Assembly (NCBI GenBank): GCA_038087875.1 | Contig: CM075988.1 | Coordinates: 20,338,001-20,402,000 of the forward strand | Origin: Malacoraja senta | Taxonomy: Eukaryota | Direction: 5' to 3' | DNA: 64,000 nt | Shown: piece by piece, positions 1 to 64,000 of the stretch | Layout: each line of letters starts with the position of its first letter | How positions within the stretch are numbered: position 1 is the first letter of the stretch | The notes under the pieces: generated by a model | What the model was told of the DNA's origin: nothing | What the model saw: only the letters and a program-made list of their open reading frames with translations | Database searches by the model: none | Position numbers and translations under genes: made by a program

Positions 1-425
1 TTTGGTGGTTCAGCATTTGGAGCAACGTGTGCAGTTCTGGTCACCTCATTACAGGAAGGACGCGGAGGTTTTGGAGAGAATGCAGAAGAGGTTTCTCAGA
101 ATATTGCCTGAATTGCAGAGTATTAGCTACAAGGAGATGTTAGACAAACTCGACTTGTTTTTTCTGGAAAGGAGACGATGGAAGTTTATAAAATTACGAG
201 AGGCACAAATAGGGTAGACAATCAAACTTTTTCCCAGAATAAAAATATCAAAGACTAGAGGGCATAGCTTTTGGGTCAGAGGGGGCAAAGTTTAAAGGAG
301 ATGTGCAGGGCCATTTTAAAAAATATATATATCCAGAGGGTACCTGGAACGCGCTGCTGGGTTGGTGGAGGTAGATAGGATAGTGGTGTTTTTTGTTAGG
401 AGGCTTTTGGATAAGCATGTTTCCT
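1..425 (+). mobile_element. CR1-clade (HER1-like) LINE 3' fragment
   Basis: ORF 2..217 reads VQFWSPHYRKDAEVLERMQKRFLRILPEL, the typical CR1 ORF2 C-terminus; it is followed by the TRGHS-type motif (actagagggcatagc). Confidence 0.85.
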
Positions 426-590
426 GGTAGTTAATACCCTGCAATCCAGGCAGTATTCTGGCAAACATCTTCTGCATTCTCTCCAAAACCTCCACATCCT
501 GCAATGAGTCAACCAGAACTGCACACTCTAGTCCAAATACAGCCCAACCAAAGTGTTATAGAGCTGTATCACAACTTTAATGTTCCTGCA
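426..590 (-). mobile_element. CR1 LINE fragment, inverted relative to the preceding copy
   Basis: ORF 316..504 minus reads QDVEVLERMQKMFARILPGLQGINYQE. Confidence 0.75.
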
Positions 591-1257
591 AATATCAGGT
601 TCGTAAACCAACCACACATCCCTAATCCTAACACTACGGCCCACCTCTTGAACAGCTATGAACCTTTTTTTCTATTTACATTTTTATACTAATTTCTTAT
701 TTTTGGACCGACTTTCTTTTAGACGTTCATGTGTAACGTGTGTATCATTTGTTTTTTGTGTTTGTCTGTGTGCCTGTGATGCTGCTGAAAGCAAGAATTT
801 CATTGTACCTGTCCCTCTGCACTTGTGCACATGGCCATGAACTTGAGGTGGACCTTTGGGACCCAGTCCTGACAGTAATGGATAGCCAGCAGGTCCTTAG
901 AGGCCTACTGTCCACCTGCAGTGTGCTCTAGACTTCACCTGTGGAACATGATGGAGATCACATCTGACCTCTGAGTTGGGGTTGAGCTCAGAGTTGGAAC
1001 AATCAGCAAGGCTCCAATCAACCGCGCCGACAGATCACATTGTTGCTATCGTACTGCCTCTGGCAGCTTGCAACAGAACCAGCCCATCTCACAGATCAGA
1101 CTCTCATCACTGACTACTCTGGGAAAGCAGCCAACCTAATCAAGGACCTTTTCCACCATGGCCTCATCTCCTTGCTGACCTTGGGCAGAAGATACAAAAG
1201 CTGGTAAACGCACACCAGCTGACTTTTGGCACTTTGGCCTTCATCAAGGCTTTTGGC

Positions 1258-1460
1258 AGGAGGATGAGGGGAGATCTTATAGAGGTGTACAAAATCATGA
1301 GAGGAATAGATCGGGTAGATGCATAGTCTTTTGTCCAAAGTAGGGGAATTGAGGACCAGAGGACATAGGTTCAAGGTGAGGGGGAAATAATTTAATAAGA
1401 ATGTGAGGGGTAACTTTTTCACACAAAGGGTGGTAGGTGTATAAAACATGCTGCCAGTTT
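1258..1460 (+). mobile_element. CR1 LINE fragment
   Basis: aggaggatgaggggagatcttatagaggtgtacaaaatcatgagagg encodes RRMRGDLIEVYKIMRG. Confidence 0.85.
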
Positions 1461-1521
1461 CCACACTATCACTCTGACTCTATGACTCTGGAACAGCTTC
1501 TTTCCCTCTTATCAGACTACA

Positions 1522-1815
1522 GTTTTTAGTTTAGTTTTAGAGATACAGCGCGGAAACAGATCGTTCGGCCCACCGAGTCAGCTTCGACCAGCGGTCCCTG
1601 CACATTCAGAATATCCGACACAGAGACACAGAGACACTTTTACAAAGCCAAGTAACAAATCTATACGTCTTTGGAGTGTGGGAGGAAACCAGAGCACCCA
1701 GAGAAAACCCACACGTTCACGGGGAGAACGTACAAACTCCATACAGAAAGCACCCATAGTCAAGATCGAACCCGGGTCTCAGGCGCTGTAAGACTAATCC
1801 TACTGCTGTGCCGCC
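1522..1815 (-). mobile_element. HE1-type tRNA-derived V-SINE
   Basis: Reverse complement shows the B-box (ggttcgatc), V-domain (ctccccgtg...ggtttcctcccacactccaaagacg), CR1-like tail (ggtgggccgaa...tgtttccgcgctgtatctc) and (TAAAC)n end. Confidence 0.85.
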
Positions 1816-2404
1816 TAAATTTTCTGTATTTTTTTACTCTGCAAGCTTAGTCAGATAATTGACTCCAGAAACTCTCTTCACCTGTCAGATACAAAGGGCA
1901 AGAACCATGTTTAAAATCTGAGTCAACAGGACATTAATGTTATAACAGGTGTTTATATGTACTGTGCCTCCACATATGCTCCACAAGGACGATGCATTTA
2001 ATTCCATCTTTTCCCATTTACCCCAACACTTTATCATTCCCTTCCATTTTACCACACTCCCATTTTTTATCCATTGATGTGTTCCTGTGAGTTAGGGAAT
2101 CCCTTTTTTGCTTGTAGCTACAGATAAGCTAATCATTCATTATTTGCTATGTTATTCCTGGATTGAATACAATAAACAATTCCCGTGTTCTAAAAAAAAA
2201 ATCTTTCCCTGCCTCAATCTTATTCTGTCAAAACCTTTCCATTTATCAATAAATAATAATTTTTGGCTGGGGTTTGCATTCATAAGGTTTGACTTTAACT
2301 TCCTAGTCTGGAGTACCAGAGAACTACCTCTGCACCTTCCAAACCAAATGCACAAGTGTTACAGTAAACTAAATATGGTTAAACAAGTAACTAGTTTAAC
2401 TAGT

Positions 2405-2700
2405 AGGGTGGATCAGTGGTAGAGTTGCTGCCTTACAGTGCCAGAGACCCAGGTTCGATCCTGACTATGGGTACTGTTTGTATGGTGTTTGTACGTTCTC
2501 TCTGTGGCCGTGTAGATTTTCTCCATGTGCCCCAGTTTCATCCCACATTCTAAAGAGGTGCAGATTTGTACGTCAATTAGCCTGTAAATTGTCCTTGGTA
2601 CATTAGATGGAACTAGTGTATGTATGATTGTTGGTTGGTGTGGACTCGGTGGGCCGAAGGGCCTGTTTCCATGCTGTATCTCTGTACTAAAATCGAAACT
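2405..2700 (+). mobile_element. HE1-type V-SINE
   Basis: gtagagttgctgccttacagtgccagagacccaggttcgatcctgac head; ggactcggtgggccgaagggcctgtttcc tail. Confidence 0.85.
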
Positions 2701-4801
2701 ATTAAACTGGAAACTACTGTTTGTGCTAGTTTAAGAACTGAAGTTTTGTGACAGTAGATAGTTTGTACACAATGCCAGGATTTCTTGTCTCCCTAAGTGA
2801 GTGACTTGCATAGAGTTTGTTTTTTGCCGAATCAGATGTCTGCAATGACTTGGCTTAACCTGTGAATAACCCATTTGGGATTAGAGGGGCCAAAGTGCCT
2901 ATGATTAGCAGACTGTCTGAGTTGAATTTTGCTCTCAGTAAGAACCAGAGGACACAGTGGGAGAATGTTATTAAGCTTAAGAAGTCTGAGGACAACCACA
3001 AGTTGTCTGAAAGAATTGGTTTCATGGATATAGCAACCATCGATCCAAGGTTGTGATTACTGAACTCCCAGGCAACCATCCCGCTTCCACCTCAATGCAT
3101 TTTGAAGTTGACAATATAATTGGAGTTTTAAAAAGTCACCAAGGCTAGGCTCTGGTTTGTCAGTCCTGGACCCAACCCACAGAGAACATGCATATCCAGC
3201 ATGAATGTTGCGGTTGCTGGGAAGAAAATGCCCCTTCATCTCCACAGGGGATGGTAGACCAGCGAGAGACAGCAGGGCCGAGAAAGGGAATTTGCTTTCA
3301 GACTGAAAGATTCTGTATTTTGCTACTTAAAAGCTAAAATACCAAGAAGCAATAATACGGAAAATGTTCTGGCTCTTGGAGAGCAAAGGACCCCAGCAAC
3401 CGATGTGTGAAAGAAAGCAAATAGATTTCTGTGAGATGCCTGCTATTTGTGGCTTCCGGTCGTCATATAAGCCCTAACGCTAAACCTTTCCTGTTATCAG
3501 GGTAGACATTTGGTTCTGCAGAAAGTAATAAGTACACGAATTTTGAGGAATTAAATTGAAAAGGGAAATGTGCCTTTTTGATGCAATTTTGCAATCATCT
3601 TTGCAAATGCAACACTAAATTTCACTTTAATCATTCTGTTGTGAATTTATGGAAGATTCGGAGGAAATAAATATTCAGGGTTTGTTGTGATAAAATTATA
3701 ATAACACGAAAGCTGAAGATAACTTGATTTATTAAAGGAAGCCGTGGCCAGAAAATAACTTGGTTAGTAAGGTGCCAGGGTGGAAAATTTCCAGAGACAA
3801 ATATTGCAGAGACAGTAGTCATAAACAGAACAAAATACAGAGGTTCAATAAAACTCCATCCATAAATCATGTTAAGTATGGTTGAAGGTATCTGACCAGC
3901 AATAGATTACACAAAGGATTGCATCTGCAGGTGCTGTTTGTGAGATTAGTGGGAGGAAAAGGATAAAATCCATACGTTTAACCTATAGTAGCCATGAGGA
4001 TTTTGCAAGTCGGAGAGTTTGGAGAAAGAGTCAATAACTAAAAGGAGAAGGAAAACATCACTGCTTCAGGAATGTGTGGGAACGTTTGGCAGAATTGGTG
4101 TCTATCTGACATGCTAAGGAAGGATTCCGTTCTGCTAACTTTGAGGAGGGAAGGAACGTTGGAAGAGAAACTGTTTTGCATTTTGAGGCCTTGAATCTGT
4201 CAACGCGGCACTATTGCTTGTTGAAGTTAACAGAAGCAGATACTGGATTGTGCTTGTTAATGGGGTGGAATTCAGTGAGTTTCAGGTGCGCTGGCAATGG
4301 TCAATAAAGGATGAACGCTGCGTGGCTGTTTAATGGCGCACAAATGCACCCAGCACTTGTTGACAGCACAGCTAACAGTACGAATGTTGTGCACTGCCAG
4401 CTTTCCAATGGAAGGCATGCTCATGTGTTGATGATTAATGTCTCCTGCCTGTAAGTTGCATGTTGATGTGGTGTCATCTATGAACATCTATTCCCAAATG
4501 GTTGCAGATACAGTCTGTGCTCGGTATAGACAGCTTTGTGGTTCATCAATCATTGAACATATTCAAGGCTGAATAGAGAAGTTAGTCAACCGGACAGCTG
4601 ATGGTTAGATGGATCTGGTGGGCAAGAGGAGTTGATTGCAAGATACGATAAGACATAATCCATTCGACGTGATGCTATTAGACATGGGGTGGCACATTTA
4701 CTGAGCTGCAATGAAAAATTTTGTTTGCATGATATCCAGTCAAGAAAAGGCCGTACATGATTACAATCAAGCTGTCCATAGTGTATAGATAAAGGTACAT
4801 C

Positions 4802-5128
4802 ATTTGCCCTTCGAGGTTGGCTGCAGAGGTTTTGCATGGTAATCGCTCTACAAAGCCTTGAGTGCACTGGGCATCAACGGAATGGAGAGGAGAAGAGCCA
4901 TCAAGAAGACCACAGAGGCAGCGGAGAAAGCCTTGAGATGGCTCTGGATCAGGAGAGAAGGTCCATGGGAAGGAGTGAATGCCACCTGAACACAAGTCAT
5001 GGTCTGATTAACCACTGCTGGGTCGCCTGGGAGAGGGTGTCTGATGTTGAAAGACCCGAAACGCCCAATGACCCCCAGGTTACATCACTGATGTGTTCAG
5101 GAGAATCAAGAGATGTATTTTATCAATC
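4802..5128 (+). mobile_element. HERO-like (restriction-like endonuclease) non-LTR retrotransposon 3' fragment
   Basis: Frame starting at 4804 reads LPFEVGCRGFAW*SLYKALSALGINGMERRRAIKKTTEAAEKALRWLWIRREGPWEGVNAT* (stop 4987-4989, premature TAA 4840-4842). EVGCRGF and AEKA.RWLW resemble the HERO-clade C-terminus. It is inserted into an older minus-strand Rex1-type tail (about 4690-4800 and 5129-5295). Confidence 0.75.
5020..5098 (+). ncRNA. Candidate non-circularly permuted hammerhead ribozyme in the HERO-like 3' UTR (degenerate copy)
   Basis: Stem III GGGTGT 5035-5040 / ACGCCC 5061-5066, with GUC at 5039-5041 and GAAA at 5058-5061. Stem I TGATGT 5042-5047 / ACATCA 5082-5087, directly followed by CTGATG 5088-5093. 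Additional stems GGGTC 5020-5024 / GACCC 5053-5057 and CCTGGG 5026-5031 / CCCAGG 5074-5079. Confidence 0.6.
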
Positions 5129-5566
5129 AGTCCACGATAAAGTCTGATTAAAGATAGTTCAAGGACTCCAAAAAAAATCGATGGGAGATCAGGATCACTC
5201 TCTAGCTAATGAGGACTTCCCAGTTGCCTGATAACAGCTGGGAAGAAATTGTCCCTGAATCTGGAGGTATGCATTTTTCAACTTCTGTATCTCCTTGCTT
5301 AATCAATAATGTCACAGCCTATCTTAGAGTAACCCTTCAGATTCCCCCTGATGCAATGAACTGCTGACTAATTCTAGTTAAGTGACAGGTACAGGCAGCT
5401 CTGTGATAACACCGTTTTCCACAGCACTAATTAGATACAACACGAGTGATGAATTAGGAAACACCTTTGTAATCGAGTGATAGCGCAACGGGAGGATCTC
5501 ACATGAAGCACTCTGTTTGCACAGCACTCAATGTAAAGATGCAGCAAGTAAAAATTTAATGTCTTC

Positions 5567-5693
5567 AAGTCTGATGAAGGGTTTCGCCCCGAAGCTTCAT
5601 CTGTTCCTTTTCTCCAGAAATGCTGCCTGAACCGCTGAGTTTCTATTTGTGTCTATCTTCGGTGTAAAACAGCATCTGCAGTTCCCTCTTACA
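5567..5693 (+). mobile_element. Penelope-like pseudo-LTR fragment
   Basis: gtctgatgaagggtttcgccccgaagc...gctgcctgaaccgctgagt...cagcatctgcagttcc; the same repeat follows GIY-YIG fragments elsewhere in the window. Confidence 0.7.
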
Positions 5694-5759
5694 CAAGTAA
5701 AATTTTAATTGTTTAATTTCCGGTGCATATGACAACTAAACACCATTGACTTTGTATGA

Positions 5760-6025
5760 ACGGAGGTCCGCTGGACTGGAGGGCGGCATCTTCGGCCTGG
5801 ATCGATCGCCTCAGCGCAGAGGGAGAACAAGGAGGGAAGAGACGGAGACTAAGACTTTGCCTCCATCACAGTGAGGGTGTGCTTGGTGAACTCACTGTGG
5901 TGGATGTTTAATTTGTGTTTATTGTATGTTTTGTTATTATTGGTTCTGTGTATGACTGCAGGCATCACAATTTCGTTCAGACCGAAAGGGCTGAATGACA
6001 ATAAAGGAAACTTGACTTGACTTGA
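5760..6025 (+). mobile_element. Non-coding short retroelement with a Rex1-type 3' tail
   Basis: GC/CpG-rich head with no recognisable RT coding; ends tttcgttcagaccgaaagggctgaatgacaataaa followed by (CTTGA)3, the same tail architecture as the Rex1 copies. Confidence 0.55.
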
Positions 6026-6714
6026 TGAGGTTCCGGTCTTCTTGTATCTGCAGATGTTTGCTTGTGCTTTTATTTTGTGATGGTATAGTGTACCGACATC
6101 TCTAAAATATTAAAAGCTAAATTGATGTACAGCAGCCAATAAACTCTAGTGTGAGTACTGCTCCTTTTTGTTGACCAAAACAGCACTGGAATTTGTCCAT
6201 CACCCAATAACATGTGGCACATATAAGAATTGGATCTAATGATTGATCAGCCTTCGGGGTTTTATGGGGCAGGAATTTTGAGCGTTTTTTAGTTGCTCCT
6301 TGCCCAATGAGGTCAACTGCAGACTTGATCCCATTTTGACCAACCAAGTGGTTCCTGTTTTATTTCGAACTCAATAAATCATTCTTGTTTGGCCGACACA
6401 TTATGCTGATTACAGACAAGGTTAAATTGGGCATAGAAGAGTTGATCGAAAGCAACAGGTGACCCTGCGCTGAAGTGTGACTCTTCAACACATAAACACC
6501 CTTTAATCTGCTCAACAGCTCTCAGTCTAAAGTTAAGTCATCGTTGGTTTTGTCATTGAGATGTTTGGAGATTCTTCACCATCTGTACGTGACATTAATC
6601 TCATTGTTTCTCTGTCTTTTGTTCCTCAACTCCCCAGTTCCCAATAAAGACATGGGCATGTACATGAACAGGAAAGATTTAGATGGATATAGTCAAATGT
6701 GGGCAGATGGGGCT

Positions 6715-7012
6715 AGCAGGTGGCACAGTGGTAGAGTTGCTGCCTTAAACCCCAGAGATCACGGTGGTGTGGGGGGGGGGGGGGGGGGGGGGGTTGCTGT
6801 CTGAAATGAGTTTTCATGTTTTCTCTGTGACCATGTAGGTTTTCTCCGGGTATTCCGGTTTCCTCCCACATTCCATGGACGTGCAGGCTTGGAGGTTAAT
6901 TGGCTTCTGCAAATTGCCCCTGGTGTGTAGGACAGAACTAGTGTACGGTTGATCGCTGGTCCGTGTGGACTCGGTGAACCGAAGGGCCTATTTCCACAAT
7001 GTACCTCTAAAA
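6715..7012 (+). mobile_element. HE1-type V-SINE with a poly-G run in place of the B-box region
   Basis: ggtggcacagtggtagagttgctgcctt head, G run at about 6770-6793, then V-domain and CR1-like tail. Confidence 0.8.
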
Positions 7013-8014
7013 TCGAAAGATGGGGCAATTTAGTTGGCGTGGACGGGTTAGGCCGAGGGGCTTGTTTCAATGCTGCATGTTGTGGGTACTTCATGTACCT
7101 GCAGAACTGAATTATAAATGTTCTTCTCTGCCTCAACCACCACCTCTGGTAGCTCGTTCCATATACCTACCATCCTCTGAGTGGAAAACGTTGCTCCTAT
7201 GGTTCCCCTTAAATCTCCCCATTTGCATCCAAAAATAGTTTAAGGCTTCTTGAAAGTGAAGCTCACTCCCTGTTGGCTCCATCTTCATTCTGCCCAACTT
7301 ACTGCTTCACCGTCGGTCATTGGAGATAGTTTCCTGACCCTGCACGTCTTCACATGGGCAACCAATGTGGATTTAAAATACTCATGGTGGGGGGAGCACC
7401 GTGGATTGAAGTGTGAAGATGAAATGGCACCGCTCTGCCTGTCTGAGGGCGAGTTGCCTAGACTTCTCATCAACACCCTTATTTTTGGCATCTCACCCTC
7501 TTTATAGAAAACCATAGCTGCTAATTATAATGCGCAGGATGACTCGTGATGTAGTCTACGGGCAGCATGATCAAGTAACATGGAAAAAGTTGGAACCCAA
7601 TGCAATGAATGTCCCTTGAAATGTTTAAGCAAATTGCTGGCACGTTTCACTCGGGTCCCTCATCCATAGATGAGTAAATCCAGTGAGAGGTGGCAGATGA
7701 CATGTCTTAGTTGCACTAAGAACTTTGGGCTTTCTGCATTAATATTGGGGTTTTAAATTGATTGTGTTTCGTTTATTATGTTATCAGTGATTTCTGTTTA
7801 CAGGCCTGCTATGCTACTGCAAGTAAGAATTTCATTTTCCACTCTGTATATGTGACAATTAAACAAATGATTAATTTCCATCACGAACTGCACCCAGAGG
7901 TTGTCCAACATTTTTGTGGAGATGAGACTGAAACTGACAACATTTGTTTCCAAACTGTGGGGGAACCATTAACATTGGGAATGCTCCATTTGGTTTGAAA
8001 TGAAAAAATTATGC

Positions 8015-8275
8015 AACAGTGGCACAGCGATAGAGCCGCTACCTTACAGCTCCAGAGACCCGGGTTCGATCCTGACTATGGGTGCTGCCTGTTTGGAGTT
8101 TGTGCATTCTCCCTGTGACCATGTGGGGTTCCTCTGGATGTTCTGGTACCCTCCAACATTCCAAAGACATGGAGGTTTGTAGGTTAATTGGCTTCTGTAA
8201 ATTGTCCTTAGAGTCTAGTTTAGGATTATCATTGGTCAGCGTGGACGAGGGCCTGTTTCCATGCTATACAATAAA
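8015..8275 (+). mobile_element. HE1-type V-SINE
   Basis: gtggcacagcgatagagccgctaccttacagctccagagacccgggttcgatcctgac head plus V-domain. Confidence 0.85.
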
Positions 8276-8404
8276 CCCTCGTTTTAACAAACTGCTTTAT
8301 AATTGATTTTGGTTGGAGTAGACAGACTTGCCGACCCACCCTGATTTGCACAGTCTCCCCGGCCGCTTACAGCCCCGGCTTCAAACGCCAGCCCCAGCAC
8401 GCAA

Positions 8405-8806
8405 GGTGCACCAGCAAATCCTTCACCCACCACATGGTCTTTTGACACTGCTGTTGGTGCGGAGCATGTTGTAGCCTTTGGGGACAGCACTTTCTTCAGG
8501 TCACTGCCACTGACGGGATGTGCTCGGACACTGTAGTGCTCTCCCCCCTCTCACCAGCTGCCGCTTATTTTATATAAATGTCAAGGGGGGGTTATTGAAT
8601 GGATCTTAATAAAGAGAGAAAGCGACAGTCGACAGGAAGAAACAGCAGGTGGTGAGAGGGGAGGGAGCCTCATGGTGACCGAACGCCTCCTGTCGGTGAC
8701 GACCGCCTGAATAAAGCGCTGCTGACCAGGGACTACAATGTGAGACGCAACAACAGCCACGTCAACGGACCATGCGGTAGCTGGTGATGAAGGGCTCACT
8801 GGTGCA
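8405..8806. repeat. Diverged long inverted repeat (two ~160-bp arms, ~75-bp spacer)
   Basis: Reverse complement of 8405-8565 (cggcagctggtgagagggg...cctgaagaaagtgctg...ctacaac...caacagc...gtcaaaagaccatgtggt...tgaagg...ctggtgca) aligns collinearly with 8641-8806 (cagcaggtggtgagagggg...cctgaataaagcgctg...ctacaat...caacagc...gtcaacggaccatgcggt...tgaagg...ctggtgca). Confidence 0.75.
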
Positions 8807-9602
8807 GACCAGCAGCATGGATGCCTAGTTTTGGGGTGAAACGACACAAAGTGCTGGCGTAACTGTGAATTCCCAGTGGGGGAGTAAAGAGTAGCAGGGG
8901 AGGGGGTTGAGGTTGAGTGAGAAAAGAGGGGATGGGAATTGTTGAAACTAGAATATTATTAATATATTTTTAGACAATTGGGAAACTAGTGTTCTGGGGA
9001 TACTGTGCAGGGCTCTTGGATACAGGCCAGAGTAAATGTGCTAAGGTGTGACAGATCCCATTTAAAATGACCTGTGAGGAATGGACTTGGGCACAGACTA
9101 GCTTCTACACTAAATCCGATGCTGATTCCAACCTCTGGCACTGCTTCCTAAGGCAGCATCTTGCACCCTCTGTTGGCCGGTCTTTATCATTGCATTTGGT
9201 TTTCCCCAGCAAGAGACTACCTTTGCTGAAATGCTTAAATTGAACATTAATATTCCCAGCTTTTATTTGTTTTCAAGTTTTATTTTGAAAGAGTATCAAT
9301 GTGAATCTATAAATAAAGATCTGATAATGCACTACACATGCCTGGATAGTATTTGTTCCCTCTACTGCCACCAGTTTGGAAAAGGGTCCCGATCAAAAAT
9401 GTCACCTATCCATGTTTTCCAGAGATGCTGCCTGATCCAGCACTTTGTCTGTTTTTGCTAACTGTTTATACTGTTTTCAGTAAAGAGCAGTTTGAAGAAT
9501 GTTTTCAAAATTTATCATTTTGTGAATATCATTGCAACATTCATCAGAATTTTGATTGCTATTAAACAGCTTTAGCTTACACTAAATTAGAAACCTTGAT
9601 TC

Positions 9603-9810
9603 AATAGACAATAGGTGCAGGAGTAGGCCATTCGGCCCTTCGAGCCAGCACCACCATTCAATGTGATCATGGCTGATCATCCCCAATCAGTACCCCGTTC
9701 CTGCCTTATCCTCATATCCCCTGACTGATATTTTTAAGAGCCCTATCTAGCCCTCTCTAGCATCCAGAGAACCCGTCTCCACCGCCCTCTGAGGCAGAGA
9801 ATTCCACAGA
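9603..9810 (-). mobile_element. CR1 LINE 3' end
   Basis: aatagacaataggtgcaggagtaggccattcggcccttcgagcc is the antisense CR1 3' tail; near-identical to 24177-24556 and 46700-47243. Confidence 0.85.
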
Positions 9811-10029
9811 CCTTAGATTGAAGAGATTCATAGCGGTAGAAACTACTTTGTCCTTTTGAAGACCATGATCAAAGACATGCAGATTTGTAGGTTAATTGGC
9901 TTCTATAAATTGTCCTTAAACTGTAGGATAGAACTGGTGTATGGGTCATCATTGGTCGGTGTGGGCCAAAGGGCCTATTTCCAAGTTGTATCATTAAACT
10001 AAAAAGTTTGAATTGACAACAATGCTTCT

Positions 10030-10370
10030 TCTTCGATGACCATCAACATGGGAACACCTCGTGGCTGTGTGCTCAGTCCCCTGCTCTATTCATTCTATAT
10101 CCATGCTTGTGTAACAAGACGCAGGTCCAAAGCCATCATTAAATTTGCTGACGATACCACTGTTGTTGGATGACTTACAGGTAAAACCAGGTAATGATGA
10201 GTCTGGGTACAAGAGGGAGATTAATAATCTGATCAAATGGTGACGGAACAATGACTTTGAATTCCTGGGGATGCACATTTCTGAAGATCTATCCTGGGCC
10301 CAGCACTTGATGCAATTACACATTGACATCCTTAGATTGAAGAGATTCAATATGTCACCAAGCAGTTCCA
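10030..10370 (+). mobile_element. Degraded Rex1/Babar-type LINE RT fragment
   Basis: ggctgtgtgctcagtcccctgctctattca encodes [10 protein letters not shown]; atcattaaatttgctgacgataccactgttgttgga encodes [12 protein letters not shown]. Confidence 0.75.
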
Positions 10371-11620
10371 TAGACAAAGTCCAATATCCTCAATAGGGTC
10401 GTGATGAAATGTACAGTACACCACCTTAGGGAAGGACTGATCAAAAGACTGGTAATAGTGGGGATGAAGCTGTTCCTGATGTTCTTTAACTTCAAACATT
10501 TCATTGGTCTCATTAAATGAATGCGATTAATAATATCGATTTTCAAATCGAGTCAGTTTGTCATTCCTCTGATGAAAGACAGACTTGGGCTAACTTCTGA
10601 AGAATGGCCAAGGGTTTGCTGCTTTATTATCTAATTTTGTCAATTGGGAAATTAACTTTAATGTTGTACATTCAATGGTAACACCAGACTCCTGAAACAG
10701 ACACTTTTTCTGAGTTTTTTTGTCAGAATTAATTTCCAGACGGACATAAGACAAACATTCAAACATGCTCTGAACGCCTAGAAATAAAATGCAACATCCC
10801 CTCTTGTTTGAGCCTTTCCCTCCATGAATGCAGCCTGACCCATTGAGCTCATCGAGCACTTTGTGTTTTCTCAAGATCCCAGCATCTGTAGTCTCTTGTC
10901 TCTCTTGCGTTATCTTTTCCCCCCTCCTGAGGCAGTCCCATGGGATGTAAGGTGGCTTGCTTCTACTGAGGTTTGTAAGTAATCGGTGCAGAATTGGGCC
11001 ATTCTGAGAGATGAGGTGACTGAGGCCGAGGTAGGAACTGCAGACTCCTCTGTGGTCGGGGAGCGAGATGGCAATTTGAAGTGCAGCGGTCCTTCCATTA
11101 CCTATGTTGGATATCTGTGTTCTCCTGAAGCCTGCACAATCTTGCACAACCTCAACCCCATTTCAGATGTTTTATGCTTATTGTAATTTAGGAAACAAAG
11201 CAGACAATGAATGCATACACTTCCACCAAAGCCATGCACTAATGATGAGATAATTAAGACAAGTCGATTATGTAGGCTTAAATGATTTTTACCGGATTAA
11301 GTCTTTTAGAAGAAGCGAATTCAATCATATAAGGGAGAGTTTTGTTTATGTAACGTGCAACACTCTTCAGACAACAGGGGGAGATGTTGTTACATTTTTA
11401 AATCCATGAACGTGTATAAAGCTGCATCCAAGAACAACGCCAGGGAGCAGTGTTGCCCAACTTTATTCCAAATGAGTCAAAGAGCCGAGAGTGTTTAAAT
11501 GCCGTATGCTTTGGGGCCGGTACAATGACGTTCTTGCTGCAGCTTAACAAGCCCGTTAACACACGCATAATACATTATCAAAACCTTCACGAAGTCAGCA
11601 TCCCAACTTTCTTTACAAAA

Positions 11621-11664
11621 TGAATGAATGAATGAATGAATGAATGAATGAATGAATGAATGAA
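11621..11664. repeat. (TGAA)11 microsatellite forming the Rex1 3' tail
   Basis: Perfect tetranucleotide run abutting the LINE 3' UTR. Confidence 0.95.
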
Positions 11665-11777
11665 AACTTTATTGTCATTCAGATATACACCTATACACAG
11701 TGCACCTAGAACGAAATTTCGTTGCATTTGACTCTCCAGTTTTTTTTTTTTTTAGAAGTGTCGATATTTAAAAAGTT

Positions 11778-13805
11778 CTAGCCTCGGTTTAATTGATTGT
11801 TCAATAATCTTATGGCCTGGGGGATGAAGCTGTTGCAGAACCTGATTGTCCCGCTCTTCATGCTGCGGTACCTCCTCCCAGAGTTAAGCAGTATAAACAG
11901 TCCAAATTGTGGGTGTGTGGGGGCTTTGGTAATGCCCTTAGCTCTACTCAGACAGCGCTTGTACCCCATGTCCATGATGGAAGGAAGAGAAGTCCCAATG
12001 ATTTTTTCCGCTGTCCTCACCACTCTCTGAAGGCACTTCCAGTCTGCAGCTGTACAGCTGCCGCACCACGTAGAGATACAGCCGGTCATGACCGACTCAA
12101 TTGTGCTTCTGTAGAAAGTGGCGAGGATGGGAGGGTGGAGGTGTAAACTTCTCAACCTGCGGAGGAAGTACAACCGCTGATGTGCCCGTTTTGCCAGAGA
12201 TGTAATGTTAGTGGACCAGTTTAAGGTGTCCGTTATATGCACCCCCAGGAACTTGATGCTTTTCACCTGCTCCACTGCTGAGTTGTTGATGCAAAGTGAA
12301 GTGTGACTGGGCTGAATTTTCCTTCTGAAATCGACTACAATCTCCTTGGTTTTGTTGCCATTTAGGAGAAGGTTGTTCCTGCTGCACCAGCTCACCAGCT
12401 GTTCCACCTCCTCTCTATATGCCTGGTCGTCGTTATTGCGGATGAGGCCCACTACTGTTGTGTCATCCGCGTATTTGATGATATGGTTAGTGGTGGACCT
12501 GGCGACACAGTCATGTGTCATCAATGTAAAGAGCAGCGGACTCAGGACACAGCCTTGAGGGGAGCCGGTGCTCAGTTTGATGACAGAGGAGGTGTTCTTC
12601 CCCACCCGCACAGACTGGGGTCTTTCGGAAAGGAAATCCAGGATCCAGTTGCATAGTATGGTATTGAAACCTAGGGGTGCCAGTTTGCTCACCAGATGCT
12701 GGGGGATTATCGTGTTAAATGCTGAGCTGAAATCAACAAACAGCATCCGCACTTGGGTATTCTTCTCCTCCAGGTGTTGTAGGCTCAGGTGGACTGCAGA
12801 GGAGATTGCATCCTCTGTGGAGCGGTTCGGGCGATAAGCAAACTGGAACGGGTCAAAACTGGAGGGGAGTTTTGAGACCATGTGCTGCTTAATAAGCCTC
12901 TCAAAGCACTTCATTATTATTGGTGTGAGTGCTACGGGGCGGTAATCATTTAGGCAGGTTATTGTAGACTTTTTGGGAACTGGTATGATGGTAGCTGTCT
13001 TGAAACATGATGGAACAATGGCCTGGTTCAAGGAGATGTTAAAAATGTCTGTCAGAACCAGAGCCAGCTGGTCGGCACATCCCCTGAGAAGACGCCCCGG
13101 TATGTTATCCGGTCCGGCTGCCTTTCGCTGGTCAATGCCCTCCAGGATTCTGCGGACTTCAGCAGTTTCAAAAGACAGTGCCTATTCTCCCGGTTGTGGC
13201 TCTAATTTCCTCACTGTAGTGGTGTTCAGTGCTTCAAACCTGCCGAAATAATTATTTAGTTCATTTAGAAAGTCTGTGTCATCCTTACAGGACATCTGAG
13301 GGGCCTTGTAGTTAGTTATGGCCCGGATGCCTTTCCACATGTTCCTGGTGTTGGTATTATCCTGGAAGAAACCCTGGATTTTCTGTCCATGGGCGCGCTT
13401 TGCTTTCCTAATTTCGCGGTTGAGGTTGGCTCTCGCTGTTCTCAGAGCCCCCGGATCACCAGATTTAAAAGCCGCATTTCGTGCTTTCAGCATGGCACGC
13501 ACCTCTGCAGTAATCCAAGGTTTGTGGTTGGCCCGGGTTGTGATGTTCCTGATGACAATGACGTCCTCCATGCATTTCTGTATGTATCCCGACACCGACA
13601 TGGCATACTCATCCACATTGATGTTTTGGTTGTGAGTGGCTGCTGACCTGAACATGTCCCAGTCCGTGCACTCAAAACAGTCCTGGAGTGCTTCTGTAGC
13701 TCCCTCAGGCCAGACTCTAACTTGCTTCACAGTGGGTTTCTCTCTGATCAGCAGGGGCTTATAGGCTGGGATGAGCATTACAGAGAGGTGGTCAGAGGAG
13801 CCAAA
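11778..13805 (-). pseudogene. Rex1/Babar ORF (endonuclease C-terminus plus RT) with one in-frame stop
   Basis: ORFs 13182..14141 and 11778..13031 are in the same frame, separated only by TAG at 13182-13184; the frame continues [31 protein letters not shown] motifs [46 protein letters not shown]. The part of ORF 13182..14141 upstream of about 13806 is flanking DNA. Confidence 0.9.
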
Positions 13806-14149
13806 AGAGACTGCAGTTGCTGAATTCTGGACTGCCGCAATGCTGGACGAACTTGCGGGTCTGGTGTTAGGCCGAAGGGCATGTTTCCACACTGTGTGAC
13901 TGAGTGTATGAACTTGGCAGGGAATGCTGCTGACTGGTGAAGGAGAGCCTGCTGAGGGGCGCACTGAAGCTTGGTGCGACCAATGCAAAGAAAGTGGGGA
14001 AGGCGAATTGTGTAGTGCCTGTTGTCGTTGGACAGTGGTGGACTGGGCAGTGTGTAACAGTTTCTCATTGCCGCCTATTTGAAGAGGAAATAGCGGTGAT
14101 ATTGATATCTTGTAAGAGAATATATAGATTAGATGAGACAATTTAATTT

Positions 14150-14545
14150 AGTAAACTGGCCCTTCGGCCAGCAATTACCCATACACTAGCTCTGTCCTAT
14201 GCACTAGGGACAATTTACCGAAGCCAATTAACCTTCAAACCTGCACGTCTTTGGAATGTGGGAGGAAACCGGAGCACCTACAATACAGACTGCACCAACC
14301 AGCGATCCCCGCACATTAACACTATCCTACACACACTAGGGACAATTTACACTTATACCAAGCCAACTTACCTACATACCTGTACGTCTTTGGAGTGTGG
14401 GAAGAAACCGAAGATCTCGGAGAAAACCCAGGAGGTCACGGGGAGAAAGTACAAACTCCGTACAGACTGCACCCATAGTCCGGATTGAACCCGGGTCTCT
14501 GGCGCTGTAAGGCAGCAACTCTACTGCTGTACCACCATGCCGTTG
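14150..14545 (-). mobile_element. Two abutting HE1-type V-SINE copies (one partial)
   Basis: Repeated cactagggacaattta / tctttgga(a/g)tgtggga motifs; head ends at about 14545 (gcagcaactctactgctgtaccaccatgccg). Confidence 0.8.
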
Positions 14546-14799
14546 TACTGTTGTATTGCCATTCAATCTTGCGGTGTTTTTACAGAGCAAGTCGCCCAAT
14601 AGTACATGGGAAATTTCATCAACATGAATTGACCTTGATGCGTGTGCAGGAAGGTGGGCATGTGAACAAACCACCTTTGGCTCTTGTGGAAGTAAATGTC
14701 CTCCTTTCAATGCTATATACAGGCCCTTTAGTCCACAATGTATGTGACCAACATGATGGCAAGTTATTGAGTCAAATAGCTCGCCTCTCGCTACAGCTC

Positions 14800-15090
14800 A
14801 TCTCAATTCCTGGCAGCATCCTCAAACCTTCTCTGCACTCTTTTCAGCTTAACATCATTCCTATAGCAGGGTGTCTAACATTGAATATAATACTCCAAAT
14901 GCAGCCTCACCAACCTCTCGTACAACTGCAACATAACATCTCGGCTTCAATACTCGGTAGCCAGACTGATGAAGGCCAATGTATCAAGAGCTTTCTTGAC
15001 CACCTATCTACTTGTGATGCCACTTACAAGGAGCTACGTTGAACTCCTTGGCCTGCATGTGATCCATATCCCTCCATGCTCTGTACCTAT
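14800..15090 (-). mobile_element. CR1-family LINE fragment (older subfamily)
   Basis: aattcctggcagcatcctc...ctctgcactcttttca...tactccaaatgcagcctcaccaac is antisense CR1 ORF2. Confidence 0.6.
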
Positions 15091-15104
15091 CTGTGTCTCA
15101 TGGT

Positions 15105-15770
15105 GGAAACTAAGAACTGCAGATGTTTTTCAATGCACAAAAGGACACAAAGTGCCGGAGTAACTCTGCGGGCCAGGCATCATCTCTGGCAAATGACCTT
15201 GAGCAGTGCGGTGCCTGGTAATCCCATTGTAGGCTAGGAAAGGTGTGATCTCAAGAGGGAAACAATGTGGAGAACTGGTAAAATAACTAGGGTGGTGGGA
15301 GGGGGAAAGAGAGTAAGTAGAAGTTACTTAAAATTAGAGAATTCAATGAACGAAATTTCGTTGAACCTTGGTGTTAAATGACAATAAATGGCATTCTAAA
15401 TGAATTTAGAATTTAGAATTCTAAATTCTAAATTCATACCTCAGGGTTGCAAGCTCCCCAGGGAAATGTTCCTCCAGTTTGCACGTGGCCTCACTCTGGC
15501 AATGGAGGAGACCCAGGACCGAAAGGTCAATATGGGAATGGAAAGGAGAGTTGAATGGCCTTACTAGGAACCTCCCTGCCTGAGGTCGTTTGTGGCTGGC
15601 TCTGATTTGGTCCTGGTCTTTTCTCGCCTCCAGCTCTTCACCACCTCCTCCCCTACCTCCCACCCCATACTTACAGGCTAAAGAAGGGTCTCGACCCAAA
15701 ACGTCACCCATCCTTTTTCTCCAGAGACGCTGCCTGACCAATTGAGTTATTCCAGCACTTTGTGTCCTTT
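15105..15770. mobile_element. Rearranged Penelope-like element: inverted pseudo-LTRs around a minus-strand GIY-YIG C-terminal fragment
   Basis: ORF 15421..15741 minus contains FNSPFHSHIDLSVLGLLHCQSEATCKLEEH; pLTR in minus orientation at 15105-15190 and plus orientation at 15675-15770. Confidence 0.75.
15349..15437 (+). mobile_element. Extremely 5'-truncated Rex1-type tail ending in a perfect 38-bp palindrome
   Basis: aacgaaatttcgttg...aatgacaataaa, then ATGAATTTAGAATTTAGAATTCTAAATTCTAAATTCAT (15400-15437); it interrupts the Penelope sequence gaattcaatg|ttcatacc. Confidence 0.7.
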
Positions 15771-16610
15771 AATGTCTCAATGATTCTCCAATAAGTATCC
15801 AGAAATAGAAAATGACCGACACTCCAAATGCTGGATGTTCCTGGAACTGTGGCAAGACTGGCGATGTTGGATGTGAGCAGTCCTTGTGCTGCATCAACAT
15901 GCTGTGATCATTTACGGTGCAAGCAGGCAGAGTTTGCGTCACTCGGAGTGAGTCTGCCTATATATGTGTCTTCTGCTGTGTGCAATTACATTTAATATAT
16001 CTCTAAGAGCCATTACAGATTTCGGGAATCAAGAGGCTGTTTATCAAAAAATAACACGTCTTCTTAAGTAATCTCCTAAAGATTACAAGTATTGAACTTC
16101 ATCATGCAATCCCATAGTGAAATATTTGTTTACAACTCAAGTGACTGGAGAATTTTTTTTGAGAATGTCTCTGTATATTGCTTTCTTTGCTGGGTCAGGT
16201 ACTACTAACGGAACAACAGATTAGGAGCTGTGCAAAATCTCTGCAATGGGTGGTGGCCTGCAGAACACGAGAACAGGAAAGGAGTAGGCCAAGCAAACTA
16301 GGATATAACTGTTCACTTTTATATGAATACTAGACTAAGTGGGACCCATGTTCACATGGGAGGGCTGGTCCCCCAACGCAATATTCCACCTCTCCACCAA
16401 TTCCAATATTGGTGGCCAGTGGGGGGGGGGGGGAGGGGGGGGCTTTCTGGAGCGCTGGTATGGGTGTTGTGGGCTCAGAGGGCTAGTATGGACATTGTGG
16501 GCCAAATGGATTCTTGGGGTGGCAGTTCAGTCCCTCAAGCCTAATGTGCTGGCAGCTCACTCACGGCTGGTGGGCTGGCAGTTGACTCACGGCTATTCCT
16601 TGAAATTCCA

Positions 16611-16816
16611 TTTCAAGCAGAGTGCAAGGCCACCAAATTCAAGTGCAGTTTCATACCACTTCAAGCAGGGTGCAAGGCCACCAAATTCAGGTGCAGTTTC
16701 CTACCACTTCTAGCAGGGTGCAAGGCCACCGAATTCAAGTGCAGTTTCCGACCACTTCAAGCAGGGTGCAAGGCCACCACATTCAAATGCAGTTTCATAC
16801 CATTTCAAGCAGGGTG
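16611..16816. repeat. 48-bp minisatellite, about 4.3 copies, inside the Helitron
   Basis: Unit cttcaagcagggtgcaaggccaccaaattcaggtgcagtttcctacca starting at 16611, 16659, 16707, 16755 and 16803. Confidence 0.95.
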
Positions 16817-17204
16817 AAACCACCATAAAACCACCATAAAACCACACAAAACACACTCACAGTTCAGTAGACATTCAGTATGTTCTGTTGATTCACAGCT
16901 CAAGAGTCGTGACCTCTCCCTCCCCATCATGTAGAGACTGAGCCACACCCACACTTCCGGGTTTTATAATCCCTCCCCCTCCCACCAGAAAAGGTGTGGC
17001 CTTCATGGCGTGATTGAATGGAGAGAGATTCTCAACATTTTTTAAACACTAATAACACTTTTATTTTTCATTGATGGGAAGAATCCTCTGCGCCTAATGA
17101 GCGGAGGGGGACTGAGTAAGATGGCCAAAAATCACAGCCATAGGTGGTAGCGTTTTATCTAAAATCAATATACAGTGCAAACAGGAAGTTGTCAAGTTTA
17201 GACT

Positions 17205-17335
17205 TTCAACCCAAGCCCCTACCAACCATTTGCATTGCCTTTACTTCAACCCAAGACCCCACCAACCATTTGCAGTGCTTTTACTTCAACCCAAGCCCAC
17301 ACCAACCATTTGCAGTGCTTTTACTTCAAACCAAC
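17205..17335. repeat. 40-bp minisatellite, about 3.3 copies, inside the Helitron
   Basis: Unit ttcaacccaagcccc(t/a)accaaccatttgcagtgcttttac. Confidence 0.9.
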
Positions 17336-17853
17336 CACATTTTCATTTTCAAACCACATTAAGGGCACTCAAGGTCAGTAAAACCACACTCACAGTTTAG
17401 TAGACATGTGTTCAGTGTTATTCACAGCTTAGACTGAGAGACGTGACCCTCTCACTTCCCCCATCTTGCAGAGACTGACTGAGGCACAAGACTTTCGGGT
17501 TTTATAGTCCCTCTCCCTCCCAGCAGGGGCAGCAGAGAGAATCTCAACATTTTTTAAACATTAATAATTCTTTTATTCTTCATCGATGGGAAAAATCCTC
17601 TTGTCCTGCATAGCGGAGGAGGACTCTGAGTAAGATGGCCAAAAATCACAGCCGTAAGTCGCAGTGTTTTTTCTAAAATCATGAAACAGAAAAACAGGAA
17701 GTGGTCAAGGTCAGACTTTTAGTAATATAGATACATGCAACATTTTATATTCAATTCTGATCTTGGGAGCTGTCTGTATGGCGTCTGTATGTTCGCCATG
17801 TGACAATTTGGGTTTGCTCCCACATCCGAAAGACGTGCGGGTTTGTAGATTAA

Positions 17854-18333
17854 AGGGGCTGTCCCACTGCGGCGACCTAATCCACGAGTTCAGGCGAGTG
17901 TTCCCTCGACTCATACTCGCAGCATGGTCGACACAAGGTCCTAGGAGGTCTTTGTAACTCTCCTTCATGCTCGAGTAGTCCCCGCGTACTCGAGGCCTCA
18001 GCTAGGTTGCGGCGTATTTTTCAACATGTTAAACAAAGGTCGCCATGGAAAAAATCGATACTTTTTTTACTCTAGGTTTAGTCAATGTAGGTCGTAGCAG
18101 GTCGGCATGTTATTCGTAGGTAATCGAGGGTAGTCGAAGGAAGTCATACATAGTCTTCAACATAGTGGAAGGAGATCGAAGGAGGTCATCTTCACTCTCC
18201 ACTATTCGGTGTCCAATTTTCCCGAAACTAGTCTTCAACATTATTGAAGGAGGTCTTCACCATGACATTTTTTTCAAACTCTCCTAAACTCTTCTAAACT
18301 TGCCAATTAGGTCGCCGCAGTGGGACAGTCCCT
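17854..18333. mobile_element. PIF/Harbinger-type MITE (subfamily A) inserted in an HE1 SINE
   Basis: TIRs AGGGGCTGTCCCACTGCGGCGACCTAAT / ATTAGGTCGCCGCAGTGGGACAGTCCCT; flanks TAA / TTA; splits the SINE at gtagat-taa-ttg. Confidence 0.88.
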
Positions 18334-18653
18334 TTATTGTCCCTCTGTAAATTAGTTGTGTGAGTGAGTGATAGAATCAAAGATCAAGAGTGATTTATTG
18401 TCAAATGTACCAAAACAGAATGATGACATTCTTTCAGGCAGCAGTTTGTAGACTCCGTACTGAATAAATAATATAATAAACACACATCAAAAACTACATA
18501 AAAAAAGAATAATGTGTAAAATAAAATAAAAGCCCGTAGTCCTAATGCAATAAAGGCAGTTTGTAGTTCGGAGTATATACTGAAGTCATTTTTTGTTTGT
18601 TATGGTGTTTACAAAGTACCCTATCTACAAACCTGTTGCACTGCCGCATGTAA

Positions 18654-18939
18654 TGGCCCTGTCCCACTGTACGAGTTCATTCAAGTGCTCTCCCGAGTTT
18701 AAAAAAAAAATCAAATTCGTGGTAAGCACGTAGAATGAACGTAGCGGGTACGTCGGAGCTCGGGGACGTCTCTTAGTGGCTCGTAACGCTAACGGCAGGT
18801 AAGCTCGGGAAGTTTGTTGAAAAATGTCCACGAGAGCCCCGCGTACCCCACGAGTGGCCATTATTGTAAATCTCCGAGTTCGAATCAGGGCAAACTCGGG
18901 GAGAACTCTTGAATGAACTCGTACAGTGGGACAGGGCTT
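18654..18939. mobile_element. PIF/Harbinger-type MITE (subfamily B)
   Basis: ~46-bp TIRs GCCCTGTCCCACTGTACGAGTTCATTCAAG...; perfect TAA TSD at 18651-18653 and 18940-18942. Confidence 0.9.
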
Positions 18940-18989
18940 TAAGAATGTTTTTGTTCTTGTTCGTGACATATGACAATAAGACACCTTTG

Positions 18990-19420
18990 CCTCTTGAGTT
19001 GGAGTTCATTGTGTTCAATAGCCTAATGATTGTTGGGACAAAGCTATTCCTGAACCTGGCTGTTAATTTTCAGGCTCCTGTATTTTCTTCCCAATGGCAG
19101 GAGTGAAACATGAGCGTGGCAAGGCTGGTGTGGCCTTTTTGAGTCAGTACATCCTTCAGATCCCTTCGATGGTGGGAGGCCAGTACCCGTGGTGCACTGG
19201 ATAGTGTCTATCACTCTCTGCAATCTCCTTCATTCCTGCACACTCTAGATGCTGTACCAGGCCATGATGCACCCAGTCAAAGTGCTCTCTATCATATACC
19301 AGTAGAAATTCAAAAGTGTGTTCATCGACATACCGAACCTCCGCAATCTACTGAGGAAGTAGAGGTATTAATGATATTTCTTTATGATTGCATCAATGTG
19401 CTGGGTCCAGGACAGATCTG
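18990..19420 (-). mobile_element. Degraded Rex1-type LINE C-terminal fragment
   Basis: Antisense of the [16 protein letters not shown] and SGRRYRS...RFRNSF segments. Confidence 0.65.
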
Positions 19421-20182
19421 GAGGGTTTTGAAGATAGGTGGGGAGAATGAAAAGTGGGGTTGATATAGGGCAAATGTAAATGGTTGATGGTTAACAGGGA
19501 CTTGTAGGACTGAATGGGCAGTTTCTGTGCTGTAATTCTTCATAAATCCAAATAATGGCCAAAATGCTCTGATTTATTTTTCCAGCATGTAATTCTATTG
19601 CATTCCAGTGGACGGCAATGTTGTCTTTGCTTTTGATTTGAGTCCATGAAAAGTTGACGGTTATTTCAAAGGAAATCTTTGAAAACTTGTTGCTGTTACT
19701 TATATTCAATGTGAGAATATCACTAAATTAAAAGTACATCTGAGGCTGATTATTACATTTTAACTATTTTCAAATCGTCTGTGAAACCCTCAGAGGATAG
19801 AGGGATGCAAAGCTACAAGGAGATAAGTGGATTGAGAATGTGGTTTCATCTGTTTGCCAAGCTTTTAGCATTAACTAATGAAGTTATGCAAATCAAAACG
19901 TTTGCAACAGTGAGTAACTAGCTTTCTTTTGTAAAAAAGGACCATAACAAATCTAGGCATTTTTGATGAATTGCCACAGCAAAATAGCAAGGGATTTGAA
20001 GGTGTATGATTCCATTTTCCGCAGAGTCAAGATAGTTTTGCTCAGGTTCCCAGGAATTAAATACACTGTGACTGATTGTGTGGTATGGTAGCCCTATCTC
20101 AGTCAGGCTGATCAGGCCCCTGCAATGTTGAAGTAACAGGCTTGGGTTGTCAATCCTCCGCAAATTGTGGTTCTGTACATGA

Positions 20183-20485
20183 GAGTGGCGCAGTGGTAGA
20201 GTTGCAGCCTCACAGCGCCAGAGACCTGGGTTCGATCCTGACTATGGGTGCTGTCTTTATGGAGTTTTACGTTTCCCCCATGACCCGTGTGGGTTTTCTC
20301 CGGGCGCTCCAATTTCATCCCATACTCCAAAGAATTACAGTGTTGTAGGTTAATTGACTTTGGTTAAATAAAAAATATAAACTTTGGTAAAATAGTGTGG
20401 GATTGTGCTGCTTACGGGGTGATCGCTGGTCAGAGTGGACATGGTTGGCTGAAGGGCCTGTTTCCATGCTGTATCTCTAAAGTCT
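20183..20485 (+). mobile_element. HE1-type V-SINE
   Basis: gtggcgcagtggtagagttgcagcctcacagcgccagagacctgggttcgatcctgac head; CR1-like tail. Confidence 0.88.
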
Positions 20486-21404
20486 AACGTTGTCAGCTCT
20501 TCAGCGAGCTTTGTATCCACATCGAGAGAGAGGGAGCTGTTGCGACTATCTTGTCAGTTTTCAAAGTGAATAGGTTTTTCCCAAGTGAATTAGTCCCACT
20601 AGAGAAGGGTCACCAGAGAAACTGTTTGAACACAAAGCAACTGCTTAGAGGGGGATGGGAGGAGGATTAGAGTGCAGCGGACAGACTGGGCCCAGATTTG
20701 ATGCGGTATCGGGGCATTACATTTAAAGCCAGAGACCTGCACAGCGTGGAAACGAACCCTTCAGTCCAACTTGTCCATGCCATCCAAGATGACCCTGTGC
20801 CTGGCCCATTTTCCCCCAAAACCTTTATTATCCATCTCTTGTGTGAAAATAGACACAAAATGCTGGAGTAACTCAGCAGGTCAGGTAGCATCTCCAGAGT
20901 CTAGAGAAGTTGTTTTGGGTCAGAACCCTTTTTCTTGGTCCTGCCTCAGCTAGCTCCTCCGGCAGCTCATTCCGTACACCTTTGTGTGGAAAAAAACGTT
21001 GCCACTCGGGTTTCAATTAAATCTTTCCGCTCTCACCTTAAGCCTATGCACTCTAGTTCTTGAGTTGCCTAACCTGGGTAAAATATTCTCCCTATAGGGT
21101 GTACCTAGGACCATACCCTGGGAAAAAGACTGTGCATTCGCCCTATATTTTGAGGGGGAATCTTCTTGTCTTGGGATGAACACAACTCTTCAGTGACTGG
21201 AGGGTCAGGAAGTCGCTTTGAGTTTAGCATCCGGTATCTTGGCATCTATTGACGAGAGCACTAAAATAGATCAGTCGTGAGCTAAGCTAGGTTAACTTAA
21301 CCATTCCCCATCAAGTAAATATTAACTGGTGTATGTAATGGGAAAAAGAGAATATACAAAGTCTTTGCATGCACATCTTTAGATTCTAATCAGGCACATT
21401 AGAC

Positions 21405-21750
21405 AGCACAGGAACACGCTATGTCCAAGCATGAAGCCAAGTTAAACTAATTTTCTCTGCCTGTAGTGATCCACTCCCTGCATATCCATGTGCCTATCAA
21501 AATGCCTCTTGAAGGCTCCTATCGAAGCTGCTTCCACCGCCATCCCTGGCAGCATGTTCCAGGCGCCCACCATTGTGTGTTTAAAAAAACAAAACTTGTC
21601 CTGCGCATCTTCTGTGAAGTTTGCTGCTCTCACCTCAAGTCTTTGACATTTCCACCCTGGGAAAAGGATTTTGTTTATCCTATCTCATAAATTTTAAAAC
21701 TTCTATCAGATCTTCCCTTAGCCTCCAGCAACCAGTGAAAACAATCCAAG
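21405..21750 (-). mobile_element. CR1 LINE 3' fragment
   Basis: ORF 21442..21633 minus contains VGAWNMLPGMAVEAASIGAFKRHFDRHMD. Confidence 0.8.
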
Positions 21751-22435
21751 TCTACTGCACAGTGCTCCCAATGTGGCCTCTTTTATATCGGCGAGACGTG
21801 AGCGTTTTGCCGAACACTTGCACTCGCTGTGCCAAGGCCTGCTGCATATCCTGGTTGCTAACCATTTTAACTCCCCTTCCCAGTCCCACACTGACCTTTC
21901 ATGTTGTTGGCTACCTCCATTGCCAGAGTGAGGCCACACACAAGCTGGAGGAACAGCGCCTCGTATTCCAAATGGGAAGCTTATAACCTAACAGTATGAA
22001 CATTGAATTATCTGATTTTTGGTAAACAACTTTCCCTTTCCTCCCCCCCCCCCCCCTGTCCCTTCCTTGTGCCCCACATGGATGTGCACCCATTTCTCAC
22101 TTTTGCTTACACCCCCTCCCCATTACCTTCCACCCAGATCCCCCCCACTGGCTTCACATTTCACTCCTTTTCTATCATTTCCTTATCTTACACTTTTTGT
22201 CTTTTCATTTCTGGCCTTTGTCCAACTCAAAACCTGCTAAACAAACCCCCCCCTCGCCTCTATCCATCTATCATTTTCCAGGCTTTGTCCCACTCCTCCT
22301 CTCTGTCTGCTTTCTCTCCCCCTCCCTCACTACAATCAGTCTGAAGGAGGGTCCTGACCCGAAAAAGTTGCCTATCCATGTTCTCCAGGGATGGTGCCTG
22401 ACCCGCTGAGTTATTCCAGCATTTTGTGTTCTTTG
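21750..22435 (+). mobile_element. Penelope-like element 3' part: degraded GIY-YIG endonuclease, pyrimidine-rich UTR and pseudo-LTR
   Basis: gtctactgc...caatgtggcctcttttatatcggcgagacg encodes VYC..QCGLFYIGET; then VANHFNSPS and LHCQSEATHKLEEQRLVFQMGSL; ends with the cagtctgaag...gacccgaaa pLTR. Confidence 0.85.
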
Positions 22436-22949
22436 TTATGGCCAATATAGACATCACACATACTCGGCACAAATACTTCACACGTGGTGCTTTGTACTTC
22501 CTTCTCTTCACATTGCTTTTTAAAAGGTTTATTGATAATTCTGTTCGCAAGGATTTTCAATAAACATTATTAGGATTTGACGCTCTTGTCTCATGTTGAG
22601 TTGATGGCCACTGTGCATTGTAAGGGGATATGAGAATAATATAGATATGGTTAGGGCCACCACAGGCAAGGTTAAGCACATTAAATCAATTATTTCCACC
22701 CAACACCATAAAATCCAGTGAGGAATACCTGCCGATTCGTGTACCTCCAGTCTCTGGAAGGATTGAGACAATTTAAAGGTCTTCATGCTTATTTAAATCG
22801 ATTAGGTTATGCTGCCTCAAGCACTCGTCCACAAAATTGGTGCTAACTTGCTAAAAGACAACTTCCTGTGGAAGGTGAAAGTATTTCCTGAATCGAAATG
22901 TGACTGTTCAGTGTGAAGAATGGATGTGCAGTGTTGAGGTCAGATGCTC

Positions 22950-23235
22950 AGATTCGAGATACAGCATGGAAATGGGCCCCATGTCCCACTGAGTCCGTAC
23001 CAACCATCGATCACCTTGTACACTAACTTTATGCTACATACTAAGGACAATTTACAGAAGCCCATTAACTTACAAACTTCCATGTCTTTGGAATGTGGGA
23101 GGAAACCGGTGCTCCCGGGGAAAACCCACGTGGTCACGGGGAGAATGTACAAACTCCGTACAGGCAACACCCGCTGACAGGATAGAACCCGGATCTCTGG
23201 TGCTGTGGGGAAGCAACTCTACAGCTGTGCCCTGC
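22950..23235 (-). mobile_element. HE1-type V-SINE
   Basis: Antisense V-domain and head (agaacccggatctctggtgctgtggggaagcaactctac). Confidence 0.85.
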
Positions 23236-23887
23236 CCTGTTCTCATTGACAATTTTGGCTGTGTGGCTCCAATGTGAGTATTGGTCCAGCGCATAAATCT
23301 GGGAGTGAGAAACTGACTTTGAAGTGGAGTACATTGTTTGGCCCCAATAAGGTTTGGTTTAGTTTAGAGACATAGCATGGAAACAGGCCCTTCAGTCCAC
23401 CAGGTCCATGCCAACCATCGATCGATCACCCGCTCACTCTAGTTCTATGTTATCCCACTTTCTCATCCAATCCCTACACACTTGTGGAACTTTGGGAGAT
23501 CAAATGTAAGGGGAAAATTATGTTGCGCTGCATTCTGAGAATATATAAGATACATAAATGATTGACCAGATCATTGTGGGGCAGTGACATGGATAGGTGT
23601 TTTGATGGAATTTGATACCTGTACCTGTCTTTATCAAAACACCAAACTAAAAGTTCATAAAGGAGAGATGAAGAAACACTTTTAGTGTAGATTCTCCCAA
23701 CAAATACTAATGTTTAATGCTAATCATGATCAGCCATGATCACATTGAATGGCTCTGCTGGCTCGAAGGGCCGAATGACCTACTCCTGCATCTATTTTCT
23801 ATGATTCTAATTTACTGTCTGAGATTGATATGGCATTCATTTGTCATCAGACTAGATTTGTTTTAATAGTTGTGGCTTTGAGTGAAA

Positions 23888-24781
23888 AGGGGCTGTCCCA
23901 CTTGGGCGACCTAATCCGCGAGTTCTAGCGAGTTTGCCCTCGACTCGTACTCGCAGCATGGTCGACACAAGGTCGTAGGAGGTCTTTGCATCTCTCCTTC
24001 GTGCTCGAGAGTGGTCCCCGTGTACTCGAGGCCTCAGCTAGGTCGCAGCATATTTTTCAACATGTTGAAAAATGCCCGCGAGTAAAAAAAGGTCGCCATG
24101 GAAAAAATCGATACTTTTTTTACTCGTAGGTTTAATCGTAGTAGATTGGCATGTTAGTCATAGGTAATCGAGGGTACATAGATACATAGATACATAGAAA
24201 ATAGGTGCAGGAGTAGGCCATTCGGCCCTTCGAGCCTGCACCGCCATTCAATATGATCATGGCTGATCATCCAACTCAGTATCGCGTACCTGCCTTCTCT
24301 CCATACCCCCTGATCCCTTTAGCCACAAGGGCCACATCTAACTCCCTCTTAAATATAGCCAATGAACTGGCCTCGACTACCCTCCGTGGCAGAGAGTTCC
24401 AGAGATTCACCACTCTGTGTGAAAAAGTTTTTCCTCATCTCGGTCTTAAAGGATTTCCCCCTTATCCTTAAGCTGTGACCCCTTGTCCTGGACTTCCCCA
24501 ACATCGGGAACAATCTTCCTGCATCTAGCCTGTCCAACCCCATAAGAATTTTGTACGTAGTCGAAGGTAGTCGTAGATAGTCTTCATCATAGTCGAAGGA
24601 GATCGAAGGAGGTCGTCTTCCCTCTCCACTATTCGGTGTCCAATTTTCCCATAGCTAGTCGTAGCTAGTCTTCAACATAGTCGAAGGAGGTCTTCTACAC
24701 AGGCGAAGGAGGTCTTCAACATGTCATTTTTTCAACCTCTTCTAAACTCGCCAATTAGGTCGCCCAAGTGGGACAGCCCCT
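23888..24781. mobile_element. PIF/Harbinger-type MITE (subfamily A) carrying a nested CR1 insertion
   Basis: TIRs AGGGGCTGTCCCACTTGGGCGACCTAAT / ATTAGGTCGCCCAAGTGGGACAGCCCCT; flanks AAA / TAA; the body is collinear with 17854-18333 once 24177-24556 is removed. Confidence 0.9.
24177..24556 (-). mobile_element. Young CR1 LINE 3' fragment nested in the MITE
   Basis: ORF 24349..24543 minus GLDRLDAGRLFPMLGKSRTRGHSLRIRGK; (CATAGATA)n tail; GTA appears on both sides of the insert. Confidence 0.9.
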
Positions 24782-24789
24782 TAAGTGTT

Positions 24790-25275
24790 TGACTGCCATG
24801 TTACAATTGTACAAAGATAGTTTACTCTGCAGTTGGAGCATGTGTGCTGCGCAGTTCTGGCAGCTATGTGATAGGAAAGGTGTGATTTCAGCCAGAGCAG
24901 GGGGGAAAATGATTCACAAGGACATTGCTGGAATTGGAGTACTTGAATTATAAAGAGAGACTACATAGGCTGGCATACCTTCCCTGAAGTGAAGGAGACA
25001 TTATCGAGGTTTATAAAATCATGAGGGGCAGAGATAAGGTAATGGTCTCAGACTTTCCCCCAGGGTAGGGGCGTCTAAAACTAGAGGGCATAGGTTTAAA
25101 GTGAGTGGGAATCTGAGGGCTATGTTTTTTCCCCACACAGGGTGGTGGATATATGGAACAAGGTGCCAGAGGAGGTGGTAGCAGTGGACAAAATACATTT
25201 GAACAGATAAATGGACAGGAGGCTTCAGGGAGTTGAGATTGCAAAATCCAGGCAAATGGTGTTAGCTTGATGGAG
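24790..25275 (+). mobile_element. Degraded CR1 LINE fragment
   Basis: gcagttctgg...gattcacaag...gaggtttataaaatcatgagggg...actagagggcataggtttaaagtgag. Confidence 0.75.
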
Positions 25276-25339
25276 ATCTCGGGAGAATGAGTTACTCCAG
25301 CATTTAGTGTCTAGTTTTGGTATAAACCAGCATCTGCAG

Positions 25340-25822
25340 TTTAGTTTAGTTTAAAGACACAGCACAGAAACAGGCCCTTCAGCCCACCGAGTCCATGCCG
25401 ACCAGCGATCCCTGCACACTAAAGGGCCTGTCCCACTTCGGCGATTTTTCGGGCAACTACAGGCAACTGTCACAAAATCTTTTGAATGTTGAACATTTTT
25501 CGGTGACAGTGACGACAATTTTTGTTGACGTAGGTTGTCGTAGGTGAATTCCATTAAAACTAATCCCTGGCAGTCACCTAAAGAGTTGCCCAAGTGGGAC
25601 AGGCCCTTAACACTATCTTACACACACTAGGGACAATTTACAATTTTACCAAGTTAATTGGCCTGCAAACCTGTATGTCTTTGGAGTGTGGGGGGAAACT
25701 GAAGCACCGGTGAAAACCCATGCAGGGAGAACGTACAAACTCCGTACAGACAGCACCTGTAGCCAGGATCGAACCTGGGTCTCTGGTGCTGCAAGGCAGC
25801 AACTTTCCTGCTGCACCACGGT
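25340..25822 (-). mobile_element. HE1-type V-SINE interrupted by a MITE
   Basis: The SINE halves join at gcacac-taa-cactatc. Confidence 0.85.
25423..25607. mobile_element. PIF/Harbinger-type MITE (subfamily C, 185 bp)
   Basis: TIRs AGGGCCTGTCCCACTT / AAGTGGGACAGGCCCT; perfect TAA TSD at 25420-25422 and 25608-25610. Confidence 0.92.
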
Positions 25823-26319
25823 GTCGAGTTTGTTTCTAGCATGAAGGGCATCTTGGTGGGCATGCGTGTTGGGCCGATTTTTGATGTCTTGTTATTCCAA
25901 TCCACTCACACACTTCACAATTGGTTTTGAGGAAGCTCTGACTGATCATGTCAAAGCCAAAAATAATGTTTAGTCCCATTGAGTGGGCTGTTGTGACTCA
26001 GCATTTATCCACTTGCTTGAGCGATCTGCTTAAATATTATTACAAGCCTTGATCCGAACACTGCAGATACTGGAAATTTGAATTGAACAGAGACTGCTGC
26101 CAATGTAGTCATGGGAGGAAAGGAAGGTGCGATGTTCTGGAATATCAAGATCCCAAAAAAACGTTGTCAATCCTTTCCTCCAGATCTTGTCCAAAATGTT
26201 TCCTGGTCAGTCCAAGTCATTAACGTTTTGTTCCTGTTTTCAGTGCACATTGCTGAGATATACAGGAAAATATGGAGACATTAAGGAAACTTTAATTGTT
26301 CTTGTCAGAATTTACATTT

Positions 26320-26592
26320 CAGTTTTGCGATACAGCGCAGAAACAGGCCCTTCGGCCCACTAGGTCTGTGCCGACCAGTGATCCCCGTACATTAACACTA
26401 TCCTACACACACTCGGGGCAATTTACAATTATACCAAGCCAACAATCAGTACGTCTTTGGAGTGTGGAAGGAAACTGGAAATGCAGGTCATGGGGAGAAC
26501 AGACAAACTCTGTACAGACAGCATTTGTAGTTGGGATCGAACCCGGTGCCTGGCGCTGTAAGGTAGCAACTCTACTATGGTGCCACTGTGCA
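26320..26592 (-). mobile_element. HE1-type V-SINE
   Basis: gatacagcgcagaaacaggcccttcggcccac tail; ggatcgaacccgg...ggcgctgtaaggtagcaactctac head. Confidence 0.85.
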
Positions 26593-28309
26593 CTGTTGTC
26601 ATGGTAATTTTTTTTTACAGATATTGGTGACTATACTGACATTGCCATCCAAGTTTTATTCATCTCATGAACTCTAGTCTTCTGAGAAACTCATCTGTGG
26701 AAAGAGATAATGAGTTAATGTTCCTCTTTTCCCCCCCACGGGTGCTGTCTGACTGCTGAGTATTTCCAGCAGCATCTGTTTTGACTTCAGATTTTCGGCA
26801 TCTGCTGTTTTTTATCTTCAAGTGTCTTACTCCATTGTGTCCATATTTTAAATTGTACATGTACAGCTGCTCCTCGAGGAGGGTACCCTCTCCTGCCCCC
26901 GGTCCCCACACCGGCTCCAACCTCAGTCCAGGGCCCCGGGGGGGGGGCAGAAATTAAAATAGAAGGAAACTTACCAATGGAGCCGTCGGGTCGCCGTTGT
27001 GTACAAGTTTAACTTGGCCCTGACCCTGACCGTTCAGCATAATCATTGTGGGCCAAAGGGCCCGTTCCTCAGCTGTACTGTTCTATGCCTCTTATACTCG
27101 GTGCCCAATCAATGAAGGCAAGCGTACCATATGCCTTTTTTACTGCTCCATCGACTGTGTTGCCACTTTTAGATAGCTACGGACTTGGACCCTGAGATCG
27201 TTCTGTACATCGATGCCTATAAGGGTCTTGCCATCAACAGCATACTTCTCCTTATATTTCCTTCCAAAGCTCAATACCTCACATGTTCAAAATAAACTTT
27301 ACAAAGTAAGTTCCATATTCCTCTTGTCTCCCAAGTTAGGGTCTGATTACTGACTCTGTCAATAGATTCCAGCTCAACAGGATGGCTTCTCTGGAGCTGA
27401 TGTGGTATCGACCATTGATGAAAGCAGTAGTCCTATGGGAGAGTTGACACCACAAAATGGAAATGCGGTTAATAAATAACTGTCGGGGTCACTGGGAGGT
27501 TAATCCAACCCTTTGGCAATTCCACTCTCAGCTGAACAATTTAATTGATTTTTCTCTCCGTCTCATTCACACTTAAGTCCCTTGTGGGGTTTGTGTGTTT
27601 TTGGATCTGTAAAAGTAACAACATTTCACTCTTGTCAGAGATCTTGTCGCCTCATGATAATTGGAATAGCTTTCAGATAGCTTTTGGAAATTGGTTCTCA
27701 GAATGCGATGCAACAATAGGTGACACAGGCTTTGTGAATTATGATTTGATTGATTGAAAGATACGGCATGGAAACGGGCACATCGGCCCACTGAGCCCAT
27801 GCCGACCATCGATCACCTGCTCGCACTAGTTCTATGTTATCCCACTGCATCCACTCCCTGCACACCTTAGTACAATAATCTGTTATATCTAATTACCAAG
27901 ATAATTCTGTACATTTCATAACAGGAAATACATTTGAACTTTGGTTGACTAGGCTTGAAGTCTTTTTCCTTCTGAACTGGATCATGTAGCTTTTTTCAAT
28001 AATAGGCCAATGATTCTCAATTGCATTATGGAAAACCACAGCATCTTAACAACAGAGCTCTGCATTATAGAAGGGAAAATGAAACATATTATTCACCCAG
28101 ACAGGAGGCCTGAGAAACCACTCCCAAACCCAACTCTGAGCCAATTAGATTTGGAGAGGAGATAAATTTGTGGAGTAGTATCTTTCAAACCCTATGAAAT
28201 TGCCCAGCACCTCCATCTTACCAAGGGTTCCTCAACAGTATTTCCAACTGTAGAAACAAGAACTCCAGATGCTGATAATATGAAAGATCAACACAAAGTG
28301 CTGGAGTAA

Positions 28310-28845
28310 AGGGGCTGTCCCACTTGGACGACCTAATCCATGAGTTTAGAAGAGCCTAGACGAGTTGAAAAAAATGTCACGGTCGTGTTGACTCGCCGAA
28401 GTAAAAGACTTCCTACGTCTATGTCTACGACCTCCTACGACCCACCTCGACCTCAGTCTTCCACACCTAAGACCAACTACGACTAGCTACGAGTGGAAAT
28501 GATCACATCATAAAATGATGTCATGTTTGCATTTCTTTTTTCTCGGGCCAGTTACCGACCTACGACTACCTACGACTACCTACGACTATCATCACGACCT
28601 ACCTACGACCTACCTACTGGTAAAAAGTATAAATTTTTTCCATACAGACTTTTTTTTACTCGTGGACATTTTGTTATCAGGCTGGAAAAAACGCCGCGAC
28701 ATACTTGAGGCCACGAGTACGCGGAGACCACTTACGAGCATGAGGAAGAGTGACCTACGACCTCGTGGCGACCATGCTGCGAGTATGAGCCAAGGGCAAA
28801 CTCGGCAGAGGACGCCAATCAGGTCGTGAAAATGGGACAGGGGCT
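28310..28845. mobile_element. PIF/Harbinger-type MITE (related to subfamily A, opposite orientation) inserted in a Penelope pLTR
   Basis: AGGGGCTGTCCCACTTGGACGACCTAAT ... AATGGGACAGGGGCT; TAA TSD at 28307-28309 and 28846-28848; splits ctggag-taa-ct(c/t)agcgggtca; internal (CTACGAC)-like repeats. Confidence 0.85.
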
Positions 28846-29474
28846 TAACTTAGCGGGTCAAGCAACATCTCCAGAGAAAAAGAGTGGGTGACATTTCAGG
28901 TCGGGACCCTTCTTCAGACTGATACTTCATTACTTCCAACTGGTCTCTTCCACCAAGAAGGACAATAGGTTCCACCTCTATGTCTCACTCCAGCTAATGC
29001 ACAATGCTGAATTGGTAATTTCTCATAGTTTCTTCAATATTTAGGTTTATTATTTTCATGTGTACTGAAGTGCAGCGACAAGCTTTGTTTTGCATGTTAT
29101 TAAACAGCTCACGTACACATCGTAATCTGTACATTTTATTGAAATAAATTTGAAATGAAGACTAATCTTTTGTCAAGAAAGTACAGTAAGCACACAAAAC
29201 GAGGCCTTCTGTTCACTGGCTTGTCATTTGTTAAATAGCACCTATTGTCAGTAGACCTTCATAGCCAAGAGTTGACAGTCATTTGTTGCAAACATTTGTG
29301 CAGTTGCATCTTTAGTTATACCAAAGATGGCAACATGAAAGGCTCGGATTACTACTGTTCTACAACAAGATCCAATTTAAACAGAGGTAAAACACATGGG
29401 ATAATGCTCCATCTCATGATGGCAAAATTCTCCAGTTCTCTACCACCAGCCATGGCCAACTCTGGGAGAGTCAA

Positions 29475-29655
29475 TGTGTATGAAGGAACTGCAGATGCTG
29501 TTTAAACTGAAGATAGACACAAAAAGCTGGAGTAACTCAGCGGGACAGGCAGCATCTCAGGAGAGAAGGAATGGGTGACGTTTCGGGTCAAAACGTCACC
29601 CATTCCTTCTCTCCAGAGATGCTGCCTGTCCCGCTGAGTTACTCGAGCTTTTTTT
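29475..29655. mobile_element. Penelope pseudo-LTR fold-back (inverted pair)
   Basis: aaaaagctggagtaactcagcgggacaggcagcatctc...gggtgacgttt / aaacgtcaccc...gagatgctgcctgtcccgctgagttactcgagcttttt. Confidence 0.85.
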
Positions 29656-29854
29656 TTCTCATCTGGGGTGAGTCAAATTCCAGCCCAACAATGATGCTGG
29701 TTCGAGTTCTTGGGCTATGTGTTAGCTCTCGACACTTGGCATTTAGCAATGTGATTTGGGTTTAGGCTTATTATTGTCACAGTGAGAAGCTTTGTTTTGC
29801 ATGCTCTCCAATCAAATCAGAAAATACTATACTTGCATACAATTGTCAAATACG

Positions 29855-31125
29855 AGAATCAAGAGTGTTTTGGTGTCGTGTGTACTGAAATGGAACAATG
29901 CAATTCTTAAAGCTGCAGCACAACAGGATTATAAACAGTACTCAATTGAGAATATAAAAAAACTTCAACAAATAACAAAAACTCCTTATACTGCAAAAAT
30001 AAATCAAAGCCCAAAGTCCCTCGTACAGCCAAAGCAGTTTAGTTGCATTTCATCGTGTTTCAAAGCCTCAAGGTTGTTGAGAGGAAGCTGTTCCTGAACC
30101 TGAATGTTACAGTTTTCAAACTCCTGTGTCTTCTTCCCAATGGCAGGAATGAAATGAGGGTGTGGCCAGGGTGGTGTGGGTCCCTGATGATGCTGGCTAC
30201 TTTTTTGAGACCATAGATCCCTTCGATGATGGACCAGGCAGTGATGACCATTTTTTGTACTCCCTTGCATTCCTGGGTATTCAAGTTGCAGAAGCAAGCT
30301 GTGATGCGACCACTCAACATGCTCTCATCCGTACACTTGTCGAAGTTGTAGAGTATTCATTGACATACCCAATCTCCTCAATTTTCCTAGGAAGGAGCGA
30401 TGTTTCTTTATGATTGAATCAATGTACTGGGTCCAGAACAGATCTTCAGAGATATGCACACCCAGGAATTGAAGTTGGTGACTCTCTCCACCACTGACCT
30501 GTTGATCCTCAGTCAAAAATCAGTTTGTTGCTTTTACAGTCGTTGAGAGCAAAGTTGTTGTTCTGGCACCTTTCAATCAGACGATCAATCTCTCTCTCCT
30601 ATACTCTAACCCATATTTATCCGTAATTTGTCCAACAACGGTGGCGTTGTCAATGGATTTAAGGATGGAGTTGGAACTGTCCGGCTACACAGTCATGGGT
30701 ATAGAGTGAGTATAGCAGGGGGCTGAGCACATAGCCCTGAGGAACAGTTGCCAATTTGTACCGATTGTGTTCTGTTGATGAGGAACTGGAGGATCCAATT
30801 GCAGAGGGATGCGCAGAGACCCAGTTTCCTGAGCTCAGTAACATATTTGCAGGGGGATTTGGTGTTGAACATTGAACTGTAGTCGATGAACAACAACCTG
30901 ACGTATGTGTTTTTATTGTCCAAGTAGTCCAGTGCAAAATGGAGAGCCAGCGAGATTGCATCCCCTGTTAATCTATCGTGGTAGGTAAATTGTAGTGGGA
31001 CCAGGTTCTTGCTCAGATGGGAGTTTATGTGCCATAACCAGCCTCTCAAAGCACTTCAGCACCACGGATGCTAGTGCCACCTGTCAGTAGTTGTTGAAGC
31101 ATGTCACCTTGCTGTTCTTCGTGTT
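29855..31125 (-). mobile_element. Degraded Rex1/Babar-type LINE, about 1.3 kb
   Basis: ORF 30693..31049 (DAISLALHFALDYLDNKNTYVRLLFIDYSSMFNT), 30325..30516 (FLGVHISEDL) and 30060..30320 (IIRDPHHPGH...GRRHRSL) lie in different frames. Confidence 0.88.
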
Positions 31126-31348
31126 GGTGTCCTTTTAAAGGCAGATGTAAAGCACAACGATTTAAAGTACAATAGATAGAGCAAAGGGGAAGATGGAGTG
31201 TGTGGAAAAGAGTTCTCAGCATTGTAATACATCAATTCAAAGCACAAAGTCCAATATCCATAATGGGGGTAGAGGTGAATCGACAGTCCCTACCTTATGG
31301 CAGGATCGTTCGGAAGCCGGATAACAGAGGGGAAGAGGCTGTTCCTGA

Positions 31349-31968
31349 TATAAAGAAAGCACATCAGCGCCTCTACTTCCTGAGAAGATTACGGAGAGTC
31401 GGTATGTTAAGGAGGACTCTCTCTAACTTCTACAGGTGCACAGTAGAGAGCATGCTGACCGGTTGCATCGTGGCTTGGTTCGGCAACTTGAGTGCCCAGG
31501 AGCGAAAAAGGCTACAAAAAGTAGTAAACACTGCCCAGTCCATCATTGGCTCTGACCTCCCTACCATCGAGGGGATCTATCGCAGTCGCTGCCTCAAAAA
31601 GGCTGGCAGCATCATCAAGGACCCACACCATCCTGGCCACACACTCATCTCCCCGCTACCTTCAGGTAGAAGGTACAGGAGCCTGAAGACTGCAACGTCC
31701 AGGTTCAGGAAAAGCTGCTTCCCCACAGCCATCAGGATATTGAACTCAACTCAAACAAAACTCTGAACATTAATAGCCCATTAATAGTTTATTTGCACTT
31801 TATCTGTTTTATTTATTCATGTGTGTATATTTTTATACAATGGTATATGGACACACTGATCTGTTCTGTATTCATGCCTTCTATATTCTGTTGTGCTGAA
31901 GCAAAGCAAGAATTTCATTGTCCTATCTGGGACACATGACAATAAACTCTCTTGAATCTCTTGAATCT
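31349..31968 (+). mobile_element. Young 5'-truncated Rex1-type LINE inserted in an older antisense Rex1 tail
   Basis: Open frame [18 protein letters not shown]...[22 protein letters not shown] to the stop at 31766; 3' UTR with stem-loop, AATAAA and (CTCTTGAAT)n tail. Confidence 0.9.
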
Positions 31969-33389
31969 TGGTGAATGCTTTTGAGCTTCTGAACCTTCTG
32001 CCGGACGGCAGCATTGAAAAGAAGGAATGACCTGGGTGGGACAAGTCTTTGATTATGTTGGCTGCTTTTCCAAGGCAGCCTGGCGTAGATGGAGTCAATG
32101 GTGGGAAGTCTGGTCTGTGTGATGAACTGGACTACATCTACATTACAACTGTATTTACTTTTAACTACACTTGAATATAACTATTGGTTATAAAATGCCT
32201 TGGGGCATCTAGAAAGGATGCTAAAAAATGCTACACAAAAGTCGGTCTTTTAAGATTTTCAGTTGTTATTTCTGCAAATGATTCTGTTTCTTTTATATTC
32301 CTAATTGGAAAATCTAGGTTTATTTGCCACTGGAATTACCTCCTTTGCTCATGGAATCTTTGTAGTCTTCGCTGGAGTGCTTTTAAGAGACACACCGTAA
32401 ACATTGACAACCTCAACATTTTGTAATATTCTTGGTTTCAATTCTTTTTGGTTCCGCTGTATTATTTCAACTTTATTACAATTTATGTTACACTGTACTG
32501 TTTGTATTAACAGATCTCTTTAAAATGTAGAAGTATTCATGAGGCTTTTATGACATGCACTTCAAACACACAGATTAGTTACTGATCTTTTCTAAAAATG
32601 AACGATATAACCTAGAGCAGGAATTAAGGAAAAGGGTTTAAATGCCCTTGCTGCCGAATGTTGTAACACAAAGACCTGCTAATCTCCTTCGCCTGACCTT
32701 TGCAAAGCTCCATGACTCTACTCTGCTTTATTAGGCTTGTAAAACATTTCCCCTGGGAAACCAGTGATTATTTGAAAAAATAGAAAATTTCCCCCTTTCA
32801 TCCAAGTCTTGTTTTGCCTTTCAGTGTGCTGACATGGCTATTTTTGTGAAAGTCCAGTAAGTTAATTACTTTTGGACATCACTATTAATCTTGAGTATAC
32901 ATTTTGTTCGCTTCAACAGATTATATTGTTTCAAATACGCGCTTGTTTAAACTTTTTATGTATCGATTTTTGTTGTTGTCTTGCCTTCAATATAAAACCT
33001 GAAAATGTTCAGGTGACTATTCGGGGAGCACAGGAGACTGAGATCAAATAGATGTGTTAAAAATCATGAGGGGACAGATGAATGCTCAGATTATTTTACC
33101 CACATTGGGAAAAACAAGAACAAGAGGACATGGGTTTTAAGGTGAGAGGGGAGAGATTTAATAGGAAGCTGAGGGGCAACTACTGTATTTTATGAGTGAG
33201 TAGTGGGTACCTGGAACAAGCTGTCAGAGGAGGTAGTTTAGATATGACTGATGCTGAAGTACAAGCCTATTCCGTCAGTTAAATATACGATCTGCTTCCG
33301 TTTTCATATTTAATGTATCGAGGCAGATATATGACCGGCAGTGGTGATAGATTTGACTTTTGCTTAGAAGGAAGGACATCGTGATGCAC

Positions 33390-34010
33390 CTTTAGTTTAG
33401 TTTAGAGATACAGCGCGGAAACAGGCCCTTCGGCCCACCGAGTACACGCCGACCAGCAATCCCCGCACATTAACCCTACACACACTAGGGACCATTTACA
33501 TTTATAGCAAGCCGATTAACCTACAAACCTGTACATTTTTGGAGTGTGGGAGGAAACCGAAGATCTCGGAGAAAACCCATGCAGGTCACGGGGAGAACGT
33601 AGAAACTCTATACAGACAGCACCCGTGGTCAGGATCGAACCCGGGTACATGGCGCCGCAAGCGCTGTAAGGCAGCAGCTCTACTGCTGCGTCACCTTGCC
33701 GCCCAAACTTTAGACTTTAGAGCTTTTTACTTTAGACTTTAGTGCTACAGCGCAGAAACAGGCCTTCGGCCCACCTAGTTTGCGCTGACCAACGATCACC
33801 CCGTACACTAACACTATCTTACACACTTGGGAACATTTTACAGAAGAAAAATTAAGCTATAAACCTATAGGTCTTTGGAATGTGGGTGAAAACTGGAGCA
33901 CCCGGAGAAAACCCACATGGTCACAGGGAGGGCGTACAAACTCTGTACAGACAACCATAGGCGGGATTGAAACCAGGTCTCTGGCGCTGTAAGGCAGCAA
34001 CTATACCACT
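33390..34010 (-). mobile_element. Two tandem HE1-type V-SINEs (about 33390-33705 and 33706-34010)
   Basis: Two complete head-to-tail antisense copies. Confidence 0.88.
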
Positions 34011-34676
34011 GTACAAGTCATCAGTGAAAATGCATTTGGAGTACTGTGTAGTTCTGGTCACCCAGCTACAAAACAGAGTATGATGGAGAAAGCTGGAAAA
34101 GAGAGGTGGGGTGGGAGAAAACTGGCAAGTGATGGGTGGATACAGGTGAGGGGGGGGGGGGGCGGGTGTTTGGCAGATGGGTGGAGTAAGTGACAAAGGC
34201 TAGAGGTGAAACTGAGACAAAAGGGTGTCAGATATGAAAAGAAGAGGATGAGTGATGGGCTTAATTCCTCCAATTGTTGGTAAAGGGAATTAATTGTTGT
34301 ACAAGACGGAATCTATTTCGGTTGGAACGGACACATCTCAGTAAGTATATTCAATACTAGTGTGAACAGGTGATCTATGTTCAGCTTGGGCTTGGTGGGC
34401 CGAAGGGCCTGTTCAAAATGCTGTGCGACTAAATTAAAATTAAAAAATCTACAGGAGAACAAACCAAGATATCAGTGGAATGATACAAGCAAGTTTCAAG
34501 TTTTTGGATCAAGGATGGGTAAAGACCTCTTCAAACATATAACTTTAAAATGAAACATATTAAAACAACATTAAAAACAGAAACAAAACAACCAAGCGCT
34601 GAGTCTCATGTCTTTCTGTCACTTGCCACGGAATCTTTCAGCAGTGTCCTGGTGTGTAGAACTCGAGGGTCCTGAT

Positions 34677-34842
34677 GTGTAGGAAGAAACTGCAGATGCT
34701 GGTTTAAACCGAAGATAGACACAAAATGCTGGAGTAACTCAGCAGGACAGGTAGCATCTCTGGAGAGAAGGAATGGGTGACATTTCGGGTCGAGACCCTT
34801 CTGCTGCCTGTCCCGCTGAATTACTCCAGCATTTTGTGTCTA
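34677..34842. mobile_element. Penelope pseudo-LTR fold-back with internal deletion
   Basis: agacacaaaatgctggagtaactcagcaggacagg / cctgtcccgctgaattactccagcattttgtgtct. Confidence 0.8.
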
Positions 34843-34880
34843 TTGAGGGTCCCGACACCATCCTAAGGTTTCCATCCTTG

Positions 34881-36954
34881 GAAACACTGACTGGAAGGCG
34901 TTTGCAGCCCAGGCCACCCTTGACTCCCACACGGACATTGACTCCTATACATCATCTGTTCTGGACTTTATAAACGCCACCATCAACAGCGTCACCTCCC
35001 TCAAACAGGTGACCATATTCCCGAATCAGAAGCCATGGATGAACAGCGAGGTCAGGCTACTGCTGAAAGCACGGGACACCGCTTTCAGGTCAGGCGATGC
35101 CCGAGCCTACAGTTCATCCAGGGCTAACCTGAAGAGGGGCATCAAGAAGGCCAAGCACTGCCATAAACTCAGGATTGAGGAGCACTTCAACAACAACTCC
35201 GACCCCCGACGCATGTGGCAAGGCATCCAGGCCATCACGGACTTTAGACCCACCAACACCACCCCCACATCCAGTAACACCTCCTTCCTTGAGGAGCTCA
35301 ACCACTTCTATGGCCGTTTCGATAGGGACAATCGGCAGTTGGCCATCAAGGCGGTGCTCCCTGCCGATCACCAGCCCCTCTCACTCACCCCCTTCGACGT
35401 GTACGTGGCACTGAGTAGGACTAATGCACGTAAGGCTGCTGGCCCCGACGGCATCCCCGGGCGCGTCCTCAGGGCCTGTGCTGCGCAGCTGACAGACGTC
35501 TGGACTGACATCTTCAACCTGTCACTTGCCCAAGCAGTTGTGCCCACGTGCCTTAAATCCACCTCCATCGTGCCGGTGCCAAAACACTCCACTGCGGCAA
35601 GCCTCAACGACTTCCGCCCAGTTGCACTTACTCCCATCATCGCCAAGTGCTTCGAGAGGCTGGTCCTGGCACACCTCAAAGGCTGCCTACCCCCCACGTT
35701 GGATCCCTATCAGTTTGCCTACCGCAAGAACAGGAGTACGGAGGATGCCATCTCAACGGCACTTCACTCCGCCCTCTCCCACCTCGACAACAGAGACACT
35801 TACGTAAGAATGCTGTTCATCGATTACAGCTCAGCATTCAACACCATCATACCCTCTAAACTGATCACCAAACTCGGTGACCTGGGCATCGACCCCTCCC
35901 TCTGCAACTGGATACTGGACTTTCTAACCAACAGACCCCAGTCTGTTAGGTTAGACAAGCACACCTCTTCAACCCTCACCCTGAACACCGGCGTTCCACA
36001 GGGCTGTGTGCTGAGCCCCCTCCTCTACTCCCTCTTCACCTACGACTGCACACCTGTACATGGTACTAACACCATCATCAAGTATGCAGATGATACAACG
36101 GTGATTGGCCTCATCAGCAACAACGATGAGTCGGCCTTTAGGGAGGAGGTCCAGCTCCTAGCAGCATGGTGCGCTGACAACAACCTGGCCCTTAACTCCA
36201 AGAAGACCAAGGAGCTCATTGTAGACTTCAGGAAGTCTAGGGGCGGCATGCACACCCCCATCCACATTAACGGGAGGGAGGTGGAACGTGTTTCCAGCTT
36301 CAGGTTCCTGGGGGTCAACATCTCCGATGACCTCTCTTGGACCAACAATACCTCAACTCTGGTCAAGAAGGCTCACCAGCGTCTCTTCTTCCTGAGGAGA
36401 CTAAAGAAGGTCCATCTGTCTCCTCGGATTCTGGTGAACTTCTACCGCTGCACCATCGAGAGCATCCTTACCAACTGCATCACAGTATGGTATGGCAACT
36501 GCTCTGTCTCCGACCGGAAAGCACTGCAGAGGGTGGTGAAAATTGCCCAACGCATCACCGGTTCCTCACTCCCCACCATTGAGTCTGTCCAAAGCAAGCG
36601 TTGTCTGCGAAGGGCGCTCAGCATCGCCAAGGACTGCTCTCACCCCAACCACAGACTGTTTACCCTCCTACCATCCGGGAGGCGCTACAGGTCTCTCCGT
36701 TGCCGGACCAGCAGGTCCAGGAACAGCTTCTTCCCTGCGGCGGTTACACTACTCAACACTGTACCTCGGTGACTGCCAATCACACCCCCCCCCCGGACAC
36801 TCCTCCCACCAGGATTTATTAGATTAGATTTATTTATTTACTGCTCATATTTATGTCGCTCTTCTAGGGAGATGCTAACTGCATTTCGTTGTCTCTGTAC
36901 TGTACACTGCACAATGACAATAAAGTTGAATCTGAATCTGAATCTGAATCTGAA
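34881..36954 (+). mobile_element. Rex1/Babar-type LINE, 5'-truncated, about 2.1 kb, very young
   Basis: Uninterrupted RT frame, retained CpGs, 3' UTR stem-loop, AATAAA at 36919-36924 and (TGAATC)n tail at 36927-36954. Confidence 0.93.
34883..36772 (+). CDS. Rex1/Babar reverse transcriptase, open frame lacking the start codon and endonuclease domain
   Basis: NTDWKAF... continues into ORF 35009..36772 with [56 protein letters not shown]; no stops or frameshifts. Confidence 0.88.
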
Positions 36955-38044
36955 GTCCTGTCAGCTCCTTGCAATTTATACTTTCTATACTCAATAAGCC
37001 CACACTTCTTCCATTATCTACAAGCAACAGTCAACTGTTTTTCTTAAACTAGGTATGGGAACAGGGATTATTTAGTCGAGCTAAAACTCTCTTTCAGAGG
37101 GGAAGATTGCCTTGTCTTACCCTGCCTGACGCGAGGTCCTTGTGATTCACTCGTTGTGAGCAAGTTATTTTGCCGAGCACCTTATTATTTTTCTCAGCAA
37201 GCCTGCTCTCGCAGTCAGTGCTAAAAGCAGACAACTGATTAATGTATCTGAATGTGAGTGTTGTTGGCTATCAACTTTTTAAAAAACATTCGGACAAGTA
37301 CGTGGTTAGGATAGGTTTAGAGGGATATGGGCCAAACGCAGGCAGGTGGGACTAATGTAGATGGAACATGTTGATCGGCATGCGTAAGATGTGCTGAAAG
37401 GCTTGTTTCCACACTGAGGGCACTGACTCAATAACTCCATTTTAGCTGAGATATCTGCATTCTTCCCAATTGCTATCGGGCAATTGAATGGTCCCTTATC
37501 TGTTTGAGTGCTGTCCGGACCTCCTGTCTACCTAAATGGCGAGTTAACTTTAATCGGACTTTATCAGAATTTAACTTGCACTAAATGTTGTAACTTTTAT
37601 CCTTTTTCTATGCACTGTGGACGGCTTGATTGTATTCATGTGTAGTCCTTTCTTTGACTGGATAGCACGCAAACAAAAGCTTTTCACTGTACTTCGGTAT
37701 TGCATTACATTGCATTAAAAATAGTTTCTTAAAGACTGTCCCAAGTTCACAGTTAGTTTTGGCCCTTCGAATTTTACAATGCAACCCCCATTTTGTGCAT
37801 CAACATTCCAAGTTCTGTTCTCCTAGCCATTCCTCGGTCTTGAATGATAATTCATTATATTTTCTACCAATCTATGGACTATTTTTGAGCAATCTTACAG
37901 GATGCTGTGGTGACTGCCCAATGTTTTTGCTTTGGACGAGTGAGTGAACACCAATATCATTAGCCTCAATATCATCAGAGGCTTTTTATTGGACTCATCA
38001 CATGATTCAGAATTCTGCACGTCACAAATATTACTAGTATATAG

Positions 38045-38575
38045 AATATCATAAGATCATAAGTGATAGGAGTAGAATCAGGCTATTCTGCCCATCAAGT
38101 CTACTCCGCCATTCAATCATGGCTGATCTATCTCTCCTTCTTAACCCCATTCTCCTGCCTTCTTCCCATAACCTCTGACACCTATACTAATCAAGAATCT
38201 ATCTACAGTATCTCTGCCTTAAATATATCCACTGACTTTGCCTCCACAGCCTTCTATGGCAGAGAATTCCACAGATTCACCACCCTCTTACTAAAGAAAT
38301 TCCTTTTCATCTCCTTCCTAAAAAAACATCCTTTAATTCTGAGGTCATGACCTCTATTCATAGACTCTCCCACTAGTGGAAACATCCTCTCCACATCCAT
38401 TCTATCCAAGCCTTTCACTATTCTGTATGTTTCAATGAGGTCCATCCTCATTCTTCTAAACTCCAGTGAATATAGGCCCAGTGCCATCAGACGCTCATCA
38501 TATGTTAACCTATTCATTCATGGGATCATTCTTGTAAACCTCCTCTGGACCCTCTCCAGAGCCAGCACATCCTTA
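38045..38575 (-). mobile_element. CR1 LINE 3' fragment
   Basis: ORF 38518..38832 (RKDVLALERVQRRFTRMIP) and 38254..38517 (LGLYSLEFRRMRMDLIETY...VVNLWNSLP). Confidence 0.9.
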
Positions 38576-40671
38576 CGCAGAATATAGAACAGTACTGCAC
38601 AGGAACAGGCCCTTCGGCCCAAGATGTCTGTGCAAAAATGATGCCTCCTTAAACTAATTTCTTCCACTTGCAAGAGATGCATATCCCTCCATGTATATCC
38701 ATATATCTTAAGCACATTCGTTACTGGATCTTGAGGTATTACAAGACAAAATGTGACAATGACATTAAACTGTGCCAGTAACCCTGCATGCTGATTCTGC
38801 GGAGCAGTTTCAACATAACAGCATTGGACCAAGTAGGTTACTTTCGTTTATTAATGTTGGGTATATTGAGGTACAGTGAAAGGCGTATTTGTTGCATGCT
38901 ATCTAGTCACCAAATAGACTATACATGATTACAATCAAGCCATCCACAGTGTACAGATACAGGATAAAGGGAATAACATTTAATGCTAGGTAAAGTCTGA
39001 TTAAAGATAGTAAACCAGGCTTTAAACAATGTTAGCGAAGTCCCCAGCTATTCTTAAATGCCTGTACTAATATTTAAATAACCCAATTCCATTTATATCT
39101 GCCAGCACTTTAAAAAGTTTGCACAAGGGATGCAATGTTAATATTTTTAAATTCTTGGTCAATTTTCACTATTTTTACTGCTTTCTCTGGAGAAAAATAA
39201 AATAAAATGGAAACCATGCAAGGTCAAACTGCAATCCATCTCGATCATCCGGTGGAGGCCATTTATACAAAGCTGTTAGAGGCCGATCTCTGTGGCACTA
39301 ATATGTTTATTGTAGTGCCTGTGAAGCACATCATTGTTTTGTTCAATCATGAGTCAGGATAATTAAATAATCTGTCAGCAGACGTATATTCTGCTCGTAC
39401 CATATTACACCAGGTCGGTACGAGTGAAATTGAGACTGGGTTTAAACAAAGTTGAGGTCAATCAAAGTATTGAAGGAGGGACTAGTTTGGGTTCATCATC
39501 GTCAAGAGCTGGACTTGGTCAGGATGAGGAATGGGCTCAGTCAATAGCTAGATGATTACATGGACATGGAGCCCAGAACTAATGGAGCATGACCCATTTT
39601 AATAAACCATTTACTCCTTGAAATCACAACAGGAGTTGGAAACAATCATCTGTGGAAAGAGAAACGGGGTTAATGTTTCAGGTCAAAGACCCTTCATCAG
39701 CACTGGGAAAGGAAGAATACGCTCACTCTGCTTGCCTGTCTACACATGCTGACTGGGCTTTGAATATTTACAGCGATTTCCATTTTAAATCCCTGGTTTC
39801 CAACATCTGCCGTTCTTTCACCGTCACAAATGCCCTTTGTTCGTTTATCGCAACGTTTCTGAGGGAGACAATGTGAATCTAGTGGATAGATGGAACCAAC
39901 TAGTCTGAGATATGGGCACACCGAACCGTCCTCTCACAAATTAGAGAGTGGTCCTGACTTCCCATTCACACCATTGGAGACATTTGAACTATCTTTGATC
40001 GGAGTTTGTCTTACATTAAACATTATACCCTGTATCCTTTATCTCTAATGGGCCAGCCAGTTCTCAGCGGGCCAGGCAGCATCTGTGGAGGAAACAAACA
40101 GATAATGGTTTGGTTTTTACTCACGATTCCAGCACCTGTTCCTCCATCTTCACACTAACCGTTACATAACTGAAGACTTTCAGCTTCCCGTTCCAACTAA
40201 AAAAAACAGTGATTGCAAATTTCACCTCAAATAGGAAGATGTTTAAACTCTTAAATGGTTGCCTTTCTGAAATAAACGAGCTTAAAACTTGAAAGCTTTT
40301 CTCCAATGTTTAGAGGCGTCGGCAGGAACTTACTGGGACCCATGTTAGCGTTGCTTTTTGATCCAATCACCTTTCTGCCCCTTCTTAATATTGTTCTTGT
40401 TTTGGCTTTAATCGGATCAAGCTGTCTCGTAATTAAAAAGCTTCTCCGAATCGGTGGAAGCCGAACAAACAAAGAGACCCCGTTAGTGGCTTTCCAGCTT
40501 TAAAAGTATGAATCCATTATCACTACATGGGAGAGATTATCAAAGTGTGCCAAGATGTTCTTTTGAAGTTTGAAGTGATTATAAGGATTTGTTTTAGTGC
40601 AAATTTGTGATACATGTATTTATATATATGTTCAAGTTGGATGTGTTGAAGGCCTGCCTGATTACATCTGG

Positions 40672-40960
40672 GATGGCACCGTGGCATAGTCAGTAGACCT
40701 GCTGCCTCACAACGCCACAGACCCGGGTTCGAACTTGACCTCAGGGTACTGTCTGTGTGGAGTTTGCACATTTTCTCTGTGACCGTGTGGGTTTCCTCCT
40801 GGTGTTCTGGTCGTAGGGTAATCGGTCTCTGTAAACATCCCCTCATGTGTAAGGAATAGATGATAAAGTGGGATAACATAGAACTGGTGTGAAAGGAGCA
40901 TCGATGGGCTGAGCATAGACTCCGTAGACCGAAGGGCCCGCTTCGACACTGTATTTCTCT
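40672..40960 (+). mobile_element. HE1-related V-SINE (older variant)
   Basis: ggcaccgtggcatagtcagtagacctgctgcctcacaacgccacagacccgggttcga head. Confidence 0.75.
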
Positions 40961-41024
40961 TATAAAGAAAACTTCTATTTCCTTCCTCGCTCATTCTCCA
41001 TATCCAGTCGTCTGTCGTTCAATT

Positions 41025-42062
41025 TCAGCCACAGCCTTGTGCCTCTGACTCCAAAGATTGTGTGTGGGTGGGTGCCCTGCTCCAAGGGAAACATCTAAGC
41101 TCCCATCACAGTTCCCAGTGAATGATGCTCTGTCCCAGGGTAGGTGCATGGTACATTAAGCTCAGGTTCTCTTTGCACTCTCAAGTAAGATGTAAGCAAT
41201 GGGATGGTTTTGAAGAGGAGCAGGCTATCCCTCACCTAACAGTTAGAACATGCAACATAGAAGAGTAAAGCACAAGAACAGGCCCTTTGGCCCACAATGT
41301 CCAATACCAAGCATGACACCAAGATAAAATCTCCTCTGTCTGCTCATGATCCATATTCCCCCATTCCCTGCTTGTCCTGGTGCCTATCCAAAAGCTGCTT
41401 AAATGCTACTATCATAGTTGCCCCCACCACTATGCCCGGCACCCATCACTGTGTAAAAAGATAAACCCTGCACATCTCCTTTAAACTTTGCCCCTCCCAC
41501 CTTAAAGCTATGCCATCTCGTCATTGACATTGCCACCTTGGGGAAGAACGGCTCTGTAGCCTTTCACTGTACCTCTGTACATGTGACAATGAACCTAAAC
41601 CCTATCTGTGCCTCTCATAATTGTATATACTTCTATCGGGTCTCCCCTTAACCTCTGACGTTCTAGACAAAATTATCTAAGTGTCCAACCTTTCCTTGTA
41701 CCCTCTAATCCAGATAGCATATTGGAAAATCTCTTCTGCACCCTACGTAAAGCCTCCACATCCATCCTGTATTAGGGATCATGGAAATGGAACATGGATC
41801 ATAGAACTTTATAGCACAGGAACAGGTCTTGGGACCGACAATGCTATTCTGAACATGATGCCAAGTTAAATTTTATTTTAACTGCACATGATCCATATGC
41901 CTCAAAGATCTCATCATTTATTAACACATTGCTGATTTGGGGGCTTGCTACATGCAGCAGTTGCTACTACAGAACTGAAAGCATTTCATAAATGTTTATT
42001 TGGTGATAAAGTGTCCTTGGGTGTATGGAAGGGATGTGACTGTTTCTAGTTAAATGCAAATC
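41025..42062 (+). mobile_element. Ancient Deu-domain SINE (SacSINE1-like), split by CR1 insertions
   Basis: 5' half about 41025-41235 (gcctctgactccaaagattgtg...ctctcaagtaagatgtaa...ttttgaagaggagcagg) and 3' half about 41905-42062 (cacattgctgatttgggggcttgct...taaatgcaa) resemble the shark Deu-SINE as I recall it; highly diverged. Confidence 0.5.
41245..41900 (-). mobile_element. CR1 LINE 3' fragments
   Basis: acaggccctttggcccacaatgtcc tail; ctgcacatctcctttaaactttgccc...ccttaaagctatgcc. Confidence 0.8.
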
Positions 42063-43204
42063 ATCCATCACGCGGACCACACTCCTCACCATTGAATCCA
42101 TCTATACTGCACCCTGCCTTGGGAAAGCAGCCAACATAATCAAGTCCCTTTCCCTATCCCGAGCATTCTTCATCCTCCTTCTCCCTTCTCCCCTTGGGCA
42201 GCAGCTTGAAAGCACATATACCACAGATTCAAGAACAGCTTCTTCTACACTGTTGCTCCCCAAATGGTGCTCCCCAAAGTAGGGTACAGTCCTCATTCTC
42301 CAACATGCCTCATTACTGATATTGGATTCTTCCGACATGGCTGCACCCAATAGGCTACGCTGCCACCTTTCCATTAGTTGGTCGATTAGCCAATTTTGTT
42401 AACCAACCAATCCATGGACTTTCTTAAAAAATTTCCCACTCCTGTCTGACCCTGAAATGAACTAGAGGCAGCATTTGCTGGCTAGCTTTTAATTTCCCCC
42501 AATCTGGAACTGTTACACCTCAATGCTGAGACCTATATTCTGCACTCTGGAATTTTCCTCTTTGGTGTACTTGTTGTACTTGTGTTTGGCTAGATTGTAA
42601 AGTACTCGCGTCTAGTATTATCCGACGTGATTGCAGAGCTTACAGGCAAAGGCTTTTCATTGTACCTCAGTACACGCGAGCCAAATCCTGTTTAGAATGA
42701 TAACTCTGACAGCTGAAACAAAAAAGCAGGGAAAGTTCTGGTCAGAGCAGAAAGGTGGAACGGGGGAAACACTGGCAGAAACTGCAGAGAGAACTGAGTG
42801 AGTAATGCAATCAAATAAATGACTTCACTGCTGGGATGTAACTTCCTTTAAAGCTTTGTATTCTGGGCTCTGTGGTTCCAGGTTAAAAGCCATGCATCAC
42901 TCTCACATCTGCCAGCCACACTTGTTTTTGTCAGGTCTCAAGTCGGGTGGGCTGCCTCGTAATTTCATGCACTAAGACAGCAAAGGCTGGCTTGGGTTCT
43001 GGTGGTGCTCGTGAAACAGATGGAATTCGTGGAAAACATTTTGCACAGAAATAACTTTAGTATCCTCGAGGGCCGTGCACTTGTTGCTGTTCCTGGTGAG
43101 AGGAGCTATACCAAACCATGCTGCCAGCATGTTTATCAACAGCAGTGTTGCTGCTGCAGCTTCATACCTGCTGCTGAAGGTGACTTGCATCTTCTCCAGT
43201 TCCG

Positions 43205-43545
43205 TCATTGAGTCATACAGCGTGGAAACAGGCCCTTCGACCCTACTTGCCCCCACCGGCTAACATGTCCCATCTACACTAGTCCTACCTGCCCGCGTTT
43301 GGCCAATATCCCTCCAAACCTGTCCTATCCATGTACCTGTCTAATTGTTTCTTAAACATTGGGATCGTCCCTGTCTCAACTACCTCCTCTGGCAGCTTGT
43401 TCCATACACCCACCCCTCCTTGTGTGAAAAAGTGTGAAAAAGTTACCCTTAATTCCTATTAAATCTTTTCCCCTTCACCTTAAACCCATGTTGTCTTGTT
43501 CTCTTCACCTACTCTGGGTAAGAGACTCTGTGCATCTACCCATCC
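43205..43545 (-). mobile_element. CR1 LINE 3' end
   Basis: gagtcatacagcgtggaaacaggcccttcg...tacctcctctggcagcttgttccatacacc. Confidence 0.85.
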
Positions 43546-43932
43546 ATACTGAGGTGGTTGGAAAACCTTTGGAGATGCGGTAACCCCAGTTTCTGTTGTA
43601 TTGTTAGTTTGGGATGTATCTCTTTGCCCTGCCATCGTTTGTATTCAAGGTGCTTGAGACCTTCCTGGAGGCCCCTTTCCTACTTTGAACCTCCAGGGGT
43701 CAGGGGTCATCGACAATCAATGGGGATGCCTCTCTTTCTCATGAAAATTCTGAGAACATTCTAGAAGTATCTTCTTGGACCATCTCAAAGCATGGGGGAA
43801 ACTGGAGTGCCCACTCCAGCTAGTTCACATCCCTAGAAGTCCAAGATCACTTTACCCAGTAGATTAACGGTTTGGTGCTGGCTTTAGAGGTATTGGTCTT
43901 TGAATATGTCTTTCCCCAGTTGGTGGAAGACT

Positions 43933-44195
43933 AGGGCGGCACAGTGGTGCAGCGATCGAGTTGCTATCTTACAGCGTCAGAGACCCAGGCTCAATCCTGG
44001 CTACGAATGCAGTCTGTACAAGGTTTTAAAATTTCCCAGGTGACTGCGTGGGTTTTCTCCGGGTGCTCTGGTTTCCTCTCACACTTCAAAGACGTGCAGG
44101 TTTGTAGGTTAATTGGATTCTGTAAATTGTCCGATAGTATATAGTGTGGTGGTGAAACCAGTATTTCCACACTCTGTACAGTGTTTAGTTTAAGA
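43933..44195 (+). mobile_element. HE1-type V-SINE
   Basis: gggcggcacagtggtgcagcg head; V-domain gcgtgggttttctccgggtgctctggtttcctc. Confidence 0.85.
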
Positions 44196-44669
44196 ACTGA
44201 ACACTATGTTGACAGACTGGAGGCAGTGCTGAAATTTAGGTCATCGATGTTATAGAAAGAACAGCACTGAATAAATAAAAGATTTTACGAAGGAAAAGTT
44301 AGATTACAAAGTAAAGCAAGGTAGAAATATTTTTAAAAAACATACACCGTGTTTCTGTAGATATTTAAAAAAAGTTAAAAGTGGTCCTATAGAACTCGAG
44401 TCTAGGTAATTAATACAGGAAGACAAGGAGATGACCAATGAATTAAAAATATATTTTACAATATTCTTGACAAGTAACGTCCCAAAAATAATTGTAAATG
44501 GGAAATTGGGAGAAGCTTAGGAAAATTGCAATCCTGGTCAATTTGATGCAAGATTATTGTCATGGGCAAGAGTATGGTGAGGTACAGGTAGAATGAGATA
44601 TCATGCTTGCAGCAGCAGCATAAGGTCATAGATTCAGACAACGCACAAAAATATAAATTGCACGATATA

Positions 44670-45005
44670 GACATAGAGTCGTACAGCACAGAAATAGGCT
44701 GTAAGCTCAACTCGTTCATGCTGACCAAGATGTCCCATCTGAACTGATCCAATTTGCCCATGTTTGGCCCATATCCCTTCAAACATTTGCTTTCTGTGTA
44801 CCAATCCAAATGTCTTTTAAAATGCTGTTATAGTAGCTCTCCCAACTACCTACTCTGGCAGCTTGTTCCATACACATACCACCCTCTGTGTGGAAAAGGT
44901 TGCCTCTTGGGTTCCTATGAAATCTTTCCCTCTCACCTTAAACCTATGTCCTCTAAAATTGATGCCTCATCTCTGGGTAACAGACCCTGTGTCTCTACCC
45001 AACTA
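44670..45005 (-). mobile_element. CR1 LINE 3' end
   Basis: ORF 44456..44809 minus begins with ...SKCLKGYGPNMGKLD; antisense tail catagagtcgtacagcacagaaa. Confidence 0.8.
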
Positions 45006-45309
45006 TTCCCCTCATCACTCCTCCCAAATCAGTCAAAGTTATCCCAGAGGGAACATATATTCATTCAGACACAGTGGTGCCCAACATGATTGTATGAGTG
45101 GTAGGAGCAGGAAAGAGAAGGAATCTTGCCCTAGACCTGTCTGTGAGTGTTGGGGCCCGTGGTTAATTGCATGAAAGCTCAAATCATGAACATTAGCAAT
45201 GATGCCCAATATGGGAGCTAAACCCATCCTGTCGAGCAGATCTTAGCAACAGAAGACCCATTGAGCACTTCTCTTTCAATCTTTCACATAAAGAAAGCAA
45301 CAAATCTAA

Positions 45310-45910
45310 CCTGAATGGCTGCTCATCATTTGAACTTCTCTTCCAATTCCCACACTGTCCTTTCTGTCCTCGGCCTCCTCCATTACCAGAGTGAGGCCAC
45401 ATGCAAACTGTAGGAACAGCATCTCATATCCCACTTGGGTGGCTTACAACCAATTTTATGAACATTGAATTCTCCTATTTAACCACCAAATAACCCTTTT
45501 TAAATTTTCTTCTCTTCCCCCATTTCCTGTGCCCCATTTGGATGTGCACCCATTTCTCCCCTTCCCCTCCATCGTCCACCTATATTCTTTCCTCTGGCTT
45601 CACAATCCGTACCTCTTCTATGCTTATGTCACTCCTTTTGACTTTTCATCTCTGGCCTTTGTCCAACTACCTGCCCATCACAACCCCTCCTCACCTGTAT
45701 CCACCAATCACTCTCCAGGCTTTGTCCTGTCCCTTACCCCTTTCAGCTTCCTCCCCTCCTCCGCCGACCTCCATCCAGCCACAATCAGTACGAAGAGGGG
45801 ACCTGACCTGAAATGTCACCTATTCATGTTTCCCAGAGATGTTGCCCCTCTCACTGAGTTACTCCAGCACTTTGTCTCTTTTTACTAAACCAATAGCTGC
45901 AGTTCCTTAT
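45310..45910 (+). mobile_element. Penelope-like element 3' part (GIY-YIG C-terminus, UTR, pLTR)
   Basis: ctttctgtcctcggcctcctccattaccagagtgaggccacatgcaaactgtaggaacagcatctc encodes LSVLGLLHYQSEATCKL*EQHL; collinear with 21750-22435. Confidence 0.82.
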
Positions 45911-45959
45911 ATCCTTTGAATATTCACTCCAGACTCTAACCATAAATGATTGGCTTTGT

Positions 45960-46215
45960 AGGCGGTACACGGCGATCTTGGTACACGGAAGTGGAGGGGC
46001 GGCTGCTGGAGGTGACGGATGGTACGTTTGCGGTGGTCGCGGGCGGTGGTATTGATGGAGGCGGCTGCGGGAGGTCCTACAGCAGCCGGGCGAGCGAGCG
46101 GATCGAGTGCAGCCTGCGGCAGCTGCACGGAGCGGTGGTGGTGGGAGCCGACGGCATCGCGCTGGGCCAGTCCAGCCCCGACTTCACCCATTCAGTGCCG
46201 CCATGACACCGGGCC
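45960..46215. other. Isolated CpG-dense block (candidate exon, mini CpG island or head of a Rex1-tailed element)
   Basis: 28 CpGs counted in about 255 bp; in-register open frames on both strands (45946..46206 plus, 45907..46191 minus); no second copy seen in the window. Confidence 0.5.
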
Positions 46216-46699
46216 TTAAAGTGAGAAAATAAGAATCTGCAGATCTCCTTTGGCCAAGATCAGACACTTCAGAGATTTGGAAGTTGCAAGATGGCGCCGG
46301 GATGTAGCAACTCTCCGCTGTAGCAGAAAAGGATCTGTCATACTCATGTACAGTATGATTTGACTGGATAGCAGGAGGAACAAACATTTCCCTGTATCGT
46401 TGTACACGTGACAATAATTAAACTAGCTAACCAACATTATGGACACATTCTTTCATAATGTTAAATTCAGCAATAGCTTGAATTTATACATTGACCTGAA
46501 TGGGACATAAAGTATTTTGGTGGAGTGATATCAAACAAAATTCAAAACTTATTCTAGCAGATGGGGTTGATTGTAAGTTGCATCTTAGGGAAGGAGAGGA
46601 AGGTGGATGATTACGGAGCTGGAATTTAGAGGTTAGGGTCTCCGTGACAATGCAGAATTGAAGGGCTGTAGAGATGATGCAAGACTGTGGTGTAGGAGT

Positions 46700-47243
46700 A
46701 ATAGACAATAGGTGCAGGAGTAGGCCCTTCGAGCCAGCACCGCCATTCAATGTGATCATGGCTGATCATCCCCAATCAGTACCACATTCCTGCCTTCTCC
46801 CCATATCCCCTGATAGAGAGCCCTATCTAACTCTCTTGAAAGTATCCAGAGAACCTGCCTCCACCGCCCTCTGAGGTAGAGAATTCCACACACTCACAAC
46901 TCTCTGTGAGAAAAAGTGTTTCCTAGTCTCCGTTCTAAATGGCTTACCCCTTATTCTTAAACTGTGGTCCCTGGTTCTGGACTCCCCCAACATCGGGAAC
47001 GTGTTTCCTGCCTCCAGCATGTCCAAACCCTTAATAATCCTATATGTTTCAATAAGATCCCCTCTCATCCTTCTAAACTCCAGAGTGTACAAGCCCAACC
47101 GCTCCATTCTCTCAGCATATGACAGTCCTGCCATCACAGGAATTAACCTTGCAAACCCACGCTGCACTCCCTCAATAGCAAGAATGTCCTTCCTTAAAAT
47201 AGGGGACTAAAACTGCACACAATACTCCAGGTGTGGTCTCACT
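46700..47243 (-). mobile_element. CR1 LINE 3' fragment
   Basis: ORF 46823..47167 minus VQRGFARLIP...GLYTLEFRRMRGDLIETY...VVSVWNSLPQRAVEA. Confidence 0.92.
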
Positions 47244-49479
47244 AGTAAAATTTGGGTTTGGGGGGGGGGGGGGGGGGGGAAGATCTCGGAGGGTTTGATG
47301 ACACGACAGAGAACTCTAAAATGGGGCCGTGACCTGCTGCAACTTAAACTTTTGGATATCGAATAAATCCGTTGCTGTTGCCGCAAAAGTTATCTGCAAA
47401 ACTGTTTGTGAATGTTTCGGGCGATCTTGGAAGGACTTATTAAATGGTGATTCTGATCACAAGCAATGACTCACTGAGAGATGGGAGATGTTGACTGCTG
47501 TTGGCATCTGGAACGGTGTTGACAAGCGAAACAGATCAGAGGGATTCTAAAGGAGACAGACGGAACATTGGTTCCTGGAGAGAGAGCTGGCGATCAGATA
47601 ACAGACGTCTTGTTTCATCCAGTCCAAGAGTACAGGAGAGATGGTAGATATCCCAGTATCAAATGCTAATTATGTTGGAAACCTTTGTAATGTTCAGGAC
47701 CAAAATGCAAGTTTGCTGCCCTGTGGAACTATTACTTATTCTGTATTCATATCTAGTGCGGCCATGGAATTAAAAGCTCACGCAATCTTTGAAAGAAGTG
47801 TTGCAGCAGCCAAACCTATTGCTGCAATAACATCTTTTCCATAAGCACAGGGGAGCGGTAAGGGAGTTGAGCACTGGCTGTGTGTTAGTGGAATGGCTAT
47901 GGTCCAGGGTCAGGCCTGCCATTTCAGCACAGATGCTGACTTACATACAGCAATGAAACACATTTTGCAGATGTCTCACGCTCACATATAACGGTTCTTC
48001 AACCTCACTGAATCGCTAGCCAGAACAAACACTGATGTGAAAAGTCATTAAAAGCTGGACGGATTGTGCTCGGTGCACACATTTTATGCTATCTGGTAGC
48101 TAATTATTAAAGGCAGATCCACAGCTGTTTTCCCATCGTGGAGCTGAAGCTACAGTGAAATTTAAACTGACCTTGCACTCATTCCATCACAGTCCACTCA
48201 GTCCAGATACCAATCTTTTCATGGGTTCCAAACCCCAACTCTGCAACACTTTTTGCTGCTCTGATTACAGTTCACATTTCGTCCTTTCATTCCAGATCCT
48301 CTTATTTATCATGTAACTGCCTGTTGCAATAACTAATAGTTGCAAGCAAATACAAATGGAAACTAGTCATTCAGATGCTTCACCTTTCATGTTTCTGTGT
48401 CATCTTAAAGTATCAAAGTTGCAGCAAAATGATTCTGACACTTTCTACCGCAGCTGCCAAATGATATTGATCCCAGCACAAACTGTTAGTGCTTCCTGCA
48501 AAGCAGGCCTTGCAATCTAAATTTTATTTCCTCATCTAACACTTGAGCCCTCTGAGATCTTCCGAGGGTCGTTCTCATCCGAGGGCCAGGAGCTTTCTCT
48601 TGGATCATGCTCTGAAGCAGGGCTGATGGATAATGATGGGATGGAAGAAGCCTTGGCTTCAGTTCTTCATTATTGTTGATGACATATTTGACTATCAAGT
48701 TACCATTGGCTACATTCTTTGCTGCTGCAGCCCTGATCTCAAAAAGAGTCTGTTCCAATGGACTGGTAATGTTGCAACTGCTCTCAACCAATCATCTCAT
48801 GTTCTTTAAACACTAATTATATTAAACATTGAAAAGTTTCAATTCATGCCAAAGTTTTCAATTGAAAACATAATTCTGCTCTCTGTGTCTTCCCTTTTTC
48901 ACTATCTATTGTACATGAGTTTGATTTGGTTGTATTTACATATGGTATATCTGAGCTGCCTGGATAGCATGCAAAACAAAGCTTTTCACTGTACCTTGGC
49001 ACGCATGATAATAAACCTTACCTAATTAAAGACATTTGCACAGATATTGGTTTAATGGTTTGTAGAAACAAGGAACTGCAGATGCTGGTTTACTAAAAAG
49101 ACACAAAGTGTTGGAGTAACACAGCGGATCAGGTAGCGTCTCTGAAGAGCATGGATAGGTAATGTTTTGAGTCGAGACCCTTGTTCAGAGTTTATACTTC
49201 CTTAAAGGGAGTCTGTAGAGTCCTGGAACATCACCTATCCATGTTCTCCAGAAATGCTGCCTGATTTGTTGACTTATTCCAGCATTTGGTGTTTTTACTT
49301 GGTTTATTATTGCCATTGGTTAATTATTGTCCAAGATACAGTGAAAAGCTTTGTGCGATATCCAGTCAATTCATACTATACATGAATACAATCAAGCCAT
49401 ACGCAAGTAGAACAGATAGTGCAAAGGGAAAATACTGGAGTGCAGAATATAGTCTTACAGCATTATAGTGCTAAAGTTA

Positions 49480-49675
49480 TGGGCCTGTCCCACTTAGGCA
49501 ATTTTTTGGGGCGACTAGAGGCCACTGCCGCAAAATTTTCGACATGTTGAAAAATATTCGGCGACAGTGGCGACAATTTTTGTTGTCGTAGGTTGTCGCC
49601 GGGTGTCGTTGGTGAATTCCATTCCAAATAGTCCCTGGCAGTCGCTTAAAGAGTCGCCTAAGTGGGAGAGGCCCA
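49480..49675. mobile_element. PIF/Harbinger-type MITE (subfamily C, 196 bp)
   Basis: TIRs TGGGCCTGTCCCACTTAGGC / GCCTAAGTGGGAGAGGCCCA; perfect TTA TSD at 49477-49479 and 49676-49678; body matches 25423-25607. Confidence 0.92.
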
Positions 49676-51381
49676 TTACGGAGAAAAGGTCCAAGAGCTG
49701 GCTAGTCAGGTTCATTCAGGTCCAGTCAGTCCTTTTACGCTGGAAGTTATAAGATCGCCAGACCTGAAAGAAGTTTAAAGAGGATATTGTTAGTACAGCT
49801 GGAAATAGTGATAGATTTTCAAATGGAATCGAGTTTTAAAAGAGTGGAGTGGTTGTATTGGATGATTATAGATCCTCTTCTGGGACCAGCACTCACAAGT
49901 CACCACCTTCCAGCGTCATCTTGCTTGGTACTATTGACTCTATGGAACTAATGCATTACAATGTTGAGACCTATATACTGAACTCTGTTCTACTCACTGA
50001 ACTTTGGTGCATGTGATAATAATAAACCTAGACCTCTTCACCACAGACTCACTCCATCAACACTTCACGCTGCTGCGGGAAAGCAGCCAAAATAATCAAA
50101 CGCCTTTCTTACCCCTTCGGCTCCCCGCTCCCATTGGGCTGAAGGGAACAGATGCTTGAAAGTGCTCTCCAACAGACTCAGAAACAGCTTCTTGCTCTAT
50201 GTTATCAGGCTTCTGAATGGTTCCTCCTTAAGCTGGAGCAGAGTCCGATCCACCTCTACCCCATTGCAAACATTGGATTTTGTTTATGCAACTTATGCGC
50301 TGCAATGTGTAGGAAGGAACTGCAGATGCTGGCTGAAAACGAAGATAGACACAAAGCTGGAGTAACTCAGTGGGACAGGCAGCTTTCGTGTTTTTGTTCT
50401 AGGTCTGCACAAAACTTGAGTCTTTAATTTACAACAGTAGGCTTTAATGCTTTACTCAATGCTGGCAGCAAGGCAACTCAAAATGGCTGCACGCACACTG
50501 TATACAGACAGGATAAACTATATACAAAACATCCCCTTTTGTCCTGTGCAGCGCCATCTGCTGCACGGGAGGAGCAACGGGTCCTCCCACCCCGCATAGT
50601 CCACCAAACATCACAGCAGCATCTCTGAAGAGAAGGAATGGGTGACGTTACAGGTCGAGACCCTTCTTCAGACTGAACCCGATACTTCACCTATTCCGTC
50701 TCTCCAGAGCTGCTGCTTGTCCCGCTGAGTTACTCTAGCTTTTTGAGTCTAATTTATGCGCTACAATGCTGAGAAGTATATTCTGCACTCTGTATCTTCT
50801 GCTGTGCTCTACCTGTGGTACTCGCATTTGACTTGATTGTATTTATGTATAGTATTATCTGATCTGATTGGATAGCTTGCAATCAAAGCTTTTCACTGTA
50901 CCTCAGGATATGTGAGAATAATAAACCTAAACAAACCTTTTTTTGAATATTGTTTGATTAAAAGTTATACATTCATGGAAAGTCTGGGCAGAAATTCACA
51001 CTAGCTGTGAACTTTGTTTTCACTTTGCTATTAGACTAAAGCGCTAATTGAATCAGTCCTGATCGGGGTCAGTAGCTCTGCTCCTTGGAGATGAGATTAA
51101 GAGAATTCAGTCCCACGCTCCTAATCCACCATTTCCCAGCCTGTTAACATATAACTGTGTTCTCTCGTTGCCCCGAGCTGTGTGCTTGGTGCGTTTACGG
51201 ACACATTGTTAAATGCATTATCAGTTGTGGGATGAATGAGTCAAAAACTGATTCCTTCAGAAAGCCACTGAGAGGTTTATGTTGGGGTTGGGAGGGTTTT
51301 GTCCGCGGAGGGGTGAAATTGTTTTTGGGCGAGCAAGGGTAAGTTCACCTTGTCAAATTTGCTAGCGCTAATCTAATTGTA

Positions 51382-51395
51382 GTTGCCGTGGTAAC
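51382..51395. promoter_or_regulatory. RFX X-box motif
   Basis: GTTGCC-GT-GGTAAC is an exact match to GTNRCC(N0-3)RGYAAC and lies in a repeat-free stretch. Confidence 0.4.
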
Positions 51396-51584
51396 AGCAC
51401 AACTGTAAGCTCATAACTTCCTGTGTGTCAGGATCACAAGGAAATCAAAGTGCAGCTGTTGTCTTGAAGGATTACAGTGGAATTTAGCACAGAGCAGAAT
51501 CTATTTTCGATTTATCTCCTGGTAGCACGATTGTTCGTGGTGGAGATGGCCATAGCTGCTTTACAGTACCAACTTAAAGTTAGC

Positions 51585-51835
51585 TGATTGGGTAGCTTGC
51601 ACCCCAGCAGTATGAACATTGACTTCTCTAACATCAAATAGCCCTTGCTTTTCTTCTCTCTACATTCCCAGTTCTCCCACCAGTCTTACTGTCTCCGACT
51701 ACATTCTATCTTTGTCCTGCCCATTCCCCTGACATCAGTCTGATGAAGGGGCTCGACCCGAAACGTCACCCATTCCTTCTCTCCCGAGATGCTGCCTGTC
51801 CCACTGAGTTACTCCAGCATTTTGTGTCTACCTTC
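51585..51835 (+). mobile_element. Penelope-like element 3' end with hammerhead-like motif
   Basis: ttgggtagcttgcaccccagcagtatgaacattgacttctctaac encodes LGSLHPSSMNIDFSN; CTGATGA 51740-51746, GGG..CCC stem, GAAACGTC 51760-51767. Confidence 0.85.
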
Positions 51836-52227
51836 AACTTAAAGATAGATGTACTTTGTTCACAGGGGGATGACAAATCATAAATTAGGATTATAGATAA
51901 ATGTGTCTGCTAATCTCTGTTGCAAAATGTGTCTGCTAATCCACTGTGCAATAGCTGGCACTGTCCTGTTAACGATGTCAACCGTTAGTACCATTTTCAT
52001 GCTGACGTCCTCTGCAGTGCGTGGAAGAATATTACAATGACTGCCTGCAAATGTTTATCTGGGAACAATTTAGAATGGCCATGGTAAGAACGAGCACAGT
52101 TACAATACCTTGTGCGCCATAATAACAGTCATAGAGATACAAGGAACTGCAGATGCTGGTTTCCAAAATAAAACATAAAGTGCTGGAGTAACTCAGTAGG
52201 TCAGGCAGCATCTCTGGATGCAATGAT

Positions 52228-52540
52228 AGAGTGGATGTAGGGAGGATGTTTCCAGTAGCAGGAGAGTCTATGACCAGAGGGCGAAGCCTCAGAATAAAAG
52301 GCCGTACATTTAGAATGGAGATGAGGAGGGCTTACTTTAGCCAGAGGGTGGTGAATCTGTGGAATTTATTGCCACAAATGGTGTTAGAGGCCAAGTCATT
52401 TTTAAAGCGAAGATTGACAGGTTCTTGATTAGTAATAGTGTCAAAGGTTACGGGAAGAAAGTCGGAGAATGGGGTTGAGAGGGAAAAATAGATCAGCTAT
52501 GATTGAATTGCGGAGTAGACTTGATAGGCCAAATGATCTT
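52228..52540 (+). mobile_element. CR1 LINE 3' fragment
   Basis: ORF 52231..52428 VDVGRMFPVAGESMTRGRSLRIKG...VVNLWNLLP. Confidence 0.88.
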
Positions 52541-53824
52541 ATGACATGGATAGGTGACATTTCAGTTGGGACTCTCCTTCTGATACTTTTATAGAATCAT
52601 ACAGAATCATGAAGATTTTCCTTTAGACTAAATCCATGCTGACTATCAGGCACCCATTTTATTTTTGCAGTGGTCAATTATCCTACTGACCCGCTCGTCA
52701 TTGAGATGGGGAGGAAACCCATGTGGTCAAAGGGAGAATGTGCAACCTCCACACGGAAAGCATCAGAGGTCTGGATTGAACCCGGATCTCTGGCACAGTG
52801 AGGCAACAGTCCTACCTATCTATCTCACTCTGGTGTCTCTTTATCCTGTATCTTTACACTGTGGATGGCTTGATTGTAATCGTATAAAGTATTTTCGCTG
52901 ACTGGATAGCATGAAACGTTAGAGCTTTTCAGTGTTCCTCATTACAAGTGACACTAAATTAAATTAAATTCATTCTTAACATACACCGGATGATGCGCAC
53001 CAGCACACAAAGTGCTGGAGTAACTCAGCGGGTCAGGCAACATTTCTGGAGAACATTGAATAGGCAACATTTCAGGTCGAGAAGGGTTTCGACCCAGAAA
53101 ACGTCACCTATCCATGTTATCCAGAGATGCTGCTTGACCCTCTGGGTTACTTCAGTACTTTGTGTCCCTTTGTGTTAATTATCATATGTACCGACAGAGG
53201 AACAATGGGATTATAATTTACTTTCTGGTCCAAATGGGGGTAGGATCTCAGGGCTACTGTATCAAGTAGTGTCCAGTGAAGGGGCATGACGTCTGTGTAG
53301 TGGCAATCCCAGACCCACGGTGAGTTTCCATTAGCCTGTGATTTACTTCCAGTGGAGTGACTGAGTGACTGAATGCTGGTGGCTCCTGTCAACAGTACCA
53401 AGCTCAGCCTGGAACATTCACCCGGTCCTGTGCCTTTCAAAGTGTTTTGCACACCACATCCCCGGCCACATTGCAGGCAGGCCAAGCTCACGTTTGGAGC
53501 AGACTCGAGGGTGAGTTGCAAAGTGAAAAATCACAGCAGTGAATCGATTGCACAGCAATGCAGGAGGCTGCAGAGAGTGGTGGACTCGGCCTGTTCCATC
53601 ACAGGCACAGGCCTCCGCACCATCGAACCATCGACATGAGGCACTGTCTCAAGAAGGCAGCACCTATCATCGAGGATCCCTGCCATCCTTACAAGATTTT
53701 CCCTGCACCTGTTCCTCACCGTACCTGCGAATATGATAATGAACTTGACCTGATTCTCCAGTCACAGCACAGTGAAAACAAAAGTTAAGGAAGGAGAGGT
53801 ATGCAACTGGGAAATGGGATACAG

Positions 53825-54280
53825 GAACATAGAGCATAGAGCAGTATAGTACAGGAACAGGCCCTTCGGCCCACAATGCCCATGCCGACAAGTTAAACTA
53901 ATCTCCTCTGCCTGCACCTGATCCATATCCCTCCATACCCTGCACATCCAAGTGTCCATCTTAAAGCCTCTTAAACTCCACTATTGTATCTGCCACCACC
54001 ACCACCCCTGGCAGCGCGTTCCAAGCACCCAACACTCTATATTTAAAAATACTTTTCCTGTAAATCTCCTCTAAACTTTTCCCCTCTGACATGAAAGCTA
54101 TGCCCTCTAGTCTTTGACAGTTCCACCATGGAGAATAGTTTCTGACTGCCTACTGTATCTCTCATAAATTTCTACCCTCCCATCAGGTCTCCCCTGAGCC
54201 TCTGTGGGTCCGGAGGAAGCAATCCAAGTCTGTCCAACCTCTCCTTATAGCTACGACACTGATATCCAGGCAGCAGTCTA
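53825..54280 (-). mobile_element. CR1 LINE 3' fragment
   Basis: ORF 54172..54375 minus LLPGYQCRSYKERLDRLGL...RLRGDL; antisense tail at 53825-53900. Confidence 0.85.
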
Positions 54281-54419
54281 TGCAGCTTGTTTCTCACCAA
54301 TGAACTAATATATCGAGGCAGACACCGTGATCTGTTTGCCCTGCAGTTGCATCTTTTCCTTTCTTTTAAAAGCAAAGAAATTAATCACTGCAGGAGTGGG
54401 TATGGTAATTCTTGCTACT

Positions 54420-54965
54420 GATTTAGCCTAGCTTAGAGATACAGTGCCAAAGCCGGCCCTTTAGCCCACCGAGTCTGCACCGACAAGCACATTAACACTA
54501 TTCTACACACACCAGGACAATTTTACCAGGCCAATTAACCTACAAACTTGTACGTCTTTGGAGTGTGAGAAAAAAAAATTCACACAGAGAGTGGTGAATC
54601 TGTGGAATTCTCTGCCACAGAAGGTAGTTGAGGCCAGTTCATTGGCTATATTTTAAGAGGGAGTTAGATGTGGCCCTTGTGGCTAAAAGGATCAGGGGGT
54701 ATGGAGAGAAGGCAGGTACAGGATACTGAGTTGGATGATCAGCCATGATCATATTGAATGGCGGTGCAGGCTTGAAGGGCCGAATGGCCTACTCCTGCAC
54801 CTATTTTCTATGTTTCTATGTAAACCGGAGCTCCCGAGAAAAACCCAGGCAAGTCACGTACAAGAGAACATACAAACTCCATACAGACAGCACCCGTACT
54901 CAGGATCGAACCCGCGTCTCTGGCACTGTAAGGCAGCGACTCTATTGCTGTGCCAACATGCCACC
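54420..54965 (-). mobile_element. HE1-type V-SINE interrupted by a plus-strand CR1 3' end (about 54578-54820)
   Basis: SINE halves ...tttggagtgtg | aaaccggagctcccgagaaaa; insert ttcacacagagagtggtgaatctgtggaattc...cctattttctatgtttctatg. Confidence 0.85.
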
Positions 54966-55411
54966 CTCTTTAAAAGGTGCCTTCATTTCATGACATATCT
55001 TCAGCAACAAAGGTATACAGCCTCTAATGTTTCTTATAATTTTGCCATTATTATTAAAACCTGAAAATGTTGTCGATGTGACACAAGCAATTAATTGGAA
55101 CGCATGGGAAGGATAATAATCAGGTTAACAGACAACAAAAAATTGATACTGAGAAGTGACCAATCCTGTATGCATCATAGATTCCACCTTCCCTCTGGTC
55201 ACACTGAGCACACGTTATTTGAATTGGAATAGAAGCAAATGTATTTTTACTTGTAATGGTTTTGTTTTACTGCAGGACTGCAGTTTTTGTGTTAGGGAAT
55301 AGAACATGATTCAAACGAATAGTTTACTATTAGTCATTACCTATTGTAATAGGTGTTACAACCTATACAAATACTTCTGGAGAGAAGGAATAGGTGAAGT
55401 TTCAGGTCCAT

Positions 55412-55925
55412 ATAACCATATAACCATAACAGCACAGAAACAGGCCATCTCGGTCCTTCAAGTCTGTTTTTTTTTTTTTTTTAATTAAAAATAAATACTT
55501 CCCCCTAGTCCCATCTACCTGCACTCAGACCATAACCCTCCATTCCTTTCCCGTCCATATACCCATCCAATCTATTTTTAAAGGATAACATTGAACCTGC
55601 CTCCACCACTTCCACTGGAAGCTCATTCCACACAGCTACCACTCTCTGAGTAAAGAAGTTCCCCCTAATGTTCCCCCTAAACTTCTGTCCCTTAATTCTC
55701 AAGTCATGTCCCCTTGTTTGAATCTTCCCTACTCTCAATGGGAAAAGCTTATCCACGTCCACTCTGTCTAACCCGCTCATAATTTTAAAGACCTCTATCA
55801 AGTCCCCTCTTAACCTTCTGCGCTCCAAAGAATAAAGACCTAACTTGTTCAACCTTTCTCTGTAACTTAGTTGCTGAAACCCAGGCAACATTCTAGTAAA
55901 TCTCCTCTGTACTCTCTCTATTTTG
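55412..55925 (-). mobile_element. Young CR1 LINE 3' fragment
   Basis: Open ORF 55505..55891 MLPGFQQLSYRERLNKLGLYSLERRRLRGDLIEVFKI...GYGLSAGRWD; (ATAACC)n tail. Confidence 0.92.
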
Positions 55926-56214
55926 TTCAGACTGAAGAAGGGTCTTGACCCAAAACGTCACCCATTCCTCTCCAGAGATGCTGTCTGTCCCACTGTGTTA
56001 CTCCAGCATTTTGTGTCTATCTTTGATGTAGACCACATCTGCAGCTCCTTCCTACACTATACCAATACTGATGGGTTATACATATTGTTACGTGTTGTAT
56101 GTAACAAAATGCACACAATTATTACATATTATAATTGTTACAATTACCAAACAATTGTAATCGTTACGCAAATTACAATTACAACCTATAGTTAGACAAA
56201 CCTAACTATAGGTT

Positions 56215-56825
56215 TGTGTATGAAGGAAGTGCAGATACTGGTTTAAACCGAAGATAGACACAAAATGCTGGAGTAACTCAGTGGGACAGGCAGCATCTCT
56301 GGAGAGAAGGAATGGGTGACGTTTCGCATCAAAACCCTTCTTTGGACTGACGTCGGGGGGGAGGGAAATACATACTGTAGATAAGGAAGTGTGATGGTGT
56401 GAAAACAGGGCAAAAGGAATGGAGATCAAGAAAAATGTAGAAAAGATCATTGTTAGCTGGGAGAAGCGAACAACAAAGCAAACAGAGATGAAATGTAGTC
56501 GGAGAACTGGGAAGGGGGAGGGATGGAGAGAAAGGGAAAGCAAGGGTTACTTGAAATTAGTGTCCAGGACATAAAGGTCACTGTGGGAATGGGAGGGGGA
56601 GTTAAAGAGTCCAGCATCCGGAAGATCTGGTAGGTTTAGGCGGACTGAGGGGGTGTTCCGCGAAACGATCGCCAAGCCTGTGCTTGGTCTTCTTCTGAAA
56701 GGGGTCTCAACCCGTAACGTCACCCATTCCTTCCTTCCAGAGATGCTGCCTGTCCCGCTGAGTGGCTCCAGCTTTTCGTGTCTATCTTCGGTTTAAACCA
56801 GCATCTGCAGTTCCTTCCTACACAG
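56215..56825. mobile_element. Penelope-like element with inverted pseudo-LTRs
   Basis: Minus pLTR plus UTR 56215-56560, antisense GIY-YIG piece 56560-56690 (TKHRLGDRFAEH...PDLPDAGLFNSPSHSHSDL), plus pLTR 56695-56825. Confidence 0.85.
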
Positions 56826-57337
56826 TACAGTATGCTTTATGTGTTAAAGGATAGTTGCTTGTTAGGTTTAATTTTAATAACAAAAAACCCATGCTGCAAG
56901 ATTGTATCAAACTTAAGGGTCTGATGAGAGATGGCTGTCACAATAAAGTGATGTTTCCTGATGTATCCTGTCAGTGAGTTATACTCCGCAGTTCAGTGTA
57001 AGAAGCATCCAAATTCACAGCACTTAACTTGAGTAATTCTTCTTCAGAATGAAAGTATACCCTTGAGCCCTGTATCTTTAAAGTATGAGTATGACATTGG
57101 ACATTTTTTTTGCCGAATTCATAATAGAATAAAGGAATTAAACCAAAGTGTAGGGGGGCTGTTTTCATGCTGTGTAGCTCTGTGACTCTCAGACAAGGCA
57201 AGAGGTGAACAAATGAACATAGAATCCAGACCTTGTGCAACATTGAGGAAGGCAGGAATGGAGGCCGTGTGCTGCCTGAGGGTGAGCAGCTTCCTTATCT
57301 CTGGATTGAACTTGACTATTTTGATTACGCTTGACTT

Positions 57338-57516
57338 TGGCGGCATGGGGGCGCTGAGGTAGAGTTGCTGTCTTACAGGGCTTACAGCACCAGAGACCTG
57401 GGTTTAATCCCGACCATGGGTGCTGTCTGTACAGAGTTTGTTTGTACATGGGGATTTTCCCCGAGATCTTCGGTTTCCTCCCACACCCCAAAGACGTACA
57501 AACTAAACTAAACTAA
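57338..57516 (+). mobile_element. HE1-type V-SINE with an internal 3' deletion
   Basis: Head and V-domain join directly to (AAACT)n. Confidence 0.75.
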
Positions 57517-57728
57517 ATTTGTTGTCCATGGTGACCATGGTTAGGTGCAAAATTAAAATTAGAACTCATTGCAGACATTGAACTTTGTCTCTGGAACTGG
57601 CGCTCCACAATGCTGCGAAACTATATTCTGCATCCTGCATCTTCCCCTTCACTCTACCTGTTGTACCTTCTTCTTCTTGCGTATGGTGTGCACAGCCTAA
57701 AGTTGTAAGACAACTTGTTCTGTTTGAT

Positions 57729-57950
57729 GGTGCACAAAAATGCCGGAGAAACTCAGCGGGTGCAGCAGCATCTATGGAGCGAAGGAAATAGGCAACGTTT
57801 CGGGCCGAAACCCTTCTCCAGTCTGAAGAAGGGTTTCGGCCCGAAACGTTGCCTATTTCCTTCGCTCCATAGATGCTGCTGCACCCGCTGAGTTTCTCCG
57901 GCATTTTTGTGTACCTTCGATTTTCCAGCATCTGCAGTTCCTTCTTTAAC
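57729..57950. mobile_element. Young Penelope pseudo-LTR fold-back insertion with 16-bp TSD
   Basis: Near-perfect palindrome 57729-57915 centred at 57822; TSD ACTTGTTCTGTTTGAT at 57713-57728 and 57951-57966; CTGAAGA 57823-57829 ... GAAACGTT 57843-57850. Confidence 0.9.
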
Positions 57951-57989
57951 ACTTGTTCTGTTTGATCTTTTGTTTGTGCACGCCAGGTT

Positions 57990-58043
57990 GATTGCATTCG
58001 TTGAAACAGGGTGGACCACGTGAAGGTTGCAATCCCCCACCCC
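57990..58043 (-). ncRNA. Minimal HDV-like (CPEB3-like) self-cleaving ribozyme
   Basis: GGGGUGG-GG-GAUUGCA-ACC-UUCACGU-GGU-CCACCCU-GUUUCAA-CGAA-UGCAAUC. P1 is 7 bp with a G1.U wobble, P2 is 7 bp, P3 is 3 bp, L3 is UUCACGU, and J4/2 CGAA places the catalytic C at 58000. Confidence 0.85.
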
Positions 58044-58384
58044 ACCTGTTGTACCCGAGTTTGGCTCGATTGTATTTATGTACAGTATTATCTAACCTGA
58101 TTGGAAAGCATTCAAAACGACAGCTTTTCACAGTACCTCAGTACACGTGACAATAATAAACCTCAGCCAAACCTGAACTTGCGAAGAATCACATCCATTG
58201 CAAACGTGAATGAATGGATACAGGCAGCTTAGATCGGGAGCTGAAATGGTGTGAAATTCGCTCCATCTTTGGTATGGAAGACCCTCTTCATGGTTGCCAT
58301 CAGAATGAAAGTTTGGAATTATTATTTATGGATATTAAATGATCAATTCTGTTGCCAGTAACATACATTTAAAAATGTAGAAAA

Positions 58385-58655
58385 CACAGTGCGGTTTCTG
58401 ACGCAGTGTAGGAAAAGCCAGCCAATTTTCCCACAAATAGTAATAGAGCCAGATCATCTGTTTTCAGGAATGTTGATTGATGGATAAATATTGGCTGGGA
58501 GACTGGGAATAACTCCCTCGTCCTTCTAAGAAATTCTTCTTGTAAGAAGAAGCAGGGCCTTGGTTTAAAATCGCAGGCAAAAGGCATCATTTCTAATGGC
58601 GCAGCAGTCCCTTGCCGCGGCATTGGCAGTTCACCCTGGAAGTTTGTGATCAAAT
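58385..58655 (-). mobile_element. Ancient Deu-domain SINE (SacSINE1-like)
   Basis: Reverse complement reads ttaaaccaaggccc...gggagttattcccagtctcccagccaatatttatccatcaatcaacattcctgaaaacagatgatctgg...tttgtggga...aaattggctg...tttcctaca, matching the shark Deu-SINE as I recall it. Confidence 0.7.
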
Positions 58656-59879
58656 CTATCGACGTGGAAGACTTTCCCAGAAAAATCATTTAAAACTTGA
58701 TTTACTTCAGTCTGAGGAAGGGTCCCAACCCGAAACGTCATCAGTCCATTTCCCTCCACAGTCCAGCAGAGTTCCTCCAGCTTTTTTTTTTGCAGAAGAA
58801 TAAAATAAGCATATTTTTAAATAAGCGATTTAATTGACATCTTAAAATCTTACATCTCACAATTTAAAACATCAGACATTCCCAAACAAAGTTTACGAAC
58901 TGAAACTTAGCAACTAACTTGATCTAGTGGTGAAAACAGTGATCAGATCGTTCTGGTTTGACGTCACTCACGGCTGAGTTTTGTCAGACTTCACCTGTCC
59001 TTATGACTCTGTGACATGCTGGCGATCTGTGAGCAAAGATGGCAGCTGGCACGATTAGTGTATGATGTCTTCATCCCTCATGAATTGGGGAAAAGACACA
59101 GGATGAATCAATTTTGTAGAAGTTGTTGCTTTTTCCGAAAGACTGACTTGGACCACGTTTCAATGACTCAATGTGTCCTTTATTACACATTGCTCTCAGT
59201 TTGGAAAGAATAGTCTTGTGCCAAGAATCATAAGATAGGTGGAGGAAAGACTCATACATTTCCAAAGCCAAACTCGAGTTGAAATTCCCAAGCATCATGT
59301 ACATCCCAATTACTGCAATGCACTCAACAAGTCCGAGGCCTTGTCCAAAGTGTAACATTAATCGCAAGACACCTCGGGCAAAATGATCGCATGTTCTATA
59401 AACCCTTATCACTTGTCAAAACAAGGAACATAATATATTGGACCACTTTGTTTCCTGGAATATCCATTTTAAGATGTATTGCTCATTTATTCCCTCTATA
59501 GAATCTTGTAGAATGATAGGAACTTCCTCCACTAATTACATCAGCATGGAAACTTACAGCAGTGGTTCTATAGTTCATGGAGTAATTTTTTACCTTTAAT
59601 ATCAAACGTTTTGTGCAGCAAGAGTGTACAATCGATAAGTCTCCGTTGCCTTGACGATGGCTCCTATAGGCCACCAATCACGTTTTCAGTCACAGCACGC
59701 CATGAAGTTAGTGTACATGGTGGTGTGATGATGATGCTAATCTCTGTACTTCATCTCACCATACACCCATTTATTGACCTTTGCCTTGACCCATCCTTGC
59801 CCTTTCATGAACCCAGCCTCTCACTGTCTCTGTTTGTACTGGAGAGGAAATGGCTTCTTCAATAAAGTAAATTTGTTGA

Positions 59880-60630
59880 ACATAGAACAGGACAGCCCAG
59901 GGACATGCCCTTTGGCTCACTATGACAGGGCATATCTACTGATCCCATCTGCCCGTACATGGTTCATATCCCTCAATACACTGTCTACTCATTTGTCTGT
60001 CTTAATGCCTTTTATGCATTGCTCTCTTATCTGCTTCCATCAAAGATAGACACAAAGTGATGGAGTAACTCAGCGGGATTGGCAGCCTCTCTGGAGAGAA
60101 GGAATGGGTGACATTTCAGGTCGGGTCTCAGCCCGAAAAGTCACCAATTCCTTCTCTCCAGAGATGCTGCATGCCCCGCTGAGTTACTCCAGCACTTTGT
60201 GTCTATTTTCGGTTTAAACCAGCACCTGCAGTTCCTTCCTACACATTTTGTCTGCATCCAGCACTTCTCCTAGCAGCACATTCCAGTCACCCACCACTCT
60301 CAGTGTGAAAACAAAACATGCCCTGCAAATCTTCTTTAAACTTCCCTCTTTCACTTTAAACCAATGCCCTCTAATATTTGACATTGCCACTATGGGGATT
60401 AAAAATAAAAGACTCTGACTGTCTACCCATCTATGCCTCTCAAATGTTATATACTTCTGTTAGGTTGCGCCTCAGCCTCTGATGCTTCAGAAAAAAACAA
60501 TCCTAATTTGTCTAACCACTCCGCAATGTTCATCCACTTTATTCCCGGTGACATTCTGGTGAAACCTCTTCTGCATCCTCTCCAAAATCTCCACATCCTT
60601 CCTCTAGTGTGGTGACCAGAACTGAACATC
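59880..60630 (-). mobile_element. CR1 LINE fragment interrupted by a Penelope pLTR fold-back (about 60041-60250)
   Basis: ORF 60447..60635 minus contains RGFTRMSPGI...LDKLGLFF; insert arms atagacacaaagtg...gtaactcagcggg / cccgctgagttactccagcactttgtgtctat. Confidence 0.85.
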
Positions 60631-60684
60631 TTCACAAAGAATGGGAATCAAACAATGAATATGATTAACAATTCAAAGACCTTG

Positions 60685-60960
60685 TTTAGTTTAGAGATAC
60701 AGCATGGAAACAGATCCTTTGGTCCATGAAGACTGTGCCGATTAGTGATCACCCTCATACCCTAGCACTATCCTACACATTCGGGACAATTTACAGAAGC
60801 CAATTAACCTACAAACCTGCACGTCGTTGGTATGTGAGAGGAAACCAGAGCACCTGGAGGAAACCCACTCGGTCACTAGGAGACAGCACCAGCAGTCAGG
60901 ATCGAACCCGGGTCTCTGGCGCTGCAAGGCAGCAACTCTACCGCTGCGCCACCGTGCCGC
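60685..60960 (-). mobile_element. HE1-type V-SINE
   Basis: ggatcgaacccgggtctctggcgctgcaaggcagcaactctaccgctgcgccaccgtgccgc head. Confidence 0.88.
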
Positions 60961-61439
60961 TCCCATGTGCAGTACCAAATAGTTACCCACCAAGGTCAAT
61001 CACATGCTGCCAGTCATTTCAAAGCATTGTGGCATTAAGTTGGTTCCCATTGGATGGTATCACAATTCCAAAGGAGATGCAGGTGTTTAGCCTTAGTACA
61101 GCTGCAATTCCAGCAGTTCCACACAATCGTTGTCAGCCAAGGCAATTCCTGACTGTCTGAATCTGCGTGCCAAAGCTGTCAGTTCACCTGGCTTCTTCTT
61201 TCCCCAGCGGAACACAGCGGTGGGAGTCCATCCTTGCCGGATTCCTTACACTGCACGGATGTTGCCTCACATTCCACCAACAGCGATCGGAGACAAGAGG
61301 GAGATATGCTGCTTTCAAAATTACTTTGCTTCAGTTTAATGTTTTTAATTGGTCTTTTCAGTTAGTTTTGTTTTCAAAGGCCAACTGGTAGAGATGCTGC
61401 CTCACAGCGTCAGAGACCCGGGTACCATCTCGACCTTGG

Positions 61440-61735
61440 GTTAGTTTAGTTTAGAGGTATAACACGGAAACAATCCCTCCAGTTCTCACTAGTTCTATGT
61501 TATCCCACTTTCGCATCCACTCCCTACACATTTGTGGAGATTTGCAGAGGGCCAATTAACCTTCAAACCTGCACGTCGTTGGTATTTGAGGGGAAACCGG
61601 AGCACCCGGAGAAAACCCACGCGGTCACAATGAGATCATGCAAACTCCACACAGACAATACCCTTGGTCAGTATTGAACCGGGGGTCTCTGGCGCTGTGA
61701 GGCAGCATCTCTACCAGGTGTGCCACTGTGCCAGT
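61440..61735 (-). mobile_element. HE1-related V-SINE, preceded by a plus-strand SINE head (about 61385-61440)
   Basis: Antisense V-domain ggaaaccggagcacccggagaaaacccacgcggtcac. Confidence 0.8.
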
Positions 61736-62139
61736 TAGCCTTTCTTAACAAAAGACATTAAAACATTTATCTTCTTAACTATTAATCATGTGAAAGTTAA
61801 GAGAGATTTCTAAACCATTAGGAATCGCTCACAGGTTTTGTAGATGGCAAATTGCCAACGTCAGATTTGCCTGCGGCCGATGGTTTCTCAGGGCAAGGAT
61901 CATCGAAGCCGTTTCAGAGCTCCCTATGCCTCTCACGTTAGGCTGCTGGAGTCAGAGAGGCTGGCGCTCCGTGCCAAGCCCAGGTGAGAGTGAGTGTGGC
62001 CGAGAACGGGTGTCAATTCTGGGTGGGTAGACTGGGCCAGCCATTATTAATGCAGAGCATGAGTCAACCACTGCTGGCAGTATTGTTCGATGCAATGTTA
62101 AAAGGCTCCCTTTCAAAAACCTGTCTGTGTGTTTATATA

Positions 62140-62610
62140 GAACATAGAGTACAGCGCGACAGTACAGACCCTTTTGGCCCACGATGCCCATACTAATCAT
62201 GATGCCGAGACCCTTATCAGCCTACACATAACCCAGATCTCTCTGTTCCCTGCATATCTATATCCCTATCCCAAAGTATCTTGATTGCACCTCTTATATC
62301 TGCCTCCACCACCACCCCTGGCAGCAATTTCCAGGCATCCCCTGAATAAAGAACCTTGCCCTGCACATCTCCTTTAAACTTTGCCCCTCTCAATTTAAAG
62401 CTATGGCCTCTAGTATTTGATATTTCCATCCTGAGAAAAAGGTTCTGACTGTCTACCTCATCTGCGCCTCTCGTAATTTTATGTACTCTTGTAATCCAGG
62501 CAGCATTATAGTAAACATCCTTTGCACACTTTCCAAAGCCGTCTCATCCGTCTTGTAATGGGGGAGAGCAGAACTGCACGCAATACTTCAAATGCGGCCT
62601 CACCAAAGCA
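62140..62610 (-). mobile_element. CR1 LINE 3' fragment
   Basis: ORF 62217..62429 minus NTRGHSFKLRGAKFKGDVQGK...AWKLLPGVVVEA. Confidence 0.85.
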
Positions 62611-63164
62611 TAGACTGCTGGAGCGTGTCATGAGGCTGGATGACCAAGGGGACAGTGAAGAAATGCGGGGTGAATTAATTTGGAACAATCGTAACTAAAT
62701 AACTAGATGGTGGTCAGGAATAGGTCCATAAATCCTTGTAAGTGGCTGCAGAGGGAGCAGCAAGGAAAGCAAATGTGATCCTGGGATTTATAAATAGAGG
62801 CATTGAGTACAACAGCAGGAAGCTTATGTTGAACCTGGTTGTGCTCAATGTAAGTAACTCACAAAATGTTTAGAAGGATATGATCCAGGCATGGGCGAAT
62901 GGTTTGGAAGAGGCATCTTGGTCGGCAGGGATATGTTGGGCTGCCAGCCTTATTTGGTTCTGGCCTTCTCTATCTTTCAGTCTGTAGCCTCCTTTTGCTC
63001 TGGTATATTATTTCGTTCTTCACATTTAAATTATAATGTTTTATTTTTAATTGTCTACTGTATATCGTGTTGTTACTTGCGAGCAAATAAACCAAGGCAA
63101 GTTTCTTGTATGTATACATATTTGGCTATTAAAATGTATTCAATTTCAATTCAAGATGGGTTGG

Positions 63165-63482
63165 CAGCACCGTGGTGTAACGGTGGAGTTGCTGCCTTAC
63201 AGCACCAGAGACCTGGGTTCGATCCTGACTATGGGTGCTGTCTGTACAGAGTTTGTACGTTCTCCCCGTGACCTGCATGGATTTTCTCCGAGATCTTCAG
63301 TTTCCTCCCCCACACCAAAAATGTACAGGTTTGTAGGTTAATTGGCTTGTTACAAATGTAAATTGACCCTAGTGTGTGTAGGATAGTGTAAGTGTGTGGG
63401 GATCATTGGTCGGCGCGGACTCAGTGGGCTGAAGGCCCTGTTTTCGTGCTGTATCTCTAAACTAAACTAAACCAAACTAAAC
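63165..63482 (+). mobile_element. HE1-type V-SINE, full length, followed by a Penelope pLTR (about 63482-63610)
   Basis: Head, V-domain, CR1-like tail and (CTAAA)n, then ctgaagaagggttctgacccaaaac. Confidence 0.9.
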
Positions 63483-64000
63483 TGAAGAAGGGTTCTGACC
63501 CAAAACATCATCTATCCCTTTTCTCAGAGATGCTGCCTGAACCGCTGAGTTACTCCAGCATTTTGTGTCTATCTGGTATAAACCAGTGTCTGCAGTTCCT
63601 TCCTACACATTTTTTCACAGTTGGTCATTGTTTGTTTCTAACAATCTCCTCTGAAATAACTCAGCAATTGACCAAGTTCAAGGAGAGTTGGGTTAGTCAA
63701 TAAAAGCTGATTTACTGATGCCTAGATCTGATGAAGACAAAGTAACTTTAGTTATGCATCACGGTTACAGATAGAGAGTCTCGTCCTATTCTTGGGCAAT
63801 GAATATGACAAGGAGTGGAAGTATGGGATGAATCATACAATATTCAAGCTTTACCTTTGTTAATTGTTTAATCAATCAATGGTACTTATGGTGACATGTA
63901 CCCAGGTGCAGTGAAGTTCCTTTTTTATAGTTCAGTAAAAATCTTCATATAAATAGGCACAATTATACTCAAGTACAGGACTGTAGTTCAAGTTTGTTAC

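What the first reader, a model, noticed from the sequence alone, without database searches (positions are those of the whole stretch)
5020..5098. Non-circularly permuted (knotted) hammerhead-like RNA in the 3' UTR of a HERO-like retrotransposon
Seen: about 30 nt after the ORF stop, all three hammerhead core strands are present with correct adjacent pairings. Strand S1 is GGGUG-UC^UGAUGU (5035-5047). Strand S3 is GACCC-GAAA-CGCCC (5053-5066), whose ACGCCC pairs with GGGUGU as stem III. Strand S2 is ACAUCA-CUGAUG (5082-5093), whose ACAUCA pairs with UGAUGU as stem I. GACCC can pair with upstream GGGUC (5020-5024), and CCUGGG/CCCAGG forms a fourth stem. The order is S1-S3-S2, whereas types I-III are circular permutations of S1-S2-S3. 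This copy reads CUGAUGU rather than CUGAUGA, so it is probably inactive; it also has a premature stop in the ORF. Established: hammerhead core consensus; natural non-circular permutations have been reported, but I cannot confirm whether this family is among them. Inference: a conserved ribozyme or RT-binding structure that processes or marks the 3' end of the element RNA.
Basis: partly seen in the sequence, partly recalled or inferred. Interest (0 to 1): 0.85.

Follow-up and report, generated by a model that had tools for sequence, protein, structure and literature searches.

The report
Split hammerhead ribozyme in rolling retrotransposons
Animal HERO retrotransposons carry, after their gene, a conserved rearranged hammerhead-type RNA fold, and their long copies run head-to-tail with no fixed start, so the fold likely cuts and rejoins the RNA into a circle that is then likely copied round more than once; the copy in this window is a broken relic.

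Summary
Window 4805-5129 is a 5'-truncated HERO retrotransposon copy. It lost three core bases by deletion; 72 of 83 family copies keep CUGANGA. The same RNA lies behind 66 of 68 related metagenome loci.

Stems I, II and III covary: 11 pairs are significant in a tree-aware test, all in the model. The core follows hammerhead rules: the cleavage base is never G, position 7 is free, and C3-G8 swaps to U3-A8. The order is S-G-C, like the known type SGC. Unlike SGC, CUGANGA is separated from stem II by a perfect four-way junction, and a k-turn folds stem III back.

Long copies of three families run upstream through their own 3' end; none of 90 starts at the unit junction except one. Units within an array share private variants. 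This points to rolling reverse transcription of a circular monomer, probably made by the ribozyme.

Cleavage is not shown, and RNA-seq from a related species gave no cut signal. No paper found describes this RNA or circular HERO RNA.

The parts
4805..5129 (+). 5'-truncated copy of a HERO-clade non-LTR retrotransposon (family A)
   Evidence: 1199 candidates, 40 scored at 92-94% identity; shared sequence starts at 4805 and ends at the ATCAAT tail.
4804..4989 (+). C-terminal remnant of the RT/restriction-like endonuclease ORF, premature stop at 4840-4842
4985..4994 (+). P0 5' strand (10-bp closing helix with 5092-5101); one arm of the four-way junction
   Evidence: 82% of cells paired, 8 of 8 pairs with double changes; 2 significant pairs.
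4995..5019 (+). Hairpin that abuts P0 and stem II with no linker. Loop 5004-5010 reads CUGAUUA here and CUGAUCA (palindromic core) in the family.
   Evidence: closing pair standard in 50 of 55..
5020..5024 (+). Stem II 5' strand (G10.1 at 5020), upstream instead of after CUGANGA
   Evidence: 94% paired; 3 significant pairs
5026..5031 (+). P4 5' strand (pairs 5074-5079); joins the far ends of stems I and II
   Evidence: 84% paired; no pair significant
5032..5034 (+). k-turn, non-bulged strand (N-G-A)
   Evidence: 42 of 55 have GA opposite a 3-nt bulge plus GA
5035..5047 (+). Block S: stem III 3' strand 5035-40, predicted cut after C5041, stem I 3' strand 5042-47
5053..5066 (+). Block G: stem II 3' strand 5053-57, GAAA 5058-61, stem III 5' strand 5061-66
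5067..5072 (+). k-turn bulged strand (3-nt bulge, then GA)
5074..5079 (+). P4 3' strand
5082..5091 (+). Stem I 5' strand 5082-87 and the remnant CUGA of block C; positions 7-9 are deleted in this copy
5092..5101 (+). P0 3' strand, which follows A9 directly in intact copies
5102..5129 (+). Short tail hairpin (decayed here) and the usual 3' terminus of family A copies

Best explanation
The 3' UTR of HERO retrotransposons holds a conserved hammerhead-type fold in S-G-C order with its core strand split by a four-way junction; it likely cuts a transcript of a longer-than-unit copy at two successive units and likely rejoins the monomer into a circle, which the element's reverse transcriptase would prime internally and copy round more than once. 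Shown: the structure, hammerhead-like conservation, head-to-tail arrays without a fixed 5' end, variants shared inside arrays, and 3' ends downstream of the cut site. Inferred: cleavage after the NUH triplet; ligation by the ribozyme itself (the two products stay joined by stems II, III, P4 and P0, about 27 bp) or by host RtcB; a covalent circle; strand-displacing rolling target-primed reverse transcription. The window copy is an early-terminated product that later lost core bases 7-9 and is predicted inactive.
For: Structure. On a sequence-only alignment of 55 non-redundant RNAs (mean identity about 50%), 87.6% of cells pair and the covariation score is 0.67, against 0.10-0.16 for slid controls. 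A tree-aware null gives 11 pairs at E<=0.05 of 8778 tested, all in the model. Catalytic signature. In 66 of 68 loci parsed without letter demands: H17 C26/U27/A13/G0; N7 free; G8 63; G12 60; G10.1 62; 3:8 is CG 59, UA 2, UG 2. U3-A8 is a known active covariation (PMC3088659, passage). Rolling template. 30 of 30 family E, 25 of 30 family A and 29 of 30 family C copies found by their 5' UTR run upstream into their own 3' end, with scattered starts; the other five A copies start inside the query. Units in one array share 1.22 non-majority variants per kb against 0.17 between arrays, many private to the array, with only 3 discordant common sites. 20 of 23 E loci end at 3944-3950 of the 3950-nt unit, mostly 3-5 nt short of the junction. 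No indel at the cut site in 67 parsed A copies. Precedent: the retrozyme and Penelope circle models (PMC7229834, PMC6765202; passages).
Against: No cleavage, ligation or circle was observed. Reads laid on a family A copy show no dip and no pile of starts or ends at the predicted cut: depth 66/71 before and 69/74 across in X23. The test is weak: related species, mixed old copies on both strands, 1-5% of each run read, 106 loose-end rows not shown. Only 1 of 90 long copies starts at the cut, and short copies starting near it are rare (3, against 0 and 2 in control windows). No hammerhead with a break between A9 and G10.1 turned up in the papers read, and Eckert et al. assume that block cannot be interrupted. 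27 of 66 have GUU, a weaker triplet (recalled). In family C, 14 of 28 distinct starts lie within 22 nt of the junction, which could be a loose 5' end. U3-A8 comes from one sub-clade.
Confidence: 0.58

Rival explanations
1. The ribozyme is active, but no covalent circle forms. Cleavage frees a 5' end for cap-independent translation of the next unit, as the R2 HDV-like ribozyme does. Uncleaved multimers, or a nicked monomer held shut by base pairs, serve as the template.
For: In arrays the RNA sits 89-213 nt upstream of the next unit's 5' UTR. Ribozyme-aided translation is published (PMC13725137, passages). Copies stop more often inside the 3' half of the RNA in families E and A, as expected just before a nick or a tight fold.
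Against: A linear multimer should pass on differences between its units, yet only 3 discordant common sites were seen against many shared private variants. Crossing a nick should leave indels, and none was seen in 67 parsed copies.
Confidence: 0.2
2. The RNA is a non-catalytic protein-binding scaffold or a hammerhead relic. The arrays arise another way, such as end-to-end template jumps or a protein-made circle.
For: No cut signal in RNA-seq. The core strand is interrupted. All genomic copies keep the site uncut. R2 uses a pseudoknotted 3' UTR to bind its RT (PMC12222951, search listing only).
Against: Conservation follows catalytic rules rather than just shape: G never at H17 in 66 loci, position 7 free, G8 and G12 kept, C3-G8 swapped to U3-A8. 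The tandem junction is identical across E arrays, with no added bases.
Confidence: 0.15
3. One reading: cleavage makes or marks the 3' end of a linear element RNA.
For: The RNA lies in the 3' UTR, 30 nt after the stop codon.
Against: Copies end about 85-205 nt downstream of the cut and keep the whole RNA.
Confidence: 0.04

Closest known systems
Type-SGC hammerhead ribozymes (HRIMA-1; Eckert et al. 2023, PMC10085705; parts 1-6 of 8 read, supplements not read)
   Same: S-G-C order, two pseudoknots, a short linker from stem I to stem II, and an extra helix joining the far ends of stems I and II.
   Different: Block C is split. The stem II 5' strand lies at the front, and A9 runs into a closing helix that forms a perfect four-way junction with a hairpin. 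A k-turn links stem III to the extra helix. It lies in chromosomal retrotransposons, whereas the paper found SGC RNAs only in metatranscriptomes and none in genomes of known organisms. Cleavage is untested here.
Metazoan non-LTR retrozymes (Cervera and de la Pena 2020, PMC7229834, passages)
   Same: Head-to-tail genomic units with one hammerhead each; proposed circular RNA template giving tandem cDNA.
   Different: Retrozymes are 170-400 nt, non-coding, non-autonomous and use type I hammerheads. These units are 3.6-3.95 kb and encode their own 1181-aa RT/endonuclease ORF.
Penelope-like elements with hammerheads in pseudo-LTRs (review PMC6765202, passages)
   Same: Autonomous elements, partial tandem copies, hammerhead in the repeated end, circle proposed.
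   Different: Different RT lineage and endonuclease: here a restriction-like endonuclease with a CCHC knuckle; GIY-YIG in PLEs (PMC8557442, search listing). PLE hammerheads are minimal type I.
R2, RTE and L1Tc 5' HDV-like ribozymes (review PMC6765202, passages)
   Same: A ribozyme inside a non-LTR retrotransposon that frees the element from a longer transcript.
   Different: Those are HDV-type, sit at a fixed 5' end and give linear templates. No Rfam family, HDV included, matched six loci holding whole or partial elements.
HERO clade (HEROTn, HERO-1_BF, HERO-2_DR)
   Same: The RT of family A closely matches HEROTn and family E resembles HERO-1_BF, by eye.
   Different: No ribozyme, circle or obligate tandem structure was found described for HERO.

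Membership tests
Hammerhead ribozyme | Conserved core CUGANGA, GAAA, NUH | tested here: met
   66 of 68 loci parsed: C3 60, G8 63, A9 64, G12 60, U16.1 63, H17 never G, N7 free. U4-G5-A6 and A13-A14-A15.1 were the anchors. Met for the family, not for the window copy.
Hammerhead ribozyme | Stems I, II and III next to the core, with covariation | tested here: met
   significant pairs I 3, II 3, III 2
Hammerhead ribozyme | C3-G8 tertiary pair and G10.1-C11.1 pair | tested here: met
   3:8 is CG 59, UA 2, UG 2; G10.1 62 of 66. The 3:8 pair is not significant in the tree-aware test; U3-A8 comes from one sub-clade.
Hammerhead ribozyme | CUGANGA continuous with the 5' strand of stem II | tested here: not met
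   The base after A9 pairs with 11.1 in 3 of 55; the upstream strand does so in 49 of 55.
Hammerhead ribozyme | Self-cleavage after H17 | not testable with these tools
   No assay possible; RNA-seq showed no cut signal and is inconclusive.
Type-SGC hammerhead | 5'-to-3' order S, G, C with a short S-to-G linker | tested here: met
   linker 2-6 nt in 38 of 55, range 0-10
Type-SGC hammerhead | Helix joining the far ends of stems I and II | tested here: met
   P4: 84% paired, 5 of 6 pairs with double changes; no pair significant
Type-SGC hammerhead | Uninterrupted block C | tested here: not met
   Split by the four-way junction
k-turn | 3-nt bulge followed by tandem G-A and A-G pairs between two helices | tested here: met
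   42 of 55 with a bulge of 3; bulges of 0, 1, 2, 4, 5, 6 gave 13, 1, 1, 0, 7, 1
k-turn | Kinked geometry or L7Ae binding | not testable with these tools
   Needs FRET, binding or a structure
HERO clade | RT similar to named HERO elements | tested here: met
   By-eye match of the and translations to HEROTn, HERO-1_BF and HERO-2_DR in supplements; no tree with references was built
HERO clade | Single ORF with RT, CCHC knuckle and restriction-like endonuclease | tested here: met
   1181-aa open frame in L093, RVT_1 at 434-689; knuckle and endonuclease motifs read by eye and named from recall
Retrozyme | Tandem units with one hammerhead each | tested here: met
Retrozyme | Small, non-coding, non-autonomous | tested here: not met
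   3950-nt unit with an RT ORF
Retrozyme | Circular RNA detected | not testable with these tools
   A circle closed at the cut site leaves no joint in reads

The most novel reading that the evidence does not exclude
HERO elements are autonomous, protein-coding retrotransposons that replicate as ~4-kb circular RNAs. The circles are made by a new hammerhead architecture whose core is built across a four-way junction and braced by a k-turn. A palindromic kissing loop brings two successive ribozyme copies together to swap strands and ligate, and the RT primes inside the circle and rolls.
Probability: 0.3. Interest if true: 0.95.

Novelty: new variant of a known kind. Interest (0 to 1): 0.87.

Why it matters
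For ribozyme biology: a natural hammerhead core with a break between A9 and G10.1, the position that permutation searches assumed unbreakable. Covariance and descriptor searches therefore miss a family with over a thousand candidate copies in this genome and protein relatives across fish, lancelets and molluscs. It would be the first SGC-like hammerhead in chromosomes of known organisms, as far as the papers searched show.

For retrotransposon biology: non-LTR elements are assumed to copy a linear RNA from its 3' end. A clade that primes inside a circular template would be a new route. It offers a testable autonomous partner for the rolling model proposed for retrozymes and Penelope. A young family with an intact ORF (family E, copies about 99% alike) is available for assays, and an RT that integrates from circular RNA would interest RNA-only gene insertion work.

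Tried and rejected
Rfam: only two chance hits at the window (E 4.9 and 6.6) and none at E<=1 in six loci.

Pseudoknot-free folding: the 101-nt stretch is unremarkable (z -0.35). With P0 included, intact copies fold well (z -3.67 and -2.60) and give P0, the hairpin, P4 and stem III, but not stems I and II, as expected for pseudoknots.

Canonical stem II after A9, with 0-2 inserted bases: rejected; the first pair is standard in 3, 36 and 10 of 55 and the later pairs are inconsistent.

Self-targeted insertion or jumps between random RNAs as the source of arrays: disfavoured by shared private variants.

Viral contigs: no relative. Four prokaryote-genome hits are likely animal contamination.

Short copies starting at the cut: too few to judge.

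RNA runs: no RNA holder listed on record. The lay of four raw runs is reported under evidence against.

A polymerase-stop excess in the RNA's 3' half holds for E (p 0.004) and A (p 0.009) but not C (p 0.9); the zone was chosen after seeing the data.

Central loop covariation is not significant (E 0.76). The protein tree is only a quick tree on 115 columns. Earlier findings of this scan: none. DNA around the named fish and mollusc proteins could not be fetched, so host names for the RNA alignment are missing. One review on hammerhead variants (PMC3334697) was not held.

Full report
Observation. Window 4805-5129 is a 5'-truncated copy of a repeat with 1199 candidate copies in this 1.94-Gb genome; 40 were scored and 30 fetched. 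Its ORF remnant is the C-terminus of an RT/restriction-like endonuclease protein with a premature stop. The family RT matches HEROTn by eye, and a second family resembles HERO-1_BF (supplement passages of PMC7650587 and PMC5678591). No tree with references was built. The odd CUGAUGU is a 3-nt deletion: 27 of 30 loci read CUGAUGA; among 83 distinct family A 3' UTRs, 72 keep CUGANGA, 57 keep the whole core, and only this copy has the deletion. The window copy is therefore predicted dead; the family is the object of interest.

Relatives. Searching the genome with a distant relative showed other families (C, D, E; 47-59% identical at the C-terminus), including a young family E with a 1181-aa open frame. 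A metagenome scan returned the best 79 loci of 358 confirmed stretches, and prokaryote assemblies gave 4 more. Of these 83 loci, 68 have at least 260 nt after the match. A strict descriptor hits 52 of 68 and 0 of 6800 shuffles; the 16 misses show the same RNA decayed, by eye. Hosts of these contigs are unknown; named protein relatives come from teleosts, a ray, a lamprey, lancelets and bivalves.

Structure. From 77 parsed RNAs I dropped 20 near-duplicates (at least 88% alike) and two (L144 truncated, L194 then unverified), leaving 55, aligned by sequence only. Six helices pair in 87.6% of cells with a covariation score of 0.67, against 0.21 for shuffles and 0.10-0.16 for slid partners. My own R-scape-like test (G-test with APC, 200 tree-based nulls) gave 11 of 8778 column pairs at E<=0.05, all in the model: stem I 3, stem II 3, stem III 2, P0 2, hairpin 1. 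The order is: P0 5' strand, hairpin, stem II 5' strand, P4, block S, linker, block G, P4', stem I 5' strand, CUGANGA, P0 3' strand. Stem II is made with the upstream strand (first pair standard in 49 of 55), not with the bases after A9 (3 of 55). A9 runs directly into P0, P0 into the hairpin and the hairpin into G10.1; the hairpin's closing pair is standard in 50 of 55. This is a perfect four-way junction in place of the A9-G10.1 bond. Between stem III and P4, 42 of 55 have a 3-nt bulge with tandem GA pairs, a k-turn by sequence. It would fold P4 back toward the tips of stems I and II (inference); Eckert et al. flagged that very connection as hard to fit.

Catalytic signature. The first regular expression demanded core letters, so I repeated the parse anchored only on AAA, UGA and pairing. 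66 of 68 loci scored at least 19 of 23 pairs. In these, H17 is C 26, U 27, A 13, G 0; position 7 takes all four bases; G8 63, G12 60, G10.1 62; positions 3:8 read CG 59, UA 2, UG 2, other 3 (near-duplicates included). C3-G8 to U3-A8 is a known active covariation (PMC3088659, passage), though here it comes from one sub-clade and is not significant by itself. I put catalytic competence at about 0.8 (inference).

No fixed 5' end. Where the conserved 5' UTR start was found, it was preceded by the element's own 3' end, with one possible exception in L158. Searching with the 5' UTR (30 loci of 40 listed from 215, 285 and 248 candidates), 30 of 30 E, 25 of 30 A and 29 of 30 C copies run upstream through the junction. 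The five other A copies start inside the query and one C copy starts at the junction. Starts are scattered to beyond 1.5 kb; 23 of 30 E copies carry a whole upstream ribozyme; 1 of 90 starts at the predicted cut. In 23 family E loci the unit is 3950 nt with an identical junction. Twenty end at 3944-3950, mostly 3-5 nt short of it; one ends at 3935 and two are interrupted. Units of one locus share 1.22 non-majority variants per kb (25 pairs) against 0.17 between loci (1051 pairs). Many are private to one array (L291, L292, L304, L305, L094), and only 3 common sites are discordant. One monomer was therefore likely read more than once. Metagenome contigs show the same wrap-around (L118, L161, L163, L165, L185). 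Against this, family C starts cluster within 22 nt of the junction (14 of 28); this fits falling off at the first displaced cDNA, but also a loose 5' end. Gene conversion between neighbouring units is not excluded.

Mechanism. A copy longer than one unit has two ribozymes. Cutting at both frees a monomer with 5'-OH and cyclic-phosphate ends (established hammerhead chemistry); ligation closes it (inferred). The RT then primes at a target nick about 85-205 nt past the ribozyme, just before a conserved 5' UTR motif, and rolls with strand displacement until it falls off (inferred; R2 RT strand displacement is recalled and seen only as a reference title). This explains intact ribozymes in all copies, 3' ends downstream of the cut, and arrays that renew themselves. 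Stops are enriched in the RNA's 3' half in E and A but not in C (post hoc). The hairpin loop holds a 6-nt palindrome in 37 of 55 (UGAUCA 30, UGGCCA 6, UCAUGA 1); about 12 have a tetraloop instead. UGGCCA falls in about four places on a quick tree. A kissing dimer is a lead only.

Evidence against. Four raw RNA runs of a related species (317-605 reads each laid on L002:1230-1850) show flat depth across the predicted cut at 1737 and no pile of ends there. Template-switch adapters were listed at 1660 and 1769; 106 loose-end rows were not shown. The reads are mixed old copies on both strands, so this argues only against efficient irreversible cleavage of bulk transcripts. It fits a ligation-favoured ribozyme and an inactive one equally.

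Prior work. Eckert et al. (PMC10085705; parts 1-6 of 8 read, covering the main text; supplements not read) define type SGC, assume uninterrupted blocks and report no SGC RNA in genomes of known organisms. Searches: HERO + retrotransposon + hammerhead, 0 papers; HERO + retrotransposon + ribozyme, 5 (two read as passages, three as listings). The listings showed nothing on this RNA or on circular HERO RNA; three of those lists were cut at 20. Passages of PMC13580325 and PMC4640811 mention HERO without a ribozyme. Passages of PMC13725137 and PMC10162972 showed no such variant. Subscription papers and Repbase Reports were not searchable, so HERO tandems may be noted there. Rfam has no match.

Verdict. 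A real, strongly covarying new hammerhead architecture marks the HERO elements sampled, with genomic evidence for a rolling, likely circular, template. Structure about 0.97, catalysis about 0.8, whole mechanism 0.58. New variant of a known kind; interest 0.87.

Noticed in passing
L112 (minus strand, about 4650-4735), L093, L101, L118-L185: A conserved 5' UTR motif starts a few bases after the priming site: a CUGG/CCAG hairpin, then repeated GUGAC, purine-rich hairpin, UGRCAAC units. It is conserved across distant families, has no Rfam match, and may be the RT-binding site or an internal promoter.
   Followed up: partly
L107, L170, L175, L168, L174: A sub-clade with U3-A8 or U3-G8 cores and a GACG tetraloop instead of the palindromic loop; good contrast constructs for assays.
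   Followed up: partly
G000:C2:130460200-130467200 (L093) and L231-L260, L291-L310: Family E is young: at least 40 copies identical over 174 nt, a 1181-aa open frame without an obvious early ATG context check, a poly-C tract in the 3' UTR, and arrays of up to three units.
   Followed up: yes
L194 and L192: HERO fragments with the RNA in assemblies labelled as bacteria. L194 is AT-rich and has a LINE-type RT fragment nearby, so both are likely animal contamination.
   Followed up: partly
L160, L172, L183, L184, L190: Variants in which the k-turn region is shortened or altered while the core stems remain.
   Followed up: no
L098 and L302 flanks: Long target-site duplications of roughly 30 bp appear at some family E insertions; most show none by eye.
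   Followed up: no
window 1114-1479 (minus) and several stretches near 1480-1850, 2400-2730, 6700-7000: Other repeats: a fragment that looks like the end of a CR1/L2-type LINE ORF and recurring SINE-like sequence (labels recalled, not tested).
   Followed up: no

What the first reader, a model, noticed from the sequence alone, without database searches (positions are those of the whole stretch)
57668..58043. A 138-nt mobile element made of a minimal HDV-like ribozyme plus a structured (GAA)n tail
Seen: a perfect 12-bp TSD (ACCTGTTGTACC) brackets the element. After removing the nested 57729-57966 insert, the minus strand reads GGGGTGGGGGATTGCAACCTTCACGTGGTCCACCCTGTTTCAACGAATGCAATC-AACCTGGCGTGCACAAACAAAAGATCAAACAGAACAAGTTGTCTTACAACTTTAGGCTGTGCACACCATACGCAAGAAGAAGAA. 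The first 54 nt give fully paired P1 (GGGGUGG/CCACCCU, G1.U wobble), P2 (GAUUGCA/UGCAAUC) and P3 (ACC/GGU), L3 UUCACGU, and CGAA before P2', with essentially no P4. The predicted cleavage site (5' of G1, 58043) is exactly the TSD-defined 5' end. No tRNA-type A/B boxes are seen. Established: this is the HDV-like double-pseudoknot fold; UUCACGU followed by GU after P1' is what the mammalian CPEB3 ribozyme has; HDV-like ribozymes process the 5' ends of R2 and RTE-type retrotransposons, and R2-derived ribozyme-plus-3'-end non-autonomous elements exist in insects. Inference: a promoterless vertebrate SINE that cuts itself out of read-through transcripts and is mobilised by an RTE-like LINE. I cannot tell whether this family is already catalogued.
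Basis: partly seen in the sequence, partly recalled or inferred. Interest (0 to 1): 0.95.

Follow-up and report, generated by a model that had tools for sequence, protein, structure and literature searches.

The report
Self-cleaving-ribozyme-headed SINE family
This is one copy of a short, abundant jumping element whose first 54 bases fold like a minimal hepatitis-delta-type self-cutting RNA, which would let it free itself from host transcripts without a promoter of its own; the cutting itself is still untested.

Summary
On the minus strand, 58043..57668 is a ~138-nt retroposon flanked by a perfect 12-bp target-site duplication and split by a nested 222-nt insert with its own 16-bp duplication. 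It is one copy of a large family. The 1.94-Gb source genome gave 2,561 first-look candidates for the head and 1,914 for the tail. All 30 head-selected copies start at the same G. Of 29 independent tail-selected copies, 27 reach position 1, and 15 of those have an exact 7-13-nt duplication abutting G1.

Bases 1-54 meet the features I tested for an HDV-like double pseudoknot: P1 of 7 bp with G1·U36, P2 of 7 bp, P3 of 3 bp, L3 UUCACGU, C22-G37, and CGAA before P2'. There is no P4. Rfam's best two hits are CPEB3 and an HDV ribozyme, both far below threshold. The stems show no compensatory changes because the copies are too alike.

Between subfamilies the head and the last ~32 nt are conserved while the middle diverges. 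The last ~35 nt plus (GAA)n match the 3' end of an RTE-like LINE. No LINE carrying the same ribozyme was found. Cleavage and transcription remain untested.

Verdict: a real element and a new variant of a known kind (ribozyme-headed non-autonomous retroposons).

The parts
57668..58043 (-). Whole retroposon copy (about 138 nt of element plus nested insert and one extra copy of the insert's duplication)
58044..58055 (-). Target-site duplication, 5' copy (GGTACAACAGGT on the minus strand)
57656..57667 (-). Target-site duplication, 3' copy
57990..58043 (-). 54-nt HDV-like ribozyme head. P1 58037-58043 with 58008-58014; J1/2 58035-58036; P2 58028-58034 with 57990-57996; P3 58025-58027 with 58015-58017; L3 58018-58024; G37-U38 58006-58007; 5-nt linker in place of P4 58001-58005; CGAA 57997-58000
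58000..58000 (-). C44, predicted catalytic cytosine (position equivalent to C75 of the HDV ribozyme)
   Evidence: J4/2 feature C-R-R-A from a passage of PMC6326823
57951..57989 (-). Body, element positions 55-93, including the 5' strand (57975-57985) of the long-range stem
57729..57950 (-). Nested 222-nt snap-back (inverted-dimer) copy of an unrelated ~133-nt repeat. Its 16-bp duplication is at 57951-57966 and 57713-57728. Not part of the family.
57668..57728 (-). Body and tail, element positions 78-138: hairpin 57700-57716, 3' strand of the long-range stem 57684-57694
57668..57707 (-). Stretch shared with the 3' end of an RTE-like LINE (last codons, TAG stop, short 3' UTR), ending in (GAA)n at about 57668-57678

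Best explanation
The element is a copy of a young, high-copy, non-autonomous non-LTR retroposon with three modules.

1. A 54-nt head folds as a minimal, P4-less HDV-like self-cleaving ribozyme.
2. A variable middle region forms a stem-loop domain together with part of the tail.
3. A ~35-nt tail plus (GAA)n is shared with an RTE-like LINE.

Proposed cycle:
- A copy lying in a transcribed region is co-transcribed with its host RNA (inferred).
- The head folds and cleaves just 5' of G1, which sets the exact 5' end (inferred from fold and from uniform 5' ends).
- The RTE-like reverse transcriptase recognises the shared 3' end and copies the RNA by target-primed reverse transcription up to G1. This yields full-length insertions with 7-13-bp duplications. 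The insertion products are shown; the enzyme is inferred.

Where the head came from is open. It may derive from the partner LINE's own 5' end or from another source, as in hybrid SIDEs.
For: Family and ends:
- There are 2,561 first-look candidates for bases 1-77 and 1,914 for bases 78-138. In each search 40 were scored, at 97-100% identity.
- 30 of 30 head-selected loci start at the same position. That is 25 independent insertions, because 6 loci carry one insertion amplified with a duplicated flank.
- Of 29 independent tail-selected copies, 27 reach position 1 and 2 are truncated, at positions 12 and 34.
- Of those 27, 15 have an exact 7-13-nt duplication ending at the base before G1, 8 have one ending 1-3 nt earlier, and 4 have none by exact match.
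- In contigs of 4 other coded organisms, cover of the element ends at the same two bases.

Fold:
- All 18 proposed pairs are standard in the majority sequence.
- U20, C22, G25 and C-R-R-A are present. This feature list comes from a passage of PMC6326823.
- The two best Rfam hits on the 161-nt stretch are both HDV-like: CPEB3, E = 0.04, and HDV-F-prausnitzii, E = 1.3.
- Chance rate of my descriptor is about 6e-7 per base.
- P1 is in the centroid of the unconstrained fold.

Selection:
- Between subfamily majority sequences the head differs at 2-3 of 54 columns, the body at 9-33 of 54 and the tail at 0-2 of 29. The head was not used to select the B and C copies.
- In contigs of 4 organisms, the only head sites with 10% or more variant depth are 32 (A>G, keeps U5 paired as U.G), 42 (linker) and 45 (J4/2 second base).

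No Pol III head: no tRNA, no A or B box within 2 mismatches inside the element, and no other RNA family.

Partner LINE:
- L095 carries a LINE C-terminus ending ...LDLQL, then TAG, then the same 35 nt at 97% identity.
- The genome holds 1,520 candidates for that C-terminus.
- Public relatives are single ORFs of about 1,000 aa with endonuclease and reverse-transcriptase domains on 3.2-3.4-kb contigs.

[quoted passage not shown] Passages of PMC6765202 say RTE and baggins elements carry HDV-like ribozymes and lack their own promoters.
Against: - There is no experimental or RNA evidence. No run on record as RNA holds the element.
- Rfam scores are less than half of the gathering thresholds, and the whole-window gathering search found nothing.
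- No pair shows a compensatory change, and paired cells do not exceed shuffles: 96.9% observed against 97.0%.
- P4 is absent and P1.1 is reduced to one C-G pair plus a U.U.
- My descriptor was written after seeing the sequence.
- Uniform 5' ends would also follow from a fixed transcription start.
- The LINE junction that matches the tail was found at only 4 places at up to 3 mismatches.
- No LINE copy among the 138 scored lies next to any of the 41 places where the ribozyme is followed by non-family sequence.
- Ten distant RTE relatives from metagenome contigs showed no HDV-like motif upstream of their ORFs.
- Subfamily C has CUAA instead of C-R-R-A.
Confidence: 0.7

Rival explanations
1. Ordinary SINE with an unrecognised internal promoter. 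The 5' end is a transcription start, and the HDV-like fold is inactive, a relic, or serves another role such as stability or reverse-transcriptase contact.
For: No cleavage data exist. P4 is absent, P1.1 is weak and Rfam scores are sub-threshold. There is no covariation. Precise 5' ends are also typical of Pol III SINEs.
Against: No tRNA, 5S or 7SL likeness and no A or B box were found. A complete HDV-like descriptor starting exactly at base 1 has a chance rate of about 6e-7 per base. The head varies between subfamilies and organisms only at sites expected to tolerate change.
Confidence: 0.17
2. Same mechanism, specific origin: the element is a short internally deleted RTE-like LINE (SIDE type), so head and tail both come from one autonomous element.
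For: The tail equals the LINE's last codons, stop and 3' UTR. Passages of PMC6765202 report that RTE elements carry 5' HDV-like ribozymes. R2 SIDEs are built this way (abstract of PMC3414825).
Against: Ribozyme bases 28-54 followed by non-family sequence occur at only 41 places, with no recurrent LINE-like context. None of these places lies beside any of the 138 scored LINE N-terminus matches. Element bases 55-81 preceded by non-family sequence occur at only 8 places, all internally deleted copies. A LINE head differing by more than 3 of 28 bases would have been missed, and I could not read any LINE 5' end.
Confidence: 0.35
3. Chance resemblance: the pairings are accidental in a G-rich 5' end.
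For: The unconstrained minimum-free-energy fold of bases 1-54 is no better than shuffles (z = 0.67). Pseudoknots are not modelled in that fold.
Against: See the descriptor rate, the two HDV-like Rfam best hits, and conservation of the head against a diverging body.
Confidence: 0.03

Closest known systems
R2 SIDEs and R2/R1 hybrid SIDEs of Drosophila (abstract of PMC3414825)
   Same: Short non-autonomous elements made of a 5' HDV-like ribozyme joined to the 3' end of a LINE, which supplies the reverse transcriptase. The hybrids show that head and tail can come from different elements.
   Different: SIDEs are rare and insert site-specifically in rDNA, where they are co-transcribed with rRNA. Here the family has thousands of dispersed copies, variable duplications and an RTE-like partner. 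The ribozyme has no P4, and its source is unknown.
L1Tc/NARTc/SIDER elements of trypanosomatids with the Pr77 HDV-like ribozyme (abstract of PMC4035085; listings)
   Same: Abundant dispersed autonomous and non-autonomous retroposons that all begin with an HDV-like ribozyme, which releases them from co-transcripts.
   Different: In those elements the 77-nt head is also an internal promoter and is shared with the autonomous LINE. The host is a protist with polycistronic transcription. No sequence likeness was tested.
HDV-like ribozymes at the 5' ends of RTE and baggins LINEs (passages of review PMC6765202; the primary paper, Ruminski et al. 2011, was not held)
   Same: Promoterless elements processed out of read-through transcripts. 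The LINE clade matches the likely partner here.
   Different: Those ribozymes sit on autonomous LINEs of insects. Here the ribozyme heads a 138-nt non-coding element, and I could not show it on any LINE.
Mammalian CPEB3 ribozyme, Rfam RF00622
   Same: It is the best Rfam hit. L3 (UUCACGU) is identical, as are the GGGG start, CCCUGU after P1 and CGAAU before P2'.
   Different: The score is 16.5 bits against a threshold of 35. CPEB3 is a single-copy intronic element with a P4 helix. The P2 and P3 sequences are unrelated.
Minimal HDV-like ribozymes lacking P4, and theta ribozymes (passage of PMC6326823 citing Riccitelli 2014; abstract of PMC10879173)
   Same: A P4-less core of similar size.
   Different: Those come from microbiome and phage sequences, with theta ribozymes next to tRNAs. 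None is described at the head of a retroposon in the texts I saw.
Schistosome SINE-like elements with hammerhead ribozymes (passage of PMC6765202)
   Same: A SINE-sized repeat that carries a self-cleaving ribozyme.
   Different: The ribozyme class differs (hammerhead). Those elements are transcribed by Pol III and function in tandem arrays.

Membership tests
HDV-like self-cleaving ribozymes | Nested double pseudoknot: strand order P1-P2-P3-L3-P3'-P1'-(P1.1)-J4/2-P2' | tested here: met
   P1 is 7 bp, P2 7 bp and P3 3 bp, all standard pairs.
HDV-like self-cleaving ribozymes | G1 at the cleavage site paired to U (G.U closing P1) | tested here: met
   G1.U36 is found in 35 of 40 distinct copies.
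HDV-like self-cleaving ribozymes | L3 with U...C..G (U20, C22, G25) and P1.1 to the bases after P1' | tested here: met
   L3 is UUCACGU. C22-G37 is kept in 39 of 40 distinct copies. The second P1.1 pair is U.U. The feature list is from a passage of PMC6326823.
HDV-like self-cleaving ribozymes | J4/2 C-R-R-A with the catalytic C just before P2' | tested here: met
   CGAA at 44-47 in subfamilies A and B. Subfamily C has CUAA.
HDV-like self-cleaving ribozymes | P4 helix | tested here: not met
   Only 5 nt (UUCAA or UUCGA) lie between P1.1 and C44. P4-less natural examples are reported in a passage of PMC6326823.
HDV-like self-cleaving ribozymes | Reaches the gathering score of an Rfam HDV-like model | tested here: not met
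   RF00622 scores 16.5 against 35 and RF02682 scores 14.5 against 44. The window has no hit at gathering level.
HDV-like self-cleaving ribozymes | Covariation that supports the helices | tested here: inconclusive
   0 of 18 pairs change on both sides. The only common change is U5-A32 to U5.G32, in 12 of 40 rows. Mean column identity is 95%.
HDV-like self-cleaving ribozymes | Site-specific Mg2+-dependent self-cleavage | not testable with these tools
   This needs a bench assay.
Classical SINE (Pol III head derived from tRNA, 7SL or 5S) | Short, non-coding, dispersed, with target-site duplications and a LINE-derived 3' end | tested here: met
Classical SINE (Pol III head derived from tRNA, 7SL or 5S) | Internal Pol III promoter or small-RNA-derived head | tested here: not met
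   No tRNA. No A or B box within 2 mismatches inside the element. Only HDV-like Rfam hits.
SIDE-type element (internally deleted LINE) | 3' end identical to that of an autonomous LINE | tested here: met
   35 nt at 97% identity to L095. The junction occurs at 4 places.
SIDE-type element (internally deleted LINE) | 5' ribozyme shared with that LINE | tested here: inconclusive
   No such LINE turned up among 41 places and 138 scored N-terminus matches. No LINE 5' end could be read.
RTE clade, for the partner LINE | Single ORF of about 1,000 aa with AP-endonuclease and RT domains, element of about 3.3 kb, very short 3' UTR ending in short tandem repeats | tested here: met
   Public relatives P0002 and others carry PF03372, PF14529 and PF00078 on 3.2-3.4-kb contigs. 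In L095 the stop codon lies about 25 nt before (GAA)n. The defining list is recalled. The style of the Rex3 tail comes from passages of PMC6274825.
RTE clade, for the partner LINE | Phylogenetic placement of the RT within RTE | not tested
   No tree with named reference LINEs was built.

The most novel reading that the evidence does not exclude
The 54-nt head is a free-standing, portable ribozyme module that was not inherited from the partner LINE. On this reading it is the nearest non-mammalian relative of the CPEB3 ribozyme, which would then be a domesticated copy of such a retroposon head. Thousands of potentially active self-cleavage sites would also be scattered through this genome's transcripts.
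Probability: 0.12. Interest if true: 0.85.

Novelty: new variant of a known kind. Interest (0 to 1): 0.62.

Why it matters
Ribozyme-headed non-autonomous retroposons are known from insect rDNA (SIDEs) and from trypanosomatids. I found no paper describing one in a vertebrate-type genome, or one built on a P4-less core. The searches were full-text. Repbase and Dfam could not be consulted.

If the head cleaves, four things follow:
- It would be a SINE that needs no Pol III promoter and has still reached thousands of copies.
- It would be a natural 54-nt HDV-like ribozyme, among the smallest in a eukaryote.
- Sense-strand copies in introns and UTRs would be built-in RNA cut sites, which predicts an orientation bias in genes.
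- Its CPEB3-like core would give a testable lead on where that mammalian ribozyme came from.

Tried and rejected
**LINE sharing the element's interior.** A pattern of 8 'not-family' letters followed by element bases 55-81 found 8 places, all internally deleted copies.

**LINE sharing the hairpin.** The same kind of pattern over bases 90-116 found 38 places with varied upstream sequence. These were not followed up because loci could no longer be cut.

**Recurrent foreign contexts before the tail.**
- AGGGCTAT and similar contexts are a MITE nested at a TTA (L077).
- TGTTTTGT is subfamily C.
- Only L095 was a LINE.

**'AATC|TCCCACC' context (3 places).** This is an inverted rearrangement of the element, not a LINE.

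**LINE 5' end.** This could not be read. The question stays open.

**Distant RTE relatives from metagenome contigs (80 loci).**
- My descriptor gave only chance-like hits, none upstream of an ORF on its strand.
- Rfam at E up to 1 found no HDV-like hit on the 10 loci that cover the N-terminus.

**RNA evidence.** No RNA holder was listed. All four runs laid were contigs, which cannot show RNA ends.

**Mini-ORF.** In subfamily A an ATG at 47-49 is in frame with the TAG at 107-109. In subfamily B an earlier stop breaks the frame, so I treat this as chance (reading).

**Rex3 tail.** My recollection that Rex3 ends in (GAA)n was wrong in detail. The review gives GCG(GAA)2(GATG)n.

**Earlier findings of this scan.** Nothing was returned.

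**Papers not held.** Ruminski 2011 and Webb 2009. Their content is cited only through the review.

Full report
**1. Observation**

On the minus strand the window reads GGTACAACAGGT | GGGGTGGGGGATTGCAACC ... GCAAGAAGAAGAA | GGTACAACAGGT. The 12-mer occurs exactly twice in the window, at 57656-57667 and 58044-58055.

Inside the element lies a 222-nt insert (57729-57950). It is flanked by a 16-bp direct repeat, ATCAAACAGAACAAGT, at 57951-57966 and 57713-57728. Intact copies elsewhere in the genome have exactly that structure.

**2. It is a family**

The window lies in a 1.94-Gb assembly of 6,182 contigs.
- Bases 1-77 gave 2,561 first-look candidates. 40 were scored, all 97-100% identical.
- Bases 78-138 gave 1,914 candidates. 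40 were scored, 98-100% identical.
- These counts are lower bounds by the tool's own statement.

All 30 head-selected loci begin at the same G, with unrelated upstream sequence. Six of them (L025-L030) are one insertion carried in a ~3.7-kb tandem repeat, and L001 is the window itself.

The 29 independent tail-selected loci were not chosen by their 5' part. Their 5' ends break down as follows:

| Class | Copies |
|---|---|
| Reach position 1 | 27 of 29 |
| 5'-truncated (at positions 12 and 34) | 2 of 29 |
| Exact 7-13-nt duplication ending at the base before G1 | 15 of 27 |
| Duplication ending 1-3 nt earlier | 8 of 27 |
| No duplication by exact matching | 4 of 27 |

No copy shares sequence upstream of G1.

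Runs of at least four other coded organisms hold the element. In their contigs, cover stops at the same two end bases. These are contigs, so they say nothing about RNA.

**3. The head**

Bases 1-54 give:
- P1: 1-7 with 30-36, closed by G1.U36
- J1/2: 8-9
- P2: 10-16 with 48-54
- P3: 17-19 with 27-29
- L3: UUCACGU
- C22-G37 as a one-pair P1.1, followed by U.U
- a 5-nt linker where P4 would be
- C44-G-A-A directly before P2'

These match the conserved features listed in a passage of PMC6326823: U and G of L3, the C-G pair of P1.1, and C-R-R-A in J4/2 with C as the general acid. [quoted passage not shown]

Rfam at gathering thresholds finds nothing in the window. At permissive thresholds on 161 nt, the two best hits are CPEB3_ribozyme (16.5 bits, E = 0.04, threshold 35) and HDV-F-prausnitzii (14.5 bits, E = 1.3, threshold 44), both aligned end to end. 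The element is therefore not a member by Rfam's criteria. Both models spend many positions on the missing P4.

I wrote a strict descriptor after seeing the sequence. Within the window it finds this site with P2 = 7, plus two other sites that reach only the 5-bp P2 minimum. In 5.12 Mb of composition-matched random sequence it finds 25 sites, 3 of them with P2 of 7 bp or more. A hit of this quality that starts exactly on the first base of a retroposon is very unlikely by chance.

**4. Covariation and conservation**

I aligned 43 copies not selected by their head, of which 40 are distinct. Seven further copies were dropped because indels broke the 54-nt register. Results:
- None of the 18 pairs changes on both sides.
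- Paired cells are 96.9%, against 97.0% in shuffles.
- The only frequent stem change is U5-A32 to U5.G32, in 12 of 40 rows.

With 95% mean column identity, and with most copies decaying neutrally, this test can neither support nor refute the fold.

More telling is the comparison of subfamilies:

| Module | Columns differing between majority sequences of A, B and C |
|---|---|
| Head (1-54) | 2-3 of 54 |
| Body (55-106) | 9-33 of 54 |
| Tail (107-135) | 0-2 of 29 |

There are three caveats.
- The tail was the selection handle for these copies.
- The B set was selected for changes at 99-106.
- Only 2 copies represent C.

In contigs of four organisms the head varies at 10% or more only at three positions:
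- 32 (A>G), which keeps the pair
- 42, in the linker
- 45, the second base of J4/2

The body varies at about a dozen positions. This pattern is what selection on the source copies for an intact head and tail would give.

**5. No Pol III head**

ARAGORN finds no tRNA in or beside the element. A-box and B-box consensus motifs, recalled from memory, have no match within 2 mismatches inside it. No other RNA family scores.

**6. Body and tail**

Bases 55-135 fold into an 11-bp long-range stem (59-69 with 112-122) that encloses a hairpin (90-106). The energy is -23.6 kcal/mol, z = -3.9, and 1 of 200 shuffles folds as well. No covariation supports this fold either.

**7. Partner LINE**

Patterns that demand non-family sequence before the tail turned up L095. 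It is a 5'-truncated LINE 3' end whose frame reads ...CGHPDQTIPHIMNDC...AALAWMSTLDLQL. This is followed by the position of a TAG stop and then the same 35 nt as the element's end, at 97% identity.
- The peptide has 1,520 candidates in the genome. 150 were scored, at 65-85% identity. Most have a TAG near residue 55, and open frames reach at most 300 aa.
- The exact LINE-to-tail junction occurs at only 4 places at up to 3 mismatches.
- Public relatives are single ORFs of about 1,000 aa with endonuclease (PF03372, PF14529) and reverse-transcriptase (PF00078) domains on contigs of 3.2-3.4 kb. One fragment, P0001, reads through into a tail that translates as AVHAIRKKK, which is compatible with the same 3' end.

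Together with the very short 3' UTR ending in a trinucleotide repeat, this is the RTE architecture. That definition is recalled, and no tree was built. Rex3 of teleosts has a similar style of tail (passages of PMC6274825).

**8. Does the LINE carry the ribozyme?**

This is not shown.
- Ribozyme bases 28-54 followed by non-family sequence occur at 41 places. The contexts are heterogeneous and mostly internal deletions.
- The one recurrent context I could read is an inverted rearrangement of the element.
- None of the 41 places lies near any of the 138 scored matches to an RTE N-terminus.
- That search does show several RTE-like families in the genome. Some have open frames of 986-1,014 aa, so active enzymes are plausible.
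- A LINE head more than about 10% different from the element's would have escaped these searches, and I could not read any LINE 5' end.
- Ten distant RTE relatives from metagenome contigs showed no HDV-like motif.

**9. Mechanism**

The best-supported reading is a promoterless retroposon.
- It is released from host co-transcripts by self-cleavage 5' of G1 (inferred).
- It is copied by an RTE-like enzyme that recognises the shared 3' end (inferred from the shared tail).
- This gives full-length insertions with duplications (shown).

The main rival is an unrecognised promoter with an inactive fold. A cleavage assay and 5'-end chemistry of the cellular RNA would separate the two.

**10. Comparison with what is known**

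The kind is known:
- R2 SIDEs and R2/R1 hybrid SIDEs (abstract of PMC3414825)
- the Pr77-headed LINE and SINE-like elements of trypanosomatids (abstract of PMC4035085)
- HDV-like ribozymes on promoterless RTE and baggins LINEs, with the review's remark that some non-autonomous SINEs use hammerhead or HDV-like ribozymes (passages of PMC6765202)

What differs here:
- a P4-less 54-nt core
- an L3 identical to that of the mammalian CPEB3 ribozyme
- thousands of dispersed, very similar copies
- no evidence that the head is shared with the partner LINE

Five full-text searches found no description of such a family in fishes or other vertebrates. Repeat databases could not be checked, so the family may be catalogued without its ribozyme being noticed. 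I did not test the host's taxon.

**11. Verdict**

The element is real and ordinary in how it inserts. Its head is unusual: a new variant of a known kind. Confidence in the full mechanism is 0.7, and interest is 0.62. The interest score is held back by the lack of any cleavage or RNA evidence and by existing precedents for the principle.

Noticed in passing
window 57729-57950; L044:1365-1497; L046:1256-1500: The nested insert is a snap-back (inverted-dimer) copy of a ~133-nt repeat whose head is GTTWAAGAAGGAACTGCAGATGCTGG. The same junction with the retroposon, after its base 93, occurs at 29 places genome-wide, in both A-type and B-type copies. L044 carries the repeat at the same site in the opposite orientation with a 14-bp duplication. 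This suggests a strong insertion-site preference.
   Followed up: partly
L077:1529-1820 (minus strand); contexts listed: A MITE with terminal inverted repeats (CCCTGTCCCAC...) is nested at the TTA just before the tail of a retroposon copy. Related upstream contexts (AGGCCCTT, AGGGCTAT, AGGGGCCT) recur at the same site in at least a dozen copies.
   Followed up: partly
L025-L030 (contigs C4771, C3140, C4980, C3721): One retroposon insertion has been amplified as part of a tandem repeat with periods of about 2.84 and 3.72 kb on unplaced contigs. All copies have the same flank.
   Followed up: no
L099:1-90: A rearranged copy: reverse complement of bases 57-85, then bases 9-54, then the reverse complement of bases 1-9. 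The 'AATC|TCCCACC' junction occurs at 3 places in the genome, as if made by template switching.
   Followed up: partly
genome coordinates (e.g. C8:936861, C4:35488862, C4794:29568): There are several distinct RTE-like LINE families. Some have open frames of 986-1,014 aa, so they may still be active. They are 35-38% identical to the N-terminus of P0002.
   Followed up: no
window 11778-14147 (-) and 34847-36772 (+): Long open frames (467, 321 and 641 aa) of another LINE type, with reverse-transcriptase motifs. They are only about 24% identical to the RTE-like protein.
   Followed up: no
L010:1284-1412: A neighbouring repeat with a B-box-like GGTTCGATCC has very high contig depth in all four runs laid. 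It is probably a tRNA-derived SINE.
   Followed up: no
L117:551-596: A histone 3' stem-loop-like hit (26.7 bits, threshold 34) lies just upstream of an RTE-like ORF on a metagenome contig.
   Followed up: no
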